From Epithemia pelagica (Eukaryota > Protista > Bacillariophyta), in assembly GCA_946965045.2 (NCBI GenBank), contig OX337242.1:2232001-2296000 (forward strand): DNA of 64,000 bases, written 5' to 3'. The position numbers were made by a program, and so were the translations under genes. This document shows, piece after piece, positions 1 through 64,000 of this stretch; within the stretch, counting starts at the first letter, position 1, and each line of letters begins with the position of its first letter. The notes beneath the pieces were generated by a model. That model was not told the DNA's origin, searched no databases, and saw only the letters and a program-made list of their open reading frames with translations.

Positions 1-165
1 AAAGGATGATACGGAACGACCAACGACGAGGAGCATGAGAAGCACCACACGGAACCAACTCCACTGCTGGTACGCAAGCGGGGTGTGGAAAAAGCAAGTA
101 GAAGAAGAAGAAGAGGCAAGGGACGATTCGCGTTGAGGAAGTGACAACGGCTTCGCGTCTCCCAT
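1..165 (-). CDS. 5' end of a gene running off the window; signal peptide or plastid bipartite-like presequence
   Basis: ATG at 165 opens 55 stop-free codons to base 1: MGDAKP...WSWFRVVLLMLLVVGRSVSSF. The hydrophobic core is followed by SS-F, resembling the diatom ASAF cleavage motif. Confidence 0.55.
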   Translation of the reverse strand, partial: MGDAKPLSLPQRESSLASSSSSTCFFHTPLAYQQWSWFRVVLLMLLVVGRSVSSF

Positions 166-722
166 GGTACAACGAACGTGAGGCTGTTTTTGAAAAAAAA
201 AAAGATCCACTTGCACAAGATTTCTGGTGTGACGCATCTCGAGTCCTGTTTCCTCGGGAACCAAACTTGGCTTGCGCGAAAGAAGGATTTTGGTCTTGTT
301 CGTTGTGGGGTGTCTGTCTTGTTTTACTCCCAAGAGTCCCCTGGTGTCTGGTGTGACGACTCGTGGCTGGCATGGACAATCAAGAATCACGAGACAGTTG
401 AGAATTGGGAATTGGTTCAAGATTCCCCTTAACGCGGCAGAGGTGGAATGTGATTGAAGCAGACCTGCTTGAACTATGCTATTTTGTTCGCATCGTGACT
501 CCTCCTTCAGTCTTTGATGCCTGTGTGTGCCTCTTCTTTCAAGGCATGGTTCTGTCAGAACAACAGACCCAAACGACAGAAAAGAAGGAATCAACCATCA
601 TTGAGAAGAATAGAGAGAGGCATTCCAACAGAACGACACGTTCCAATCCATGGCGTCGTAGTGCCTTCCTCTGGATTGTTGCAAGTAGAGATTGAAGAAG
701 AACAACAACGTCACAAACAGCC

Positions 723-1808
723 ATGTTGAATCGTAGCAAGAGCAATCGTGCTACAGGTCCTCGATATTACCACCACCATCAATCGTTGCCCCAGAATCCG
801 GACGGGTCGGCACCACACCCCGCCGAAGACGTGTCGGAAAGTGCCTTGTGGATGGAAGAAAAACTCTTGTGGTCTTGCATTGCACGCAATGATGTCATGC
901 TGGCCGAAGTGGGAGAAGATCCCTTTGAGGGTGCCGTCGTGGAAACGGCACGTCTCTTGTTGGACAAGAAACATACACCGGGATGGGAATTTTGTACCTA
1001 CAAACCACACAACAACAGCAACAAACAGCACCAGCCCCAATCGGCGGCGGGCGACGACGATGTCTCCTTTCCATCTCCCCCCACCGTGCAACGACATATT
1101 CCCCGACTCAAGGGCATCAAGTTTCATGTGTACGAAAACTCGGATGAAATGTACGATTGCTGTTCCTATCATCATCAGGGTGGTAATCATGGTCCCATTG
1201 TGTGGGTCTTTGCGGCCGTCTACAATCCCGAAGCCTGGGAAAATTACAATGACATTATTGTCGATGTCAAGAATTTTATTCAAAAGATTGAAGGATTGAC
1301 CGCCCTGCCGCGATTGTGCGATCCGGCCTGGCGCAAGGGACCTCCCCTCTCCTGTCAAGTCAGTTTTGCCGCCATTTTGTTGCAACGCATGCAAGAAGTC
1401 ACCTATTACGGCAAATGGGCTCGGATGCAACAATCCCTCTACGACAGTAGTGCCAATGTCATTATGCAGGACAATATTACGGCCATTTTGGAATACGAAG
1501 ATCGCTTTTGCGAATTTGAACAACGAAGTTTTTCCAACACTAGTAGTAGCAGCATCGCCTTGGATGGCCCCAGTCCCGTCGTTCCCCGACGTGTCCGGCA
1601 AAAAATGATGCGACAAGAACGACAATTGATTCGGGCGCAAAAACGACAACAAAAACAGCAGCAACAACAACAACTGGCCCGGTCCACCACCAGGGCCATG
1701 CGACGCAAGGCACTCATGCAAAGTGCCAAATATGGAGCCTTGATTGGATCGGCCGTCACGGCCGCCGTGGCGGTGTGTATTGCCACACCCCTCATTGCCG
1801 TCTTGTAG
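723..1808 (+). CDS. Hypothetical protein with Q-rich coiled segment and C-terminal hydrophobic tail (possible tail anchor)
   Basis: 361-aa ATG ORF with a globular-looking middle and the C-terminus YGALIGSAVTAAVAVCIATPLIAVL*. No family recognised. Confidence 0.7.
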   Translation: MLNRSKSNRATGPRYYHHHQSLPQNPDGSAPHPAEDVSESALWMEEKLLWSCIARNDVMLAEVGEDPFEGAVVETARLLLDKKHTPGWEFCTYKPHNNSNKQHQPQSAAGDDDVSFPSPPTVQRHIPRLKGIKFHVYENSDEMYDCCSYHHQGGNHGPIVWVFAAVYNPEAWENYNDIIVDVKNFIQKIEGLTALPRLCDPAWRKGPPLSCQVSFAAILLQRMQEVTYYGKWARMQQSLYDSSANVIMQDNITAILEYEDRFCEFEQRSFSNTSSSSIALDGPSPVVPRRVRQKMMRQERQLIRAQKRQQKQQQQQQLARSTTRAMRRKALMQSAKYGALIGSAVTAAVAVCIATPLIAVL

Positions 1809-2246
1809 TAGTAGACGACGCAACACAACACAACAACAATAAGGAAAAGAAACCCTCTGGATGGACGAGTATAAATTCATGAAGGTTCTGACGAAAACGT
1901 TAGGGTTACGTGTCTCGTGGTGTGCGACCAGGGAGTGTATGTACCGAGGGGCATTGTACGAATGGATCCACTGGATTCGTTTCAGACGTTTTGTCTGGAT
2001 TGAGAGCCAAGACGACTGCAAAATGGGATTGCCGTGGTTCTCTCTCGAGTGTATACAACCTAATCATCAATATAAGCGTTCTAAGAAAATACGTTCGAGC
2101 TAGTATTCTTCCAAACCCTTTTTTAATAGACCTCTGTGATACAATCCACTAAGAATTCCCATTTGAGAACGGTCGTCCCACCAAAGCGAACAAACTACTG
2201 CCACATCTCGACTGTATTCATGGATACTTGGTCAAATTCTCAGTTT

Positions 2247-4433
2247 TTACAACTCTTCAAATTGAAACTCACTATCCTTGGGCAAAATGCCCATCTTCTT
2301 TTTGCGTCGCCATTCTCGTTTGGCTTCTTGTAGATTGTATTTCCGTTCCATCTCTTCAGCGATTCGATTGACATAAGCCACATCGGCATCGCCTTGTCGT
2401 TCCCGGCGTCGTTCCTTGCGACTTAGTTTTCTCTTGGGTGGTTCCTCTTGTTGTTGTTGTTGTTGTTGTTGACGTTTCGTGTCCGTGCCATTATGGGCTT
2501 CTTCAATTTGTTTTTGTAAGGCCAAGCGTCGTTCTCGGAGCTTAATGGTATTGGGGGCTTGCAACCGTCGTGGCGGTCGTCCATCGATGGCCGCCTGGGC
2601 GGTAGCTACGGCGGCAGCCGAATGACTCGCGACCAAATTCTTGGCCCATTGGAGTTCGGTACGATTCAACAACCTCCAGGTACCTGGTTTCAATACTACT
2701 TCCACGCCGTTCTCCGAGTCCGACTCGTCCAACGACTTGTCGTCGTCACTGTCCTTGGTTGTGTCCGGATTCTCGCTGGTGCTACTACTGCTGGTGCTAC
2801 TACTGCTGGTGGTGGTGGTGGACGGCGACGGCGACATGAGAGAAATATCTCCAAATCGAACCCGTTGCAAATCCACAACTTCATGACCACAATTGGCCAA
2901 CATGCGTCGAACCATGCGATGTTTGCCTTCCTGTACGACCAATCGGACGGTGGACAATTGTTGCGTATACTCGTCCAACAAGACTTTGAGGTATCCGCGT
3001 TCGCGCAAATCCGTGACATTGTATTCGGGTGGCAAGGCGTGACGCACGCGACGCAAATAGTCGGCTACCTCCGGAGGATTGTCCATGACGGTCACTTCCA
3101 AGACTTGAGCGGTATGTCGACCTTCGGCCGTTTCGACGCCGTCGGCCAATTGCTGTGTCAAGGCTGTGGCATTGACAGCACCCGCGACTGTGGCGACATA
3201 TTCCTTGGCAATCCCATGTTTGGGATGCAACAAGTGTTGGGTCAAGGGTCCGTGGGAACTAAAGAGCAACAAACCAGACGAATCGTAATCCAATCGTCCG
3301 ACTGGATGCATTCCTGGCAACAGGTCGGGAGAATCCAAACAGGGACGCTGTTGAGGGTCTTTTCGGACCGATAAGACCCATTTGGGTTTGTGATAGGCTA
3401 CCAAGAGTGGCGGTGGCTGTGGTACATATTCCTTCTTGTCCAAAAAGAGAATGGCATTCATGGGCAATCGAGTGGACGCCCCCTGGATCAAACTCCAATA
3501 ACAGCGGGGAGACTGGTCCGTCGTTTCGTTCCCATTGTTGTCCTTGTCATCTTTCGACTCTTCAGAGGTTGAGCTTCTAGCATCAATGGTTGTAGCTTTC
3601 TCCGTTGTGTCCTCCTCCTCATCTTGGTCCGTATTCGTGTGGGGAGGCTGGTACTGGTACGTGCGCATCCAGTCCGGTATGGTCCAGTCATTGGCAGGAA
3701 GTGGTGGAAATTGTGGAATGGTCAGTTTTTCGTTCATGGGTTTATTGGGACCATACTGCAAGACTTGCCAAACACGATCATATTTGAGCAAGGTGGCACA
3801 TTCCGATCGACTCCGTTGCGTCCGATGGGCCAAGACTCGATCGGCTCGAAACAATGTTCCCGGTAGATGCACCAATTGTTTCGACTTTTTCGTTTTCTTC
3901 TTCTTCTTCTTCTGGCTTCCACCACCACCACCACCATCACCATCATCCGACGACTTCGTCGTTACCGACGAATACAATCGAGCCAAGGACCCAGAATAAT
4001 GGTTCTTCCAAGAGGAGGCCCACCCTCGAGTTTCTCTCAAGAGCATCATTGATGGATACGATACAGAGGAAAAAGAGCAAGACCCTCCTCCATATCGTGG
4101 AGAGGAGAGAGCTGGAGAAGCCAAAGTAATTCTTCTTCTGTTGCTGGTTGTTACGAAGGATCCAGGTGAAACAAAGGAAGATATTCTTCTTGTTGTTATT
4201 GGAGTCATCGTTTTCATCGTCGTCATCGTTGCAAGTGGTCGGCCTCGACCCATGGACGACATTCGGCAGCCCACTGGCATGGTGACTTTGGAATTCGTCC
4301 AATGGACCAACCCGGGAGGAGGGTTTCGACGAAGTGACTCGGAGCTGTGCGTCAACAGCAACAACACCCAACACACACAGAGTAGAGAAGTGGACCAGAG
4401 TGACTTGCTTGCGACCAACAACACTCGTACCAT
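2247..4433 (-). CDS. Pseudouridine synthase, RsuA/RluB/E/F family, with N-terminal targeting presequence
   Basis: S4-like FRADRVLAHRTQRSRSEC; YHKPKWVLS; catalytic PVGRLDYDSSGLLLFS; EGKHRMVRRML..LQRVRFG. Likely ATG at 4433 (MVRVLLVASK..LLLLTHSSES signal peptide), followed by a Ser/Thr/Arg-rich transit-like region. Confidence 0.92.
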   Translation of the reverse strand: MVRVLLVASKSLWSTSLLCVCWVLLLLTHSSESLRRNPPPGLVHWTNSKVTMPVGCRMSSMGRGRPLATMTTMKTMTPITTRRISSFVSPGSFVTTSNRRRITLASPALSSPRYGGGSCSFSSVSYPSMMLLRETRGWASSWKNHYSGSLARLYSSVTTKSSDDGDGGGGGGSQKKKKKKTKKSKQLVHLPGTLFRADRVLAHRTQRSRSECATLLKYDRVWQVLQYGPNKPMNEKLTIPQFPPLPANDWTIPDWMRTYQYQPPHTNTDQDEEEDTTEKATTIDARSSTSEESKDDKDNNGNETTDQSPRCYWSLIQGASTRLPMNAILFLDKKEYVPQPPPLLVAYHKPKWVLSVRKDPQQRPCLDSPDLLPGMHPVGRLDYDSSGLLLFSSHGPLTQHLLHPKHGIAKEYVATVAGAVNATALTQQLADGVETAEGRHTAQVLEVTVMDNPPEVADYLRRVRHALPPEYNVTDLRERGYLKVLLDEYTQQLSTVRLVVQEGKHRMVRRMLANCGHEVVDLQRVRFGDISLMSPSPSTTTTSSSSTSSSSTSENPDTTKDSDDDKSLDESDSENGVEVVLKPGTWRLLNRTELQWAKNLVASHSAAAVATAQAAIDGRPPRRLQAPNTIKLRERRLALQKQIEEAHNGTDTKRQQQQQQQQEEPPKRKLSRKERRRERQGDADVAYVNRIAEEMERKYNLQEAKREWRRKKKMGILPKDSEFQFEEL

Positions 4434-4921
4434 TCCCCTTTTACGCTTGGGACAGAATCTACCTAGGTAGTAGGAAGAGAACAATGGGTGTGTTGTGTTT
4501 CTTGCTCCGACCTCCGACACAACTTCAGGGCAGGTGGATCATTCCCTTCTTCTTCCTTGCGTCTTGCCCTCTGATTTTTTCTGGGGAGGGTATCTTTTTG
4601 TCGAACCGGGAGCACGACAGACTCCAACTGCGATCGTCAGTCGCCCAGAACTGCTTTCGCTCCACACCAGAAAACTTCCTAGCTGTCTACTCCAAAAATG
4701 CGAGACGAACTATCTATGGTCTCTACAAGAGCTTTGGTACATAGTCTGGTATCGAGCTCTCTAGGAAGTCGGAAAATACACGCAACAACACGGTGCTCCA
4801 CAACCACTCTACCACGGCCACAGAGACAAAGTCCGAAGACGAAGACGAACACAAAATCACCGTATCCCGTAACGCAAAGCAAATCATTACAGTCCCAAAG
4901 AAGAAAACGACCAGGAGGATA

Positions 4922-6834
4922 ATGTCTCAAGAAAGAGAGATGGCTTGTAATGAGTTGGAAACTCAATTAGATAAGCTACGGGAAGCGACAGGAATTCCTA
5001 AAGACGACAGGTGGACACAGGAGTCTTCCATCTGGCTTAAATTGGATGGCATATCTTTCAAGTTTCTCGAAATGTTCGTGGATATGGAGAAGCTAACGAG
5101 GGACAAGGAGCGTTTAGAGAATGACAACAAGCGTTTAAAGAACGAAGTTGCCGAGAGGGATCAAAATATGGAGAAGGTAATGAGGGACAACAAGGAAGTG
5201 ATAGACGAGAAGAATAAGAAGATTTTGAGCATGACCATTGAAGGTCTCCTCCGATCTCCGCCTGTTATGGAGGTCGAAAAGAAAGGTGGAACGCTTTCAG
5301 GCGCCCATGTCCCGCCCGGTCGGACAAAGTGTACAGCATCGCGTTCCCAAGAATTTCGGAATGAAGAAATCCCCATCAATCTTTTGCCTCAACGCACGCG
5401 AGAGACGCCTTCGGTTTTGCTGGCCACATTTAGCGAACAAAATGGTTCAGAACACAAGCTTACACGAACATTCGGGTCGGAAGCTGACATTCGACATCTT
5501 GTTCGAATTGCTCTGATTGATTCTGTTCGCATTGTCGAAGGACTTTTGAATTCAGGGACTGAAGATGACAAAGACTTGCTTGACGAGAGAGCTGAAGCGA
5601 GCATGTTTTCAAACAAACCAGATATTCTGGTAGTGTCGTTTGCAGGGCTTCTCGGTCCGCCACTGTTTGCTGTGGAAGTGACAGAGCCATGGGGCTCGAA
5701 CAGTCAAGAGATTGATCCGGAAATCTGGGACAAGGTCTATGACTTATGAAACTCCAGGGTCACAACAACCCATTTGTTGTTTTAACTTCTTTTCGCGAAT
5801 CGTTGCTTGTGTGGGATCAAGACCATATCCATTGCCAAAAACAAGCAAAAAACAACGCCGACCGTTTCCAACGGGAGAACCTTGACGCGATTCGAAAGAA
5901 TTTTGAGTTCTCGGATGGTCCGGGCACTGCACCCCCGCGCACGATAGCAGAAGAACGAGTGTCTCCAACTAGCACAGGTATCGCAGGTGGGACACGAAAG
6001 AAACAGAAAACTACTGATGGGAACAAGAAGCTGCGTCATTCAGGGCCTGTCGGTGCCAGAGACATTGTGAAGCTGCTCACCAATGGCCTCATTTGTAGTC
6101 TTTCTAATCTCCAAGGACCAACTACATTGCCGAAACTGCCTGATGATTTTGTTGGTCGAAGTGTCTTTGTTCTGGAATTGAAAAAGGACGAGGGGGAATA
6201 TGAGTTCCACGAGCATATGTTCAACGAAATCAAGTCTTGGGACATGGAGCTTGTGAAAGATGAAACCGAGTTTTATGTGGTCGGCGTGATTGGTGTCGAG
6301 CTTACATCGCGTGTCTTTTGGGCCATTTCCAAAAAGCATTCTTGTGAATGTGTCATCAAGATGTATGTCCGTAAGTACGATGAAGCGGAGAACTACACTT
6401 TTATTGAGGAAAGCGAATTCAAGAGCAATGCTAAGAAGGCAATGGATCTCGAGCAGGAAATGTATCGTACCAAATACTCGCAGGGGACGGTACGGGTCAC
6501 TCTGAATGGCTTGGAATGCCTTGTTCTTGAAAGTTATCGATTAAGCACTTCTTGATTTCATCCCTTGAATCAAGTGGATGAAATCAAGAAGTGCCTAATC
6601 TAGAACTTTCAAACGAGAAAGCCAATTCGTACGCCGGGGATGTTTTCCATATGTAAGTCAAAGGATCATATACATGTGTTTTACAAGTTCAAGAAAATGG
6701 ATCAGGCATGGAGACACTGTGGCTATTTTAACGACGGTACGGAGCAGAAATTGCGTATATTCAGGCTCTGAGACATCGACGAGAACAAGAATTACCTGAA
6801 CGAACATATGGAGAAAACCATTAACCACTACTAA
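4922..6834 (+). pseudogene. Disrupted coiled-coil + PD-(D/E)xK-like + kinase-like gene (Crinkler-type architecture)
   Basis: ORF 4793-5749 (SEADIRHLV..KPDILVV..FAVEVTEP) frameshifts at ~5745 into ORF 5746-6555 (VVGVIGVELTSRVFWA..CVIKMY). That frame continues past stops at 6553, 6601 and 6769 with YKFKKMDQAWRHCGYF..LRIFRL. Confidence 0.6.
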
Positions 6835-7063
6835 CTGTTCATCAAACACAAGACGGAGACGCTGAGGACCATACCAAGAGCGGAATAGTATGCTGATAGC
6901 GGGAGTATTTCCCTGGGGCGCTTGTCTGCAGAACAGTTCTTCTGATCACTTTCTTCCTTTATTGTCCCACAACTTTCCTCGATTTGTTTCCATTTATTTC
7001 TCTCGAGTACTCTTGGAGGCTAGCAAAGTATATGATACGCACAAGCGCAGGTCCTCGAAAGGA

Positions 7064-8049
7064 TTACAGTTCATGGACAAAAAATGAAACCCCGTTTTCT
7101 ACAAATGGGTAGTCCGGTGTGCTTTGCGACGGCACAAACAAATATCCCTTCAACTCCACCTTTCGAAAGTGATTCTCAAATACGGTCTGGACACATGTCT
7201 GGAGAAACTGTGTGGCCACCATAATTTGCTTTTGAGCCTGATTTCGCGTGGTTGTCGTATTGTCACGACAAAGGACACCACAGGTAATGATCGCCTGCGA
7301 CTGGCCCTTGTTCAACACCAGCGAACCCCGTAGATTCATGGTAATTTGAATACGTATTTTGGCAAAAATATTGGTTTCAGTCGCCAATCGTTGTGGATCT
7401 TAATATCGGGCAGCTAACTCCAACAACAAAAATCCGGGGCCATCCGGAAGTAACAAGGAATCCAAGGCGGCGAGTTTGTCCTTTTCGACAAAGGCCTTGA
7501 GGAGTCGTTGTAGGACCACAATGACAATGTCTGGCATGGTCTTCTTTTTATTATTTTTCTTTGACGATTCAGTAACAGTCCAACTCCTTTATGATAATCC
7601 TTCTTTTCAAACGCTTGCCGGGCAACCCAGGTCACGTACGCCTTGTAGTGTACGGAAAAACTGGCCAGGCACGCCTTGGCCAAGGGAACGACATAGTCTT
7701 GTGCCTTGATTGCGAGAGAGGTTGCCGCCAGTCTTCGTTGGTCGGCTGAAGCGTCGGGAGTTAGTTTGTCATAATTGGCCGTGGAGAGGAGGTAAATGGC
7801 ATCGTTCAAACTGGAAATGACAAAGGGTTTGGTTGAAAAGCTCGTTCCCATTTCTTGATTGATTTGTAATCTCAGGCGGTTATCCGACAGTTCATTGAGT
7901 TTGGTATGAACTTGACCTTTCAAAGTATCGAGTTCGCCTTTCATATCCATCAGTTCGGTATGGAAACGCTTCATTCTTGTTTCCATTCGGTCGAGCTTGG
8001 TATCCATGCCTTCCACCAAGCCGGTTAGTCTGTTCACTCCGTAGGTCAT
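7064..8049 (-). pseudogene. Disrupted coiled-coil protein with degenerate restriction-endonuclease-like C-terminus
   Basis: ATG 8049, heptad coiled coil (MDTKLDRMETRMKRFHTELMDMKGELDTLKGQV). A frameshift near 7560 leads to MPDIVIVVLQRLLKAF..ELAARY, then in-frame TAA at 7400-7402, then ORF 7064-7387 (MNLRGSL..IITCGVLC..AQKQI..LKGYLFVP). Confidence 0.45.
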
Positions 8050-8895
8050 GGTTCTGAATATCGTTTGTTGGGAAAGGAGATGGAAACGGTATCCGCAAAG
8101 AGATAAAAAGTGAGTGAGCTCCTTTCTCACCAAGTGTTGTGGGTCAAGAGGTAAGCTTATTGTTAAGGGCTGGTTGGTTTCTTCAGACTGGTCTCTGAAA
8201 CGGAACAAAAGAGGAAGATTTTGTTCCGAATCTTTTGCGATCTATGATCAGAATTAGGGGGGGAGCACCCCCAAGATTGTGGTTTGTGCACTTTTCTCAA
8301 CCACCACACATTGACGTGATGATGAGACGACGACAATGGCAATGGCGGTCATCCGCCTCCCTGGTTCCACTGCCATAAAGTATGTGTCGCTTTGGTGACA
8401 ACCCAGCCACATTGTCTGTTTTGTCTACGTCTTTTCAAAGAAGCGCGTCCTCTAAGGTCCCAAATAAATACGTACACCACAAGAATTAAACATTTTCGAC
8501 CGGGAACCTGAAGGTGTGTGTATGTCGTCGTCGTTCCACATGCCAATTGGAACGTCAAGAAGAAAGGTATTATTTTGGTTAAAGTATTATCATCATGTGG
8601 CATCGTGTTTCGTCGTCGCAACCACAAAGACGATCGTCCACGCAGCCATCTTCCTCCTCAGAAAGGTGTGAGGAGGACTCCTTGCCCTTGTCGGTGACAA
8701 ACGCCTCCGCCACCAACTCAAAAGTAAGTTTGAATGAATCGCGACCGGAAAGTCGCCTCCTATAGATCTCATCAAGTTCACTTGTTCATCTCATCCTCCC
8801 TTCCCTCCAACACAACCTAAAAGAAGAAGAAGAAGAATGCCAAACAGCAACCACGCCTTCGACGAGTCCGAACTCTGTTATATTCAACGTTGTGG

Positions 8896-10688
8896 ATGAC
8901 CATTGCCCTCGTGGCATGGTGGACCGTCCTTGTGGTATCTTTGCAACACGTTTGGCGAAAACTCCAACAAGGCGACAATGATCTGGTAGGGTTCTTATTG
9001 CCAGTACACGCTCACTACTACGATGCCACCCAGAATCACCGCCCCGTGTTGACTGGGGACGATTCACCCTTGGATCCCGAACTCCAGGCCCTTGGTTCGG
9101 ACGACGGTGACTGGACGAACAAGACAGTCTTTTTGTGGATTCATTGCAGGACACGTATTCGTCGATGTCTTTATCTTCCTCCACCACTGCTGCTGCGTGG
9201 ATGGAGGTTCACCATGCATGGGAATCGCAACAAGCCCACTTGGAATCGTGTTGGTACAATCGTCATGGCCTGGTACATGTCCTTCACACAAAGTTGTTGC
9301 AGCATCATGTTCGGTTGCGCGACTCGACACTGGCTCGATGGTATCAATTTCAAACCTTTACGGTACCGTCGATCCTGGGACAAACCAATGCAGAATTTTT
9401 GTGGATTATTTGGACAGACCCTCGTTTGACACCCTCCACCGAACAAGCCTTGCACGAATGGCTCCGACACTTGCAAGAGGAACAACAAGACAACGAGTCA
9501 TCCATTGTTCACAAAATTGTCATGATTGCCTACAAGAAACAGTGTCACGACATTCGTTCACCGTGGTTTCAAGATACCTTTGATCCTTCGTACATGATTG
9601 CTGGTAGTTACAAATTGCTCATGAACTATCATCATGCAGTAGTCGCTCAGTCCAGTTCCACAAACCATTCTGGTTCTTCTTCGTCCTCCCGTTCGATTGC
9701 CACCGCCGTCTTGGAAACCGTTCTCGATGCGGACCATGCTCTGGCCACGAATTATGTTCAACTTGTGCAAGAAGAAGCTGTTCAAGCATTTTCCTTATCT
9801 CCGGACTCGAGCCATGCCCAGCATCCAGCTCCAAAGATTCGCTTTTGGTGTCCTTCTCAGTTGGTAGACTGGGAGTATTTTGTACCATCTTGGCTCCCAA
9901 AGGAGGATCCACTTGTAGAAGAGCAGCAGCCACATGTCGTTCAAGAGGGCACGATGGACGGAGCTAAGCGTTCCAGAGGCTTGCGGAGTCAGGAAGAACC
10001 TACCGAACCACCACTAGAGGGCAAGGACAACAAAGATCCTTTGTTGAAGGAACGTGGCTATTTTCATTTTTCCGCGACACAATCTCGCGACAAGTGCTTG
10101 TCTTCCGCGGGTACTACGATTGGATATGCACCTCCTTCGACGACCTTGGAGCAACACTTCTCCCTTTTTGCCCAGGAGAGAGGAGCAACGGCATGGCATG
10201 AAACAATTCCCTTGTGCGATGACACGAACGAGGCCAACTGTTTAGGCTTCTTGACCCGAGCCAGGGATCCACAACAACAACTACATGGGCACGGCGGCGA
10301 CTCTTTGGAGGATGAGGTTGCTCAGGCTATGGTGTTGCGATCCACGACGATTACCGGTGCTCCAACGAAATCGATTTTCACCAAGTTTCCTCCTCCACCC
10401 TCAGTGACACAGGCAGTTCAACTGCAACATATAATGTGGAATCACTTGCACTTACAATTTGCGATTGTTCCCGAATCCGTTCGTTCCTTTCGATACCAAT
10501 TTCAGCGGCATTTGGATGCCATTTTGTTGGATATGCTCACCATTTGTTTGCCCAGCACCAATGCTTGCAAACCGCAAAGCAGACAAACGTTACAAGAACT
10601 ACTCGTGATGGTTGGCCTCAAACCTCTGCGGAACCCCTCCCTAGCTAGGACAAGGAAATCGGACAAACAAGCATTTATACAAGATTAG
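8896..10688 (+). CDS. Type II membrane, putative rhamnosyltransferase-like (GT-A fold) protein; frameshift or intron near 9110-9150
   Basis: Signal anchor MTIALVAWWTVLVVSL in frame 1. Frame 3 carries HVLHTKLLQHH..ARWYQFQTFTVPSILGQTNAEFLWIIWTDP and ETVLDADHAL, resembling the Rhamno_transf-type motifs. Confidence 0.65.
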
Positions 10689-11541
10689 TCCTGGAGGCAC
10701 ATGACCTTACTCTTAGCATCTCTAATAAGAATGTGGTCAGGAAATGGTGTGTTTCAAAGGGCCTCTCAGCCTTGCTGATAGCTGGCGTTCCACATTGCCT
10801 TGCGCTCTCTAGCTAGGTAGAATCCTTCGAAGGAACGTTATGATTCGTTTCACTTTGGTCGAATCACTTCATCGCAGTCGTCTAGAGATTGGAGCATTTT
10901 CAGGAGACAAAGAGATGCAAAATGGAAATCGAAGCGACTTGCGTCTACTAAGTTAATCCAGACATGCAACTAGATGTCGTTTGAGTCCACGACACTTGTT
11001 ATTTTGTCGTGGCCCTAGTCGTCTCAGTGTCCACCCTGGTCGACTATAGTAGCCGGTTTTGTCCATTCCGACCAAACAAGAAGCCCCAGAACCCAGAACC
11101 AACGGTGGGGACTGGTTGGTTCTTCTTGACCTGTTTTTCATCTAGTTTGAAATACGATGGACCATTGTTTGGATCTTGGGGTGGAGATGGCGGTTAGGAG
11201 CAGGGTCCCGAATCGATGCTCCCGAACGTTCCTCACTCGTGTCAACGCATTTGATTTCGGCACGTTGGACTGCACCCAGAATCCCAAGAGAGCAAAAGGA
11301 ATTTTCTTTGAAACAAAGAATGTTGCGGGGGTAATGCGACCCGCCTGGGTTTGTTCGCGTAAAAATCTGAAAACCTTCCTCCCTTCGCGATTCGCGAACT
11401 GATCTCTTTCCCCCGACTGTGACCAGAACGAGCGACGACAGTGTCACGCTGTAAGGAACTCGGCGAAACGAATGGGAGGAGACAATCGATCGGATTCATT
11501 TATTGTCGTCGATAGTGAACGACGACATCCCCATCCCATGA

Positions 11542-12876
11542 ATGACCATGTCGAAAACCACCAGTGGAGTCCGTTTCAAGGGAATCGACTGGGATAAGGA
11601 AGCCTTGAAATGGGAACGTCGAGTAGAGAAAACTCGAGGTGAAGAACAACAGAAACGAAAGGTAAATCCAAGTTGTTATGACTCGACGATATCTTTCATA
11701 TTTGCATTTCTCATGTTCGATACTGACTCTATTGAATCTCCTCAGGCTGAGCAAAAGGTTTTAAAACAAAAGCTCAACAATCGAGCACGAGAGCTTTCAT
11801 TTTTGTGTGGTTTCTTTTCATCGATGGATCGTCCCACGCTAACCGAAACTGTGGTGAAAGGCAACGGCATGTTCTTTTTATCAGTCGTACTGCCTGTATC
11901 ACCGAATGATTCAATTGATGCGACTATTGACGTATTTGAATCGTTCCTTGTTTCCTTTCGACAAGGACTGATAAAGTTCCTCGAGAGGCAGCAATCTTCT
12001 TCGAGTGACCAAGGTACCATTCCTCGATCGCGGAGAAGAGGACGTGGAAGCTTGTTGAAAAGACTCATGCGGGAATTCTATGATTCAATGGAGATACCTC
12101 TCAATGGCATTGATCTCCAGCAAAAGCTAAATCTTTGGTTCTACTGGAAGTGTCATCTGGAACGTTTATCGTTGTACACTCCGCTAGATCGATTCCTTCA
12201 ATACCTGTTCTCCACCTCACTACGAACTCTGAAACAGGCGCATGTTCCCCACGAATTCTTACGCCAGTTTTATGGCAATGACGACGGCTACCTTGAACAA
12301 CGATTTCTGGAACGAAATCTGAGAGCCTCCATGTTGAATGAGGACGATCAGAAGGGCTTCATGGAATGGGAAGAAACCCTGGTTAGTAAAGGGAAATATG
12401 ACAGGTGCGAAGGCAGCCCGTTCAACGAAGCACAAGTGGAGAAACCGCCTTTGAAAAGCAGCCCCGATGAAACACAAATCAACGCGACGTCTGAACCGAA
12501 TTCTTCCGGCGTTGCTCGGCAAGAGCGCGAGAATGAGGAAACATTCGATTGCACGACAGCAACAACACGGGAAGAACTCAATGGCGAACAGGCACGTGAT
12601 AATACAGTGGATCGAGATGAGAAACACCGGAGCGCTCACTCCCCATCTGATTCGCGACGCCATATCGAAAGCGACGAAGTAGAGAAGTGTACAATATCCT
12701 CCACAAGTTCGATGGACAAAAGACAAACTTCGGGAACAACGTCTGCAGCATGCGGGAGCAAGTACAACGATTCTTTCACAGACACTCCAATGTCATTCCC
12801 TTCCACTGTTGTAGTGGCTGCATGGAACGGTGCGCTTCTTGGAGAGCAGGACAGACACGGAGGCATTGTTGTGTGA
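11542..12876 (+). CDS. Hypothetical protein (helical N-half, disordered C-half)
   Basis: 444-aa ATG ORF with protein-like composition; no motif recognised. Confidence 0.65.
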   Translation: MTMSKTTSGVRFKGIDWDKEALKWERRVEKTRGEEQQKRKVNPSCYDSTISFIFAFLMFDTDSIESPQAEQKVLKQKLNNRARELSFLCGFFSSMDRPTLTETVVKGNGMFFLSVVLPVSPNDSIDATIDVFESFLVSFRQGLIKFLERQQSSSSDQGTIPRSRRRGRGSLLKRLMREFYDSMEIPLNGIDLQQKLNLWFYWKCHLERLSLYTPLDRFLQYLFSTSLRTLKQAHVPHEFLRQFYGNDDGYLEQRFLERNLRASMLNEDDQKGFMEWEETLVSKGKYDRCEGSPFNEAQVEKPPLKSSPDETQINATSEPNSSGVARQERENEETFDCTTATTREELNGEQARDNTVDRDEKHRSAHSPSDSRRHIESDEVEKCTISSTSSMDKRQTSGTTSAACGSKYNDSFTDTPMSFPSTVVVAAWNGALLGEQDRHGGIVV

Positions 12877-13026
12877 TGCTTCACAGACCGGTCTGATCCA
12901 CCATAACGAATATTACCAGAGACACATCGATACATTGCCATATTTGTCTCGTATGCTTTATAAATAATCATGTATAAAGCTGGAGATCAGTTATTGTTGA
13001 AAACTTTCACACACCAAATGTATGGT

Positions 13027-13843
13027 TTATGCAGACAGAAGCTTGATTACTGCAGCAGCGCATTCTTCTGACGATGCCGGGTTCTGCCCAGTAACTAGTT
13101 TGCCATCTACACACACCTTGCTTGCCCAGTTGTCTGCCTTCTCGAACTTGGCTCCTTGCTCCTTCAGCCTAGTTTCAAGCAGAAAAGGTACGAGAGACTC
13201 CAATTTGACAGCCTCTTCCTCGGAGTCTGTAAAGCCAGCTACCGCTTTTCCTGATACCAAAGGAGTTGTACCATCAGCTTGCATGCACTGAACCAAACCA
13301 TTCACACCATGGCAGTCGGCCGCTACTACCTTTTCTGCCACATTGTGCATAGTCTCAATTGCTTTCTTCAAAGCGTCATTGTCCAAGAAATCGACGCAGG
13401 TTCCATGGCCGCCCGTCAAATAAATTGCATCGATACCCGTCGAAAAGTCAATCGTTTCGAGCTTGACCGAATGGCATAGAGCACCTACGGCTTCGGCATC
13501 GTGCATGAATTTCTTACAATCGTCCGTGAAAAATGCTCCGGACAAGCTTCCTTGATCAATGGGAATGGGTCCACCGGCTGGCGAGGCAATCACAACTTCA
13601 TCTGTTTAAGATAATAGAAGAATATCACCAAGCCATAGTAAAAGTGAAACAAGAGAATAGCAAACAAAACGTGTTGAGTCATGCAATCAGATCATTGTTC
13701 GATACGAAGCATACAAAAGACTCCGACGTACATCCTTTCGCTTTGAACATGTAGTACGGAGTCGCCGCTTCTTCAATCCATAGACCCGTCGGATGGCCAC
13801 CGAGCTCAGGCGCTGATGTACACACAAGGACAACTTTCACCAT
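13027..13843 (-). CDS. DJ-1/PfpI (class I glutamine amidotransferase-like) protein, 2 exons
   Basis: Exon 1 13732-13843 (MVKVVLVCTSAPELGGHPTGLWIEEAATPYYMFKAKG); GT-AG intron 13602-13731; exon 2 (YEVVIASPAGG..AIYLTGGHG..AADCHGVNGL..VTGQNPAS). Conserved Glu and nucleophile Cys are present. Confidence 0.92.
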
Positions 13844-14244
13844 TGTTTCTCAATGCTTGATTAATGGATTGGACTCGATCCTTTTATGACAATGATATTG
13901 TCGTCAACACTGCTCGAGCTTTGATCAAGATTCCTTTGCATTCGAGAAAGATCCAAACCATAGACGGATCATCGAACACAATCGATCATCGGAACCTGAC
14001 GTCACATTATGTCACACCTCTACACTTCTCCCCATAGTTCAATGACTACCTTTGTTACCTCTTCCTATCATCCAACTTACCCCTACTCCTAGCCAGTAGC
14101 CAGCCCAAACGAACCGCTCTAGTGCTTCAAATCGAGTACTTGAGTACCTGCTAGGAGTCAGATTGATGAAACGATGGATCAAATGTTAATATTTAATATG
14201 TTGGACCGGCGCTACTTTCGGAAAGAACATGACACTGGCTTTCC

Positions 14245-15143
14245 TTAGACTCCCTTGTTGGCAGGTTTGTGGGGGTGCTTGGCGGACTGGGGTGCATTGT
14301 GGACCATGGAGTAGGCATACTCGACTCCGACGCCATAGGCTCCGGCGTGCACCTTGAGAATGTCCATGAGACCATTGTAATGTTCACGGTTCGCCCAGTC
14401 ACGTTGCCATTCCAAGAGAGCGGGGATGGTAGTAAGACGAGTGGCACCGGCTTGGACCATGCGACTCAAGGCAGCGTCGTGAGCAGCCTGACTGGTCGCT
14501 CCACAGCAATCTTCAACGACATAGATGTTGTAGCCCTCACCGAGCATTTCAATGGTCGGCCAAGTCACACACACTTCAGTCCACAAACCAGTCATGATAA
14601 TGTTCTTCTTGCCCGTGGCCTTGATGGCGGCGCGAAAGCCTTCGTCATCCCACGAGTTCATGCTGGTACGTTCAATGATCGGGGGGTCATCAAACACGTC
14701 CAAGAGCTGAGGCCAAATGTAGCCCGAAAAGCTTTCCGTCTCAACGGCGGTCAAGACCGTGGGGACATTGAACAACTTGGCCACTTTGGCAAGCAAGACC
14801 GTCTGTCGAATACATATGCAAGCAAAGTATTTGTTAGTTGCAGTGGCACGAACATAGTCCATGGACATGGGACAAGCGTTTTTCGTTCATGGCACAACAT
14901 TCGAAGAACGTACGTTGTTGATAAGAGTGGCTTTGTCAATGTTGTCAACACCAAAGGTCATCTGAGCTGTATGGATAAGAAGAGAAAGGCATTCAACAGC
15001 ATGGCGTTAGACAGGGATTCACCATTGGGACCATTAATTGGAGCTTCGTGTTATTCATTTTAGAGGCACTTACGCTGGTGGTCAATAAAGACAACAACCG
15101 AGTCTTCGGGAGTGAAAAGCTTTTGGTAGTTGTTCGCAGGCAT
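14245..15143 (-). CDS. ycaC: YcaC-type isochorismatase-family cysteine hydrolase, 3 exons
   Basis: Exons 15074-15143, 14914-14966 and 14245-14802 (GT-AG introns) splice in frame to MPANNYQKLFTPEDSVVVFIDHQPQMTFGVDNIDKATLINNTVLLAK..ERTSMNSWDD..GLWTEVCVTWP..LLEWQRDW (226 aa). Asp and Cys catalytic residues are present. Confidence 0.92.
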
Positions 15144-15858
15144 GGTTTCGATGCGTTTACTTGTTTTGTTTTGACGTTGCTTCGAGTTTTTCGATTTGAT
15201 CAATTTATGAGTCCAAGAGCTTGCGCTTTCAGGAGGATCCTCCTGTTCCCCCAACCATCGACCTTGCGCTCAACCTGGTATAGGATCCATCCTCCGGAAC
15301 ATCATTGATTTTCGATCGATTTTCCCAGTCCAACTTTGTCGTGCGTGGCTGTCCAGAAGATATTCTAATGGATGGTTCATGGATCTTCTCAGGCTCATGG
15401 TTTCTCTCTTGGAGATAAAACGCAAAGATCTTTCTGGCCTCGGTTTTTCACGGAACCTTCCGGAACATCCGAGCTCCGCGGTAGACTACGAAGAAGCGGA
15501 TGGGTCGCTGAAACGCTTCTGGGGAGAGAACCCCTGTTCCTCGGAAAGACAACTCAAAAGTCCTCTCCATTTAAGGGAATTGGACGAGGACCTCCGAATT
15601 GACGATGACGCATTGATCATAACTGATGACGTCTGATACTTAAACGGCTATAGTACTTTTTTGTCGCAGTGTAAACTGAAAACAGCCCGAATTCTCCAGA
15701 TCAATGACAAGAACAACTTTCACCACCAAACCAAGAAACGAAAACATGAATGGAACCACTCTACTTTGTCATCATCTTGGCCTCCGGCCGCCGGCATCTC
15801 GTAACTTTCATTCACTTGGAAAGATTCAATCAACTTCCACTACAGACGAGAAAACACG

Positions 15859-17223
15859 ATGGCGGAGGAAGAGTCGAATGGCCTCTCAGCGACAGAGAGA
15901 ACGTCCTTCTCAATAACTGACCGGACGACATTTCAAGACGAGGGCGATGTGAGCACCCGTGGCAATGTACCCATCACTAAGGACATTGAAACCGGTGTAA
16001 GCGATGCCCCATCAAGTGATCTGGCACCACAAGCTGCTACAGGTGGTACTTCTCGCCGCCAGTCCTATGTGGACTATACCCCTCCTCCCCCTCCACCCGT
16101 TAAGCCACCGGCCAAGTACAAGCTTTGGTTCATGGTTCTTACGTGTGTCTTCTTTGCAGACTGGTTTTCCTATGAAGCAGGATTTATTCCATGGCTCCAA
16201 GAGAATCTTGGTCTCAGCTTTAATGGGGCATTGTTTGTCCTCTTGGCCACCATTGTGGCCACCCTGGTCTTTGCCGCTTTGGATCTATTGACGTTCTGCG
16301 TGCGCTTCAAGTACAAGGGTGAATGGTATGGAATTGGTTGGTGGCTCAAGCAGCCACGCATTCAATGGGTCCATGAGTATGAAAACTTCTTTTGTGAGCT
16401 GCTTGCTGGTCTGGTTCTGATTTTTGAAGACGGCATCGCCATGTTCAATGCACCGAAACCAGTCAAGCCCGAACAACCCTCTCCCAAGTTCTTTCATTGC
16501 AGTGAACAGGATGCTGACCACGACGTTGTGCTCAAGATTGAGAATCGGATCAAGCCTGGAAAAGATCAAGAGTATCTTGATTGGAAAGAAAAATTGGTCA
16601 AGCAAGGTTGTCATTCTCGACCAGGCTTGATTGATGTAAAAATTGATATGAAACCGGACGTGGAGAAGGGAAATGTCTACATCGTCTACCTCACCTTTTC
16701 ATCCATTGACTTACTCAACTCCTACATGACCTCTCCAGTTCGAGCCAGACTGGTGCGGAATCTTCAACCACTCTTGGTCACACCAACTAGTATACAACTT
16801 CAAAAGGCCCGAGTATTGCCAGATGCCTTTACCGATTTGTGTGCGCCTCAAGGTCATTCAGTGCCCAAAAAGGCACCAAAGAAGTGGAAGGTATGGTGGC
16901 TAACCACGGTTGGACTTTTCTTTGTGGTCTTGGTGACCAATGCCACATTGACCGATCATTACTTTGAAGAATGGGGACTCAATGATGCGCACATTCGTGC
17001 GAGGAGTGCGGTCCGAGTCATCTTCAACACATGGCTCAACACATATGTCATGACTCCCTTTTTGATCATGATATTTGGAAACTGGATGAAACGTGAAGAG
17101 CAAGAGGATAACGTCCGCGAGCCGTGGCGCACGCTGAATGATGGCTTTCGTTCCGTCTATGGCAAATTTGCTGTATTTTTCCTTTTCTATGGTGGTATGG
17201 CTCTGGCATGGATTATCGATTGA
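15859..17223 (+). CDS. Membrane protein with antibiotic-biosynthesis-monooxygenase (ABM)-like domain
   Basis: Central VVLKIENRIKPGKDQEYLDW..RPGLIDV..YIVYLTFSSIDLLNSYMTSPVR resembles the ABM fold. It is flanked by two TM modules beginning PPAKYKLW and APKKWKVW. Confidence 0.7.
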   Translation: MAEEESNGLSATERTSFSITDRTTFQDEGDVSTRGNVPITKDIETGVSDAPSSDLAPQAATGGTSRRQSYVDYTPPPPPPVKPPAKYKLWFMVLTCVFFADWFSYEAGFIPWLQENLGLSFNGALFVLLATIVATLVFAALDLLTFCVRFKYKGEWYGIGWWLKQPRIQWVHEYENFFCELLAGLVLIFEDGIAMFNAPKPVKPEQPSPKFFHCSEQDADHDVVLKIENRIKPGKDQEYLDWKEKLVKQGCHSRPGLIDVKIDMKPDVEKGNVYIVYLTFSSIDLLNSYMTSPVRARLVRNLQPLLVTPTSIQLQKARVLPDAFTDLCAPQGHSVPKKAPKKWKVWWLTTVGLFFVVLVTNATLTDHYFEEWGLNDAHIRARSAVRVIFNTWLNTYVMTPFLIMIFGNWMKREEQEDNVREPWRTLNDGFRSVYGKFAVFFLFYGGMALAWIID

Positions 17224-17547
17224 GCTGTGCATGTTTCTATTTGTCGTATGGTTGCAACGGAAAAGCAAAAGGTGTAGTTTAAACTAGTGAATAATTGCCT
17301 ATCCCGTTGTCGCAAGTTTGTCAAGCCTAAAGGCCTCATTGGGAAGATTCACTTCATAGAAGAGTGTGACAAGAATGTACGACATTGATCGTGCTCTTCA
17401 GGCTGGCTCTGGCTACAAGAGCTTCTATATCCTACAAAATCTTGCTCTTCAAACCTCTACATCCAACAAGCTGTAGGGAAGAGAGTAAAGATTTCCAAGA
17501 GTATTTTTATAACGGTCTACTATGTGCAAGAATTGGCCCATGTCGCC

Positions 17548-18480
17548 TTACTTGGACGTGGTGATGTGACTAAGTTGTCGGAGGGGCGAGTGTTCGGTAG
17601 CCTTTCGCTTGGCCTCCTCGGGTATGGAAATGCCATTTTCCACCAATCTCTTTTCCAACAGTTCCGTGTACTCCATGAGCCGTTCATATTTTTCAAACGA
17701 CAAATCCGTCACGACTTCTACAATACCATGACAAATCCGAACAAACCGCCAAATACGTCCCAACACGAGCAACCCCACAAGAGATGCGACATTGTCTTCC
17801 CCCAAAAAGTGAAACGTAAGTTCCAACGCCAGACTGATGGCGACAATAAACAAATCAAAGACATAAAAGGCTTGTCGGAAAAAGACAGATGGTCGCAAAG
17901 CCCAAACAGTCACTAGGTTTTCGAGCAGCAGAATGGACAAAATGGCGATCGTAATACCAAACAGCCATTCTTCCGCTGTATGAACCTTGTGCCATTTATG
18001 TTCATCGCAACCGGCTTCGTATTCCTCATTTGCTACACCTTCTTCACAGAAATCATGATCATCACTCCCTCCAGCCAACCATCGAAGAGAGTGCGAATCT
18101 TGCGCTGGACAGCATGAGATGGCGTCACGTTCAATAATGTGACAGCTCGGATACAATGTTAGGAGAGCCAATTCAATGAACAATATGGTGACATCCAAAA
18201 TCAAGAGGGCGGCCAGAGCTATTTGAACATAGGAGTTGTGCAAAAACGCCAAAGTTTTGCACTCCAACGAATCGCAACCCTGCTTTTCCTCCACACAACG
18301 TTCTGCTTGTCTCATGGTGGGAATGGCATAACACATGCTCCCCTGACTTTTTAATGGTCCCTTGAAGGCCGCCAAGGCGTCCGATTCCTTGTACACGGGG
18401 GTGTCTTCAACCACCTCTTCATTGAGTGGTATTTGGACCATGCTGCTGGAGGCTGTGGTCAATTCTTCGGGAGACGCCAT
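17548..18480 (-). CDS. HVCN1: Voltage-gated proton channel Hv1
   Basis: Four TM helices with no pore domain; S1 Asp (LLILDV); S4 signature RxWRxxR (GRIWRFVRICHG); C-terminal coiled coil. Confidence 0.9.
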   Translation of the reverse strand: MASPEELTTASSSMVQIPLNEEVVEDTPVYKESDALAAFKGPLKSQGSMCYAIPTMRQAERCVEEKQGCDSLECKTLAFLHNSYVQIALAALLILDVTILFIELALLTLYPSCHIIERDAISCCPAQDSHSLRWLAGGSDDHDFCEEGVANEEYEAGCDEHKWHKVHTAEEWLFGITIAILSILLLENLVTVWALRPSVFFRQAFYVFDLFIVAISLALELTFHFLGEDNVASLVGLLVLGRIWRFVRICHGIVEVVTDLSFEKYERLMEYTELLEKRLVENGISIPEEAKRKATEHSPLRQLSHITTSK

Positions 18481-19239
18481 GTTGGGTGAGCTTTGTGGTG
18501 CTTCTGACTTTTTTCGTTTTGGAGATTATGGGGGCTAATTCTCAGATCTTATTTTAGAGTCTTTCAAATAGTGAAGCACTTCTTTTTGTGGCATTCGCAC
18601 GACGAGACGAAGTATATCTGCATCTTGATCTCATTCCTTCCCAGGCATAATTGAGATAACGTCCACTCTGACTGCATATTGGATCTTTTGTCGTACTGCT
18701 CCAACCACGTTCGTTCCTGCGCACTCGGAACTCGGAAGCGTCAGAAAAATGAGACAAAGAATCGGTCCTCATCGTTCCGTATCCGCAAAGGATTGTTGTG
18801 GGAAGGATCTTGGAACATCTTGAGATCCTTCGCGAGCAGCTTTGACGGGTCGCCCGAGCCGAAAAGGCCGAACGCGCAAGCCCGAAGAATTTGGGTGTAC
18901 GGTTATGAACTAATAACTGATAACCCAATGCTATGTAATACTTTGAATGAACTCCCGAGCGTGTTGTCAGGAATCGGGACTGGGAGAGGGAGTGCTTTTA
19001 GTTTCACAACGGGAAATGTGTTGATCGAACATTCGGTCAATACTGACATCAAACACGATAGAGAGTACCCGCACAGACGCGATCTGCGATCTGCGCAGCT
19101 CGGGCTCACATTTTCCGCTTTCCACCGCCGAAACAAAATGACCGAGAACGCAAGACTGCCCAATCTCCAATCTCCATGGATGGAACCTCTTATAAAGCAA
19201 ACACACTCCAAAGTCTAAAGAAGAAACACTACACCCATC

Positions 19240-20914
19240 ATGTTACAGAGCTCACCCGAGAACAAAACTTCTTCCGATCACACCAGCACCATGGAAGATA
19301 AACCACAGTGCCCATTTGGTCATTCCTCCAACCCCTTTGACGACACGGCACACAATGAGAATCAACGGTTGGAAGAACTATGGAACGATTTACTTGCAAA
19401 GTTGAAGGCCGAAGGAAGGGATCCAAGGCGCCCACTGGATTCCTTGAAAGAAGAAACAGAAGCAACCAATACAGCATCATCCGAACAAGAAGAACACCAG
19501 GATGGTTCGCTGCCATTGGATCTTCCACCGCGAGTTTGGGTGAGTGCGACACACACCAGCGACCCTCAATTTAATAATGTCCAATATGTATGTCAAACAG
19601 ACAACTCACAGGTTTTTCGTTTGCTGAACCTTTTTGATGTTGAAACCTACCATACAATAAACAATACAGCCCTCCTACGATACTGTCATGAGTGGCATTC
19701 TAAAGGCCGACTACAACCAAACCCTGACCTGCCCAATGGATACTATTGAGCGACCTGATGGCAAAACACTAAGTCCACACGGTGTGGTTTGTAAAGCGAG
19801 ACTCGAACTCTTTGCAGCTCCTTCTTCGGATTTGAATTATACAGGTGTTTTAACACCCGGCTCGCAATGGGACCATTGTTTGTTGCGCTTGTCCTCGGCC
19901 ATGTTACCACCCAATCAAGCCGTGAAGGGGACCTTTGCTCGCAGTATCATGTACACGACAGGCGAAAAGATTCGCAAGGCTCAATTGTACCCCTGTAGTG
20001 CACTCAAAGTGTTTGGTGACGACACTCACCATACGGCCAAAAGTCGCAATGTTTTGTTTGGGGGATCCAAATTGGGACAACGGGAAACGGACTTTTTTGC
20101 CCACTGTCAATGCACCTCCATGACAGAACGCATGCCGGCGGCCGTCAAACCCTTTGTACGCAAATTCTGGCAATACTCCAAATGGCCCTTGTCCTTGGGC
20201 GTTTCAGACTTTTGTAAGCCATTTGACTCCGAAAGCAACTCCACCAAGGGTGGTGACGAGCCGGAACCACACAACTTTCCCTTTGCCCTCATTCTCAAAC
20301 CAAGAATCCAACAACAAGAGTCGACATTAGAAAAAGGCATCGATGCTGCAGATAGCAGCGATGATGAGGCCGATTCAAACCAGGAGGTCAGTGATAAAAA
20401 GAGCTACTCGAGAAAAGGGAGCACAAACACCAGTGATAGTGGTGGAAGTAGCGGTAGACGACGCATCTTGTCAGGTTGGTCGTTTGGGAGTTGTGCAGAC
20501 TCCGCCAGTACCTCGTTTGGTTCCTCATCGGTGGACTCGAATACCAAGGAAAGTTCCTTTGATGCCTTTTTGGACTTTTCCGTGAATAATATTCCACCGG
20601 AAACTCATCTGTTTGATGTGTACGCTTGCCCCACCCCCTACGATGTGGCCGATGCCAGCAAATTGCAACGCATTGGAAAAATTGTCAGCACTTCCACCTT
20701 CATGGAGTCCACACCGAATGACGGTCTCTTTTTCAAACACCAGGCCAAGGAAGAAGATTATGCGTTGCGGCCTGATTGGCCGGAAGCACTGTCCCAACCC
20801 GTAACATTGGATCAAGGCAAGGTCAAGGGTACTATCGGTACCTTGGCTGGATGGAAATTGTTTGAACAACAAATTGAAAAGAAAGAGTATATGGACTTTG
20901 AACAACTGGGTTAA
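19240..20914 (+). CDS. Catalase-like (heme catalase superfamily) domain protein, 2 exons
   Basis: GT-AG intron 19540-19669 joins the two ORFs in frame (RVW|PSYDTV). Motifs KTLSPHGVVCKARL, YTGVL..G..LLRLSSA and ALKVF..SRNVLF resemble small catalase-related proteins. Confidence 0.55.
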
Positions 20915-21506
20915 CCACGGCTATGTGCAGGACATGGGGTGTGCAGCTCACGTCCCGTCTCGACATTTGCCATTGACATCTGTTGGAGTACAATCCACCA
21001 ACACCCGATTCGACGCAAGAAGAAAGTGCTGCTGTTGGCGGTGGCCGTCGATATCGCTTGGTGATCGATCAAGAGATTTTGTCATTGTTGCAATTAATTC
21101 AATCCGTTCGCTACTTTCAATCATCCTGTCCCCGACATCATGGTAACCGGCTCAGGCGAAAAACTACGCTGCTTATAGTCGGACGAAACGAATGAAAATC
21201 AAGGCTCTCGGGATATTGCCTTTATTCAGCGAATGGATTTCGAGTGTAAGAGGGAGCGACAGTCTTCTACATGAGGTCAGGAAAACGACATAAGGTCACC
21301 GAGCCAACCATCTGGATTATACTTGAAAAAGCGATTAGCACAATGAAAAAACGCGAAGAAACTAGTTTCGATTCAAAGCGAAGTAACCTCGCTGTATGTA
21401 ACATAATCAGTTTTAATAGTGTGTGACTACATAACGACCCACCTGAATCAAACGATATGATGAACTCGTCGTCATAATTCTCACATATGTACTGGTTCAC
21501 TATTTT

Positions 21507-22595
21507 TCATGTCCAGAGTTCTGGTCGGATTGAAAACTCGATCAAACGAGCAAAAAGTCTGGAGTTCTTGGTCACAAGCGAAATCGTTTCACAGGAATTT
21601 TCCGTATCTCCGCCCACCACAACAATGCTAGTTGACATGACAACCATGTGACCAAAATCCCGCTTTATTGTCATTTCTGGAAGCTCCCATGTAATGTTTT
21701 TCTCAGTATCCATAACTTCCACAGAACACAAGCTTTGACGTCCGAGGGAGCCTCCTGCAACAATGAGACAGCGTCCCACTTTGGCGATCGCATGCCCTTG
21801 TCGAGGTGTGTTGAGAGCGAGATTCTTGTGTATCTTCCAAGTTGTCGATGACGGGAAAGCAGAGGATAACGTCGTTCCAGATGCATTGAACTCCATGTAT
21901 TCGACAGAGTTCAGCCATCCATCATTCCCACATCCACCAACGACATAAAGACGTTGACCAATCACAGTAATGCCACAGTCACTTCGAGATACAGTCATGT
22001 GTGGTCCGGAACACTGACTCTCACATGCTGTATCGATGATGTCGACAGATGAAACGAATTCCCTTTGATGGCTTCCACCCACCACGACAATGTATCGGTC
22101 ACATACAACAGTGGCGGCACAACCATATCCTTTGGACGTCAAACGACAATCCAATGTCTTCCATCGCGTCCCGGTGTTGTCGTTGGTAGATAATGGCTCA
22201 AGCAAATTTCGGACAGATATTTGTTCAATTGTATCCAAGTACGACGAGTAATTCAACCCTCCAATTGCGTAAATACAACCATTGCAGACAACAGTTGCAT
22301 GCATCGATCGGCTTTCGTTCATACGTGGTCCCACTCGCCACGCTGTGCCACATTCCCCAACATTCAAAAGAAGAACGGAACTTGTGTGATTGTCAATCGT
22401 CTGTTGTAATCCGCCAAATACAACAAGCGTCTCTTGGTTCGTATCTGGGTCAGTAACGAGAAGAGAACTTGTGTACATACGCCGGCCTTCCGGCAGTGGA
22501 GGCGATCTGGTTAACTTCCATTGTGGTTCATCTGTTGGGACGTTGCAGTCCGCAAAGGCCAGTCCAGAGAGGTGGGCTTGTTCGTAAATCTTCAT
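21507..22595 (-). CDS. Kelch-repeat beta-propeller protein
   Basis: About six repeats with GG..Y/W Kelch spacing (LVVFGG, IYAIGG, IVVVGG, LYVVGG, LIVAGG, IVVVGG); ATG at 22595. Confidence 0.9.
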   Translation of the reverse strand: MKIYEQAHLSGLAFADCNVPTDEPQWKLTRSPPLPEGRRMYTSSLLVTDPDTNQETLVVFGGLQQTIDNHTSSVLLLNVGECGTAWRVGPRMNESRSMHATVVCNGCIYAIGGLNYSSYLDTIEQISVRNLLEPLSTNDNTGTRWKTLDCRLTSKGYGCAATVVCDRYIVVVGGSHQREFVSSVDIIDTACESQCSGPHMTVSRSDCGITVIGQRLYVVGGCGNDGWLNSVEYMEFNASGTTLSSAFPSSTTWKIHKNLALNTPRQGHAIAKVGRCLIVAGGSLGRQSLCSVEVMDTEKNITWELPEMTIKRDFGHMVVMSTSIVVVGGDTENSCETISLVTKNSRLFARLIEFSIRPELWT

Positions 22596-22869
22596 GCTGT
22601 GCCAATGACGCTTGTTCTCGACCGTCGTGATCAATCCACAACTCTTTGTTTTGTGTCATGAGACCCATGAGTGTGCCATTACATCAAATGGTTCCACCAA
22701 AACCCATCGCATGAGCGAAAAACCAATCCTCCACCTTTTGGTATCCATATGTTGGTTCGAAGTTTCGCGTCCGTTTTTTTTAACGCATCTTTGTGCTTTC
22801 CCCTCAAAACTCGAAACCCAACCCATCACGAGTCACGAATTGTGGATCGCGGATGCTCGCGAAGAGCTT

Positions 22870-23373
22870 CAGTCCCGCATGACTGACTCATCGAGTCACA
22901 TTTTTTGGAGAAACTCCATCCATGGCGTGTCACATCGCCGCTTCTGCACGATCATTGGCATCCTCGATGCCGTCGTCACCCAATGAGTTGAACCCTGTGT
23001 CCTTGTGACAGGTCCGGCCACTCATGACATGATTTCCTAGTGTCATCTGGTCCTTATCAGTATGAACATCCTCAAGGAGCGGGTCTTGACAAGTCTCCAT
23101 TTCCAAGTCTTCGGTACTGCAGATTGCCCAAACGCTCCTCTGCTTCGATGGGAGCCGTGCGTCGCATGGATAGCCACCCGAAGCTTGGTTGCAAGTTGGC
23201 TTTCACCTGGTCCCGTTTGAGGCAAAATCAAGGCGTGTCTCTCAAACGCCCATATCCTCGACAACGGAAACAGGCATGTATGACAATGAGCTCGGATGAA
23301 CAGAAAGTGTCGTTGAAAAGCGAAAAGCATGATTTGAGAAGAGTGGACAAACAAAACCATGACACCCGTCATC
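22870..23373 (+). pseudogene. Internally deleted duplicate of the NPPY methyltransferase gene at 25141-26088
   Basis: Nucleotide similarity to both 25076-25185 and 25650-26015, joined at ~23000. Translated SGPYQYEHPQGAGLDKSPFPSLRYCRLPKRSS matches the parent SGPYEYEHPHGTGHDKSPFQSLWYCGLPKRSS. Confidence 0.85.
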
Positions 23374-23904
23374 GACTCATCCACCCTATCTCCATAGCCT
23401 TGATGACTTTGAGATTGTGTTGTAGGAACAGTCTTCTCAAGGGATGAACAGTGTTCTTCAGCAACGTTCGGACAAGGCGATTGCTTGATTACGAGGCATG
23501 TCCTACGGCAGACAATTCAGTTACAGATGCAACGGATTCGTTCAAGAACAGTCTTCAGAATATTACTCGCAACATTATGTCTTCGATGTCCTCGTGGTGC
23601 GTTTATCAACACCATGCTCATTGATCGACAATGGCCACCATTGGGACAAACCAACGTTGGGACGCTGGTTTCACAACTCCCTGTATCCAAGCGAGGTTGA
23701 TTCACTCTTGCCATTTTTTAAGGCGCGCCTCGATAGACAACAATGATGACGGCCATTTTATATCGAATCGAGAAAGTTCCGAAAAGGCAAGAAATAGACT
23801 AGGTAGACGAAATGGCTGAATCGAAAGGCTGCAGGACCAAGAATGCATGTGTCTGAGTTTCTTTGTTCTTGTCTGGTTTATGATAAAAAACACCATGACG
23901 ATTA

Positions 23905-24852
23905 TTATTGCATATGCTTGGGACAAGGGAGTTCTCCAGAATCCTCCATCTCCTTGTAAAGTTGCAGACACAGTGCCAGTGCGTCGGGCTCGGTATGAAA
24001 GAGGTATTTAAGGCATTCGAGCACGTTGAGTCGATAATCTCCGCCAACAAAGGTTGGGATTTTTTCGGAGGAAGGCATCAAGTCGATTTCTCCCGCCAAG
24101 GCCGATTCATAATCGTCGTAGGCCACGAATCCCCATTTCTTGAGAGCTCGGGGCCCCATTTCCTTGAAAAATTCCTTCATTTTGTCGTCTGGTCGAATGG
24201 AAATCATTCGAGCGAGTTTGAGTGGAATCAGTGATGTTACATCGGTATTACGTCGTTTCGTATCCATATCGTATTTATTCCAATCAAAATCAACCATATC
24301 CGAAAAGGAAATGATTCCCTTGGTTGTCGCCATGGGATACGATCGAATGATACTCCGGGCCATGAGGGCAAACATTTTGAGGGACAAGTCCTTCCATTCG
24401 TCAGTTTGATCCTCCTTGGCAGGGTAGTATTCATCACCATAGTATTCATGAGTCCATTGCAAAGGGGCTCCATTCTTTGCCACAAGATTGGGATCTACCA
24501 CCATGAGACCACAAGACCAGACCTTGATAAGATACTTCATAACCTCTGACGTCCACGTTCCGTGAAGCCATCCAAATCGCCGTTCGGCTTCTTCCAATTG
24601 TTGCAGCCGTTCCACTACCACCTTGGCCAGTCGGCTTTCGTCCTCATCGATTGGAGCACCCACGGTTGCCACACATGTTGCCCATAACATCTCTTTGGGG
24701 TGTACCTTTGGAAGGTTGCGGGTGGCACGAACCTTGAGGTAAACTTGTGCACGAGACTTGGATAGTTGAAAGGTTGAAAAGAGATCTTGTTCCTCCTCGC
24801 TGAGGTCTAGGGCCCCCGGTGCCTCACGCCAAGTGTTGCACGAAGCGTCCAT
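23905..24852 (-). CDS. CRAL-TRIO/Sec14-like lipid-binding domain protein
   Basis: KGIISFSDMVDFDW..IPLKLARMISIRP..IPTFVGG follows the CRAL-TRIO pattern (G..i..D, P.r....i..P, iP..lGG); ATG at 24852. Confidence 0.6.
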   Translation of the reverse strand: MDASCNTWREAPGALDLSEEEQDLFSTFQLSKSRAQVYLKVRATRNLPKVHPKEMLWATCVATVGAPIDEDESRLAKVVVERLQQLEEAERRFGWLHGTWTSEVMKYLIKVWSCGLMVVDPNLVAKNGAPLQWTHEYYGDEYYPAKEDQTDEWKDLSLKMFALMARSIIRSYPMATTKGIISFSDMVDFDWNKYDMDTKRRNTDVTSLIPLKLARMISIRPDDKMKEFFKEMGPRALKKWGFVAYDDYESALAGEIDLMPSSEKIPTFVGGDYRLNVLECLKYLFHTEPDALALCLQLYKEMEDSGELPCPKHMQ

Positions 24853-25140
24853 TGTACTCGCTGAGGTCTGTTTCAAGAAGCAGTTCTCTTCTGTGATAAA
24901 GTTTCATGCTCTCGAGAGCAAGCCTCGAGGAAATGATCGTTTCTATCGCACAAACAATGCGTGGCATGGTTGAGGCCACCAATGCAGCTGATGGGTGGGT
25001 GGGGTGCGATCGCATGCTGAACGCACGATCGACCATGAAGAATCGAAAATCTGCCCCATTAACTTCTGCTAGAACAGTCCCGCATGATTCATCAATTCCA
25101 CCATGGCGTCATGTTTTCTCGGTCGTCTTCTGATTATTCA

Positions 25141-26088
25141 ATGGCATCCTCGATGCCGTCGTCACTCAAGCACTTGAACCCCGTGGTTGGTGGCAAGAGA
25201 TGGAACGAAAACGACTTTCCATTTGAATCCAATTACAATGATCACTTTGAAACACCCTTGGTGGCTGTGGCGTATCAAGATATTCTTCCATTGTTGAAAT
25301 TAATTCAATCTCATCGAGATCTTTCAAATTCTCGTGATAATCCACAAAAGAAAAGGAAACACAACAAGAAAGATTCTGCCTTGATTCTCTATGATCCTTA
25401 TTACTGCAATGGAAGGGCCAAAGTCTTGCTGCAACAGATTGGATTTGAGAATGTGATTCACGAGAAGCGTGATTTTTACCGTGACATGGAACAAGAGCAA
25501 GTGCCGAGGCACCATGTCCTTATAACCAATCCACCCTATTCGGATTTGCACAAACAAAAATGCCTCGAATTTTGCCTTACACAAACCACGGTTCCATTCT
25601 TTTTGCTCATGCCCAATTATGTGGCGTCGCGAAACTATTTTCGAGAGGCTGTGACAGGTTCGGCTACTCATGACATGATTTACCTTGTTCCATCGGGTCC
25701 TTATGAGTATGAGCATCCTCACGGAACGGGTCATGACAAGTCACCCTTTCAAAGTCTCTGGTACTGCGGATTGCCCAAACGCTCCTCTGTTTCAATGGAA
25801 GCCGTACGTCGCATGGAGGAGAAGGACCCAACGTTTGGCGGCAAGTTGGTGTTCACCTGGTCCAGTTTGATGCAACATCAGGGGTTGTCCCTCAAACGCC
25901 CAAATCCCCGACAACGGAAACGGAAACGTGCGAAAACGATCGCAGATGAACCGAATGAGTCGCTGGAAAGGACAAATCATGATTCGACAAGAGTGGACAA
26001 ACCTAACGACGACAACCGTCATGGATCGAAACGAAAGGAAAGCAAATATCGAGACAAAGATGGTTCAAGAAAAAGAAAAAGATTCTAA
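25141..26088 (+). CDS. Amino (N6A/N4C-type) methyltransferase-like protein with NPPY motif
   Basis: DHFETP, LYDPYYCNG (SAM-binding-like), LITNPPYS (motif IV) and FFLLMP..V; basic, NLS-like C-tail (KRKRF). Confidence 0.7.
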   Translation: MASSMPSSLKHLNPVVGGKRWNENDFPFESNYNDHFETPLVAVAYQDILPLLKLIQSHRDLSNSRDNPQKKRKHNKKDSALILYDPYYCNGRAKVLLQQIGFENVIHEKRDFYRDMEQEQVPRHHVLITNPPYSDLHKQKCLEFCLTQTTVPFFLLMPNYVASRNYFREAVTGSATHDMIYLVPSGPYEYEHPHGTGHDKSPFQSLWYCGLPKRSSVSMEAVRRMEEKDPTFGGKLVFTWSSLMQHQGLSLKRPNPRQRKRKRAKTIADEPNESLERTNHDSTRVDKPNDDNRHGSKRKESKYRDKDGSRKRKRF

Positions 26089-26450
26089 TCGAGAAACGGC
26101 TTGTCATCTTGTGCACTAAGGACTTGTTTGCCGACTTCCCCAATCTATATTCTTGGCTTTCGCCGCATGCTTCTTCGAGACAACCTTGCGCCGTTTTGGA
26201 ACCACGGGAGCCTCAGAGAGAATTTGTCCTACCTATCTGTTTTCAATTGGCGATTAAACGAAAACGTTCTATTGATCGGATTGTCTACGTGCTCTACGTC
26301 TACATCACAGGGTCGTGGAATCAACACAGTGAAAACGCTCCGTCAAAGTCTCGTCCTGAGCTCCTCTTCCTCGACGCCATACACAACACAAGCTGGCCAG
26401 TCCAAGTCCTCATAAGCAAGAATCACACAAATCGGAGAACGCCGACTTTG

Positions 26451-29400
26451 CTACTTGGACGGTTCATCGGAGAGCATAACGTCTTGGTTGCAAAGAGGAC
26501 AACACGCTTTGGTTTGAAGCCAGGTGTCCAAACATGCCACGTGAAATACATGCTGACATGAATGCAACTGTCGCAGGTTCTCCTCTGTAGTATCGGCATC
26601 AAAATCTCCCAGGCAAATGGGGCAGCGACGATCATTTATCGAATTGCCTTCCGAAGAGGCTTCGTCGGGGCAACACTTCTTGTCCAACTCGGATAAGTAC
26701 TTTGCAGGGCTGATCAACGACGAATTGCTCTCCAATTTGGCTTTTGATTCGTCTGTCCAGGTTTCATTCACTTTCCGGCCCACGCGTTCCGTTAGTTCAA
26801 GTAGTCCTTCATAGGTCAACCCATCGACATCCATCGCATCGCCCTGTGCTTCACTGAGGCGACTTTCGAGATCGCCTCGGCGGACCATACCACGTTCCGT
26901 ACACATCATGACGGTCAATGTTGCTGACGGAGCGAGTCCAAGTTCTTTCAATGACTTTGTCCCATGAGCTTCCAGACTGAACTCACGTTTAGGGAGTGCC
27001 AACAAGAGAGTAAACCCTTTCAGAGAAAGCGGCCGTGCGAAAGCGGGGTCCTTTATCATTTGAGGGCCATGTGGAGTCATGACATGTTTGCTTTGAGCAA
27101 CACCAGGGACTGAATGTTTCTGTGCTACAAACTCTGGATCCACAAACTTCTCGATATGTTCATACAAATCGGACAATTTGTCTTCTCCATCAAACTCTTC
27201 TGTTATTGACGATGGATCTCCGGGTAGCCGAATTTTTAATCGACAAGTAGACCCTGAGGATCGCTTGCTCTTGTAGGGAGACGACCGCGCCAAAACCGCA
27301 GGTTTCTTGGCCGCTTCGTGGTTTGGTCCGGAGGAAGTATTTATCGTTGTCCCCATTCCCCAACTATCGTTCCAGTTGTTATCACTGTTGAATGCGTCCC
27401 CATATCCATCATCATAGAACTCAGTGTTCTTTTGTGAGTCATCGTCATTGGAATGCCCATCATCCTCGCCCCACGACTCGTCATTCTCCAAGGGTACCGC
27501 AGAAGCAACAGGAGGTACCTTTGGCTGCGGCAACGCCTCATCATCATTAAGAATATCTATACGAGCATTTATTTGCTCCTGCAATCGCCCGGCACGAATG
27601 TAATCGCGCTCTCCGGCCACCACTTCCATTCGCTCATTCAAGAATTCCAGATGATGGAGCCCTTCTTGCAACTTTCCGGCCCTTACATAATTACCCATGG
27701 CTGCCGCATCTTCAATTTGCTGACGAACATCATCAATGCAAGTAATCTTCTTGTTCTTAACCACCGATGGCGGAAGATCAACGGGCTTTGTTTCTTTATC
27801 ATTCTCGTCTCCAGGAGGGGGAGCTTTGAGTGATGGCTTGTCGGCTGCGGCTCTCTTGTTTGAGAGCGATGTAACTCTCATCGCCACATCTCTGACAGAG
27901 GTCGAAGATTCGGTCACAACCATCGGCGGAGTTTCGATACGGGACAGAACACCTTCAAGTTTAACATTAAGAGAAGATATTTTGTCCAAGAGTTTCGAGT
28001 GTTTCCTGTCATGTCCTTCGTCGTCCTCCATAGCACAGGCTCCAGAGTGTCCGAAGAAGGATGGCTTGATGGAGTTATCACGAGTCCATGACTGCACTTC
28101 TTTTAGGATCAAACTTCGATTCTGGTAGAAATGAAGCCAGATTGGTCGAGCAAAAGGACCGAGATACTTCGCAGAAGAAGAAGACGATGATGTCAGCTTT
28201 TCTTGAGTTTCGTCCATATCTTCTTCTTGTTCTTCGTCGTCGCTGATATCTTCCTCTTGTTCTTCGTCGTCACCGTCTTGAATCCCGAAGTTATCGTCAT
28301 CCTTCCATATTTCATTGGCTTCCTTGGTTTCGTCATTTTCGGCCTCAACGTTCAACACCATCTTGAGCATATCCAACATGGCATATCGCACCGTGCCAAT
28401 TCGTAGCTTGTTTTCGTATATGGCGACATGTCTCGGTACAAAATCTTCATGGACTATGCCGCCCGTTTTGAGTAAATGACCGGTCCGTTGAAAGGATCCC
28501 TCTTTGACTGTGCCTTCCCATCCTCCATGACCAGGCTCGAGATAATAAGGATGTTCGGCCCCCAAGATCAGTCCTTGAATCGATATCAAAACCTGATTCA
28601 AGGTGGAAATGTTTGGACGCCATTTGGGACCGCTCCATGTACCCAATAACGAGAGACAAACCTTGCCATTGGCGTAGAGATTAGGACCAAACCGTACTGT
28701 TCCACCACCAGTCGTCAACAGCTCCACCTTGGGTGGTTCTGTTGGATAGGATCCAGGGACGTAAATATCAAACACAAACAAGCCACCGGAATAAGGAGTA
28801 GGACCAGGTAAGGCTGCGGGTATCATAGCTCGCAAAAACTGGGGAGTTTCCTCGTCAAAGCGGACAAAAACGGAGCATCGTGGATCAGAGGGCAAGGAAT
28901 CATTCATTGTTTCCAGTTCCTTGAACAGCTTTCGAAGACATTTTGGGCTGCTGCCCCCTGCAGTTTCTAGGTTATGTTTCTTGTTGAACACCGATGATTC
29001 ACGAATTCCTTCTGCAGGGGCACACAGTGGTGTGCTCTTGAGATACTCCTTCCAGTCCTCCTCAAAGGCCTTGTCGGTTTCCTTAGGAGAACTAGCAGGC
29101 AACAGTGAAGAAGCGACAACAGAGGCTTCCATCTTCTGTGCACCAACGCTACTACTAGCTGCGTCTTGAACGCTCTGTGAAAGATCCATCGCTTCCGTAT
29201 CCTCTGTGGCCGTAATCACTGCTGAGGCTGGTGCAGCCTTCAGTGATACAGCACTCGACGAACCGGAATCGAGTCCAGTGTTCTCCTGTAGAAAGGGTTC
29301 CTGCGTGGAACCTTTTTCAGAGATGACACCTGAAGAGTTTTCTGGGGCACTTGTTGCCGCGTCCCCGGAAGGAGCAAGTTTTTGAATGCGCAAATCGGCG

Positions 29401-30119
29401 AAACGAGGAGGTCCAGTCATGGGAGTATCTTTGGAAGGTGTCGTCGCCGCAAATGACAAGGCGGATTCTCTACGTAACGCCTTGATTTTTCGATCCTCTT
29501 CATCTTCTTTCCAAGCTCGCAAAGCACGTGTTCGTTCAGCCGCTTTCGCCTTTCGCGCTGCCCTTGCGGATGCTTGTCTCCGCTGACGTTCGGCTTCACT
29601 GAGGAACGGACCCGTGTCGTCGTCGCTCTTTCTTCCCGCAGTACTTGGTGATTTCCTGTCACTCGCCGAGACCTTTTTGCAAGGATCGGTCGCTGCTCCA
29701 ATACCCATTTGCTCCAACTGCGTGAGTTTGGTTTCCAGACTGTGCATCAAGATGGAACATAGTTCTCGGTTTTTGGGTGAATCGGTAAACACGAGAACTG
29801 TTTCTTCTTCATCACTCCGCGCAAACCCTGCCAATCCCAAAATATCCAAGGCACCTGGAACAGATACAATCGATGCTTGAATTCGAGGATTCTGTAACCG
29901 GATCCGACGATACTTGAGTTCGGAATGGACAGTTGCGTTGTGGATCAGCTTGCGAAGGACCGTGCAGGACTCAACGAGACCGGTCCAATTCGTTCCTTGC
30001 GATTGGTCCTGAGGTTGTTGAAACCGCTGTGATCCATCCGCATTCAAAGTTTCAAAAGGAATACTGTTGGCCCTATAAAAGTCTTCCAAGACGGCCGATA
30101 CCACTAGAGTTGACTCCAT
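26451..30119 (-). CDS. Multidomain ubiquitin enzyme: PUB + BIRC6/UBE2Z-like UBC + UVR-like repeats + UBX + RING-H2
   Basis: PUB (LRKLIHNA..KYRRIRLQNPRI..GALDILGLAGF); UBC (PTPYSGGLFVFDI..YPTEPP..PNLYANGKVCLSLLGTW); UBX (CRLKIRLPG..LKELGLAPSATL); TYEGLLELTERVG; RING-H2 (CPICLGDF..CQHVFHVACLDTWL..CPLC). One uninterrupted 1222-aa ORF. Confidence 0.9.
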   Translation of the reverse strand: MESTLVVSAVLEDFYRANSIPFETLNADGSQRFQQPQDQSQGTNWTGLVESCTVLRKLIHNATVHSELKYRRIRLQNPRIQASIVSVPGALDILGLAGFARSDEEETVLVFTDSPKNRELCSILMHSLETKLTQLEQMGIGAATDPCKKVSASDRKSPSTAGRKSDDDTGPFLSEAERQRRQASARAARKAKAAERTRALRAWKEDEEDRKIKALRRESALSFAATTPSKDTPMTGPPRFADLRIQKLAPSGDAATSAPENSSGVISEKGSTQEPFLQENTGLDSGSSSAVSLKAAPASAVITATEDTEAMDLSQSVQDAASSSVGAQKMEASVVASSLLPASSPKETDKAFEEDWKEYLKSTPLCAPAEGIRESSVFNKKHNLETAGGSSPKCLRKLFKELETMNDSLPSDPRCSVFVRFDEETPQFLRAMIPAALPGPTPYSGGLFVFDIYVPGSYPTEPPKVELLTTGGGTVRFGPNLYANGKVCLSLLGTWSGPKWRPNISTLNQVLISIQGLILGAEHPYYLEPGHGGWEGTVKEGSFQRTGHLLKTGGIVHEDFVPRHVAIYENKLRIGTVRYAMLDMLKMVLNVEAENDETKEANEIWKDDDNFGIQDGDDEEQEEDISDDEEQEEDMDETQEKLTSSSSSSAKYLGPFARPIWLHFYQNRSLILKEVQSWTRDNSIKPSFFGHSGACAMEDDEGHDRKHSKLLDKISSLNVKLEGVLSRIETPPMVVTESSTSVRDVAMRVTSLSNKRAAADKPSLKAPPPGDENDKETKPVDLPPSVVKNKKITCIDDVRQQIEDAAAMGNYVRAGKLQEGLHHLEFLNERMEVVAGERDYIRAGRLQEQINARIDILNDDEALPQPKVPPVASAVPLENDESWGEDDGHSNDDDSQKNTEFYDDGYGDAFNSDNNWNDSWGMGTTINTSSGPNHEAAKKPAVLARSSPYKSKRSSGSTCRLKIRLPGDPSSITEEFDGEDKLSDLYEHIEKFVDPEFVAQKHSVPGVAQSKHVMTPHGPQMIKDPAFARPLSLKGFTLLLALPKREFSLEAHGTKSLKELGLAPSATLTVMMCTERGMVRRGDLESRLSEAQGDAMDVDGLTYEGLLELTERVGRKVNETWTDESKAKLESNSSLISPAKYLSELDKKCCPDEASSEGNSINDRRCPICLGDFDADTTEENLRQLHSCQHVFHVACLDTWLQTKACCPLCNQDVMLSDEPSK

Positions 30120-30380
30120 GGTGGTGTATTGTTGCGGTGGTTTGACAACTTTGACAAGATATGAGCGAGAAAATCTGAATCGCGGGCACTGTGACTCCTC
30201 GATAGCGGAAGAATCTGATGTGAGTATGAGTCACGCGAACACTGAGAGACATGACACCTCTCGGATGTAGGTGAAACGTGCTCAAATTCCGGGTTTTCCG
30301 GGGAGAGACAAGTCTTTCGATTTTCGATGGATTCGGACTCCAGCGCTTAGCATGGGTAGCTATCTCTACCTTACGAATTA

Positions 30381-31057
30381 CTCCCTCTGGACCGTAATTG
30401 TGTAGCGCGCGACCAACAAGTAAAATTAGTCGCCTTAATACATCACGTAGACCCTGGTACAAACCTACGGGGATTTGGCCGGCTCATTCGGAGTCGAATT
30501 TTAGTGATGAACATTCCACGACACACGAGCCTTCAAATAAGTAGAAAAACTATTTAACGTCAAATATAACGACTAAGGACTGATAGATAAGCTTTTTTCC
30601 GCGCCTGCATGCTTTAGGCCAAATATCTGGTGAGTTGATTAAGCACTGAAGCACGACTGAGCATGGCACGCGCCAACAGATTACTTATGGAGGTTCTGCT
30701 AGCACCAAATTTTTTGGCGACTTGTGCAATGGCACCATGGGAAAGTTTGCCATTTTTAGCCAGCGCCAGCAGAAGCACTATGGCACGTCCACGGTCTTGT
30801 GGATGCATATCCCTCCTCTATGGACCCCTCTGGGCCTCCCCTAAATGGGCCGGGTCTTGAGAGGGGTCAGGGGGCATGAACGCTTTAGTTCCCTCTCATG
30901 GCCCCAAAAATGAGAGATGGAACATATAAATTATACATGAAAATGTAGATCTTGGAAAGACCGACCGATCTATATAATTTTTAGTACAAACGGAGATATG
31001 CCCATGAAGTTACAGTATTTTTTTGCAATTCGCTACGCAATTTGGGTCCAGAGGGAG
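30381..31057 (-). mobile_element. Non-autonomous mariner (Stowaway/plant-type) deletion derivative, 677 bp
   Basis: 27-bp TIRs CTCCCTCTGGACCGTAATTGTGTAGCG and CTCCCTCTGGACCCAAATTGCGTAGCG (3 mismatches); TA on both sides (30379-80, 31058-59). Internal transposase remnants: HTH ORF 30614-30808, IFDVK*FF (cf. DEKWF) and RRFVP. Confidence 0.9.
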
Positions 31058-31307
31058 TACTCATAGGAGTAAGCCAGACAGAGGATAAGATTATTACATA
31101 TGGTTTGTTTGAAAGGTAAAAGGTATAAAGAAACAGATATATTCTATTCTTGAGATTATACATACTCCCCAGGCGCAATACAACTTATACAATCGTACCA
31201 TTCTCATAGCGAAGGATTTCCATAGATTTGGTTGGCCTTGACCACCACTTCCATAGGTTTCGGCAGAGGCTACAGGCATGACAAATGCCTGGTCGCGGTG
31301 CCAACAA

Positions 31308-32987
31308 CTACTCCTTCCACGGTTCACATATAATGGATCCGTAAAAGGGTCGTTTCACAATGTCCGATCGGGCTTTGGCTACATCATTCAATCCAATGTA
31401 ACGATCAATGTCTGGTCGGAGTTGTCGAGTCGACAACAAATGCAACAAAAAGTCCAAATCTTGTCGGACATTCTCATCCATGGACTCCCCAATCACATCC
31501 GCAAAGTTGAAGAGGGTCGCACGTTTCATGGACACCAAATAGCAATACTCGAGCAGAAACTCATAGGGTAGACAACAAGCCGCATTCACATGCTCATCCT
31601 CTCCCTGCCTTTCTGTACCCGCATTTTTAGACCCAGAAATGGGCACACACACAAGTCTCCCCTTACGAGCCAGTGCCGCTCGTACGGCAGGGAATTCTTT
31701 GGGAAACTGGTAGTCCAAAACGACATCCATTTTTCCTTCCACATTGGGAAGCCATTCATCTGGTTCCTCTCCCAGTATTGTGGGTCGGTGTTTGTGCAAA
31801 ATGGAAAAATACTCTCGCGGCGCCGTCACATAGACATGAGAGCATCCCGCAATCTCTGCCATGCGAACCGCGGCCTGTGCCTCGAGGCTGGTGCAGCCCG
31901 TGATCAATACGGTACGCCCCCGTAAACATGTGCGACTGTACCGATGGGGGCGACTTCGACCATGGTGCAGTGCAGAAAAGGCCGGAAGGTACGTGGACAA
32001 AATGGCACAAATCTCCGCGGCATCCAACTTTTTGGGCACTACACAGAGTCGACGGGTCGGAACGGAAATATACTTGGCATTGGCGCCTCCTCCAGGGACA
32101 ATGGCTGCCACACGCGTTCCAGCTACCAGAATTCCAACATCTGATGACTTTTGTTCCTCCTCAAGGAGATGATCGCTATTCGATTCATTCGAACGTGGCG
32201 TTGTCTGCTGAACGACTCCAACAAAGTTGCTTCCTGGAACATAGTTTTCACTGGCAGCCCCTGCGGCACCCATCAAGTCGCAATCCAGGGGCGAGGATTG
32301 TCTATGAATCATCCAATCCATATCACATATAGCTGACGCCTGTTGAAACGTGATAATGAACAACGAATAAGAAAAGTGACTCCGTTGCATGGTGCGAATA
32401 AAGGAACAGAACTCACGTACTTCTACAATCACCCTGGCCGTTTCTTCATCACCATCGCCATCTCTCGAGTTGAGACCAATACAGCCCAACTGCAATCGGT
32501 CCATATAGGGCCAAGAGGAAGAGAGAGTAGGTGATGTCGCTTTAGGCTTTGCGCTGTTGTGAATGGCCTTTGCACGTTGTCGCCGCTTCCCAACGATATT
32601 TCGATGAGGTAGTTTTCTGGCAACCGATTTCATGGAATTGCAGAGTGCCGAGGCATTGACTCCTCCAAGAAAGGTGGAAGTCCCATTGGTGGTCGTGGAA
32701 ACGTTGGTAAAGGTGATGAGAGACTCATCTTTCTCAACGCTGCTTATGCCTACTTCGTCGTCTGCATCATTCTCCCAATCTTCCTGTGTCTCCACAGTTT
32801 CGTCAATCGTTTTCTCTTCATTGGAGGTTACCATTTCTACTTCCAAGTAGCCGCTGTCACCATCGGTCCATGTGAGCTCCTCTTGCTGGCCGAGATACGG
32901 TCCCACAAAAGAAGATGCATCGGACGAAACCTTGGAAGCAATATCACTGTGACTTCGTGAGTAACCCCAAATGTCCCCAAAGTTCAT
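31308..32987 (-). CDS. MDR-superfamily (zinc-binding dehydrogenase/quinone reductase-like) protein with low-complexity N-terminus
   Basis: VIVE|ASAICDMD (probable in-frame intron 32340-32420), YVPGSNFVG, GTRVAAI..GGANAKYI, AEICAILSTYLPAF, VLITG, DVVLDY, GRLV and GSIICEPW; ATG 32987. Confidence 0.75.
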   Translation of the reverse strand: MNFGDIWGYSRSHSDIASKVSSDASSFVGPYLGQQEELTWTDGDSGYLEVEMVTSNEEKTIDETVETQEDWENDADDEVGISSVEKDESLITFTNVSTTTNGTSTFLGGVNASALCNSMKSVARKLPHRNIVGKRRQRAKAIHNSAKPKATSPTLSSSWPYMDRLQLGCIGLNSRDGDGDEETARVIVEVREFCSFIRTMQRSHFSYSLFIITFQQASAICDMDWMIHRQSSPLDCDLMGAAGAASENYVPGSNFVGVVQQTTPRSNESNSDHLLEEEQKSSDVGILVAGTRVAAIVPGGGANAKYISVPTRRLCVVPKKLDAAEICAILSTYLPAFSALHHGRSRPHRYSRTCLRGRTVLITGCTSLEAQAAVRMAEIAGCSHVYVTAPREYFSILHKHRPTILGEEPDEWLPNVEGKMDVVLDYQFPKEFPAVRAALARKGRLVCVPISGSKNAGTERQGEDEHVNAACCLPYEFLLEYCYLVSMKRATLFNFADVIGESMDENVRQDLDFLLHLLSTRQLRPDIDRYIGLNDVAKARSDIVKRPFYGSIICEPWKE

Positions 32988-33538
32988 GACCACGGTGACA
33001 GCAGCAGCAGCAGCAGGAACAACAACACTGGGGGGTTGATTCGATTTGTGACGAAACGAACCTTGCTTCCCATCGAGAACGGTTGGTAGAGGAGGGCAGT
33101 CCACGAAAAGCTAAGTTTGTGTGCAAATGAGTTCCTTTCCACGCCGTGGGGTGTCACTTAAGGGTTTTTTTGGCGCACACTTTTGAAATCTCTTTTATGA
33201 AAGGACCCACATACTGCAGTCAGACACATGAATGTCCTGCGGGGAGCAGTCCTACCGGAGGCATACTCCACGATCACTTTGCTGCTTCTGGTTTGGGACG
33301 CTCCGTCTCATCTGTGGACTTTATGGCTTCCCGTCTCATGTCAAGAGTCAACCGGTACTTTTTGGCTTACAGTCTATCACAGCTCGGAAGCAGGTTACAC
33401 GTGTGGGAGAGCCGTTAAAGGTACGACTGTTCCGATGAACATTGCATTCGGTCGCGCGTGACGTGCGCAAAATATCTTCCTTCTGCCTTATCGACAGTGA
33501 CGAATGAGGACGAGATGATTCCAACCGATCACCACAAG

Positions 33539-34387
33539 ATGTCAATCGTACCATGCTTTTTACGACGATTTCATGTTGTGACCTTGCTACTCGTTCTCTC
33601 ATTCCCAGTCGATAGAGCCAATGGTTATCTTCCGGGCGTCGTCTTCTCGTCTCGACAAGAACTCGTGGCGCTTTCAGCTTGCAATCTACCAAGAAGAACG
33701 GTTTCTACCACCACCTACGACCAATGGCCTTGTGGTGGTCGAAGTACCGTGGTATTAAATCTCCAGACAAATGACGAGAACAGCGACGACCAGCCCTCAT
33801 CTTTGGAAGGAAAAGATTTGGCCAGAAAATTTTACGAGTTTCAAAAAGGACAAGAAGCGACACAAGAGCCGATAAAGAGCCAACCGACGGGCGACTCTAC
33901 TACGAGTGATGGAACAACAACGACCAATGCGAACGTACGACCAGGTCAACGCCAAGATGCATCGGATGTGCGTCCCATCAAGTTTACTGGTCAACAACGT
34001 TCCCTCTTTAGCGAACCCGAAACCAGAACATCTTCACGTCTCAGCCGCGAACAGGGAAGAAAATTCAATCTGGCCGGTACATTTGAACGAACGTTGCCAA
34101 TCCAAGCAGGTGTTGTAGCTCTCTCGCTCGCTTTTGTTCTGTATATTGGCTTTACGGGCGGCATCACTTCGGGCATTGGTGGAATCGATGAGTACATGGA
34201 CGACGATGAGGCCGATGACATCTGGGAACTCCAACGAAGAGATTCAATTATGCGTCAACTGGGAACGGAACAAGACGAAGAAGGCCTATCATACTATGGA
34301 GGAAGCAACAAGAATGGCTACCTGCAGAATCCAGGAAGGGATGATCAATCGGCAGAGCGTAGTAGCTCCGGCAGTGTTTGGCTTTGA
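33539..34387 (+). CDS. Hypothetical protein with signal peptide and one TM helix
   Basis: MSIVPCFLRRFHVVTLLLVLSFPVDRANG signal, a Ser/Thr/Arg-rich transit-like stretch, and TM IQAGVVALSLAFVLYIGFTGG. Confidence 0.65.
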   Translation: MSIVPCFLRRFHVVTLLLVLSFPVDRANGYLPGVVFSSRQELVALSACNLPRRTVSTTTYDQWPCGGRSTVVLNLQTNDENSDDQPSSLEGKDLARKFYEFQKGQEATQEPIKSQPTGDSTTSDGTTTTNANVRPGQRQDASDVRPIKFTGQQRSLFSEPETRTSSRLSREQGRKFNLAGTFERTLPIQAGVVALSLAFVLYIGFTGGITSGIGGIDEYMDDDEADDIWELQRRDSIMRQLGTEQDEEGLSYYGGSNKNGYLQNPGRDDQSAERSSSGSVWL

Positions 34388-35193
34388 CGAGTGAGTCACT
34401 CCTGATAAGACCCCTCTACTAGATCAAACACTGTCTTCCTTTTACTTTATCTGGTGAGTCTATTTGGTGTCGAGAGTTGACAGAGCCGTTCTGGTGAGAT
34501 CAAAAACTATATTTGTCATTGTCGGCAAAATGAATAATCGTAGCGCGGATTGAACGCGCGACCTTTTCGGTGTAAACGAAACGTGATAACCACTACACCA
34601 TACGATCCTGCCACAATCGAGAATTATACCGTTTAAAAATAAAAATCTGATCTCTTGACTCATCCTTTCGAGAAGTGTACAAAGTACAGTACAATACAAC
34701 TCCACCCAGCATACAATAATGCTGAGCGCGCATCATCATGCAGCTATTGTAACGCGCATGCAGCAAATACAAGCGAACAGCTGTCCGTCTTCGATATTTC
34801 GCAGCGTTTAATTTGCCTCTATGGAATGAGACTCCTGACCATTTTAAACGTAATTGTAGAGAATTTTAATATGAGACCGCTTGGGAGGTAGACTCTCGTC
34901 GACGCAATGCGCGTGTGTCGTCACATCGTGTCGCGTGGACACACCGAATGGAATCGGCAGCAAACCCCAAACTCAAACACTCGTCCACAAATTCAATCTT
35001 CTATCTACTCCTAATACTAATAGGCTCAAGCATAAAAAGATATTGTGGAGATTGGAGTGTACTCTTCTAAAAAAGGGCAAGCCACCTACCTACTTAGAAT
35101 CCAAAAGCCTTTGATAAGCCAACAAGTGTTCCAGATTGAGAGAGAGTGTAATTTTTATGTTTGAAAAGTTTGAAAGCAACGGGGGTCGTCACC

Positions 35194-38100
35194 ATGAACA
35201 TCAGTGAGTATGATTCTTCCTCTTCATCGCCTGGGACGCCTACCACGGCAGACGACAAACTCGAGCCAAATAGCACCGTCTCAGCCATTCCAACAAGTAA
35301 TAGCAGTATTAAACCACGGTGTCGAAAGGATTCCATCCCGCTTCGGAAACGGCACTGTCCCATGGAGCAAATCTCTTCGCGAAACGGCCAGCTCGATAGT
35401 TTTGGCATCATGATCACGGGAACCTACCTTGGATCTATCCAGGAAGAAGGCTCGGAATCGAAACCTCCACCGAAGACAAGAGATACAAGCTCCACACCCA
35501 TTTATTGTCAGTTCTGCGTTGACTCTGAAGAGCCTCCGCGTTTGGAGGTTTATTGTCAGTTCTGCGTTGACTCTGAAGAGCCTCCGCGTTTTGAGGACAA
35601 GAAACCGCAAGATGAACAGGCTGTCTTTGCAGCTACTACACCGGATTCGACTATTGCTGGTCGGGGCTCCTTGTATTGTGGCGTTTGTGCGGATACACCC
35701 AATGCGACACTGTCCGCCCCACCAATCATTTACACGGCAACGTCCTTTTCCTGCAAAGGCCAGAAAAACTGGCAAGAATTGGCCAGCAGTGTACTGGAAC
35801 CCGTTCAGGGCGTCGCACGAGTCCAATACAACAGTCCGCAAAAGCTGCTCACTGTCACTCATCAAGCAAGTCTCGTTACGGCTCAAAAACTTTTGCAATT
35901 GTTGAACCAAAATACCTTTGGAGCCAGGATTCAAAGCTCAGTGCCTGCTCCAGTTCCGACAACGAAAGGTGCTCCGCGAAAGTCTGTTGCCTTTTCTCCA
36001 GAGGACACATTTATTCACCAAAAAGAGGAACAACTTGTTCCTGCTTCCTCGGATGGGTATACAAGAAAGCCAATAGTCGGCGACGAATTTGTCGAAAGTA
36101 TCTTTGTGTCGGACGATATCTGTAGTGAATCCGGTTGTTCCTTGATTCGGTCTTCCCTGGAACCCATTCGAGCCATCAGTCGCATCCAGTTCCAGCTTCC
36201 CTCCAAGCAACTGATTGTGAAACATTCGCCATTACACATTTCGGCTCAAGAAATTATGATTCTATTGAGTCACGATGGTTTTGATTGTTCCGTTGAAACC
36301 GATGGAGGCTCGTCTCATTCCTCAGGAGGGGAGGAACAATGCGATCCATTGGCAACGATCCTTCTTGTGGAAAGTGAGTTTCGTTGTCCCGATATTTGTT
36401 GCCAAGTCGAATTTGACATTGTTGAGACGCTCCTTTGGAATAGTATAAAGGGAGTCAAGCGGGTTGGTTTCAACCTCGCAACCAAACAGATTACCGTGGA
36501 CCACGTACCCGCGCTTGTGTCGGCGAACGGTATTCTAAGAGTGTTGATGGAAGGTGGCCTTGAAGCGCATATTGAAAAAGACGGAGACAAAACGAACATA
36601 ACAGCCTCCCCCATTATTCGAACTGTGTTGATCTGTGGCGGCATTTGTTGTGAAGCGGACTGCTGGGCCATTCGTCAACGCATTGGAACGGTGGAGGGAG
36701 TCAAACGTGTACACTTTAATGTGCCTGCGAAGCGAGTCATTTTGTTTCATTCTCCCTCGAGAGTTTCAGCGAAGGATATTGTGATTTTGCTGAACGAGGA
36801 CAAGTTTGATGCCACCATCATGGATCCTTCCACAGACTCACCCGTAACAACAAACTTGTCGGAAGATCCGATGCATTCTACGATGATTCGGCGGAGCACC
36901 TTCAAGTGCCAAGGAGTTTGTTGCGAAGCGGAGAAGGTTTTAGTTGAGGCCTTACTAGGACGAATGGATGGAGTCCGAAATATCACGTTGAATGGTGAAA
37001 CGAAAAACGTTGTTGTAGAACACGTACCTTCCATTATTTCAGAACAAGCCATACTCCGGCTTTTGAATGAGGATGGTTTTCAAGCAACGCTCAGAACTCG
37101 ACCATCTTTGGGTTCACAAAAGGAATCTTCAAGAAGAATTTCCCAACGTCGTTCATCAGCAAGATCATCAAGGTTATTGACCATGGATGACATCAAGCTG
37201 ATTGAATCGAAATTGAGCGAGTCGGAAACGGAAGTTCGGTCTATCTTGCATGTGGCACGAATATGCTGTCCAGCGGAAATTCCTGCCATTAAATCCATTG
37301 TTGAACCAATGCAAGGGGTTTCCAAGGTCTGGGTAATCGTAACATCAAAGTTGGTCTATGTTCAACACGAACCATCGAGGGTATCGGCGGAGACTATCCG
37401 CAATACTCTGAATGGGCAGAGTTTTGGTGCCAAAATCAAAGTGGATGGGGCAAAAGTAGCAGCGACGGCAGCTTCCAACAAAACCATGTTCTGTACATCG
37501 CGCTTTGTGATCAAATCTTGGGAAGTCTCTGACTACGAATTCGAGGGCGCAATCAACAGTGACTTTGATGAAACGCAAGTTCAATCAATCGCAGTGGACC
37601 GTATTACGGGAACGCTCGCCGTTGTTCATAATCCATGCACGACTTCCGCCCACCTAATCAAGCAAACGTTATGCCAGAATCCCAGAACGAGCGCAGAACT
37701 CATTGTCGACGGAGAAAATTCCTTGCACATTGACTACGAGGCTCTTGCTGCGTTGAAAGAGGACGAGACTAAGTCAGAACAAGACGACCATAGATTCCCA
37801 AGACCAACGGTCATTTTGGCAGTTTTGTTGTGGATTGTGTCCATGTTGTCGTTGATTGGAGAAGATTGGGAGTTTCTGAAGTATGTTGGCCTTGGGTCTG
37901 TCGCTTTTGGCATTCCTCCAATTGCCATCAAAGCATACCACCAGCTTCGACGACTGAGGTTTGACGCAAACTCTTTGATGTTTCTTGCTTCCCTCGGAGC
38001 TTTGGCTCTAGGAGAGTTCACGGAAGCTGCAGCTGTTGTGTCACTCTTTGCGTTGTCGGAATGGTTGGAGGTCCGTGCAACAACCCGTGCTCGGCAAGCT

Positions 38101-39879
38101 CTATCGGCAATTGTCGACCTAAAGCCGGAAGAGGCCAACTTGGTTCATCACAAAACCAAGGAAGTCCTTCAAGTTCCCGCATCTGCTGTTCCGTTGGGCG
38201 CATTAGTTGTGGTGAAAACAGGTGATAAGATTCCTTGTGACGGAGTTGTGGTGGAAGGCCATTCTACGTTGGATGAATCCTCCTTGACGGGAGAATCACG
38301 ACCCATCAGCAAAGGCGTGGGAGAACCGGTATCGGGAGGAACAGTGAATTCAGGTGTTGCCCAACTGATGGTGCGAACTACAACCTTGGCCGAGAACTCA
38401 GCGGTCGCAAGACTTATTCGTCTGGTCGAAGAAGCTCAAGCGAATCGTTCACAGACTGAGAAGATTGTGGATGAATTTGCCAGCATTTATACTCCACTGG
38501 TTTTTATTTCTGCAGTTATCATGTGTTCCATTCCTTGGGCATTCGGGAGCGATACGGGTCGTCATTGGACCGAAAATGGACTGGTATTGATCGTTGTCGC
38601 CTGTCCGTGTGCTCTCATCATATCCACACCCGTGGCATATGTTGCGGGTTTGGCTGCCACTGCGCAAAAGGGCGTTCTGATCAAAGGAGGTGCATTCTTG
38701 GAGGGACTCGGGAGAGTGAAAAAGGTATGCTTGGACAAAACGGGCACGATCACCAATGGGGAGTTTGCCTTGTTGCATCTGGAAGTTGCATCTCTTGAGT
38801 GTTCCCGCGAAGAAATCTTACAGTATCTCGCCTTGATGGAGGAGAGATCGTCCCATCCAGTGGCGAATGCGATCATGGTTCGGGCGCGCAATGAGAATGC
38901 TTTCATTCCCCCCTCTATGGTTTTAGAGAGCCATGTCCTGCTTGCCGGTGAGGGAGTGATGGGTGTGATCAGTGGGAAGGAGGTCTATGTTGGAAACGAA
39001 CGTCTTTTTGACCGTATTGACTTGTTGAAAGATCTTTCCGTAGAGATGAGGAATACTGTGGAATCTTGGAAACAGCTCGGTGGGACCATTGGGTTCATGA
39101 GCATTGAAGGTTATGGTATTGTCTGTGCATTTTGTGCAAGCGATGGGGTCCGAGACGAATCTCCTAAGGTGATTCACAACTTCAAGCAGCGTGGAATAGC
39201 AGTGACGATGCTGACTGGTGACAACGCATCGGCCGCCGTTACTGTTGGACGCATGGTGGGTCTAGCCCCTTCCGAGATCAAATCCAAACTCTTACCCGAA
39301 GAAAAGTTGGAGTATTTACAGTCCATCATGTCGGAACGGAAAAGTAGTAATACCAGACTCATAACACAAGTGATCAGGAATCGTGGCACAGTCTTGTTTT
39401 GTGGTGATGGTGTGAATGACGCTCCGGCCCTGGCGGCGGCGGATGTCGGGGTTGCCATGGGTGAAGGAGCCGCCTTGGCCATGGAAACGGCAGATGTCAC
39501 CTTGTTGGATTCTAACCTGGAAAAGCTGGAATACAGTGTGCAAATGGGGCGACGCGTGATTCGAAAGATTCATGAAAATATTGTGTTTAGTGTGGTGACC
39601 AAGGGCATTGTGTTGGGCTTTGCCGTTGCCGGTAAAACACATTTGTGGGCCGCTATTGCAACCGATGTCGGGGCGATGATTCTTGTGACTCTGAATGCCA
39701 TGATGTTGCTTGGAAGACAAGAGCAGAAAACCTCCATACCACTTCCGCATCCAGTTCCAACCACCATCGAAAAAGTGGAAGATGATGATAGGAGCGGAAT
39801 GATGCTAGTGTATGCTGGTTGTGACAAGAAACCGACCAGTGGTATCACGTTGGATTCCAAAAAGGACCTCACGATTTAA
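35194..39879 (+). CDS. P1B-2-type (Zn/Cd/Pb) heavy-metal ATPase with ~7 N-terminal HMA-like domains
   Basis: LTGES, VACPCALIISTP, DKTGT, SSHPVA, MLTGDN and GDGVNDAPALA; TM Lys (VVTKG) and TDVG; repeated ICC/VCCxxE HMA units. Confidence 0.95.
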   Translation: MNISEYDSSSSSPGTPTTADDKLEPNSTVSAIPTSNSSIKPRCRKDSIPLRKRHCPMEQISSRNGQLDSFGIMITGTYLGSIQEEGSESKPPPKTRDTSSTPIYCQFCVDSEEPPRLEVYCQFCVDSEEPPRFEDKKPQDEQAVFAATTPDSTIAGRGSLYCGVCADTPNATLSAPPIIYTATSFSCKGQKNWQELASSVLEPVQGVARVQYNSPQKLLTVTHQASLVTAQKLLQLLNQNTFGARIQSSVPAPVPTTKGAPRKSVAFSPEDTFIHQKEEQLVPASSDGYTRKPIVGDEFVESIFVSDDICSESGCSLIRSSLEPIRAISRIQFQLPSKQLIVKHSPLHISAQEIMILLSHDGFDCSVETDGGSSHSSGGEEQCDPLATILLVESEFRCPDICCQVEFDIVETLLWNSIKGVKRVGFNLATKQITVDHVPALVSANGILRVLMEGGLEAHIEKDGDKTNITASPIIRTVLICGGICCEADCWAIRQRIGTVEGVKRVHFNVPAKRVILFHSPSRVSAKDIVILLNEDKFDATIMDPSTDSPVTTNLSEDPMHSTMIRRSTFKCQGVCCEAEKVLVEALLGRMDGVRNITLNGETKNVVVEHVPSIISEQAILRLLNEDGFQATLRTRPSLGSQKESSRRISQRRSSARSSRLLTMDDIKLIESKLSESETEVRSILHVARICCPAEIPAIKSIVEPMQGVSKVWVIVTSKLVYVQHEPSRVSAETIRNTLNGQSFGAKIKVDGAKVAATAASNKTMFCTSRFVIKSWEVSDYEFEGAINSDFDETQVQSIAVDRITGTLAVVHNPCTTSAHLIKQTLCQNPRTSAELIVDGENSLHIDYEALAALKEDETKSEQDDHRFPRPTVILAVLLWIVSMLSLIGEDWEFLKYVGLGSVAFGIPPIAIKAYHQLRRLRFDANSLMFLASLGALALGEFTEAAAVVSLFALSEWLEVRATTRARQALSAIVDLKPEEANLVHHKTKEVLQVPASAVPLGALVVVKTGDKIPCDGVVVEGHSTLDESSLTGESRPISKGVGEPVSGGTVNSGVAQLMVRTTTLAENSAVARLIRLVEEAQANRSQTEKIVDEFASIYTPLVFISAVIMCSIPWAFGSDTGRHWTENGLVLIVVACPCALIISTPVAYVAGLAATAQKGVLIKGGAFLEGLGRVKKVCLDKTGTITNGEFALLHLEVASLECSREEILQYLALMEERSSHPVANAIMVRARNENAFIPPSMVLESHVLLAGEGVMGVISGKEVYVGNERLFDRIDLLKDLSVEMRNTVESWKQLGGTIGFMSIEGYGIVCAFCASDGVRDESPKVIHNFKQRGIAVTMLTGDNASAAVTVGRMVGLAPSEIKSKLLPEEKLEYLQSIMSERKSSNTRLITQVIRNRGTVLFCGDGVNDAPALAAADVGVAMGEGAALAMETADVTLLDSNLEKLEYSVQMGRRVIRKIHENIVFSVVTKGIVLGFAVAGKTHLWAAIATDVGAMILVTLNAMMLLGRQEQKTSIPLPHPVPTTIEKVEDDDRSGMMLVYAGCDKKPTSGITLDSKKDLTI
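35501..35596 (+). repeat. 48-bp tandem duplication (2 copies) encoding YCQFCVDSEEPPR
   Basis: TTTATTGTCAGTTCTGCGTTGACTCTGAAGAGCCTCCGCGTTT at 35501 and 35549. Confidence 0.95.
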
Positions 39880-40426
39880 TTTTGAGACATGGAGTCATGG
39901 TATCCATAAGCTTGTGGCTTTTTTATTCGTGCTTCGTGGTTCTTTGCATCTCTTCTTTCCAACAACTTGAAGACACTATAAACCACTACTCGTAGTCATT
40001 GAGCGAAACTATGACTTTGGCACCAAGCCGGCGTTGGGTCACCTGAAGCTGCATAATCGCCGTTGCGCCCAAGAGTTTCTCAACTGGTGGTCTCAAGGAG
40101 ACTTGAACCTTTTACCTTTGTCCAGTCGAATCGCATCGTGCGAACGAGCGCCAAGGATTGATGATGTAGTTGACCGTAGCATGCACGTTTCGTGTGTGAC
40201 AGTGCTTGGGGTAGCTAGAGGAGAGAAACCAGCACAACAACTTGGTTCCGTGCAACTCCTCCCATACAACTATGCATGTCGGTCCTATTAAGACACATTA
40301 GAATGAGCATGTGCGCTGCCCTACAAGTGAACATGACAGCGTTAGCGACAATGAAAAGTCAAGAGGGTCTTTGTCATCGTCATCGGCTTTTGCAACAGGC
40401 TTTTTCTGGTAATAATAGAGCCTCAC

Positions 40427-40539
40427 CCACCCCCAGCGGGGGTGAGTTGTCGGGTCGCATGTCTTTTTATGCTTTTGTTGTCTATAGGAATGAATGCACT
40501 CAATCACTAATCCTCATGACTCAGCCCCGCTGGGGGTAG
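40427..40539. mobile_element. 113-bp MITE-like element with 21-bp terminal inverted repeats
   Basis: CCACCCCCAGCGGGGGTGAGT versus the reverse complement of the right end, CTACCCCCAGCGGGGCTGAGT (19/21). A related copy lies at 43085-43203. No clean TSD. Confidence 0.55.
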
Positions 40540-40769
40540 ATCCTCACCATCGCCCGAAAACAGGCTCTTCCGGATCATGAGCAATACGCTCCAGCGCGTT
40601 CAGTCAGATATGATCGCGCTGAGAAGTAGAAGACATAAACCCAGAAAATAAGGTGTGGGACTCTATTCCCTATATAGACGTGACGAGTGACGACCACGCT
40701 GGGGAGAGCTCAAGAATGCATCCGGAAGGTCCAATCCCTGTATACAGTGAATCTCAACGGTGCGAACCC

Positions 40770-41010
40770 AATGAAAGTCGTGATTTCCAGATCTCCATAC
40801 ATCATGCTCTGCTGTGAGCACCATGGTAAAGTCGTGATTACCAGAGGATCCCTTTGCTGGAGATTGGAGATGCATGGCGAAGGTCGTAAAAGTCGTGATT
40901 AGCAACGGCCTCGGAGATCCATAGAGTATCGCGTCCCATCGTGCTCTGCTGTTACGGTCCTGGAAAAGTCGTGATTACCAGATGCTTCAAAGATCCCTTT
41001 GCTGAAGGTC
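40770..41010 (+). repeat. Degenerate tandem repeat with four exact AAAGTCGTGATT cores
   Basis: Cores at 40774, 40828, 40889 and 40965. Segments 40800-40865 and 40937-41009 are also similar to each other (~137-bp higher-order unit). Confidence 0.85.
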
Positions 41011-41939
41011 ACCCTCTCGGACGGCTTCTCTGCTGGTGTGTTGTCATAATTTCAGCGTGGTCTAAAGCTGAAAGTGAAAGAAACCTGATCCGAATCAAGC
41101 ATGAGAGTCTGCAACCTCAAGGCGATCCTCTTCTACTTGGGTTTCAACAACCTGTGGACTGTCTCCCTGGATACTGCCAGTGGGTAACTTGCTCCAGCGA
41201 TTTCGATAAAGACAAGTGTGAAAATAACCTTCTTCATCCCGGTTGCTGCGAGAGGACGAGCAACCCAGTCAGCGGACCTGGTTGCCACAAGAATCACAGT
41301 CTTCCTTACTCCTGCAACGACGAGGCCAATAATCGGCATCAATGCAAGGCGGCCCGCAAGCATCGTTGCTGTGAGTACGTAAAAGAGGAAGAAATGGTGA
41401 GGGTTGCTCCATCGTTGGAAGCCTCCGAATCGTACCTTTCCACTCCTTCCGTGGCTCATGTCAGGGTTTGCAAATTGACGCTTGAGACTGTCACGGCGCT
41501 TCAAGCTCTAGCCTACGATGTTCTGGAGTACCTCTATGAATTCTTCAAAGAATCTGGGCAAGCGGATTCCGCCATTTTCAAAGAAAGGGTTACCAAGGCC
41601 GAAAACCACATGCGAATTGCAGGAGAGTTTCTCTTGGGGGCGGCCAACCAGACGGTTGATATCATGTTGGATATGACATACACGCCGGTGGACAAAGCGC
41701 TCATCAAGTCGAATTGGACGCATCAGTACAATTGGACTCTGAAGCAGGTGTACGACAACGCCACTGGCTCGATTGCCGATCTCAAAAATCTTGAAGGCAG
41801 CAGCAGCAACCTTGAGTTTACCTTTAAAAATATCCTTCGTACGGCCGCCCAGATCACGGCTGCGGTCGGCCCCAAGTTGGTCGCGGCGTCAAATGCGTAC
41901 TTGGCGTCCCATCCCGATTCCTGGGCGGAAGAGTTCTAA
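40941..41939 (+). CDS. Hypothetical protein with Cys-rich N-half and helical C-half; true start uncertain
   Basis: 332-codon open frame containing DCLPGYCQWVTC..KCE..GCCE..GCH..SC..QC..RCCE, then an amphipathic helical domain. No in-frame ATG precedes the Cys-rich part. Confidence 0.55.
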   Translation: MLCCYGPGKVVITRCFKDPFAEGHPLGRLLCWCVVIISAWSKAESERNLIRIKHESLQPQGDPLLLGFQQPVDCLPGYCQWVTCSSDFDKDKCENNLLHPGCCERTSNPVSGPGCHKNHSLPYSCNDEANNRHQCKAARKHRCCEYVKEEEMVRVAPSLEASESYLSTPSVAHVRVCKLTLETVTALQALAYDVLEYLYEFFKESGQADSAIFKERVTKAENHMRIAGEFLLGAANQTVDIMLDMTYTPVDKALIKSNWTHQYNWTLKQVYDNATGSIADLKNLEGSSSNLEFTFKNILRTAAQITAAVGPKLVAASNAYLASHPDSWAEEF

Positions 41940-43084
41940 AACCACATGGAGGATGTGTGGTACATGCATATGACTTAGTAACTCCATAAGCCTAACCCTG
42001 GTACATCGAACGCTTCTAGGTAGAGACCTCCACAACCCGGAAAACTCCGTTTCTCATACCCAAGAGATATACAACCGCTTCCTAGAAAACGTCGACCGCC
42101 CCTAGGAACGCTGACCATTTTCTCTCGTCCGTCTCGATTGTAGGATTGGTATTGGAGGGACGATCGCAGAGCCAGGATAATCATCCAGCAACACCAGCAC
42201 GATGTACCAAATCATATATGGTCACCCAATCTTCAAAAGGCAGTCAGCAGCAATCAACCTTTTTCGCCTTTATGGCATTTCGGACTCGAGCAGCAAGAGT
42301 GTTGTTGTTGGAACCCAACCCAGTCCAACACACACTTGGTTTCCTGTGTCGAACACGTCTCGCCATTTCCTGGAATTTCCATCACACTCAAACCTCCAGC
42401 CTCACAATGGCAAGACCATGTTCCGAGTAATTTCCGGCGAATGAGATGCGTCATCTCTTTGTGACTCTAACATACAGTCTTGAATCAACCGCATGGAATT
42501 GACTGGAGAATTACGAACGACCAAGGATAATGATTCTTCTGTTTCGATCAGAAATCCATTCGGATTGTTCTGTTGGAGTATCATTCGTTGGAATTCGAGC
42601 ATCCTCCTTCCAGTCCATACATGCACGAGAAACGCAGCGGAATCAGCCATTCCATTCCTGTGAGTAGCAAGCATTTCTTCTGCCATATTATTCTGCGGAA
42701 TCCGGAGAGAAGAGGACACTCGTCGAACGACACGTGTGCGTCTGGGATGGCAGAATCACTCTGTGCGGTGTAATTCGTAGACAGAGAGCCAACAGAAGAG
42801 TCTCCTTCGGCGGAAAGCATCTGCGCATGTCGAATGTCGATACCGAGGGCGGCAGGGCTCAGATTGGAAAGTTCTTCTTGCAAATAATGAGAAAAGATTC
42901 TCATGAAAGAGGCTTATCATCATCATGCAATAGGCCTAACGATGATCTTCGCCGAGACAAATGAGAAAAGCGAACATTTCGAGTCAAGAAGCTTCGGACT
43001 TTCGATACAGAAGACTCTATGAGACATACAGAAGATCGAGCAATTCGCTTCGGTTCGAGTCGAAGCTTCGGACTTTGGATAGAA

Positions 43085-43203
43085 CATCCCCCTAGCGGGG
43101 GGGAGATGTCTGGTCGCTCATGAATCGTGTATTTTGCACAATTCGTATTCGCCAGAATACACGACACAAGTGCGACTACCTACTCACCCCTGCTTGGGGG
43201 TAG
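43085..43203. mobile_element. Diverged second copy of the ~110-bp TIR element
   Basis: Left CCCCCTAGCGGGGGGGAGATGTCTGGTCGC resembles CCCCCAGCGGGGGTGAGTTGTCGGGTCGC; right ACTCACCCCTGCTTGGGGGTAG resembles ACTCAGCCCCGCTGGGGGTAG. Confidence 0.45.
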
Positions 43204-44420
43204 GATAGAACAGAAAAATGAAGCAGCTTCGGGAAATCAAGGCGAGTGCACAGACAGACGGTCAGCGATGATTGTGGTGATTAGTCATTAGTCATGAGTA
43301 TTTAGTCCCGCACCGCACATGCTTTCCTTTTTTGCCACCAACCAATCGGGGTGCTTCGCGTCCAAAATGGGTTCCGCTTTTTTTGTCTCACACGCACTTC
43401 CATCGTCGCCGGTGACATCCTCAATGACGTCAAGTCTTTTCGACAGCCAGATGGCACCGCTTCCAACCCAGCAGGTGTTCACATTCCTGAATGCCGAAGT
43501 GCAGAGAATCTTTCCTCAAAACAATCCTCCTCGGTGTACGAATCCACTATAATGAGACATGAAATACCTTTTCCATTACCGAACGCTGATATTTATGGTC
43601 TACAGCGTTTAGTGTACGGGAGAAAGACACACTCCAGATTCCGCGTCATCGGATCAGGAGATGCCGACGTCATGAACGTTCAACCGTGCTTCATCGAACG
43701 ACACAGATTTTTGCGAAGCTGCTTGACAGATCCACGTCACGACTTATAGGCCGAAATTCCGAACCATCTGCGGCACGTGGACTCCCAACTTCATGGAGCA
43801 AGTACGGAAGAACGATGGAAGTTGGGACGTGACAGAAGGGTGGACATAGTTACGACATAAGAAAGACACAAAAGAATAATGGGCAATAGGATCTTTCATG
43901 TCGCAGCAAGCTGAAGATGGCAGTTGGAGCATTTTCTGCCAAAAGCGAACGCAGAACAAGAACCCTTCGGAATGCTGGAACTGCAACGTTGGTGGGTGGT
44001 GGATTTAACACACCACATTGTTATCGCATGTCTCGAGTCTCGACACCAAAATCAACGCGGAAAAAAGAAAAAAGCATTCGCGACAAACCAAAACAACGTG
44101 CCAAGCCCAGAGACCAACGAGAGACGACCACCGACCACCATTCTTCTCTCTTCTTGCTTTTCTTCGAGAAGAGGAAGTTTTGGCCCCAATCACACTCTCG
44201 AAAAAAAACTCTTTTGGGATTGTGTGTCACGTTTAGCTCTATTCTAGACGATGGCTTTGGATCCTTCTACTTGAGACCAACTACCTGCCTTCTTCCAGTG
44301 TCGAAACAAGAAAACAGTCTTCTTGCGAGCGAAAGAATCTATATTCTCTGTATTCGTTGTCATCACCTTCCATCGATCTATCAATAGATATACCAAAACG
44401 ACATTTCTCAAGATCGCATC

Positions 44421-47400
44421 ATGAGTGCTTCCAGTGCAGCAGCAACATCCACGGATCCAGATTTGACGAGGCATGATGGCCTGGTTTTTGGTACCAGAAA
44501 GTGCCGAGGCAAACGAACCTACCCTTCCTCTTCCTTTTCGTTTGGAACTACCACCACCACCACCACCCTGGAGGAATCCTCGTTTTCTTCTTCTTCTTTT
44601 TCGTCATCGTCTTTGACGACGACTTCTTCCAAGACTGCGTCAAGGACCGCAGGGTCTAGCCAACGCTCCGTAGAGGTGCAGGGAGAGGGAAGCAAAGACG
44701 TAGTAGTGGTGCAAAGTATCTTTCACGGTCCCCATTTCGTTCCCAGCAACAACAACCACAATCACGACAAGCCAGAAGAAAGCAGGTCCACCCTTCTTTG
44801 CCGTGCCTTGCAAGGCTTGGTGGAGGGTGTCGAGCGGGTACAACTTCGTGCCTCTTCGTCTTCCTCCAATTCGACGCAACTCGTGGTCGATCATGTCCCC
44901 ACACTCTGTTCGGCGACTGTACTGGTGGAGCACCTAACGACCCTTTTGGTAGTCGCCAACCACAGCAGCAACAACAGCAACGACCAGGAGAACAATCTGC
45001 TGGACCGTGTGACTGGTAGGAGGACGGTGGTCCATGTGGAACGAGATGGAGGAGCCACCGGTTCGTTGGAAGGACCGTCGTCCGGTGAGACTCGAACTGT
45101 GGTACCCTGCTCCATGTGGACGACCACCCGCACCGACCAACCTGTTGCTACTGCAACGAATGGGAATCATTACCAGCAAACAAGACAAGAAATAATGAAG
45201 GAGGAGGTGGAACCACCAACCACCACAACTTTTGCTGGCCTTCCTGTCTTGTGTGTTTCGCGTGACTCTGGCGATGATCCTCCTTCCCTTTCTCTACTAA
45301 CAGGTGGGGATAGTAGTTGGCGTCCGAATCCAAACAACATCAATAATGCTGCTCCTCCGAACCATACTGCTTCACCACCAAGTGTCTTTTTTTGTTATCC
45401 GTGTGACTCGGGTGGTCCTCCTCCACCTCCGCTTCGGTTCTTCAATGGTCGTCGTCGTGCGACTCGCAAGAATTCTATCCAGCCTGTCCACCAGCAGCCA
45501 AACTCTGGCGATGATCCTCCTTCCCTTTCTCTACTAACAGGTGGGGATAGTAGTTGGTGTCCGAATCCAAACAACATCAATAATGCTGCTCCTCCGAACC
45601 ATACTGCTTCACCACCAAGTGTCTTTTTTTGTTATCCGTGTGACTCGGGTGGTCCTCCTCCACCTCCGCTTCGGTTCTCCAATGGTCGTCGTCGTGCGAC
45701 TCGCAAGAATTCTATCCAGCCTGTCCACCAGCAGCCAAACAACAACAACAGGGCCCCCCTTGTTTCACCAGCACTGGAACAAGTGTGTGACCGTTTGCGT
45801 TCCTTACAGGGAGTGTCACAAGCGTTTTACAATGCCACGCGTCATCAACTGGTTGTCGATCATGTCACTTCGCTGATTTCGGCACACGATATTGTTGTGG
45901 AATCGCAGCAAAGTAATATTGGGACCGCCCGGTCGTCGCCAAATGACGTCCACCAAAACACTGTAGCTACTACTATGTCGAGTCTTGACCCTTCGGCCGC
46001 AACAAAGACAACAAGTACCTTTGTTTGTAACCAATTGCAAACAGATGCCAAGTGTTTGTTGGTGAGTACCATTTTGGATCCTCTCCAGGGTATCGATACT
46101 GTTCGGTGTGACCCCTTGACGCAACGTGTCACGGTACATCATTTATCGCAAAAAATCTCCGCATTCGAAATTGAGCAACTGTTGAATGACTTTGAATTGG
46201 ATGCCACAACACTTGCAGTGGTTCATTCATCTACAGCATTGGTGGACGAAAAAGGCAACGACAACAACAACAACAACATGACCGGAATGAATGCACCATC
46301 TTCGATTGTCACCATGACACCCACGACGAGAGCAGTTGCGGACGAAGATGGGATGGAATCCTCGGCTGCGCCACCGTCCTCCTTGTCCTCCTCCTCGCCA
46401 CAACAACAACTACAACAACTCACGAGTCTCCATTCCACCTCTTCTCGAGACACTGCGGTGCAAAGCACGTTGATTTGCCAAAATCTGTATTGCGAAGCGG
46501 AATGCGCCTTGATTGATGAATTGCTTCTTTTGAGACGCACCATTGATCCGTCCTCGTTGTTTAGTACCGAAATGGGAATTCAAAAAGTATCCTACCTGCT
46601 TCCACTGAAAAAGGTGGTTGTGGAACATGTACCGTCCATTGTTTCGGCAGGCAAAATTGTTCAGATTTTAAATGAACAAAGTGGCTTTCCGTTGGGGGCC
46701 TCGATTGATGTGGATGGTGGAGCTGCCCCGTCCTCGTCGTCGTTCTCCTCCTCCAGTCACACCAAGGACAAGAAGGATACCATATCAACCATAACAGTGT
46801 TGCCGAAATGTCGATCCGTGTTGCGGGTGAATCATATTTGTTGTGCGGCCGAAATCCCAGCTATTCGATCCATTCTCCACAAGCTTCCAGGTATCTCCAA
46901 TCATTTTGTGGTTGTGACCACCAAATTGGTCTACGTGGAACACGATCACGGTACGATAACTGCGCAAGACATTTGCGAGGCGCTCAATAAGGAGCGTTTT
47001 GGTGCTGTTATCCAACAAGATGGAGGTCAACAGCAAAAGGCTGCCATGATGGGTGTTGCAACGTCCCACCAAACAACATCGCTGTTTTGTACGTCGAGCT
47101 TTGCCCTCGAAGCGCGAGTCCTCCTCCACGAAGAATTGGAAACGGCACTGAGTACGCATTTCGACAAGACTCAGGTGGAATCCTTCTCGGTGGAAGCTCG
47201 GACACGAACCCTCTACGTCGACCACAACCCCTTTACCTTGTCGGCTCAAACGATTGAAGAAACTCTTTGCAAATGGCCTCGCACGAAACTACGTCTCCTT
47301 GTGGATGGGAAAAAGTCCATCAAGATTGACTATGAGGCAATGGCTCGGATTCCCTTTGAACAAGAAGATGCCGTTCGGTCGAACGAACATCACAACAAAT

Positions 47401-49484
47401 ATCCCAGACCGACCATTATTATGTCAGGAATTCTCTGGTGCATATCCATGTTATCCTTGATTGGAGGAGGATGGGAACACTTGAAATATATTGGTCTGGG
47501 TTCTGTGGCCTTTGGCTTACCACCAATCGCCCACAAGGCTTACAACCAGTTGAAGCGGTTGCGATTTGATACCAATACACTGATGCTCTCGGCATCATTG
47601 GGGGCATTGGCATTGGGAGAATTTACCGAAGCGGCCGCTGTAATGTTTCTCTTTGCTCTTTCGGAATGGTTGGAACGGCGAGCCACTTCACGTGTTTTGC
47701 AAGCCCTGTCGGCCATTGTAGATTTGAAACCTGACAAGGCCAACCTGGTCCACCATGAAACGGGGGAACTTATTGAAGTGGCGGCTTCCGCCGTTCCGAC
47801 CGGTGCACTTGTTGCCGTCAAAACTGGGGAGAAAATCCCCTGCGACGGTGTTGTAGAGGAAGGTCAGTCGACAGTCGATGAATCTTCCTTGACGGGGGAA
47901 TCGAGACCCATTCGGAAGTGTCCCAATGCTCCGGTTTCGGGAGGGACCGTGAACTCGGGCATTTCTCAACTGTTGATACGAACCACCGCATTGGCAGAAA
48001 ACTCTGCCGTTGCTCGACTCGTTCGATTGGTGGAAGAGGCACAGGCGAATCGCTCCGAAACGGAGAAAATGGTGGAGGAATTTGCCAAAATTTACACGCC
48101 TCTTGTGGTCTTCGCCGCGACTCTGATGTGCACAATTCCCTGGGCGTTTGGGAGCGAAAAAGGACGTGAATGGACCAACATTGGTCTAGTGTTCATCGTG
48201 GTTGGCTGTCCATGTGCCCTCATCATTTCCACTCCTATCGCATACGTTGCGGGACTCGCTGCGACTGCCCAAAAAGGTGTTCTGGTTAAAGGTGGAGCAT
48301 TTTTGGAGTCGCTGGGGCGAGTCAAGAATATTTGCTTTGACAAAACGGGGACCCTGACTAATGGAGAATTCTCATTGTTGCACCTTCAGGTGCTGACGCA
48401 CAACTATACTCGTGACGAAGTCATACAACACCTCACCTTAATGGAGGAAAGAGCCTCACACCCTGTTGCTAATGCCATCATGGAAAGAGCACGGAACGAG
48501 AATGTTGTTGTTCCACCTTCTATGGTCTTAAAGAAGCACGCTCTACTAGCAGGTGAAGGAGTCAGGGGTATTATTGATGGCAAAGAGGTTTATGTAGGAA
48601 ATGAGAGACTGTTTGAACGCCTCGGACTGTTGGATAATCTTCCCCGTGAGACCAGGAATACAGCTGATAGCTGGAAGCAGCTTGGTGGAACCATTGGTTT
48701 TATGAGTATTGAAGGTTCAGGAATTGTCTGCGCATATTGTGCGACCGATGCAGTACGGGGAGAGTCACATCGTGTCGTGAACAATCTCAAAAGTCGAGGT
48801 GTTGGTGTTACCATGTTGACAGGTGACAATGAAGAAGCGGCTCTTTCTGTTGGATGTCAAGTTGGCCTGCATCCAGTAGAGGTTCAAGCCAGGCTTTTGC
48901 CAAAAGAAAAGCTTGATTTTTTGAACGCTGTCATGGAGACGGAAGAACAGGACTCAACCTGGTTGGGACTCAGAAGGAAGCGCAATGTTGTTTTGTTCTG
49001 TGGAGATGGTGTTAACGATGCCCCGGCGTTGGCGGCTGCCGATGTGGGCGTTGCCATGGGAGCTGGTGCGGCCTTAGCAATGGAAACTGCCGACGTGACG
49101 CTTCTGGATTCCAACTTGGAAAAACTGGAGACGAGTATCCAAGTAGGCAGGTTGGTGATCCGCATCATCCGGGAAAACCTGGTTTTTTGCGTCGTGGCTA
49201 AGTTCATTGTTATCGGGTTTGCAATTGCTGGAAAGACACACTTGTGGTCAGCCATTGCGACTGATGTTGGGACGATGGTACTCGTTACACTCAATGCAAT
49301 GACACTTCTGGGTACGAGAAGTGGAAGTCCATATAGTAATGAGATTGTGGGTGATGTAGATACGCGGGAGAACTCTCTCATGACCATTGGACAAACGTGG
49401 ACGACTTCAGACGATGGGAAAAGCCAAAACACGTACCAGCAGGTGTCGACGGAAGATTCTCCAGGAAGTGATTCAATTGTGTAA
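44421..49484 (+). CDS. Second P1B-2-type heavy-metal ATPase (tandem paralog) with ~6 HMA-like domains
   Basis: LTGES, VGCPCALIISTP, DKTGT, ASHPVA, GDGVNDAPALA, VVAKF and TDVG. The core is highly similar to 35194-39879; 1687-aa ORF. Confidence 0.95.
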   Translation: MSASSAAATSTDPDLTRHDGLVFGTRKCRGKRTYPSSSFSFGTTTTTTTLEESSFSSSSFSSSSLTTTSSKTASRTAGSSQRSVEVQGEGSKDVVVVQSIFHGPHFVPSNNNHNHDKPEESRSTLLCRALQGLVEGVERVQLRASSSSSNSTQLVVDHVPTLCSATVLVEHLTTLLVVANHSSNNSNDQENNLLDRVTGRRTVVHVERDGGATGSLEGPSSGETRTVVPCSMWTTTRTDQPVATATNGNHYQQTRQEIMKEEVEPPTTTTFAGLPVLCVSRDSGDDPPSLSLLTGGDSSWRPNPNNINNAAPPNHTASPPSVFFCYPCDSGGPPPPPLRFFNGRRRATRKNSIQPVHQQPNSGDDPPSLSLLTGGDSSWCPNPNNINNAAPPNHTASPPSVFFCYPCDSGGPPPPPLRFSNGRRRATRKNSIQPVHQQPNNNNRAPLVSPALEQVCDRLRSLQGVSQAFYNATRHQLVVDHVTSLISAHDIVVESQQSNIGTARSSPNDVHQNTVATTMSSLDPSAATKTTSTFVCNQLQTDAKCLLVSTILDPLQGIDTVRCDPLTQRVTVHHLSQKISAFEIEQLLNDFELDATTLAVVHSSTALVDEKGNDNNNNNMTGMNAPSSIVTMTPTTRAVADEDGMESSAAPPSSLSSSSPQQQLQQLTSLHSTSSRDTAVQSTLICQNLYCEAECALIDELLLLRRTIDPSSLFSTEMGIQKVSYLLPLKKVVVEHVPSIVSAGKIVQILNEQSGFPLGASIDVDGGAAPSSSSFSSSSHTKDKKDTISTITVLPKCRSVLRVNHICCAAEIPAIRSILHKLPGISNHFVVVTTKLVYVEHDHGTITAQDICEALNKERFGAVIQQDGGQQQKAAMMGVATSHQTTSLFCTSSFALEARVLLHEELETALSTHFDKTQVESFSVEARTRTLYVDHNPFTLSAQTIEETLCKWPRTKLRLLVDGKKSIKIDYEAMARIPFEQEDAVRSNEHHNKYPRPTIIMSGILWCISMLSLIGGGWEHLKYIGLGSVAFGLPPIAHKAYNQLKRLRFDTNTLMLSASLGALALGEFTEAAAVMFLFALSEWLERRATSRVLQALSAIVDLKPDKANLVHHETGELIEVAASAVPTGALVAVKTGEKIPCDGVVEEGQSTVDESSLTGESRPIRKCPNAPVSGGTVNSGISQLLIRTTALAENSAVARLVRLVEEAQANRSETEKMVEEFAKIYTPLVVFAATLMCTIPWAFGSEKGREWTNIGLVFIVVGCPCALIISTPIAYVAGLAATAQKGVLVKGGAFLESLGRVKNICFDKTGTLTNGEFSLLHLQVLTHNYTRDEVIQHLTLMEERASHPVANAIMERARNENVVVPPSMVLKKHALLAGEGVRGIIDGKEVYVGNERLFERLGLLDNLPRETRNTADSWKQLGGTIGFMSIEGSGIVCAYCATDAVRGESHRVVNNLKSRGVGVTMLTGDNEEAALSVGCQVGLHPVEVQARLLPKEKLDFLNAVMETEEQDSTWLGLRRKRNVVLFCGDGVNDAPALAAADVGVAMGAGAALAMETADVTLLDSNLEKLETSIQVGRLVIRIIRENLVFCVVAKFIVIGFAIAGKTHLWSAIATDVGTMVLVTLNAMTLLGTRSGSPYSNEIVGDVDTRENSLMTIGQTWTTSDDGKSQNTYQQVSTEDSPGSDSIV
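45265..45738 (+). repeat. 237-bp near-perfect tandem duplication (79 codons x2) inside ATPase 2
   Basis: ACTCTGGCGATGATCCTCC starts at 45265 and 45502. Only two substitutions were spotted (CGT/TGT, TTC/TCC). Confidence 0.95.
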
Positions 49485-49859
49485 AAATATACGCACTTCC
49501 TTTCCACAGGACAGAAGCATCAATTTTGATGTTACAGGTTCAGTCCAACATATGGAGCTACGAAGTTAGACTGTATCCTGCTTTTGGTGTCCGATCAAAG
49601 TCACTGTATGTCGATAAGAGCTTGCAAACGTCAAAATATCTGCTTGAGAAAAAAGAAATGGTTAAAATAATATCACTTTATCGTTTTGGCCAATTTTCCA
49701 AGAGCTGGACTCGAATTGGTAGGAGCAGATAAAGAAATGCGTCTAAGTGTTCGGGGAAAGTTGCGTATGCTCCATGACTTTCAGGCATACGCAATAGACA
49801 GATCACCGGCGGTCAAGTTGCGATTGATGAACGCACCCATCAAAAGACTGTTATCCTTT

Positions 49860-51758
49860 TCAGGTCACATCTTCGTTCCATTTGAGCTTTCCTGGCTCAT
49901 AAAGTTCTACCTTTGCTTGTTTTGTCGGTGCTTGTTCCGTCTCCAACTCCAATGCCGGACTTTGGATTGGAGTGAACTGCGTCCGAACCCGTTTTCTTGG
50001 CTCGCAATCTGATTCGTGAGCCTCATCGTCCGTGCGCTCATCCATGTACATTCCGGTATCGACCGACACTTCCACAGAAGAGGGCTGGGAAACATGTGAA
50101 TTGACATCAAATGCAGAAGAACCATCGTTCATGGACGAAAAGGATGCTTGTGCAAGTGGTGTGGAGACTTCCATAGCCGGAGGGTCGTTCGTGATTCGGT
50201 GCATCCCGGCGATGCTCTTGTTGCTGGCAAATGGCGGCATTCGCTCCTCTGTATAGTTGAGAAATTCATACCGGTGGGTAGGGTTGCTGCCTTCGTACAA
50301 GACAATGGCTCGTTCAGTTTCGTCCCGAGGCAGTGTTGGACTTTCCTCCGTATCAATTCTCGTACTATCGGACACCGTTGCCTGTCGTCTATGTTGTTGT
50401 TGCTTCTTATTGTTTTCTTTTCGAACGAAGCGTTGAAACACGATGATGAAAATTCCAAGAGCTAAAGTAAGCGAGACCAGACCAAGAATCAATGCCACTG
50501 CAGTTGATTTCTTGTTGCCGTCATCTCCGTCTTGCTGCTGTTGTTCGGAGGAGTCCGCTCTTGGTCCAGTATCTTGTGCAGGCTGAACAGTGGTCCGATT
50601 TACTTGAACAGACAGAGTCTCTAGCTCCAATCCCATTTCTTCCTCGAATATCTGATAAAAGTCGTTGACTCCCCAAAAGGAGAACGATTGTATCAACGAT
50701 TCGACCGAGGGTGCAAAACTCTCCGGACCGACCCAGGTACCGGTGATGCCCACAATGCCATTTCGCCCCTGCAAAGAAAAGGACACAACGGAGCTGAGAT
50801 CTACAATGATGGAGGCGTCTCCACTTGTCAACATATCTTGAACATAGTTTGTGAGCAGTTGGCGAAGCAAATTGCTTTCATCCTCTTCCAAGACAATACT
50901 GGTCGGTGACAGAAGAAAGCCAACCGTCAGTACTGGAATGGTCACAACCACTGTCGGACTGTTCCTTACAGGCTGAACTGTTGGAGATTGTGTCGTTCTC
51001 ACAGCCGTTGAGGGAGAGTCAGTGGGGACCTGGGTGGGAATGTCTGTCGGAGGCCTCGAAGGAGCTTGAATATCGAAATAGATTCGACCCGATGTCGATT
51101 CGTATTCATATCCTTCTCCCACCACCCTATCATCGACCATGAGTCGGTAATATCCGTCACCGTGACGGCAACAAATGCCATTCTCGCCCTCATCCGTCAA
51201 TTCAAACCAATACTCTCCAGCCGGAATGAGCATGGAGAGTCCCGTTGGATTGCGCGTGTCTCGTGCTGTGGCCCCACCCGATGCCAACGGTCGATCCGTT
51301 TCGGCATTGGCCACGGTCCAACTAATTTCTTCGGGACGGCGATCCGGTACGACAATAATGGTCAGTTCAAACAAGGAACCATCGTCTTCCACTGCTCGTC
51401 GTTGCTGCTCTTGTTGTTGTTGTATCACGTTTCTTGGAAAAGTCTTCTGCCGTGGAGATTCCAAAGAAGCTTGTTGTAATGAAATAGGGCGTCTTTGGGA
51501 AAATGATGGAGAATGTTTCCCAAGTTTTGAATCCAAAGGTCGTATTCTTGCCTCCACAGGGATCAAGGAGTTTTCCAGTGGAATGTTTTTGGGTAACTTG
51601 ACTTTGTGGTCATGCAGCGCATTCGAAGGAACGATGGAAGTGACTGGAATGGTACACACTGTCATCATCAGGATCACGAGGACAACATGAGGCCACAAAC
51701 AAGGAATGGTTGTCCTTCTTCTCCTCATCCTTGTCGAACACACACTTGTGGTTATCAT
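49860..51758 (-). CDS. Type I membrane protein: signal peptide, Cys-containing beta domain, PT stalk, unnamed juxtamembrane domain, TM, disordered tail
   Basis: HVVLVILMMTVCTIPVTS signal; EEISWTV..YWFELTDEGENGICCRHGDGYY domain; PPTDIPTQVPTDSPS stalk; TM AVALILGLVSLTLALGIFIIVF. Start ATG 51758 or 51728. Confidence 0.8.
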   Translation of the reverse strand: MITTSVCSTRMRRRRTTIPCLWPHVVLVILMMTVCTIPVTSIVPSNALHDHKVKLPKNIPLENSLIPVEARIRPLDSKLGKHSPSFSQRRPISLQQASLESPRQKTFPRNVIQQQQEQQRRAVEDDGSLFELTIIVVPDRRPEEISWTVANAETDRPLASGGATARDTRNPTGLSMLIPAGEYWFELTDEGENGICCRHGDGYYRLMVDDRVVGEGYEYESTSGRIYFDIQAPSRPPTDIPTQVPTDSPSTAVRTTQSPTVQPVRNSPTVVVTIPVLTVGFLLSPTSIVLEEDESNLLRQLLTNYVQDMLTSGDASIIVDLSSVVSFSLQGRNGIVGITGTWVGPESFAPSVESLIQSFSFWGVNDFYQIFEEEMGLELETLSVQVNRTTVQPAQDTGPRADSSEQQQQDGDDGNKKSTAVALILGLVSLTLALGIFIIVFQRFVRKENNKKQQQHRRQATVSDSTRIDTEESPTLPRDETERAIVLYEGSNPTHRYEFLNYTEERMPPFASNKSIAGMHRITNDPPAMEVSTPLAQASFSSMNDGSSAFDVNSHVSQPSSVEVSVDTGMYMDERTDDEAHESDCEPRKRVRTQFTPIQSPALELETEQAPTKQAKVELYEPGKLKWNEDVT

Positions 51759-52079
51759 TCTCGTTGCGTTGCCTTGTGTTTCGATGTGGCTGTGTTTGTG
51801 CGTTTTTGTGTCTTGGAAAGGGGATGCTCTCGTCAATACCCGTTTTGTGACGAATGTAAGCCTTAGTTGGAGTTCTGTTGTCTTATGAATGACACAACGG
51901 ATGCATACTCGACTCCTACAATTCTCTCTCCCGTGGAATTGGATCAGGGTATCATATCTCTCGATCATGTGACCCAACCAAATTTTTTCCAATTGGTTGG
52001 TTCGGCGAGCTTTCGACCGATCCAGTCGTTGAACGTCACACATGACTCAAATCATGCAAAAATTGGTAGTTTTGAATGG

Positions 52080-52395
52080 AACGCCCTGAATTTTTCAAGA
52101 ATTCGGTTCCAAATGCAGTTCTGGAACAGAAATTTCCAAACGCGAGCCTGGCTTGTCGGCATGAAATTTCTCGATTTTTGGCCGCTTCTTTGCTACGGTA
52201 GTACGGAAAGCGGAGACGAACGACATGATAAGTGATAACCTGCCTTGTAAGAGAAGAATGACACCTCCAAGGTAAGATATGTCATCTTCATAAGACTTTG
52301 CCGAAATGGCAGGAACTGGTATAATGTCTGCGCGTTGATCATCATGTGGATGATGAGAGATGAGAGTCCTCAGAATGATGATGACAATGATGTCT
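52080..52395. repeat. Diverged, internally deleted duplicate of 54565-55150
   Basis: 33-bp identity CAAACGCGAGCCTGGCTTGTCGGCATGAAATTT (52137 and 54618). AAGACTTTGCCGAAATGG..GTCCTCAGAATGAT matches the 3' coding end of the gene at 54899-56986. Confidence 0.85.
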
Positions 52396-52900
52396 CCACC
52401 TCCACCGGTTAAAATATTATGAGAATTGAATTATTCCCCAGCGGGAAGACAAACACCACATATGAGGGTCGGTCTTATCGACACGATTTCTTCGCATTCT
52501 TCGCAAATCTTCGCACACATCCGGGGACACCCAAAAGTTGCGAAACTTCGTTCAGTCTTAACGAGAGTGCGAAGCTTCGCACACCTTCGCAATGACACTA
52601 TGATTGCTATGGCGCTATTGAGAATTGGATATTCTATACTAGGAGTAATCCTACTCCAAGCAATAAGTAGGAACACAGGGGAGAGTACTTGCAAAACAAT
52701 GGAGAACTGTTAGTCGTCCATTGCTACCCCGCATGACGTGCCCAACAAAGGGGATCTTCAATTGTTGTTGCCAGGCATCCAACGCAGTCGCTCGTAGAGC
52801 CAGTCATCAACTCGTTCTCACAGTCGAAAGTCGAAACAATTGCCGAAGGTCGAAAGAACAGTTGTCACTGAATCCGGATTGTCGTTGCTCGTGCACATTG

Positions 52901-53100
52901 TTCTCTTGTCTTCCACTGTACTGTTTGATTGTTGTTCGATAGAAGGGGATGGGTCATTTGGATTTCTCTTGTCTTCCACCACGCTGTTTGATTGTTGTTC
53001 GATAGAATCGATAGAAGGGGATGAGTCATTTGGATTTCTCTTGTCTTCCACTGCACTGCTTGATTGTTGTTCGATAGAGGGGGATGGGTCATTTGGATTT
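52901..53100. repeat. Tandem repeat, units 63/72/63 bp, plus a degenerate fourth copy at ~53458-53498
   Basis: TTCTCTTGTCTTCCAC..GATTGTTGTTCGATAGA..GGGGATG(G/A)GTCATTTGGAT at 52901, 52964 and 53036. The minus strand reads NPNDPSPSIEQQSNSxVEDKR x3. Confidence 0.92.
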
Positions 53101-53567
53101 GGCACATACTCCTAGGTATAAACCGTATTTTTGGGACTTCGGTCAAGACGGTCAAGGCACAGGAAAAGATTATTGCTGCACGGTTGTTTTGGCTCTGCAA
53201 TTCCCACCGTATTAGTGGTTCCCGCTAGATCCTCGTCCTCCTTTGTTTGTACTTGACACACTGCCACATAAAACAGCGAATGAAGTGTCGTTGTCATCAT
53301 GATTTCGCAGTGATATAAAAAGGCATAACCAAGAGCAAAACCTCCACTATCTGCTTGAAACAACATGTAGGAGTAGGGGGTTCTCGTCGTAAACTGACAC
53401 TTCTTTCGAAACAAATGGAAGACCCGGGCCTTCGTCCACGACGGCAGATGCATTGCATTGCACTGCTTGAATGTTGTTCGCAGGGGATGAGTCATTTCAT
53501 TTGGCCCATGGATGTAGCCATGGGTGTGATGTCCCTTTAGGAGAGTTAGGGAAAACTAGAGGAGAAA

Positions 53568-54227
53568 TTGCGTGTACTACCCGACAAAAATGCTGCTACC
53601 CTACGACCTTCGCAAAAACCTTCGCAAATCCTCGAATCTGCGAAATGGGCAATGCTACGTGCTGTTCAACAAGTTTATCAAGAACAACAAAAGCAACAGT
53701 CAATGGACAGCATGCAGTTTGTGGGGGTGGAACTTGTCCGTGGATGGGTCCAGTTTGCCCAAGAATATGCTCCATATCAGCACCAAAAACTCCACATTTA
53801 TGAAGGCGACATAACTGCCTTTACCTTGCCCGTGCCCTATACAGGAAAGACGTTTGATTTTGTCATGCTAAACGACGTCCTCGAACACATCCAGAAGAAA
53901 CGCTATGGGTGCTTCTTTGACAAGCTCAAAGAAGTGACCCATCCCGGGAGCCTGGTTTACATGCACACACCAACACCAGAGGCGCAATTGAAGGACAGTG
54001 GGCAGTACTACGAAAATGTTCTTCCTCATCATTATGTGGTCCTGGGCATGGTACTGGCAGGCTTTGAACTTGTAACGTTTCAGCACGACATGGAAACTGA
54101 ATGCGGAGGGGATAAACAGGTACCGCCACCACTGGATAAGACACGTTGTGCCCTGGGTGGTTTTCCCAAATACTATCATGCCTTGTTTCTGCGCAAAGAG
54201 GATGAGCGAGTCTTCCAATTGAAATAA
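53568..54227 (+). CDS. Class I SAM-dependent methyltransferase-like ORF, probably 5'-truncated or degenerate
   Basis: FVGVELV..W, YEGDIT and FDFVMLNDVLEHI..HPGSLVYMHTP match the later MTase motifs. No Gly-rich motif I and no ATG at the ORF start. Confidence 0.6.
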   Translation: MRVLPDKNAATLRPSQKPSQILESAKWAMLRAVQQVYQEQQKQQSMDSMQFVGVELVRGWVQFAQEYAPYQHQKLHIYEGDITAFTLPVPYTGKTFDFVMLNDVLEHIQKKRYGCFFDKLKEVTHPGSLVYMHTPTPEAQLKDSGQYYENVLPHHYVVLGMVLAGFELVTFQHDMETECGGDKQVPPPLDKTRCALGGFPKYYHALFLRKEDERVFQLK

Positions 54228-54898
54228 TGGATGTTACTTGGTAGATCTTTGCAGAAACAGATCTACGAGAGGGGTCCCGGTGTCATTTTTAAAGGATTCA
54301 AAAAGAGCCACAAACGCTATTCACCTCTGGGATATCCCGTCTCAGCATTGCAGCAGGCATTGCTCATCCGCCAGATAGAAGAGGGCCCATCCGCTGACCA
54401 GGATAGATAAAGTAACCAAGTCTAAGTCCTACTACATACCTTAATCCTATTCGTTAGTGCAACGTAGTGTAACCTTCCATATTTCTCACGTTCTTCGCAT
54501 TCTTCGCATATATTTTCAAGTGGTCCATGGCCCATTCCAAATTCCATACATAAAATGATAGGTTTGAAAGGAAATCACTGAATTTTTCCAGAGTTTGGTT
54601 GGTTCGAAATGCCACCGCAAACGCGAGCCTGGCTTGTCGGCATGAAATTTGTCGTTTTTTGGCCGCTGCCTATTCCTTAGTGAGATGAGAAGTGTTCCCG
54701 TCCAGCCTTGGACAAGAAGAATGAAACCTCCAAGCTAAAATATGAACTATTAGTTATGAAAGACAACTGTCACGGTGACATGACAATAACAAACTGATTG
54801 GAATGATGTCAGGCACCAATACCACTCCCAGGGCTTGGTGCTTCTTTACTCCCTCCATGTAAACATTTATAGATCTCTGTGGTTGACTGGAACGAACA

Positions 54899-56986
54899 TT
54901 ACACTGTTTGGCTAGAGGACATGGCGTTGTTGTCATCCATGACCACCTCATCTGTATGCGGCGAGTGACTCTGGGCCGTAGTCGACGTAGTCTCAAAGCG
55001 CCAACTCTCCATGGAGACAATGGATTCCGCAATAGAACTCACCATGTCGTCTTCAAAAGACTTTGCCGAAATGGAAGGAACTGGTACAATGTCTGCGTGT
55101 TGATCATCATGTCGTTGATGCGAGTCCTCAGAATGATTATGACGATGATGCTTGTGCCTCTGGAAGGAACGTCGCGTCGGTGCTTGCTTGGCTTGTGTCG
55201 GAGGTTTCATTGGCAAATAGCCTCCCCGCATGTCCTCCTCCTCCTCATCCATGCTGTCCTCCTTGTACCCATGTTCTTCGTCCGGCAGCACGCTCCATCG
55301 TTCATGCAAGTCCATCATCTTGGTTAGAAACTTGCGATGGTCGTCGTTGTTATTGCTGTTTTCCGTGGCCGCAGTGCTCGTCTCTGGCTCAGCCTCTGGA
55401 AGGCCGGGACCAGTAATCGCGGTGCTGTTGGACGTAGACGAGCCCTCATCAATCCCAACCTTCTCCTCATGGGTTTGGCTCCATTCAAGGGCCTGTGGCG
55501 TGGAACTCTCCGTGTTGGCAGCGTTTTCGCTAGCTCCATCCGTACTAGTAGTGGTTGTCACGGCCCTGTCATCACTGTTGAGGGTTGCGTCACCTGTACT
55601 ACTCTGGTAGGCCAGTAGCTCCTTTGGATCCACTGGACTCGTCAAACTTTCGATAGGTCCTTCGCTCTGTGTCGTTTCGCTGCAATCCGTTCGGTTGCTC
55701 TGGATACTGTCGCTTCTCCGATGAGCACTTTGAGCCAGTGAGGTCATGATACGGTGTGTCATGGCCGCCGACGAGGACGTTGGGTCGTAGGGTAGCACGG
55801 TCGTTGTTGTTGTTGTCATCGTTGTCGGCGGCGGCGTTGCTGTTGTCTGTTTGGGTTCCATCAGCCCTTCGCTGGCGACGGAACTGCTCATGGTACTGGT
55901 GCTGTGAATGCTGCTACTTCTCACATGATGCGTCCGAGGGAGTGCTGCCATGCCACGGACAATGGCGGCCGACGTGGACTCGTCGAGATACGAGATACTA
56001 TCCTGGTTTTGCTGTCCACGAGGGAGTGCGGCAATCCGACGACTGACTGCGGCCGAGGCGGGGTCGTAGCAACCATCTTCTAGTTTTCCATCCAAGCCGA
56101 AGCTCAGACCATCTGGTTCCAAATTCTTGCTGTGATGGGGGACCACCGATTCGATTGTTTCCAGAGGCGGATGTCGATCCTTGTTTCGTGTCGTCGTCTT
56201 GTTCTTTTTGTCACTCATACCCTGGAACCACGATCCAACTTTGCGGTTCTTATTGCGCCAGGAACGGTCCGTTCCACTGGCACCACTGCTGTTATCATCC
56301 AAAAAGACATGAATGCTTCGGTTGGTAGGGGAACACGAGTCTGGCCTGCCGAGGAGGTCCAACTTGGGAAGCACATAGGATGCCAACGAGTCATCTTGGG
56401 TATCATCGGGAGGGGGGCCACTCATGATTTCTTCCAAGAACAGTGCATCTTGTTCGGATTCTTGCGTCGAGGAACGGAATTGGGTTCCTTCCTCCGATGA
56501 CGTTGTCGAGAGGGCCTTTTCATGTTTCTCCGCACCGCGGCTCGGTTTCTTGGGACGACTATACGCCGTTCGACGGAGGACGGCTCTCACAATAATCACA
56601 ATCGCTGTCACAAGCATGGCATAGACAATGCCAAAAAGAAGAAAGGCAACCATGGTGGAATCATCCTTAGCCTTGTCGGTAGAATCTTGTGGTTGGTTGG
56701 ACTGCAACGACTGGTCAAAGGCATGTTCCCGCATGAGTTCCGTCGTGGTAGGATAGGAATGAGAGGTGCTGCTGCTGGTGCGGCGTACTTGACTAGCTGC
56801 AGGGTCTTGAGGAATCGTGGAGGAGGCAACAACATGGTCGACAGCAGTAAGTGCTACGCTTTCATCCAATCGATCGTTGTTCGGAAACCTGGCAGCCTGG
56901 CCCTCACTGGCCACCACTGGAGTGGTGCCAATCACACTGTAGGTGAGAAAGACGGCTACGATGCCGACAAGGTTTTTGGGCACCAT
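54899..56986 (-). CDS. Type I membrane protein with short ectodomain and long disordered cytoplasmic tail
   Basis: ATG 56986; signal MVPKNLVGIVAVFLTYSVIG; TM MVAFLLFGIVYAMLVTAIVIIV followed by RR; Ser/Thr/Asp-rich tail. Confidence 0.75.
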   Translation of the reverse strand: MVPKNLVGIVAVFLTYSVIGTTPVVASEGQAARFPNNDRLDESVALTAVDHVVASSTIPQDPAASQVRRTSSSTSHSYPTTTELMREHAFDQSLQSNQPQDSTDKAKDDSTMVAFLLFGIVYAMLVTAIVIIVRAVLRRTAYSRPKKPSRGAEKHEKALSTTSSEEGTQFRSSTQESEQDALFLEEIMSGPPPDDTQDDSLASYVLPKLDLLGRPDSCSPTNRSIHVFLDDNSSGASGTDRSWRNKNRKVGSWFQGMSDKKNKTTTRNKDRHPPLETIESVVPHHSKNLEPDGLSFGLDGKLEDGCYDPASAAVSRRIAALPRGQQNQDSISYLDESTSAAIVRGMAALPRTHHVRSSSIHSTSTMSSSVASEGLMEPKQTTATPPPTTMTTTTTTVLPYDPTSSSAAMTHRIMTSLAQSAHRRSDSIQSNRTDCSETTQSEGPIESLTSPVDPKELLAYQSSTGDATLNSDDRAVTTTTSTDGASENAANTESSTPQALEWSQTHEEKVGIDEGSSTSNSTAITGPGLPEAEPETSTAATENSNNNDDHRKFLTKMMDLHERWSVLPDEEHGYKEDSMDEEEEDMRGGYLPMKPPTQAKQAPTRRSFQRHKHHRHNHSEDSHQRHDDQHADIVPVPSISAKSFEDDMVSSIAESIVSMESWRFETTSTTAQSHSPHTDEVVMDDNNAMSSSQTV

Positions 56987-57380
56987 TGGGATGGTTGGTC
57001 TTTTGCAGGTCAAGTCAAATGAACCAATAATCTCTCTCTCGCTTTCTCTCTCTCTCTCTGATCCAACACAACCAAGTTGTCTTGACATGGAGTCGTCTTT
57101 CTCTTTCGGTTTGACTTGTCCGTTCATGACGGTTCAGTCTTGAAAATGGCCAAAAATCGTTTGCTCCGAGGAGCCTCAACGGGAGCGAGAGAGATAGCCA
57201 GTATGTTCAGTCGCACAGAGAACTCTGCGCGACCCATAATCGCCCCCGCGAAGTCTCGCGGGTCTTCTGAACATACCTAGATTGAACATTAGAGTTGTAG
57301 ACGCTATTGTAAAGAACGGATCCTACGAATGTTCATTACTTTCTCTACTGTTACAAGAGTGCATGTGATTCGTTCTGTCG

Positions 57381-58664
57381 TTACGTCAAGTCCAGCTGAT
57401 ACAGTTCGTCCATCGAAAGTATCCGGTCACGCGTACTGCAAATGATTGGATCCAGTCGATTTTCATCATTGGACGAACCCGATAGCCTTCGGGAAGCCGT
57501 TTCGTTCTCTGCTCCCGTTACCATGGGACCCAGAATGGATTGATCGGCATCCTTCAACGATTCGCTATCCCCTTCGGTCAAGATGTAACTAATCACGGAT
57601 TGTTCCCCGTCGCCCGTCGCAAAGGCTGCCGATTCGGATGGATCTCCCAACGAGGAAACAATATCGGGAGACAGCGGCGAAGGAAGGGTTTCCCCCTTCA
57701 TAATGGCGTCGGGTGTCTCATGATCCGGAAGAATGCTGGGATTGCTGGTGCCACTTTCTTCATCATCCAAGGTCGACTTTTGACGACTGGCAACCTTGCG
57801 GTGAAAGGCGTACAGGTAAAAGATTGTGAAAAAGACCAAAAGGGTCACTGCCACAAGCATGAGAGATCCCACCAAAGCCGCATTAACACCACCACTGTCA
57901 TTCGTACTGCCTTGCGTGCTGCCTCTCGAGGAGGATTGGACCGTGTTCTTGGAAGGCTGCACCGTGTTGCCATTCACCTGGACAGCCAACGAGTCCACTT
58001 GGATACCAGAATCGTCCAATTCTTGGGCAAAATCCGTAATGCCCCAGAATCCAAGCTTTTGCTGAATCGACGTTTCCGAGGGTATATCTTCCTGCTGGCC
58101 CCTCCAATTGACGGCCACATCTGCTTCGCCTTGTCCGGTCAAAGACTCGTACGTTAGATCCGTATCCACCGAAACTTGTCCCTTGGAATCGGCAAAGAAA
58201 TTTTCCATAAAGCCGTCCATCAAATCGTGAAATTCCAGCTCATTCAGTTCGAATCCAGGTTGCAACTCGAAAAGAAACTGCATCATTGGTAGTGCTTTTT
58301 CCACAGAAGGAGTTTCTGTGGGAGTGTTGGACGGAGTTGGGGAGGGAACTTGCGAAGGAGATGGAGTCGTCGGTGAGGGTGTTGTTGTGGGAAATTGAGA
58401 TGGCAGGACACTGGAAGTGGAGGATGGTTGTGACGATGGCTCAACGGATGGTAACACCGAGGGCTGAGAGGAGGGTGACATGGAAGGGGCCAGTGTGGGA
58501 CGGAACGTTGGTGCCAACGTGGGAGAGACTGTGGGTACTTCGGTTTCCTTTTCTTTTTTGGCCGACACTGCCGGGAGGAGCAGCAACATCAAGGCCACAG
58601 GAACCAAGGCAACATGCGATGTACTAGCTGGATGCCACCATCTTCTTCTCGGATATGACGTCAT
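57381..58664 (-). CDS. Type I membrane protein with mucin-like xPT/xPS stalk and unnamed juxtamembrane domain
   Basis: Signal VALVPVALMLLLLPAVSA; stalk VPTVSPTLAPTFRPTLAPSMSPSSQPS; TM ALVGSLMLVAVTLLVFFTIFYLYAF. Confidence 0.8.
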   Translation of the reverse strand: MTSYPRRRWWHPASTSHVALVPVALMLLLLPAVSAKKEKETEVPTVSPTLAPTFRPTLAPSMSPSSQPSVLPSVEPSSQPSSTSSVLPSQFPTTTPSPTTPSPSQVPSPTPSNTPTETPSVEKALPMMQFLFELQPGFELNELEFHDLMDGFMENFFADSKGQVSVDTDLTYESLTGQGEADVAVNWRGQQEDIPSETSIQQKLGFWGITDFAQELDDSGIQVDSLAVQVNGNTVQPSKNTVQSSSRGSTQGSTNDSGGVNAALVGSLMLVAVTLLVFFTIFYLYAFHRKVASRQKSTLDDEESGTSNPSILPDHETPDAIMKGETLPSPLSPDIVSSLGDPSESAAFATGDGEQSVISYILTEGDSESLKDADQSILGPMVTGAENETASRRLSGSSNDENRLDPIICSTRDRILSMDELYQLDLT

Positions 58665-59319
58665 GGTCAATCAATCAACTGTTGCGTCCGCCGGTGCACG
58701 TGGTTCTCAATCTCCAAAACGATCCCTTGGATATAAATCGATGCGTTCCAATGGCAATCAAAGAAATTCCAAATACCACTACGCTCTCTTTTGCCAGAAA
58801 GAAAGAATGAACCGACCGACCATTCTCAAAGATGCGTTGAGGGTCTCTCGGCAGAGATACGCAAAAGATGTGATGGCGTTCGTCACCGAATTTTTGTGAG
58901 AACCCAATGTTGAGTTCGGGACGGTCGGCGTTCGAGGACGGACATGCTCGAGAGTGCAGAAACTCTTCTTGCGGAAAAAGGTATGCCACTGCATCCTGCC
59001 ATGCGCGGAACGAAAAATTCAAAAAATAGTTAGGAAGTCGTTTGAATGAAACGACAAACACACCCTTTTCCATCTCTTTTTTCATTCCATGAGTTCGGTC
59101 TCTATCACACAATCCAAAATCCAAAAAGTGATCGCCCCTCTTCGTTAGGGGTTCATCGGCAGGCGTTTCAGTGGCGGGAACCTTCTTCACGATGGCGACT
59201 ACCTAGGTAGGCAATCAACCATACGATGTAGCTTTGTAGTAGTAAGAAGAGACAATAGCACCGCCTCTAGTAGAGTCCTTTTGGAATCCCCGTACTACTA
59301 CAATGTTCTAAAAATAGAA

Positions 59320-60585
59320 TTACAAAAAATACATGGCACTCAGGTCCGTTTCGTTCTTGGGTCCGACAAAGAGACCGCTATAACCGGACGAGGAGGAGGC
59401 CTGGGACGACCCCGAGTCATCGTCGGTAAAGGAAGCCGCGAGAGGAATGGCTCGTTTACGCCCTCCTCGGGGCGATGATGTCGTTGTGGTGGTGGGGTCT
59501 CCCAAACTCGGTCGCCGTCGAATGACACGACACTCACTTTTGGTAGGTCGACGACGAATTTTGGAAACGTCCGCATCGGCGAATGTCTCGTGTGTCGACA
59601 GTACGACCAAGTGACTTCGAATCACGTTTCCACAGAGGATGCACCATGGTAGACAGCAAATGAGGGCGATCATGGGCATGAGAATGACAAAGACCAAGGA
59701 GGGATCGTCATCGTCATCGTCTTGTCCCTCTTGTAGTGTGTTTGGATTGTTGGCTGAGTTTGTGTTTGGCTCCATGTCTGACTGGACGGGAATGTTGTTG
59801 ATTTGCACTTCGAATTGATCCATGGCAAAGCCGGCCGCCGCCAGCTCCTGGAGCAAGGCGTCGGTCCCCCATCCGCGAAAGGCCCCTAGAAACGTGGATT
59901 CGGAGGGTACATTGGACCCATGTCCCATCCAAATTCCCGTGACAATGATCGTCCCTTTACCGGACGGTGGATCGTAGTAAATTGTGGATTCCAAATCCAA
60001 ATTCACTGCCACATGGACATCGGCCAACATGTAATCGAGAAAATTGAAAATCATGTTTTCAAAGGGTTTCTTGGCCAAGGGTGTGCCCCGAGCCATTTCT
60101 TGGATCGTGAAGAGGATCGACACTTTGGGAATATTGACCATGACCACTGGATTGGGAGCGAACGATTCATCCGTTTCGTTTGTTGGTTCCGGGCTTACGA
60201 TCCGATCCATCCAAGGCGCGCTAGATGGAACGGCAGTGGGAGTGACGGTCGGCTCCGAGGTTGGTGCAGTTCTCTCGGTCGGTGTTACCGTCGGAGAGAC
60301 AGAGGGGGAGTAAGATGGTAGTGTGGATGTGGATGGCCATGGTGTGTCTAGTTGTTCCATATCCTTGCCGTTTTCCTTCTCCCTTCGTATTATCATGGGG
60401 GTGATATGGGTAATGCCTCGAAGGGTGTTCCGTCGTCGGTTCCTTGCAGGTAGCATGGTGGTGGGATTCGGATCGGCGCTCGATGATGTAGCCAGTAGGG
60501 ACATGGAGGATACCAGAGCGACGACCATCATGTGTCGTCGGCATCGTTTCATGGGAGCCATGACGGGCGATGGCGGCGGCGACAT
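59320..60585 (-). CDS. Type I membrane protein with xPT/xPS stalk and unnamed juxtamembrane domain
   Basis: ATG 60585; signal MMVVALVSSMSLLATSSSA; stalk LPSYSPSVSPTVTPTERTAPT; TM LVFVILMPMIALICCLPWCILC. Confidence 0.78.
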   Translation of the reverse strand: MSPPPSPVMAPMKRCRRHMMVVALVSSMSLLATSSSADPNPTTMLPARNRRRNTLRGITHITPMIIRREKENGKDMEQLDTPWPSTSTLPSYSPSVSPTVTPTERTAPTSEPTVTPTAVPSSAPWMDRIVSPEPTNETDESFAPNPVVMVNIPKVSILFTIQEMARGTPLAKKPFENMIFNFLDYMLADVHVAVNLDLESTIYYDPPSGKGTIIVTGIWMGHGSNVPSESTFLGAFRGWGTDALLQELAAAGFAMDQFEVQINNIPVQSDMEPNTNSANNPNTLQEGQDDDDDDPSLVFVILMPMIALICCLPWCILCGNVIRSHLVVLSTHETFADADVSKIRRRPTKSECRVIRRRPSLGDPTTTTTSSPRGGRKRAIPLAASFTDDDSGSSQASSSSGYSGLFVGPKNETDLSAMYFL

Positions 60586-60967
60586 GGTGAATGGATCGAG
60601 TCTTTTGACAGATTGTGATGGGACGTACTCTATGGCGTTGATCTTGTGTGGCCAGAGGTGGCAGTCTTTTTCTCGAAAAGAAGAAGAAGAAGATTCTTTG
60701 AAAAACGATTGATTCACATGGAGATGGATGAAAAGAGAGAAGCCCTTCTCACATTGACATGGTTGCGGGGAGTCGAAACCACCGCAAAAAGTGGTCGCAC
60801 GGTCGTTTTTGCGCGCCAATCAAATTTTTGCCGTCACATTCAACGGCTGTGGTAACTGTACGCCTTCTCTTAACCGATAAGTAACGTCCCTACTCAAGAA
60901 ACTGGTTGCACGTTTGGGACACCCATACAACAGACACGACATGTTGTATTCTCCACATTTGACCATC

Positions 60968-62051
60968 ATGGCAATGACACCTCAAGAACAACAAGCACGA
61001 CAGTCGAGACTTCGTATCGGACGAAGACCACTGTTCGATGAAACGGACTGGCCTCCTCTCAAGGGTGGATGGCGTGTCGGTCATGCTTCGGTCGTAGTAC
61101 TCTCCATCCTCCTCCCGATCCGACCAACCACCACATGAGGGCATACACGGTCGTTGTGTTGGGAGGACATCAACCCGATGAAACTTGTTCCGAATGTCGT
61201 CAAGACACGGTCCAGTCCGTTCTGGTATTGAATGTGGCAGAACCATCAGACAAGAAGTGGCGCGAAGGACCACGCTTGAACAAGGGTCGTCAGTTGTCAC
61301 GGTGTGCAACGGAGGCAATTACGTCGTGGGAGGATACCACCAGGAAAGTTTGTCCAGTTTGGATTGAATGGAACCCATGGATGCAAATGATATTCTGATG
61401 CAATCAGCACCAAGCACCTGCTCTGACCAGAAATGGACGACATGAAAGTGTCGATTGTCAACAGGACGCCATGGATGTTGTGCAGTGGCAGTTCACAATC
61501 GATACATTGTGGGAGTTGGTGGACGATCCAAATGTGACGCATTGTCTTCGTTGGAGATTTTGGATACCAACAACGACACTAACACGGCAGGACCATCCAT
61601 GCCCGTTCCTAGATCTTACGCGGCATGTGCGGTCGTTGGCCATGACCGTATCTTTGTCGTGGGAGGCGTCTCGAACGGCTTGGTTCAGTATTGGGACTTT
61701 GTCAAGCCTTGTTGTGACAAGAATGACGAGACCCAGGAGGAGGAGGAGACGGTTCCTCCAGTCCTTTCCTCCTCATTCGCTTGGAAGACGCAGTCGCATT
61801 TGGTGCCCCCTCCTGTACGAAATCAAGTTGCAATGGTAGCGGTGGGATCTTGTCTGGTTGTGGTTGGAGCGGGCCAACCAACGGTGGAACGCTTGGATAC
61901 CAATCGCACTCGTGTGTGGAATCTCCCATTCGAACGATGCAGCATGGTCAAGGGGGGCCATCCAATTGCCGTGATTGGCGGATCTACCAATCCTTTATGT
62001 GCGACAATACCATTTCTGGACAAGGAGAAAACACAATCATCGACTCTGTGA
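60968..62051 (+). pseudogene. Kelch-repeat pseudogene
   Basis: Kelch motifs are split across frames (WPPLKGGWRVGHASVV | VVVLGG..WREGPRLN | VVTVCNGGNYVVGG*.. | STGRHGCCAVAVHNRYIVGVGG). At least two frameshifts and two stops. Confidence 0.8.
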
Positions 62052-62345
62052 GCAGGGGATGGGTCTGGCCGAGTTTCCAATGGCTCCAATCTCGACATGA
62101 GCTTCTGAATTTGCGACAACCAAACAATACGCGTCTTGAAAAGGGCAAAGAATATGCAACAATGTGGAAAATATATCATGGTGATGTTGATTGTGTCGAA
62201 CCTAGAGGAGCTAGGAGTGCCTACCCCCATAGATAATGTCATTCATTCGCCTTCCAGTCGCTTCTAAGTTACGTGCTCTTCGTAAAACCGAACAAAAAGA
62301 ACATACAGAACGGAGACAGCAACTTGTACACAAAAATTTATAGTA

Positions 62346-63429
62346 CCGTAAATAGCGGAACTTAAGAACCACCAAATGTCCTCTTTTCGGGCAAAATGGT
62401 TCTTATCTTCCGCAAAATAACAAAAGGGTGACCCCTGAAAATTTTCTTATATCTCCCCTTTATTGTTCTTAAAATTCGGGGGGTGACTGTTCACATCTCT
62501 TTGGAATAGGGGGTAGGGGATGCATGTGCACTTAAAACACTAGGTAGTGGGAAGTGGGGGTGAAGGGACATGTCCGACAAAGTGACCAAAGTGGTTCTTA
62601 TAGGCTATCTCCACCCGGGGCCGCTAAAGGTCCAAAAACCGCTATCGAACTCCACCATCTCCTCTAACCGCTAAACAGCTCCGCTATCCGCTATTTCTGC
62701 CGCTATTTGGGGCCCCGAATAGCGGGGAAAATAGCGGATAGCGGAGCAAAATATAACCGTCGGCATTAATAAATTAACGTCTGCTGCCAACAGTGAAACT
62801 TTGAATCTCTCGTGTCGAAAACATGGCAATGGCACGTATTGATTTGTGACGATCGCTTACCATCTCTTTTTCCATTGTTGTGTTCCCTACTTCCTACAAT
62901 GGGACAATAACCATGCACAGCAAGATGATTCGAGGATCACGGATAGGAAGGAATGCAACAATCAAACAAATGCATCATTCAAACTATTGATGTGTTCGAT
63001 TATCAGACAAGCAATCGGAAATCGGACAGGGACTACAATAGGACGATTGGACTGCAACCTACAACCTACATCTACATTGGCCATGAACAACAACATGATT
63101 CACCATGACAGTCAACAATGAAGAGGGAAAACAACGAGTCCTCCATCTTTGGTTTATGCTTTGTTGTGCTCTCGTTGATTGTCTTGTTTGAATTCCGCAA
63201 GCCGCACCCCTTTTTAACCGAAACAAGAGAGGGCATATGCGCAATGCGTACGCGCAGCGCGAGATAGCGGCGTTCTTTTAACGGAGATCGTGGAGTTTAT
63301 TTCCCTTTGGCTCCGCTAATCCGCTATCCGGATAGCGAGGCCAATCAGAAAGCCCCAATACGTCAGCATAACGGCGCTCGGGTGGAGATAGCCTTATAAG
63401 CGGTGGTTCTTAAGCTCCGCTATTTACGG
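62346..63429. mobile_element. Non-autonomous Tc1/mariner-superfamily (Tc2/pogo-like) element, 1084 bp
   Basis: 28-bp TIR CCGTAAATAGCGGA(A/G)CTTAAGAACCACC (1 mismatch); TA at 62344-45 and 63430-31; 14 copies of TAGCGG/CCGCTA; no transposase ORF recognised. Confidence 0.88.
62678..62747. repeat. 70-bp imperfect palindrome inside the MITE
   Basis: GCTCCGCTATCCGCTATTT..GGGGCCCC..AAATAGCGGATAGCGGAGC; the outer 19 bp are perfectly complementary. Confidence 0.92.
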
Positions 63430-63814
63430 TAGTTCCAAAGAACGGACCATTAGTACACTACATAATGTCATATTAATTGTACAGGTCTAATACATTCAGA
63501 TTCATAATGGTACACATCAATCTATTGATCATTGTTACTATTGACCAGTAAGTAGTTCCACGAGTTAGATTGTACCCTACAATTTGGATTATACTCATTC
63601 GTGACACATCCCAAATTTTAGATGCTGCATACTGCATACGGGAATCGGTGCGTCGACGTCGACCAAATCCGGATGGGGGAAGATTGTGGCGGAGGTTCCG
63701 AATTCATCTATTCTTTTCGAGCCCACATCTTGCTTTCATTGTCCCAAACAAAGACAGGCCAAACCAAACCATCCGCCATTACGACCCCCATCCACGAAAA
63801 CAACAAACAGCACA

Positions 63815-64000
63815 ATGATTGGTTCCTCTTCTTCTTACAACCAACTAACCACTTCCTCCTCCTTTGACCCAATTTGCTGCGACAGCACCAAGAACAACAG
63901 CACCAAACTCAATCCGGTGGGCGAAAGTCCTTCCTGTTGCATCCAAAGAGTCGTCCTGGGGGAGCAGCAGCAGCCATTTGTCATGTGGCAGCCTCATCAT
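63815..64000 (+). CDS. 5' end of a gene running off the window
   Basis: ATG 63815 opens 62 stop-free codons (MIGSSSSYNQLTTSSSFDPICC..). Confidence 0.4.
   Translation, partial: MIGSSSSYNQLTTSSSFDPICCDSTKNNSTKLNPVGESPSCCIQRVVLGEQQQPFVMWQPHH

What the first reader, a model, noticed from the sequence alone, without database searches (positions are those of the whole stretch)
26451..30119. Single-chain E2-E3 carrying two different p97/Cdc48-docking domains (PUB-UBC-UVR-UBX-RING)
Seen: five recognisable modules in one intronless 1222-aa ORF, with the UBC active-site Cys (GKVCLSLL) and all eight RING-H2 ligands intact, plus two UVR-like helical repeats. Established: PUB binds the p97 C-terminus, UBX binds the p97 N-domain, and RING activates E2~Ub. 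I know no characterised protein with this full combination. Inference: a self-contained ubiquitinate-and-extract machine that could clamp both ends of p97.
Basis: partly seen in the sequence, partly recalled or inferred. Interest (0 to 1): 0.78.

Follow-up and report, generated by a model that had tools for sequence, protein, structure and literature searches.

The report
Diatom E2-RING enzyme with Cdc48 docking sites
A diatom gene encodes one long protein that joins a ubiquitin-conjugating enzyme, a RING ligase domain and three kinds of docking site for the Cdc48/p97 unfoldase; the design is conserved across diatoms but has never been studied.

Summary
The ORF at 26451-30119 (-) encodes 1222 aa. 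Pfam finds PUB, UBC, UBX and RING-H2 above threshold. The two UVR repeats are supported at family-profile level only.

I add a sixth element: an SHP box (W920-G-x-G-x-x-I) in a disordered linker about 35 aa before the UBX. It is invariant in 26 of 26 orthologues.

- **UBC:** BIRC6/UBE2Z/UBE2O type (47% identical to human BIRC6 UBC; fold TM 0.78). Cys488 is intact.
- **RING:** Arkadia/Ark2C type, with all eight ligands.
- **Spread:** the same domain order occurs in about 30 sequence clusters. Every named one is a diatom, centric or pennate, and several are complete transcripts, so this is one gene and not a mis-join.
- **Relatives:** diatoms also have a shorter UBC-UVR paralogue. Two non-diatom proteins, one from Rhizochromulina, carry PUB, the same UBC type and a C-terminal SHP box.

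Caveats on the p97-clamp reading:
- The PUB pocket lacks its first tyrosine (Leu/Ile/Val in 25 of 25).
- The UBX loop is [R/H/L]-P-K, not F-P-R.
- Binding both ends of p97 is already known from UBXD1 and plant PUX2.

Most likely this is a Cdc48-tethered E2/E3. I found no paper describing it. It is a new variant of known kinds, of moderate interest.

The parts
26451..30119 (-). Whole gene: 1222-aa intronless ORF plus stop codon
   Evidence: Collinear with 25 orthologues of 1025-1345 aa that all begin at the aligned Met. No splice joints in RNA-library contigs.
29775..29987 (-). PUB domain (residues 45-115). Pocket residues are L58, N61, Y70, R74, N77.
   Evidence: Pfam PF09409, 43.9 bits against a 34.3 cut-off. 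Weak sequence matches to the PNGase, UBXD1 and HOIP PUB domains. Pocket columns counted.
29460..29609 (-). Conserved Arg/Lys/Glu-rich helix after PUB (residues 171-220); function unknown; not a strict VIM or VBM
   Evidence: Alignment; regex scan for VIM and VBM negative.
27915..29072 (-). BIRC6-type extended UBC module (residues 350-735): N-terminal extension, UBC core 390-585, family-specific beta-hairpin insert about 530-572, acidic low-complexity insert about 586-650, C-terminal helices
   Evidence: phmmer against the BIRC6 UBC, E 2.6e-39. The AF2 model matches BIRC6 UBC chains at TMt 0.78, E 1.9e-15, then UBE2O and UBE2Z.
28656..28658 (-). Codon of the catalytic Cys488 (GKVCLSLL). The HPN motif reads G478-P479-N480.
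   Evidence: Invariant in 26/26. BIRC6 has NPN at the same place.
27540..27722 (-). Two UVR-type helical repeats (residues 800-860)
   Evidence: Alignment. Best PDB hit of the family profile is the UvrB C-terminal domain, E 0.008. Pfam UVR hits in relatives. Three helices with pLDDT above 90.
27339..27368 (-). SHP box (binding segment 1) D918-S-W-G-M-G-T-T-I-N927, inside a disordered linker
   Evidence: W920, G921 and G923 are 26/26 conserved while flanking columns are 15-40%. Exactly one regex match per orthologue, always at the aligned place. Consensus h(x)1-2F/W(x)0-1GxGx2L from PMC5389986. pLDDT below 50 around it.
26895..27257 (-). UBX domain (residues 955-1075) with an insertion of about 45 aa between helix 1 and strand 3; S3/S4 loop is L1042-P-K
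   Evidence: Pfam PF00789. phmmer match to UBXD2/UBXN4. Foldseek matches to UBXD7, FAF1 and UBXD2 UBX domains, TMt up to 0.85. Loop columns.
26775..26894 (-). Conserved pre-RING segment (residues 1076-1115), family consensus RGELESRL..AQGDAMDVDGLTYEGL.ELTERVG
   Evidence: Alignment; many invariant columns; helices in the model.
26487..26627 (-). RING-H2 finger (residues 1165-1211), Arkadia/Ark2C/RLIM type
   Evidence: Best PDB sequence hits are RNF165/ARK2C, Arkadia, RLIM and RNF38, E about 4e-8. Foldseek match to RNF165 at 38% identity, rmsd 1.8.

Best explanation
This is a real nuclear gene of a diatom, and one member of a family conserved across diatoms. It encodes a soluble multidomain ubiquitin enzyme that is built to work on the Cdc48/p97 unfoldase.

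**Shown here**
- One ORF contains PUB, a BIRC6-type UBC with its catalytic Cys, two UVR hairpins, an SHP box, UBX and an Arkadia-type RING-H2.
- The modules are joined by long disordered linkers.
- The order and the key residues are conserved across centric and pennate diatoms.

**Inferred**
1. An E1 charges Cys488 with ubiquitin.
2. The protein docks on the Cdc48 N-domain mainly through the SHP box, helped by the adjacent non-canonical UBX domain. This is a bidentate SHP-UBX module like that of p47 and PUX5.
3. The N-terminal PUB gives a second, weaker hold on the Cdc48 C-terminal tail or on another PIM-like ligand.
4. The RING stimulates ubiquitin discharge from the UBC of the same chain, or from a partner chain held by the UVR hairpins.
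5. Ubiquitin chains are therefore built or extended on proteins that Cdc48 is engaging or releasing, in the manner of an E4.
For: - **Domains and residues:**
- **UBC type:** the UBC and its extensions match BIRC6.
- **RING:** of the Ark2C/Arkadia type, with the E2-binding Ile/Val, Trp and Pro conserved.
- **SHP box:** invariant in 26/26 inside an otherwise unconserved, disordered linker, against a 7% chance of any match per shuffled protein.
- **SHP travels with PUB:** SHP boxes are also present at the C-termini of the two nearest non-diatom relatives that carry PUB+UBC. They are absent from the 13 PUB-less UBC-UVR paralogues.
- **UBX:** beta-grasp fold with a loop of canonical length and an invariant Arg964 and Pro1043.
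- **PUB:** keeps N61, R74 and N77 of the tail-binding pocket (PMC6995525).
- **Precedents:** SHP+UBX and SHP+PUB bidentate binding is shown experimentally for PUX5 and PUX2 (PMC13078151).
- **One gene:** the same order is found in about 30 clusters and in complete transcripts.
Against: - No binding or activity data exist for any member of the family.
- The first pocket Tyr of the PUB domain is Leu/Ile/Val in all members, and the second is variable. A Val at the first position goes with no PIM binding in SPATA2 (PMC6995525).
- The UBX loop lacks the Phe of FPR.
- BIRC6 and UBE2O are named E2/E3 hybrids or E3-independent E2s in their PDB entries. From my own knowledge, no RING partner is established for that clade.
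- The nearest RINGs were solved with UbcH5-type E2s.
- The RING linchpin position is Asn in this species (Lys in 23/26).
- I could not inspect the Cdc48 tail of this organism.
- RNA evidence for this locus is only scattered low-depth contigs from a 97-98% identical strain.
Confidence: 0.6

Rival explanations
1. There are two independent catalytic arms. The BIRC6-type UBC acts without any E3, as BIRC6 and UBE2O do. The Arkadia-type RING recruits a separate UbcH5-type E2. The protein would then combine a priming activity and a chain-extending activity on Cdc48, and would not be a cis E2-RING pair.
For: The UBC belongs to the clade of hybrid or E3-independent E2s. The closest solved RINGs (Ark2C, RLIM, RNF38, RNF13) were crystallised with UbcH5-type E2~Ub. 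The RING's generic E2-binding residues are intact.
Against: The UBC and RING have stayed fused, in the same order, throughout diatoms, which suggests they work together. The UBC-UVR paralogue shows that the E2 can exist without a RING, so adding the RING in cis presumably changed its function. Nothing here tests E2-RING pairing.
Confidence: 0.3
2. The PUB and UBX domains have been put to other uses and do not hold Cdc48. The protein is a general quality-control E2/E3 like UBE2O or BIRC6. Its PUB binds another partner (as SPATA2's PUB binds CYLD), and its UBX serves as a ubiquitin-like interaction or regulatory module.
For: The PUB lacks the first pocket Tyr in 25/25 (SPATA2 precedent in PMC6995525). 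The UBX loop is R/H/L-P-K, not F-P-R. The UBX domains of UBXD1 and PUX2 do not bind the N-domain cleft (PMC5389986, PMC13078151).
Against: The invariant SHP box next to the UBX has no known partner other than the p97 N-domain (PMC5389986), and it co-occurs with PUB across three architectures. The relative from Rhizochromulina has a canonical R...FPR UBX. N61, R74 and N77 of the tail-binding pocket are conserved.
Confidence: 0.12
3. The long ORF is an artefact: adjacent genes joined by assembly or read-through, or a pseudogene.
For: No single RNA contig spans the locus in the runs laid.
Against: The ORF is 1222 codons with no stop. A 98% identical 1221-aa protein is found on another assembly. 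The domain order is the same in more than 25 species, including complete MMETSP transcripts of 1127-1174 aa. Catalytic and zinc-binding residues are invariant.
Confidence: 0.02

Closest known systems
UBXD1 (UBXN6) and Arabidopsis PUX2, the group III PUB-UBX cofactors of p97/CDC48
   Same: PUB and UBX sit in one chain, with an extra linear motif for the N-domain (VIM in UBXD1, SHP in PUX2). The architecture is flexible, like beads on a string. The UBX is non-canonical (PMC5389986, PMC13078151).
   Different: Those proteins have no catalytic domain. Here a UBC, UVR repeats and a RING are inserted. The order is PUB...SHP-UBX, with the SHP directly before the UBX. No VIM is present. The first pocket Tyr of the PUB is replaced.
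p47 / p37 / PUX5 (SHP-UBX bidentate module)
   Same: An SHP box a few tens of residues upstream of a UBX domain, in a flexible linker (PDB 9v9o appears among the fold matches).
   Different: There is no SEP or UBA domain. The UBX loop is R/H/L-P-K, not F-P-R/N. The UBX has an internal insertion of about 45 aa.
BIRC6 (Apollon/BRUCE), UBE2O and UBE2Z: the extended-UBC clade of E2 and E2/E3 hybrids
   Same: The UBC core is 47% identical to human BIRC6 and shares the TTGG insertion before the xPN motif, the CLSLL active site and the N- and C-terminal helical extensions.
   Different: There is no BIR domain, giant scaffold or UBE2O CR1/CR2 domains. It has GPN where BIRC6 has NPN, a family-specific beta-hairpin insert, and a RING in cis. 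The database names 'UBE2O' and 'IAP repeat-containing protein 6' for the Seminavis members reflect UBC similarity only.
gp78/AMFR and HRD1: RING E3s that bind p97 directly, with gp78 also holding its E2 through G2BR
   Same: A functional analogue: a RING, a dedicated E2 and a p97-binding element brought together (PMC5389986). AMFR and HRD1 RINGs are among the sequence matches.
   Different: Those are membrane proteins that recruit the E2 non-covalently and bind p97 through a VIM or VBM. Here everything is covalently fused in a soluble protein, and docking is through SHP, UBX and PUB.
Arkadia (RNF111) / Ark2C (RNF165) / RLIM RING-H2 ligases
   Same: These are the best sequence and structure matches for the RING.
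   Different: No SIM or other substrate-binding region of those ligases was detected. The linchpin is Lys in the family and Asn in this species, where they have Arg.
HOIP (RNF31): an E3 ligase with a PUB domain
   Same: An E3 that carries a PUB domain able to bind p97 and other PIM ligands (PMC5389986, PMC6995525).
   Different: HOIP is an RBR ligase with an intact Tyr-containing pocket. It has no UBC, UBX or SHP.

Membership tests
UBC/E2 superfamily, BIRC6-UBE2Z-UBE2O clade | UBC fold with the catalytic Cys in the (H/N)PN...C context | tested here: met
   Cys488 aligns with the BIRC6 active-site Cys. The motif is G-P-N (BIRC6 has N-P-N), with Pro and Asn invariant in 26/26. Pfam UQ_con scores 61 bits.
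UBC/E2 superfamily, BIRC6-UBE2Z-UBE2O clade | Clade-specific extensions and the TTGG-type insertion before xPN | tested here: met
   The Foldseek alignment covers almost the whole 293-residue BIRC6 UBC construct, TMt 0.78. TTGGG aligns with BIRC6 TTGGH. In the UBC tree the family nests among BIRC6-like UBCs.
BIRC6 proper / UBE2O proper (names given in databases) | BIR domain and giant scaffold (BIRC6); CR1/CR2 SH3-like domains PF23043-PF23046 (UBE2O) | tested here: not met
   Pfam finds none of these in the window protein. They are present in true UBE2O hits such as P0043-P0045.
RING-H2 E3 ligase | C3H2C3 zinc ligands with canonical spacing | tested here: met
   C1166, C1169, C1188, H1190, H1193, C1196, C1207 and C1210 are invariant in 26/26.
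RING-H2 E3 ligase | E2-binding hydrophobic residues (Ile after the first Cys pair, Trp in the helix, Pro in the last CPxC) | tested here: met
   I/V1168, W1200 and P1208 are conserved in 26/26.
RING-H2 E3 ligase | Basic 'linchpin' residue after the last Cys, which locks E2~Ub closed (feature recalled from my own knowledge of RING mechanism) | tested here: inconclusive
   Lys in 23/26 orthologues, but Asn in this protein and in the two sequences closest to it. Ark2C and Arkadia have Arg.
UBX domain (p97 N-domain binder) | Beta-grasp fold | tested here: met
   Pfam UBX scores 32 bits against a 21 cut-off. Foldseek matches UBXD7, FAF1, UBXD2 and p47 UBX domains, TMt up to 0.85.
UBX domain (p97 N-domain binder) | R...FPR signature with a cis-Pro touch-turn in the S3/S4 loop | tested here: not met
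   Arg964 and Pro1043 are invariant and the loop length equals that of UBXD2. However, the Phe is L here (R 16, H 6, L 4 across the family) and the final Arg is Lys.
SHP box / BS1 motif | h(x)1-2 F/W (x)0-1 G x G x2 L in a flexible region (PMC5389986) | tested here: met
   W920-G-M-G-T-T-I here, and WGxGxxL in 24 of the other 25 (WGGGGRTL in P0006). The region is disordered in the model. Conservation is 100% at W, G and G against 15-40% in the flanks.
PUB domain (p97 C-tail binder) | PUB fold or profile | tested here: met
   PF09409 scores 43.9 bits against a 34.3 cut-off.
PUB domain (p97 C-tail binder) | PIM pocket YxxN(x)9Y plus K/RxxN (PMC6995525) | tested here: not met
   The pocket reads L58-x-x-N61-(x)8-Y70. 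The first Tyr is L/I/V in 25/25, and the second is Y 12, H 7, K 3, F 2, R 1. N61, R/K74 and N77 are conserved in 25/25.
UVR domain (UvrB/UvrC motif, PF02151) | Helix-loop-helix with the ...AA..(D/E)F..AA.LRD... signature | tested here: inconclusive
   Pfam does not report it for this protein. Relatives do hit it, for example P0064 at 30.4 bits. The family profile's top PDB hit is the UvrB C-terminal domain, E 0.008. Confident helical hairpins are predicted.
SELMA (periplastid ERAD-like) components s_PUB / s_UBX | N-terminal bipartite targeting signal; Trx+PUB (s_PUB) or a Ubx3/PUX10-like UBX (s_UBX) (PMC12412216) | tested here: not met
   There is no N-terminal extension. All orthologues start at the aligned Met, about 40 aa before the PUB. 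There is no thioredoxin domain. No signal-peptide predictor was run.

The most novel reading that the evidence does not exclude
A previously unrecognised class of 'unfoldase-mounted' ubiquitin enzymes exists in ochrophyte algae. These are E2s with built-in Cdc48 docking: a PUB + BIRC6-type UBC + SHP core. In diatoms the core has gained a UBX and a RING and become a single-chain E2-E3. That chain could sit across the Cdc48 barrel and ubiquitinate clients as they enter at the N/D1 side and as they leave at the D2 side, with no separate E3 or adaptor.
Probability: 0.25. Interest if true: 0.8.

Novelty: new variant of a known kind. Interest (0 to 1): 0.55.

Why it matters
It is still unclear how ubiquitination is coupled to substrate unfolding by p97/Cdc48, including who extends chains and who re-ubiquitinates the unfolded product. 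In known systems the E2, the E3, the adaptor and the unfoldase are separate proteins held together by weak contacts.

A natural single chain that joins an E2, a RING and up to three kinds of Cdc48 docking element would be a compact model for reconstitution and cryo-EM. It would also be the first E2 known to me with its own p97-binding modules.

The gene is conserved across diatoms, which are major primary producers, so it probably serves a lineage-specific branch of protein quality control. The result also corrects database names ('UBE2O', 'IAP repeat-containing protein 6') that were given from UBC similarity alone.

Tried and rejected
1. **ESM Atlas feature search:** run on the whole protein; no usable hit.
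2. **Pfam on the UVR/linker segment alone:** no UVR hit. Settled by a family profile against the PDB instead.
3. **VIM and VBM motifs:** looked for in the conserved basic helix (171-220) and elsewhere. Nothing conserved.
4. **A periplastid SELMA role:** rejected. There is no N-terminal extension, and the published s_PUB and s_UBX have different architectures.
5. **Free-standing SHP-UBX-RING proteins as a source of the C-terminal half:** only fragments of the same family were found.
6. **Relatives of the Rhizochromulina PUB-UBA-UBX-UBC protein:** it is a near-singleton. Its nearest kin are the diatom family, followed by UBC-only proteins.
7. **RNA evidence for this locus:** only scattered low-depth contigs of a related strain, with no joints. 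This neither proves nor disproves a single transcript.
8. **Notes on Cdc48 elsewhere in this genome:** none found. I had no tool-derived Cdc48 sequence, so the Cdc48 C-terminal tail of this organism was not checked.
9. **Literature:** six paper searches found no description of this architecture.


Full report
**1. The observation**

The minus strand carries one open reading frame from 30119 to 26451: ATG, 1222 codons, then a stop. An open frame of that length in 48% G+C DNA cannot be chance.

Pfam reports four domains above their curated cut-offs:
- PUB, residues 52-113, E 2e-11.
- UQ_con, residues 437-519, E 9e-17.
- UBX, residues 956-1070, E 1e-7.
- zf-RING_2, residues 1165-1211, E 1e-9.

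The UVR pair is the weakest of the five modules. Pfam does not call it in this protein. Three other lines support it:
- Pfam does call UVR at the aligned position in relatives. PF02151 is precomputed for orthologues P0018 and P0019. The UBC-UVR paralogue P0064 scores 30.4 bits against a 21.5 cut-off.
- A profile of the region has the UvrB C-terminal UVR domain as its best PDB match (E 0.008).
- AlphaFold2 predicts three long helices here with pLDDT above 90.

**2. One gene, in a diatom**

The word search found a 98% identical 1221-aa protein on another assembly. It also found full-length relatives with the same Pfam set in these diatoms:
- Epithemia clementina (54-57% identity)
- Seminavis robusta
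- Nitzschia inconspicua
- Thalassiosira profunda, T. oceanica (EJK51419.1) and T. minuscula
- Detonula confervacea

Many metagenome and MMETSP sequences match as well. Several of the MMETSP entries are complete transcripts of 1127-1174 aa.

A 26-sequence alignment is collinear from an aligned first Met to the RING. Cys488, the eight RING ligands and many other columns are invariant.

The exhaustive profile search, followed by local domain HMMs, showed the same order in about 30 clusters, whole or as fragments: PUB, basic helix, UBC, UVR, UBX, pre-RING segment, RING.

In four public runs, contigs from RNA libraries of a 97-98% identical strain lie in pieces over the RING/UBX, UBC and N-terminal parts. 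No joints were seen. No contig spans the gene, so expression at this locus is only weakly shown. The single-transcript question is answered by the orthologues' complete transcripts.

**3. A sixth element: an SHP box**

The linker between UVR and UBX is poorly conserved and is predicted disordered (pLDDT below 50 for residues 864-942). Inside it, W920, G921 and G923 are identical in 26 of 26 sequences. Position 926 is Leu in 23 and Ile here, while neighbouring columns reach only 15-40%.

The motif WGxGxxL fits the published SHP/BS1 consensus h(x)1-2F/W(x)0-1GxGx2L, which binds the Nc lobe of the p97 N-domain (PMC5389986). Each orthologue has exactly one match, at the aligned place. Only 7% of shuffled sequences have any match.

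The motif lies about 35 residues before the UBX domain. That is the arrangement in p47 and plant PUX5, where SHP and UBX bind the N-domain at two adjacent sites (PMC13078151).

**4. What each module is**

*UBC.* By sequence, the best solved relatives are BIRC6 (E 2.6e-39, 47% identity over 148 residues), then UBE2Z, then UBE2O. The model of residues 340-760 superposes on nearly the whole BIRC6 UBC construct, including its N- and C-terminal extensions (TMt 0.78, E 1.9e-15).
- The HPN motif is GPN in all 26 sequences. BIRC6 has NPN.
- TTGGG aligns with BIRC6 TTGGH. This seems to be the insertion loop (BIRC6 4649-4653) that gates E1 choice in human BIRC6 (PMC13623948). The numbering offset is uncertain.
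- The family also has its own conserved beta-hairpin insert (about residues 530-572).
- This species has a long acidic insert (about residues 586-650).

*RING.* The best matches are RNF165/Ark2C, Arkadia, RLIM and RNF38. The E2-contacting Ile/Val, Trp and Pro are conserved. The residue after the last Cys is Lys in 23 of 26 sequences and Asn here.

*UBX.* It has a beta-grasp fold close to UBXD7, FAF1 and UBXD2 (TMt up to 0.85), with an insertion of about 45 aa after helix 1. The S3/S4 loop has the length of UBXD2's. Its sequence is R/H/L-P-K, not F-P-R (L-P-K in this protein). The upstream Arg964 and Pro1043 are invariant.

*PUB.* The tail-binding pocket is defined as YxxN(x)9Y plus K/RxxN (PMC6995525). 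Here it reads L58-x-x-N61-(x)8-Y70 and R74-x-x-N77.
- The first Tyr is Leu/Ile/Val in 25 of 25 sequences.
- The second Tyr position is variable.
- N61, R/K74 and N77 are conserved in 25 of 25.
- SPATA2, with Val at the first position, does not bind the p97 motif (PMC6995525).

*Other scans.* No VIM or VBM is conserved. There is no N-terminal targeting extension.

**5. Relatives and origin**

Diatoms also have a shorter paralogue of 550-780 aa, for example in Nitzschia and T. profunda. It has the same UBC and three UVR repeats but no PUB, SHP, UBX or RING.

Two non-diatom proteins share the theme in another order:
- Rhizochromulina marina (a dictyochophyte), 828 aa: PUB-UBA-UBX-UBC, with a canonical R...FPR loop and a C-terminal SHP box (FPGTGQTL).
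- An unidentified metagenome eukaryote, 807 aa: PUB, a UBA-like stretch, UBC, and a C-terminal SHP box (FGPGRRL).

In a UBC-domain tree, the full-length family and the UBC-UVR paralogue form one group (SH-aLRT 96). The two non-diatom proteins are its sister (91). This was a quick search, the root is not known, and the tree rests on a single domain.

So PUB + BIRC6-type UBC + SHP looks like an older core in ochrophytes. UVR, UBX and RING would then be diatom additions. That ordering is an inference.

SHP is present in all 28 PUB-bearing proteins and in none of the 13 PUB-less paralogues.

A search with the C-terminal third found no free-standing SHP-UBX-RING family.

**6. Mechanism**

*Shown:* the parts list, their order, their conservation and the intact catalytic residues.

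*Inferred:*
1. An E1 loads Cys488 with ubiquitin.
2. The SHP box, helped by the adjacent UBX, holds the Cdc48 N-domain.
3. The PUB, some 800 residues away through more than 350 disordered residues, can reach the C-terminal tail at the other end of the barrel. With its altered pocket, that contact is the least secure step.
4. The UVR hairpins may pair two chains, or pair this protein with its UBC-UVR paralogue.
5. The RING activates the fused UBC~Ub in cis or in trans.
6. Ubiquitin is added to proteins being handled by Cdc48.

*Main rival (0.3):* the RING recruits a UbcH5-type E2 while the BIRC6-type UBC works without an E3. The RING's nearest solved relatives pair with UbcH5, and this UBC clade is known as E3-independent.

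*Smaller rival (0.12):* the PUB and UBX have been put to other uses and the protein is not a Cdc48 partner. The SHP box argues against this.

*Artefactual fusion:* excluded.

**7. Comparison with what is known**

Binding both ends of p97 with one cofactor is established for UBXD1 (VIM+PUB) and PUX2 (SHP+PUB) (PMC5389986, PMC13078151). SHP-UBX modules, E2/E3 hybrids (BIRC6, UBE2O), p97-binding RING ligases (gp78, HRD1) and a PUB-bearing E3 (HOIP) are all known.

What I did not find anywhere is an E2 with its own p97-docking modules, or an E2 and a RING fused together with them. I looked in the paper library and among solved structures.

The public entries are unnamed, 'hypothetical', or named from UBC similarity ('UBE2O', 'IAP repeat-containing protein 6'). 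The defining domains of UBE2O and BIRC6 are absent.

**8. Verdict**

- It is a new variant built from known kinds, specific to a lineage and uncharacterised.
- Interest is 0.55. It is a neat natural single-chain system for studying how ubiquitination is coupled to Cdc48, but every functional step is still inference, and two of the three docking modules depart from their canonical binding signatures.

Noticed in passing
P0036, P0037, P0038, P0064, P0066-P0071, P0076, P0080 (proteins): Diatoms carry a shorter paralogue of 550-780 aa. It has the same BIRC6-type UBC and three UVR repeats, but no PUB, SHP, UBX or RING. It might pair with the long protein through the UVR hairpins.
   Followed up: partly
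P0097 (Rhizochromulina marina, UniRef A0A7S2STB9) and P0108 (loci L001, L002): These non-diatom proteins have PUB-UBA-(UBX)-UBC and a C-terminal SHP box. They carry the same theme in another order. P0097 has a canonical FPR UBX loop. The organism of P0108 is not identified.
   Followed up: partly
P0059 cluster (10 members, 867-921 aa, contigs up to 32 kb): Its UBC nests inside the full-length family in the tree, yet no PUB, UBX or RING is detected. The first 220 or so residues and the last 200 or so are unexplained.
   Followed up: no
window 28170-28364 (-), residues about 586-650: This species has a long Asp/Glu/Ser-rich insert in the C-terminal extension of the UBC that most orthologues lack. 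A related strain's RNA contig has a 6-base deletion at 28173, inside it.
   Followed up: no
window 28404-28532 (-), residues about 530-572: A family-specific conserved insert in the UBC (invariant G532, G533, W534, K539, G541), predicted as a beta-hairpin. It is absent from BIRC6 and could be a substrate or partner site.
   Followed up: no
window 28900-30000: In run X5 (apparently DNA) several stretches are covered by two contigs at about half depth each, differing at many sites. An example is 29148-29310, with 9 differences. This suggests two haplotypes of a heterozygous diploid.
   Followed up: no
window 21510-22634 (-): A 375-aa ORF encodes a Kelch-repeat beta-propeller protein (Kelch_1, E 8e-30). 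Nothing shown here links it to the finding.
   Followed up: no
window 17551-18480 (-) and 31311-33104 (-): These ORFs have an Ion_trans fragment (E 2e-7) and an ADH_zinc_N_2 domain (E 2e-6). The immediate neighbours at 25084-26085 (+), 23908-24876 (-) and 33458-34384 (+) have no Pfam match.
   Followed up: no
P0009 and P0048 (Seminavis robusta records): The database names '(E3-independent) E2 ubiquitin-conjugating enzyme UBE2O' and 'IAP repeat-containing protein 6' are transferred from UBC similarity only. The UBE2O and BIRC6 hallmark domains are absent. P0048 ends at the UBX, without SHP or RING, and may be a truncated gene model.
   Followed up: partly
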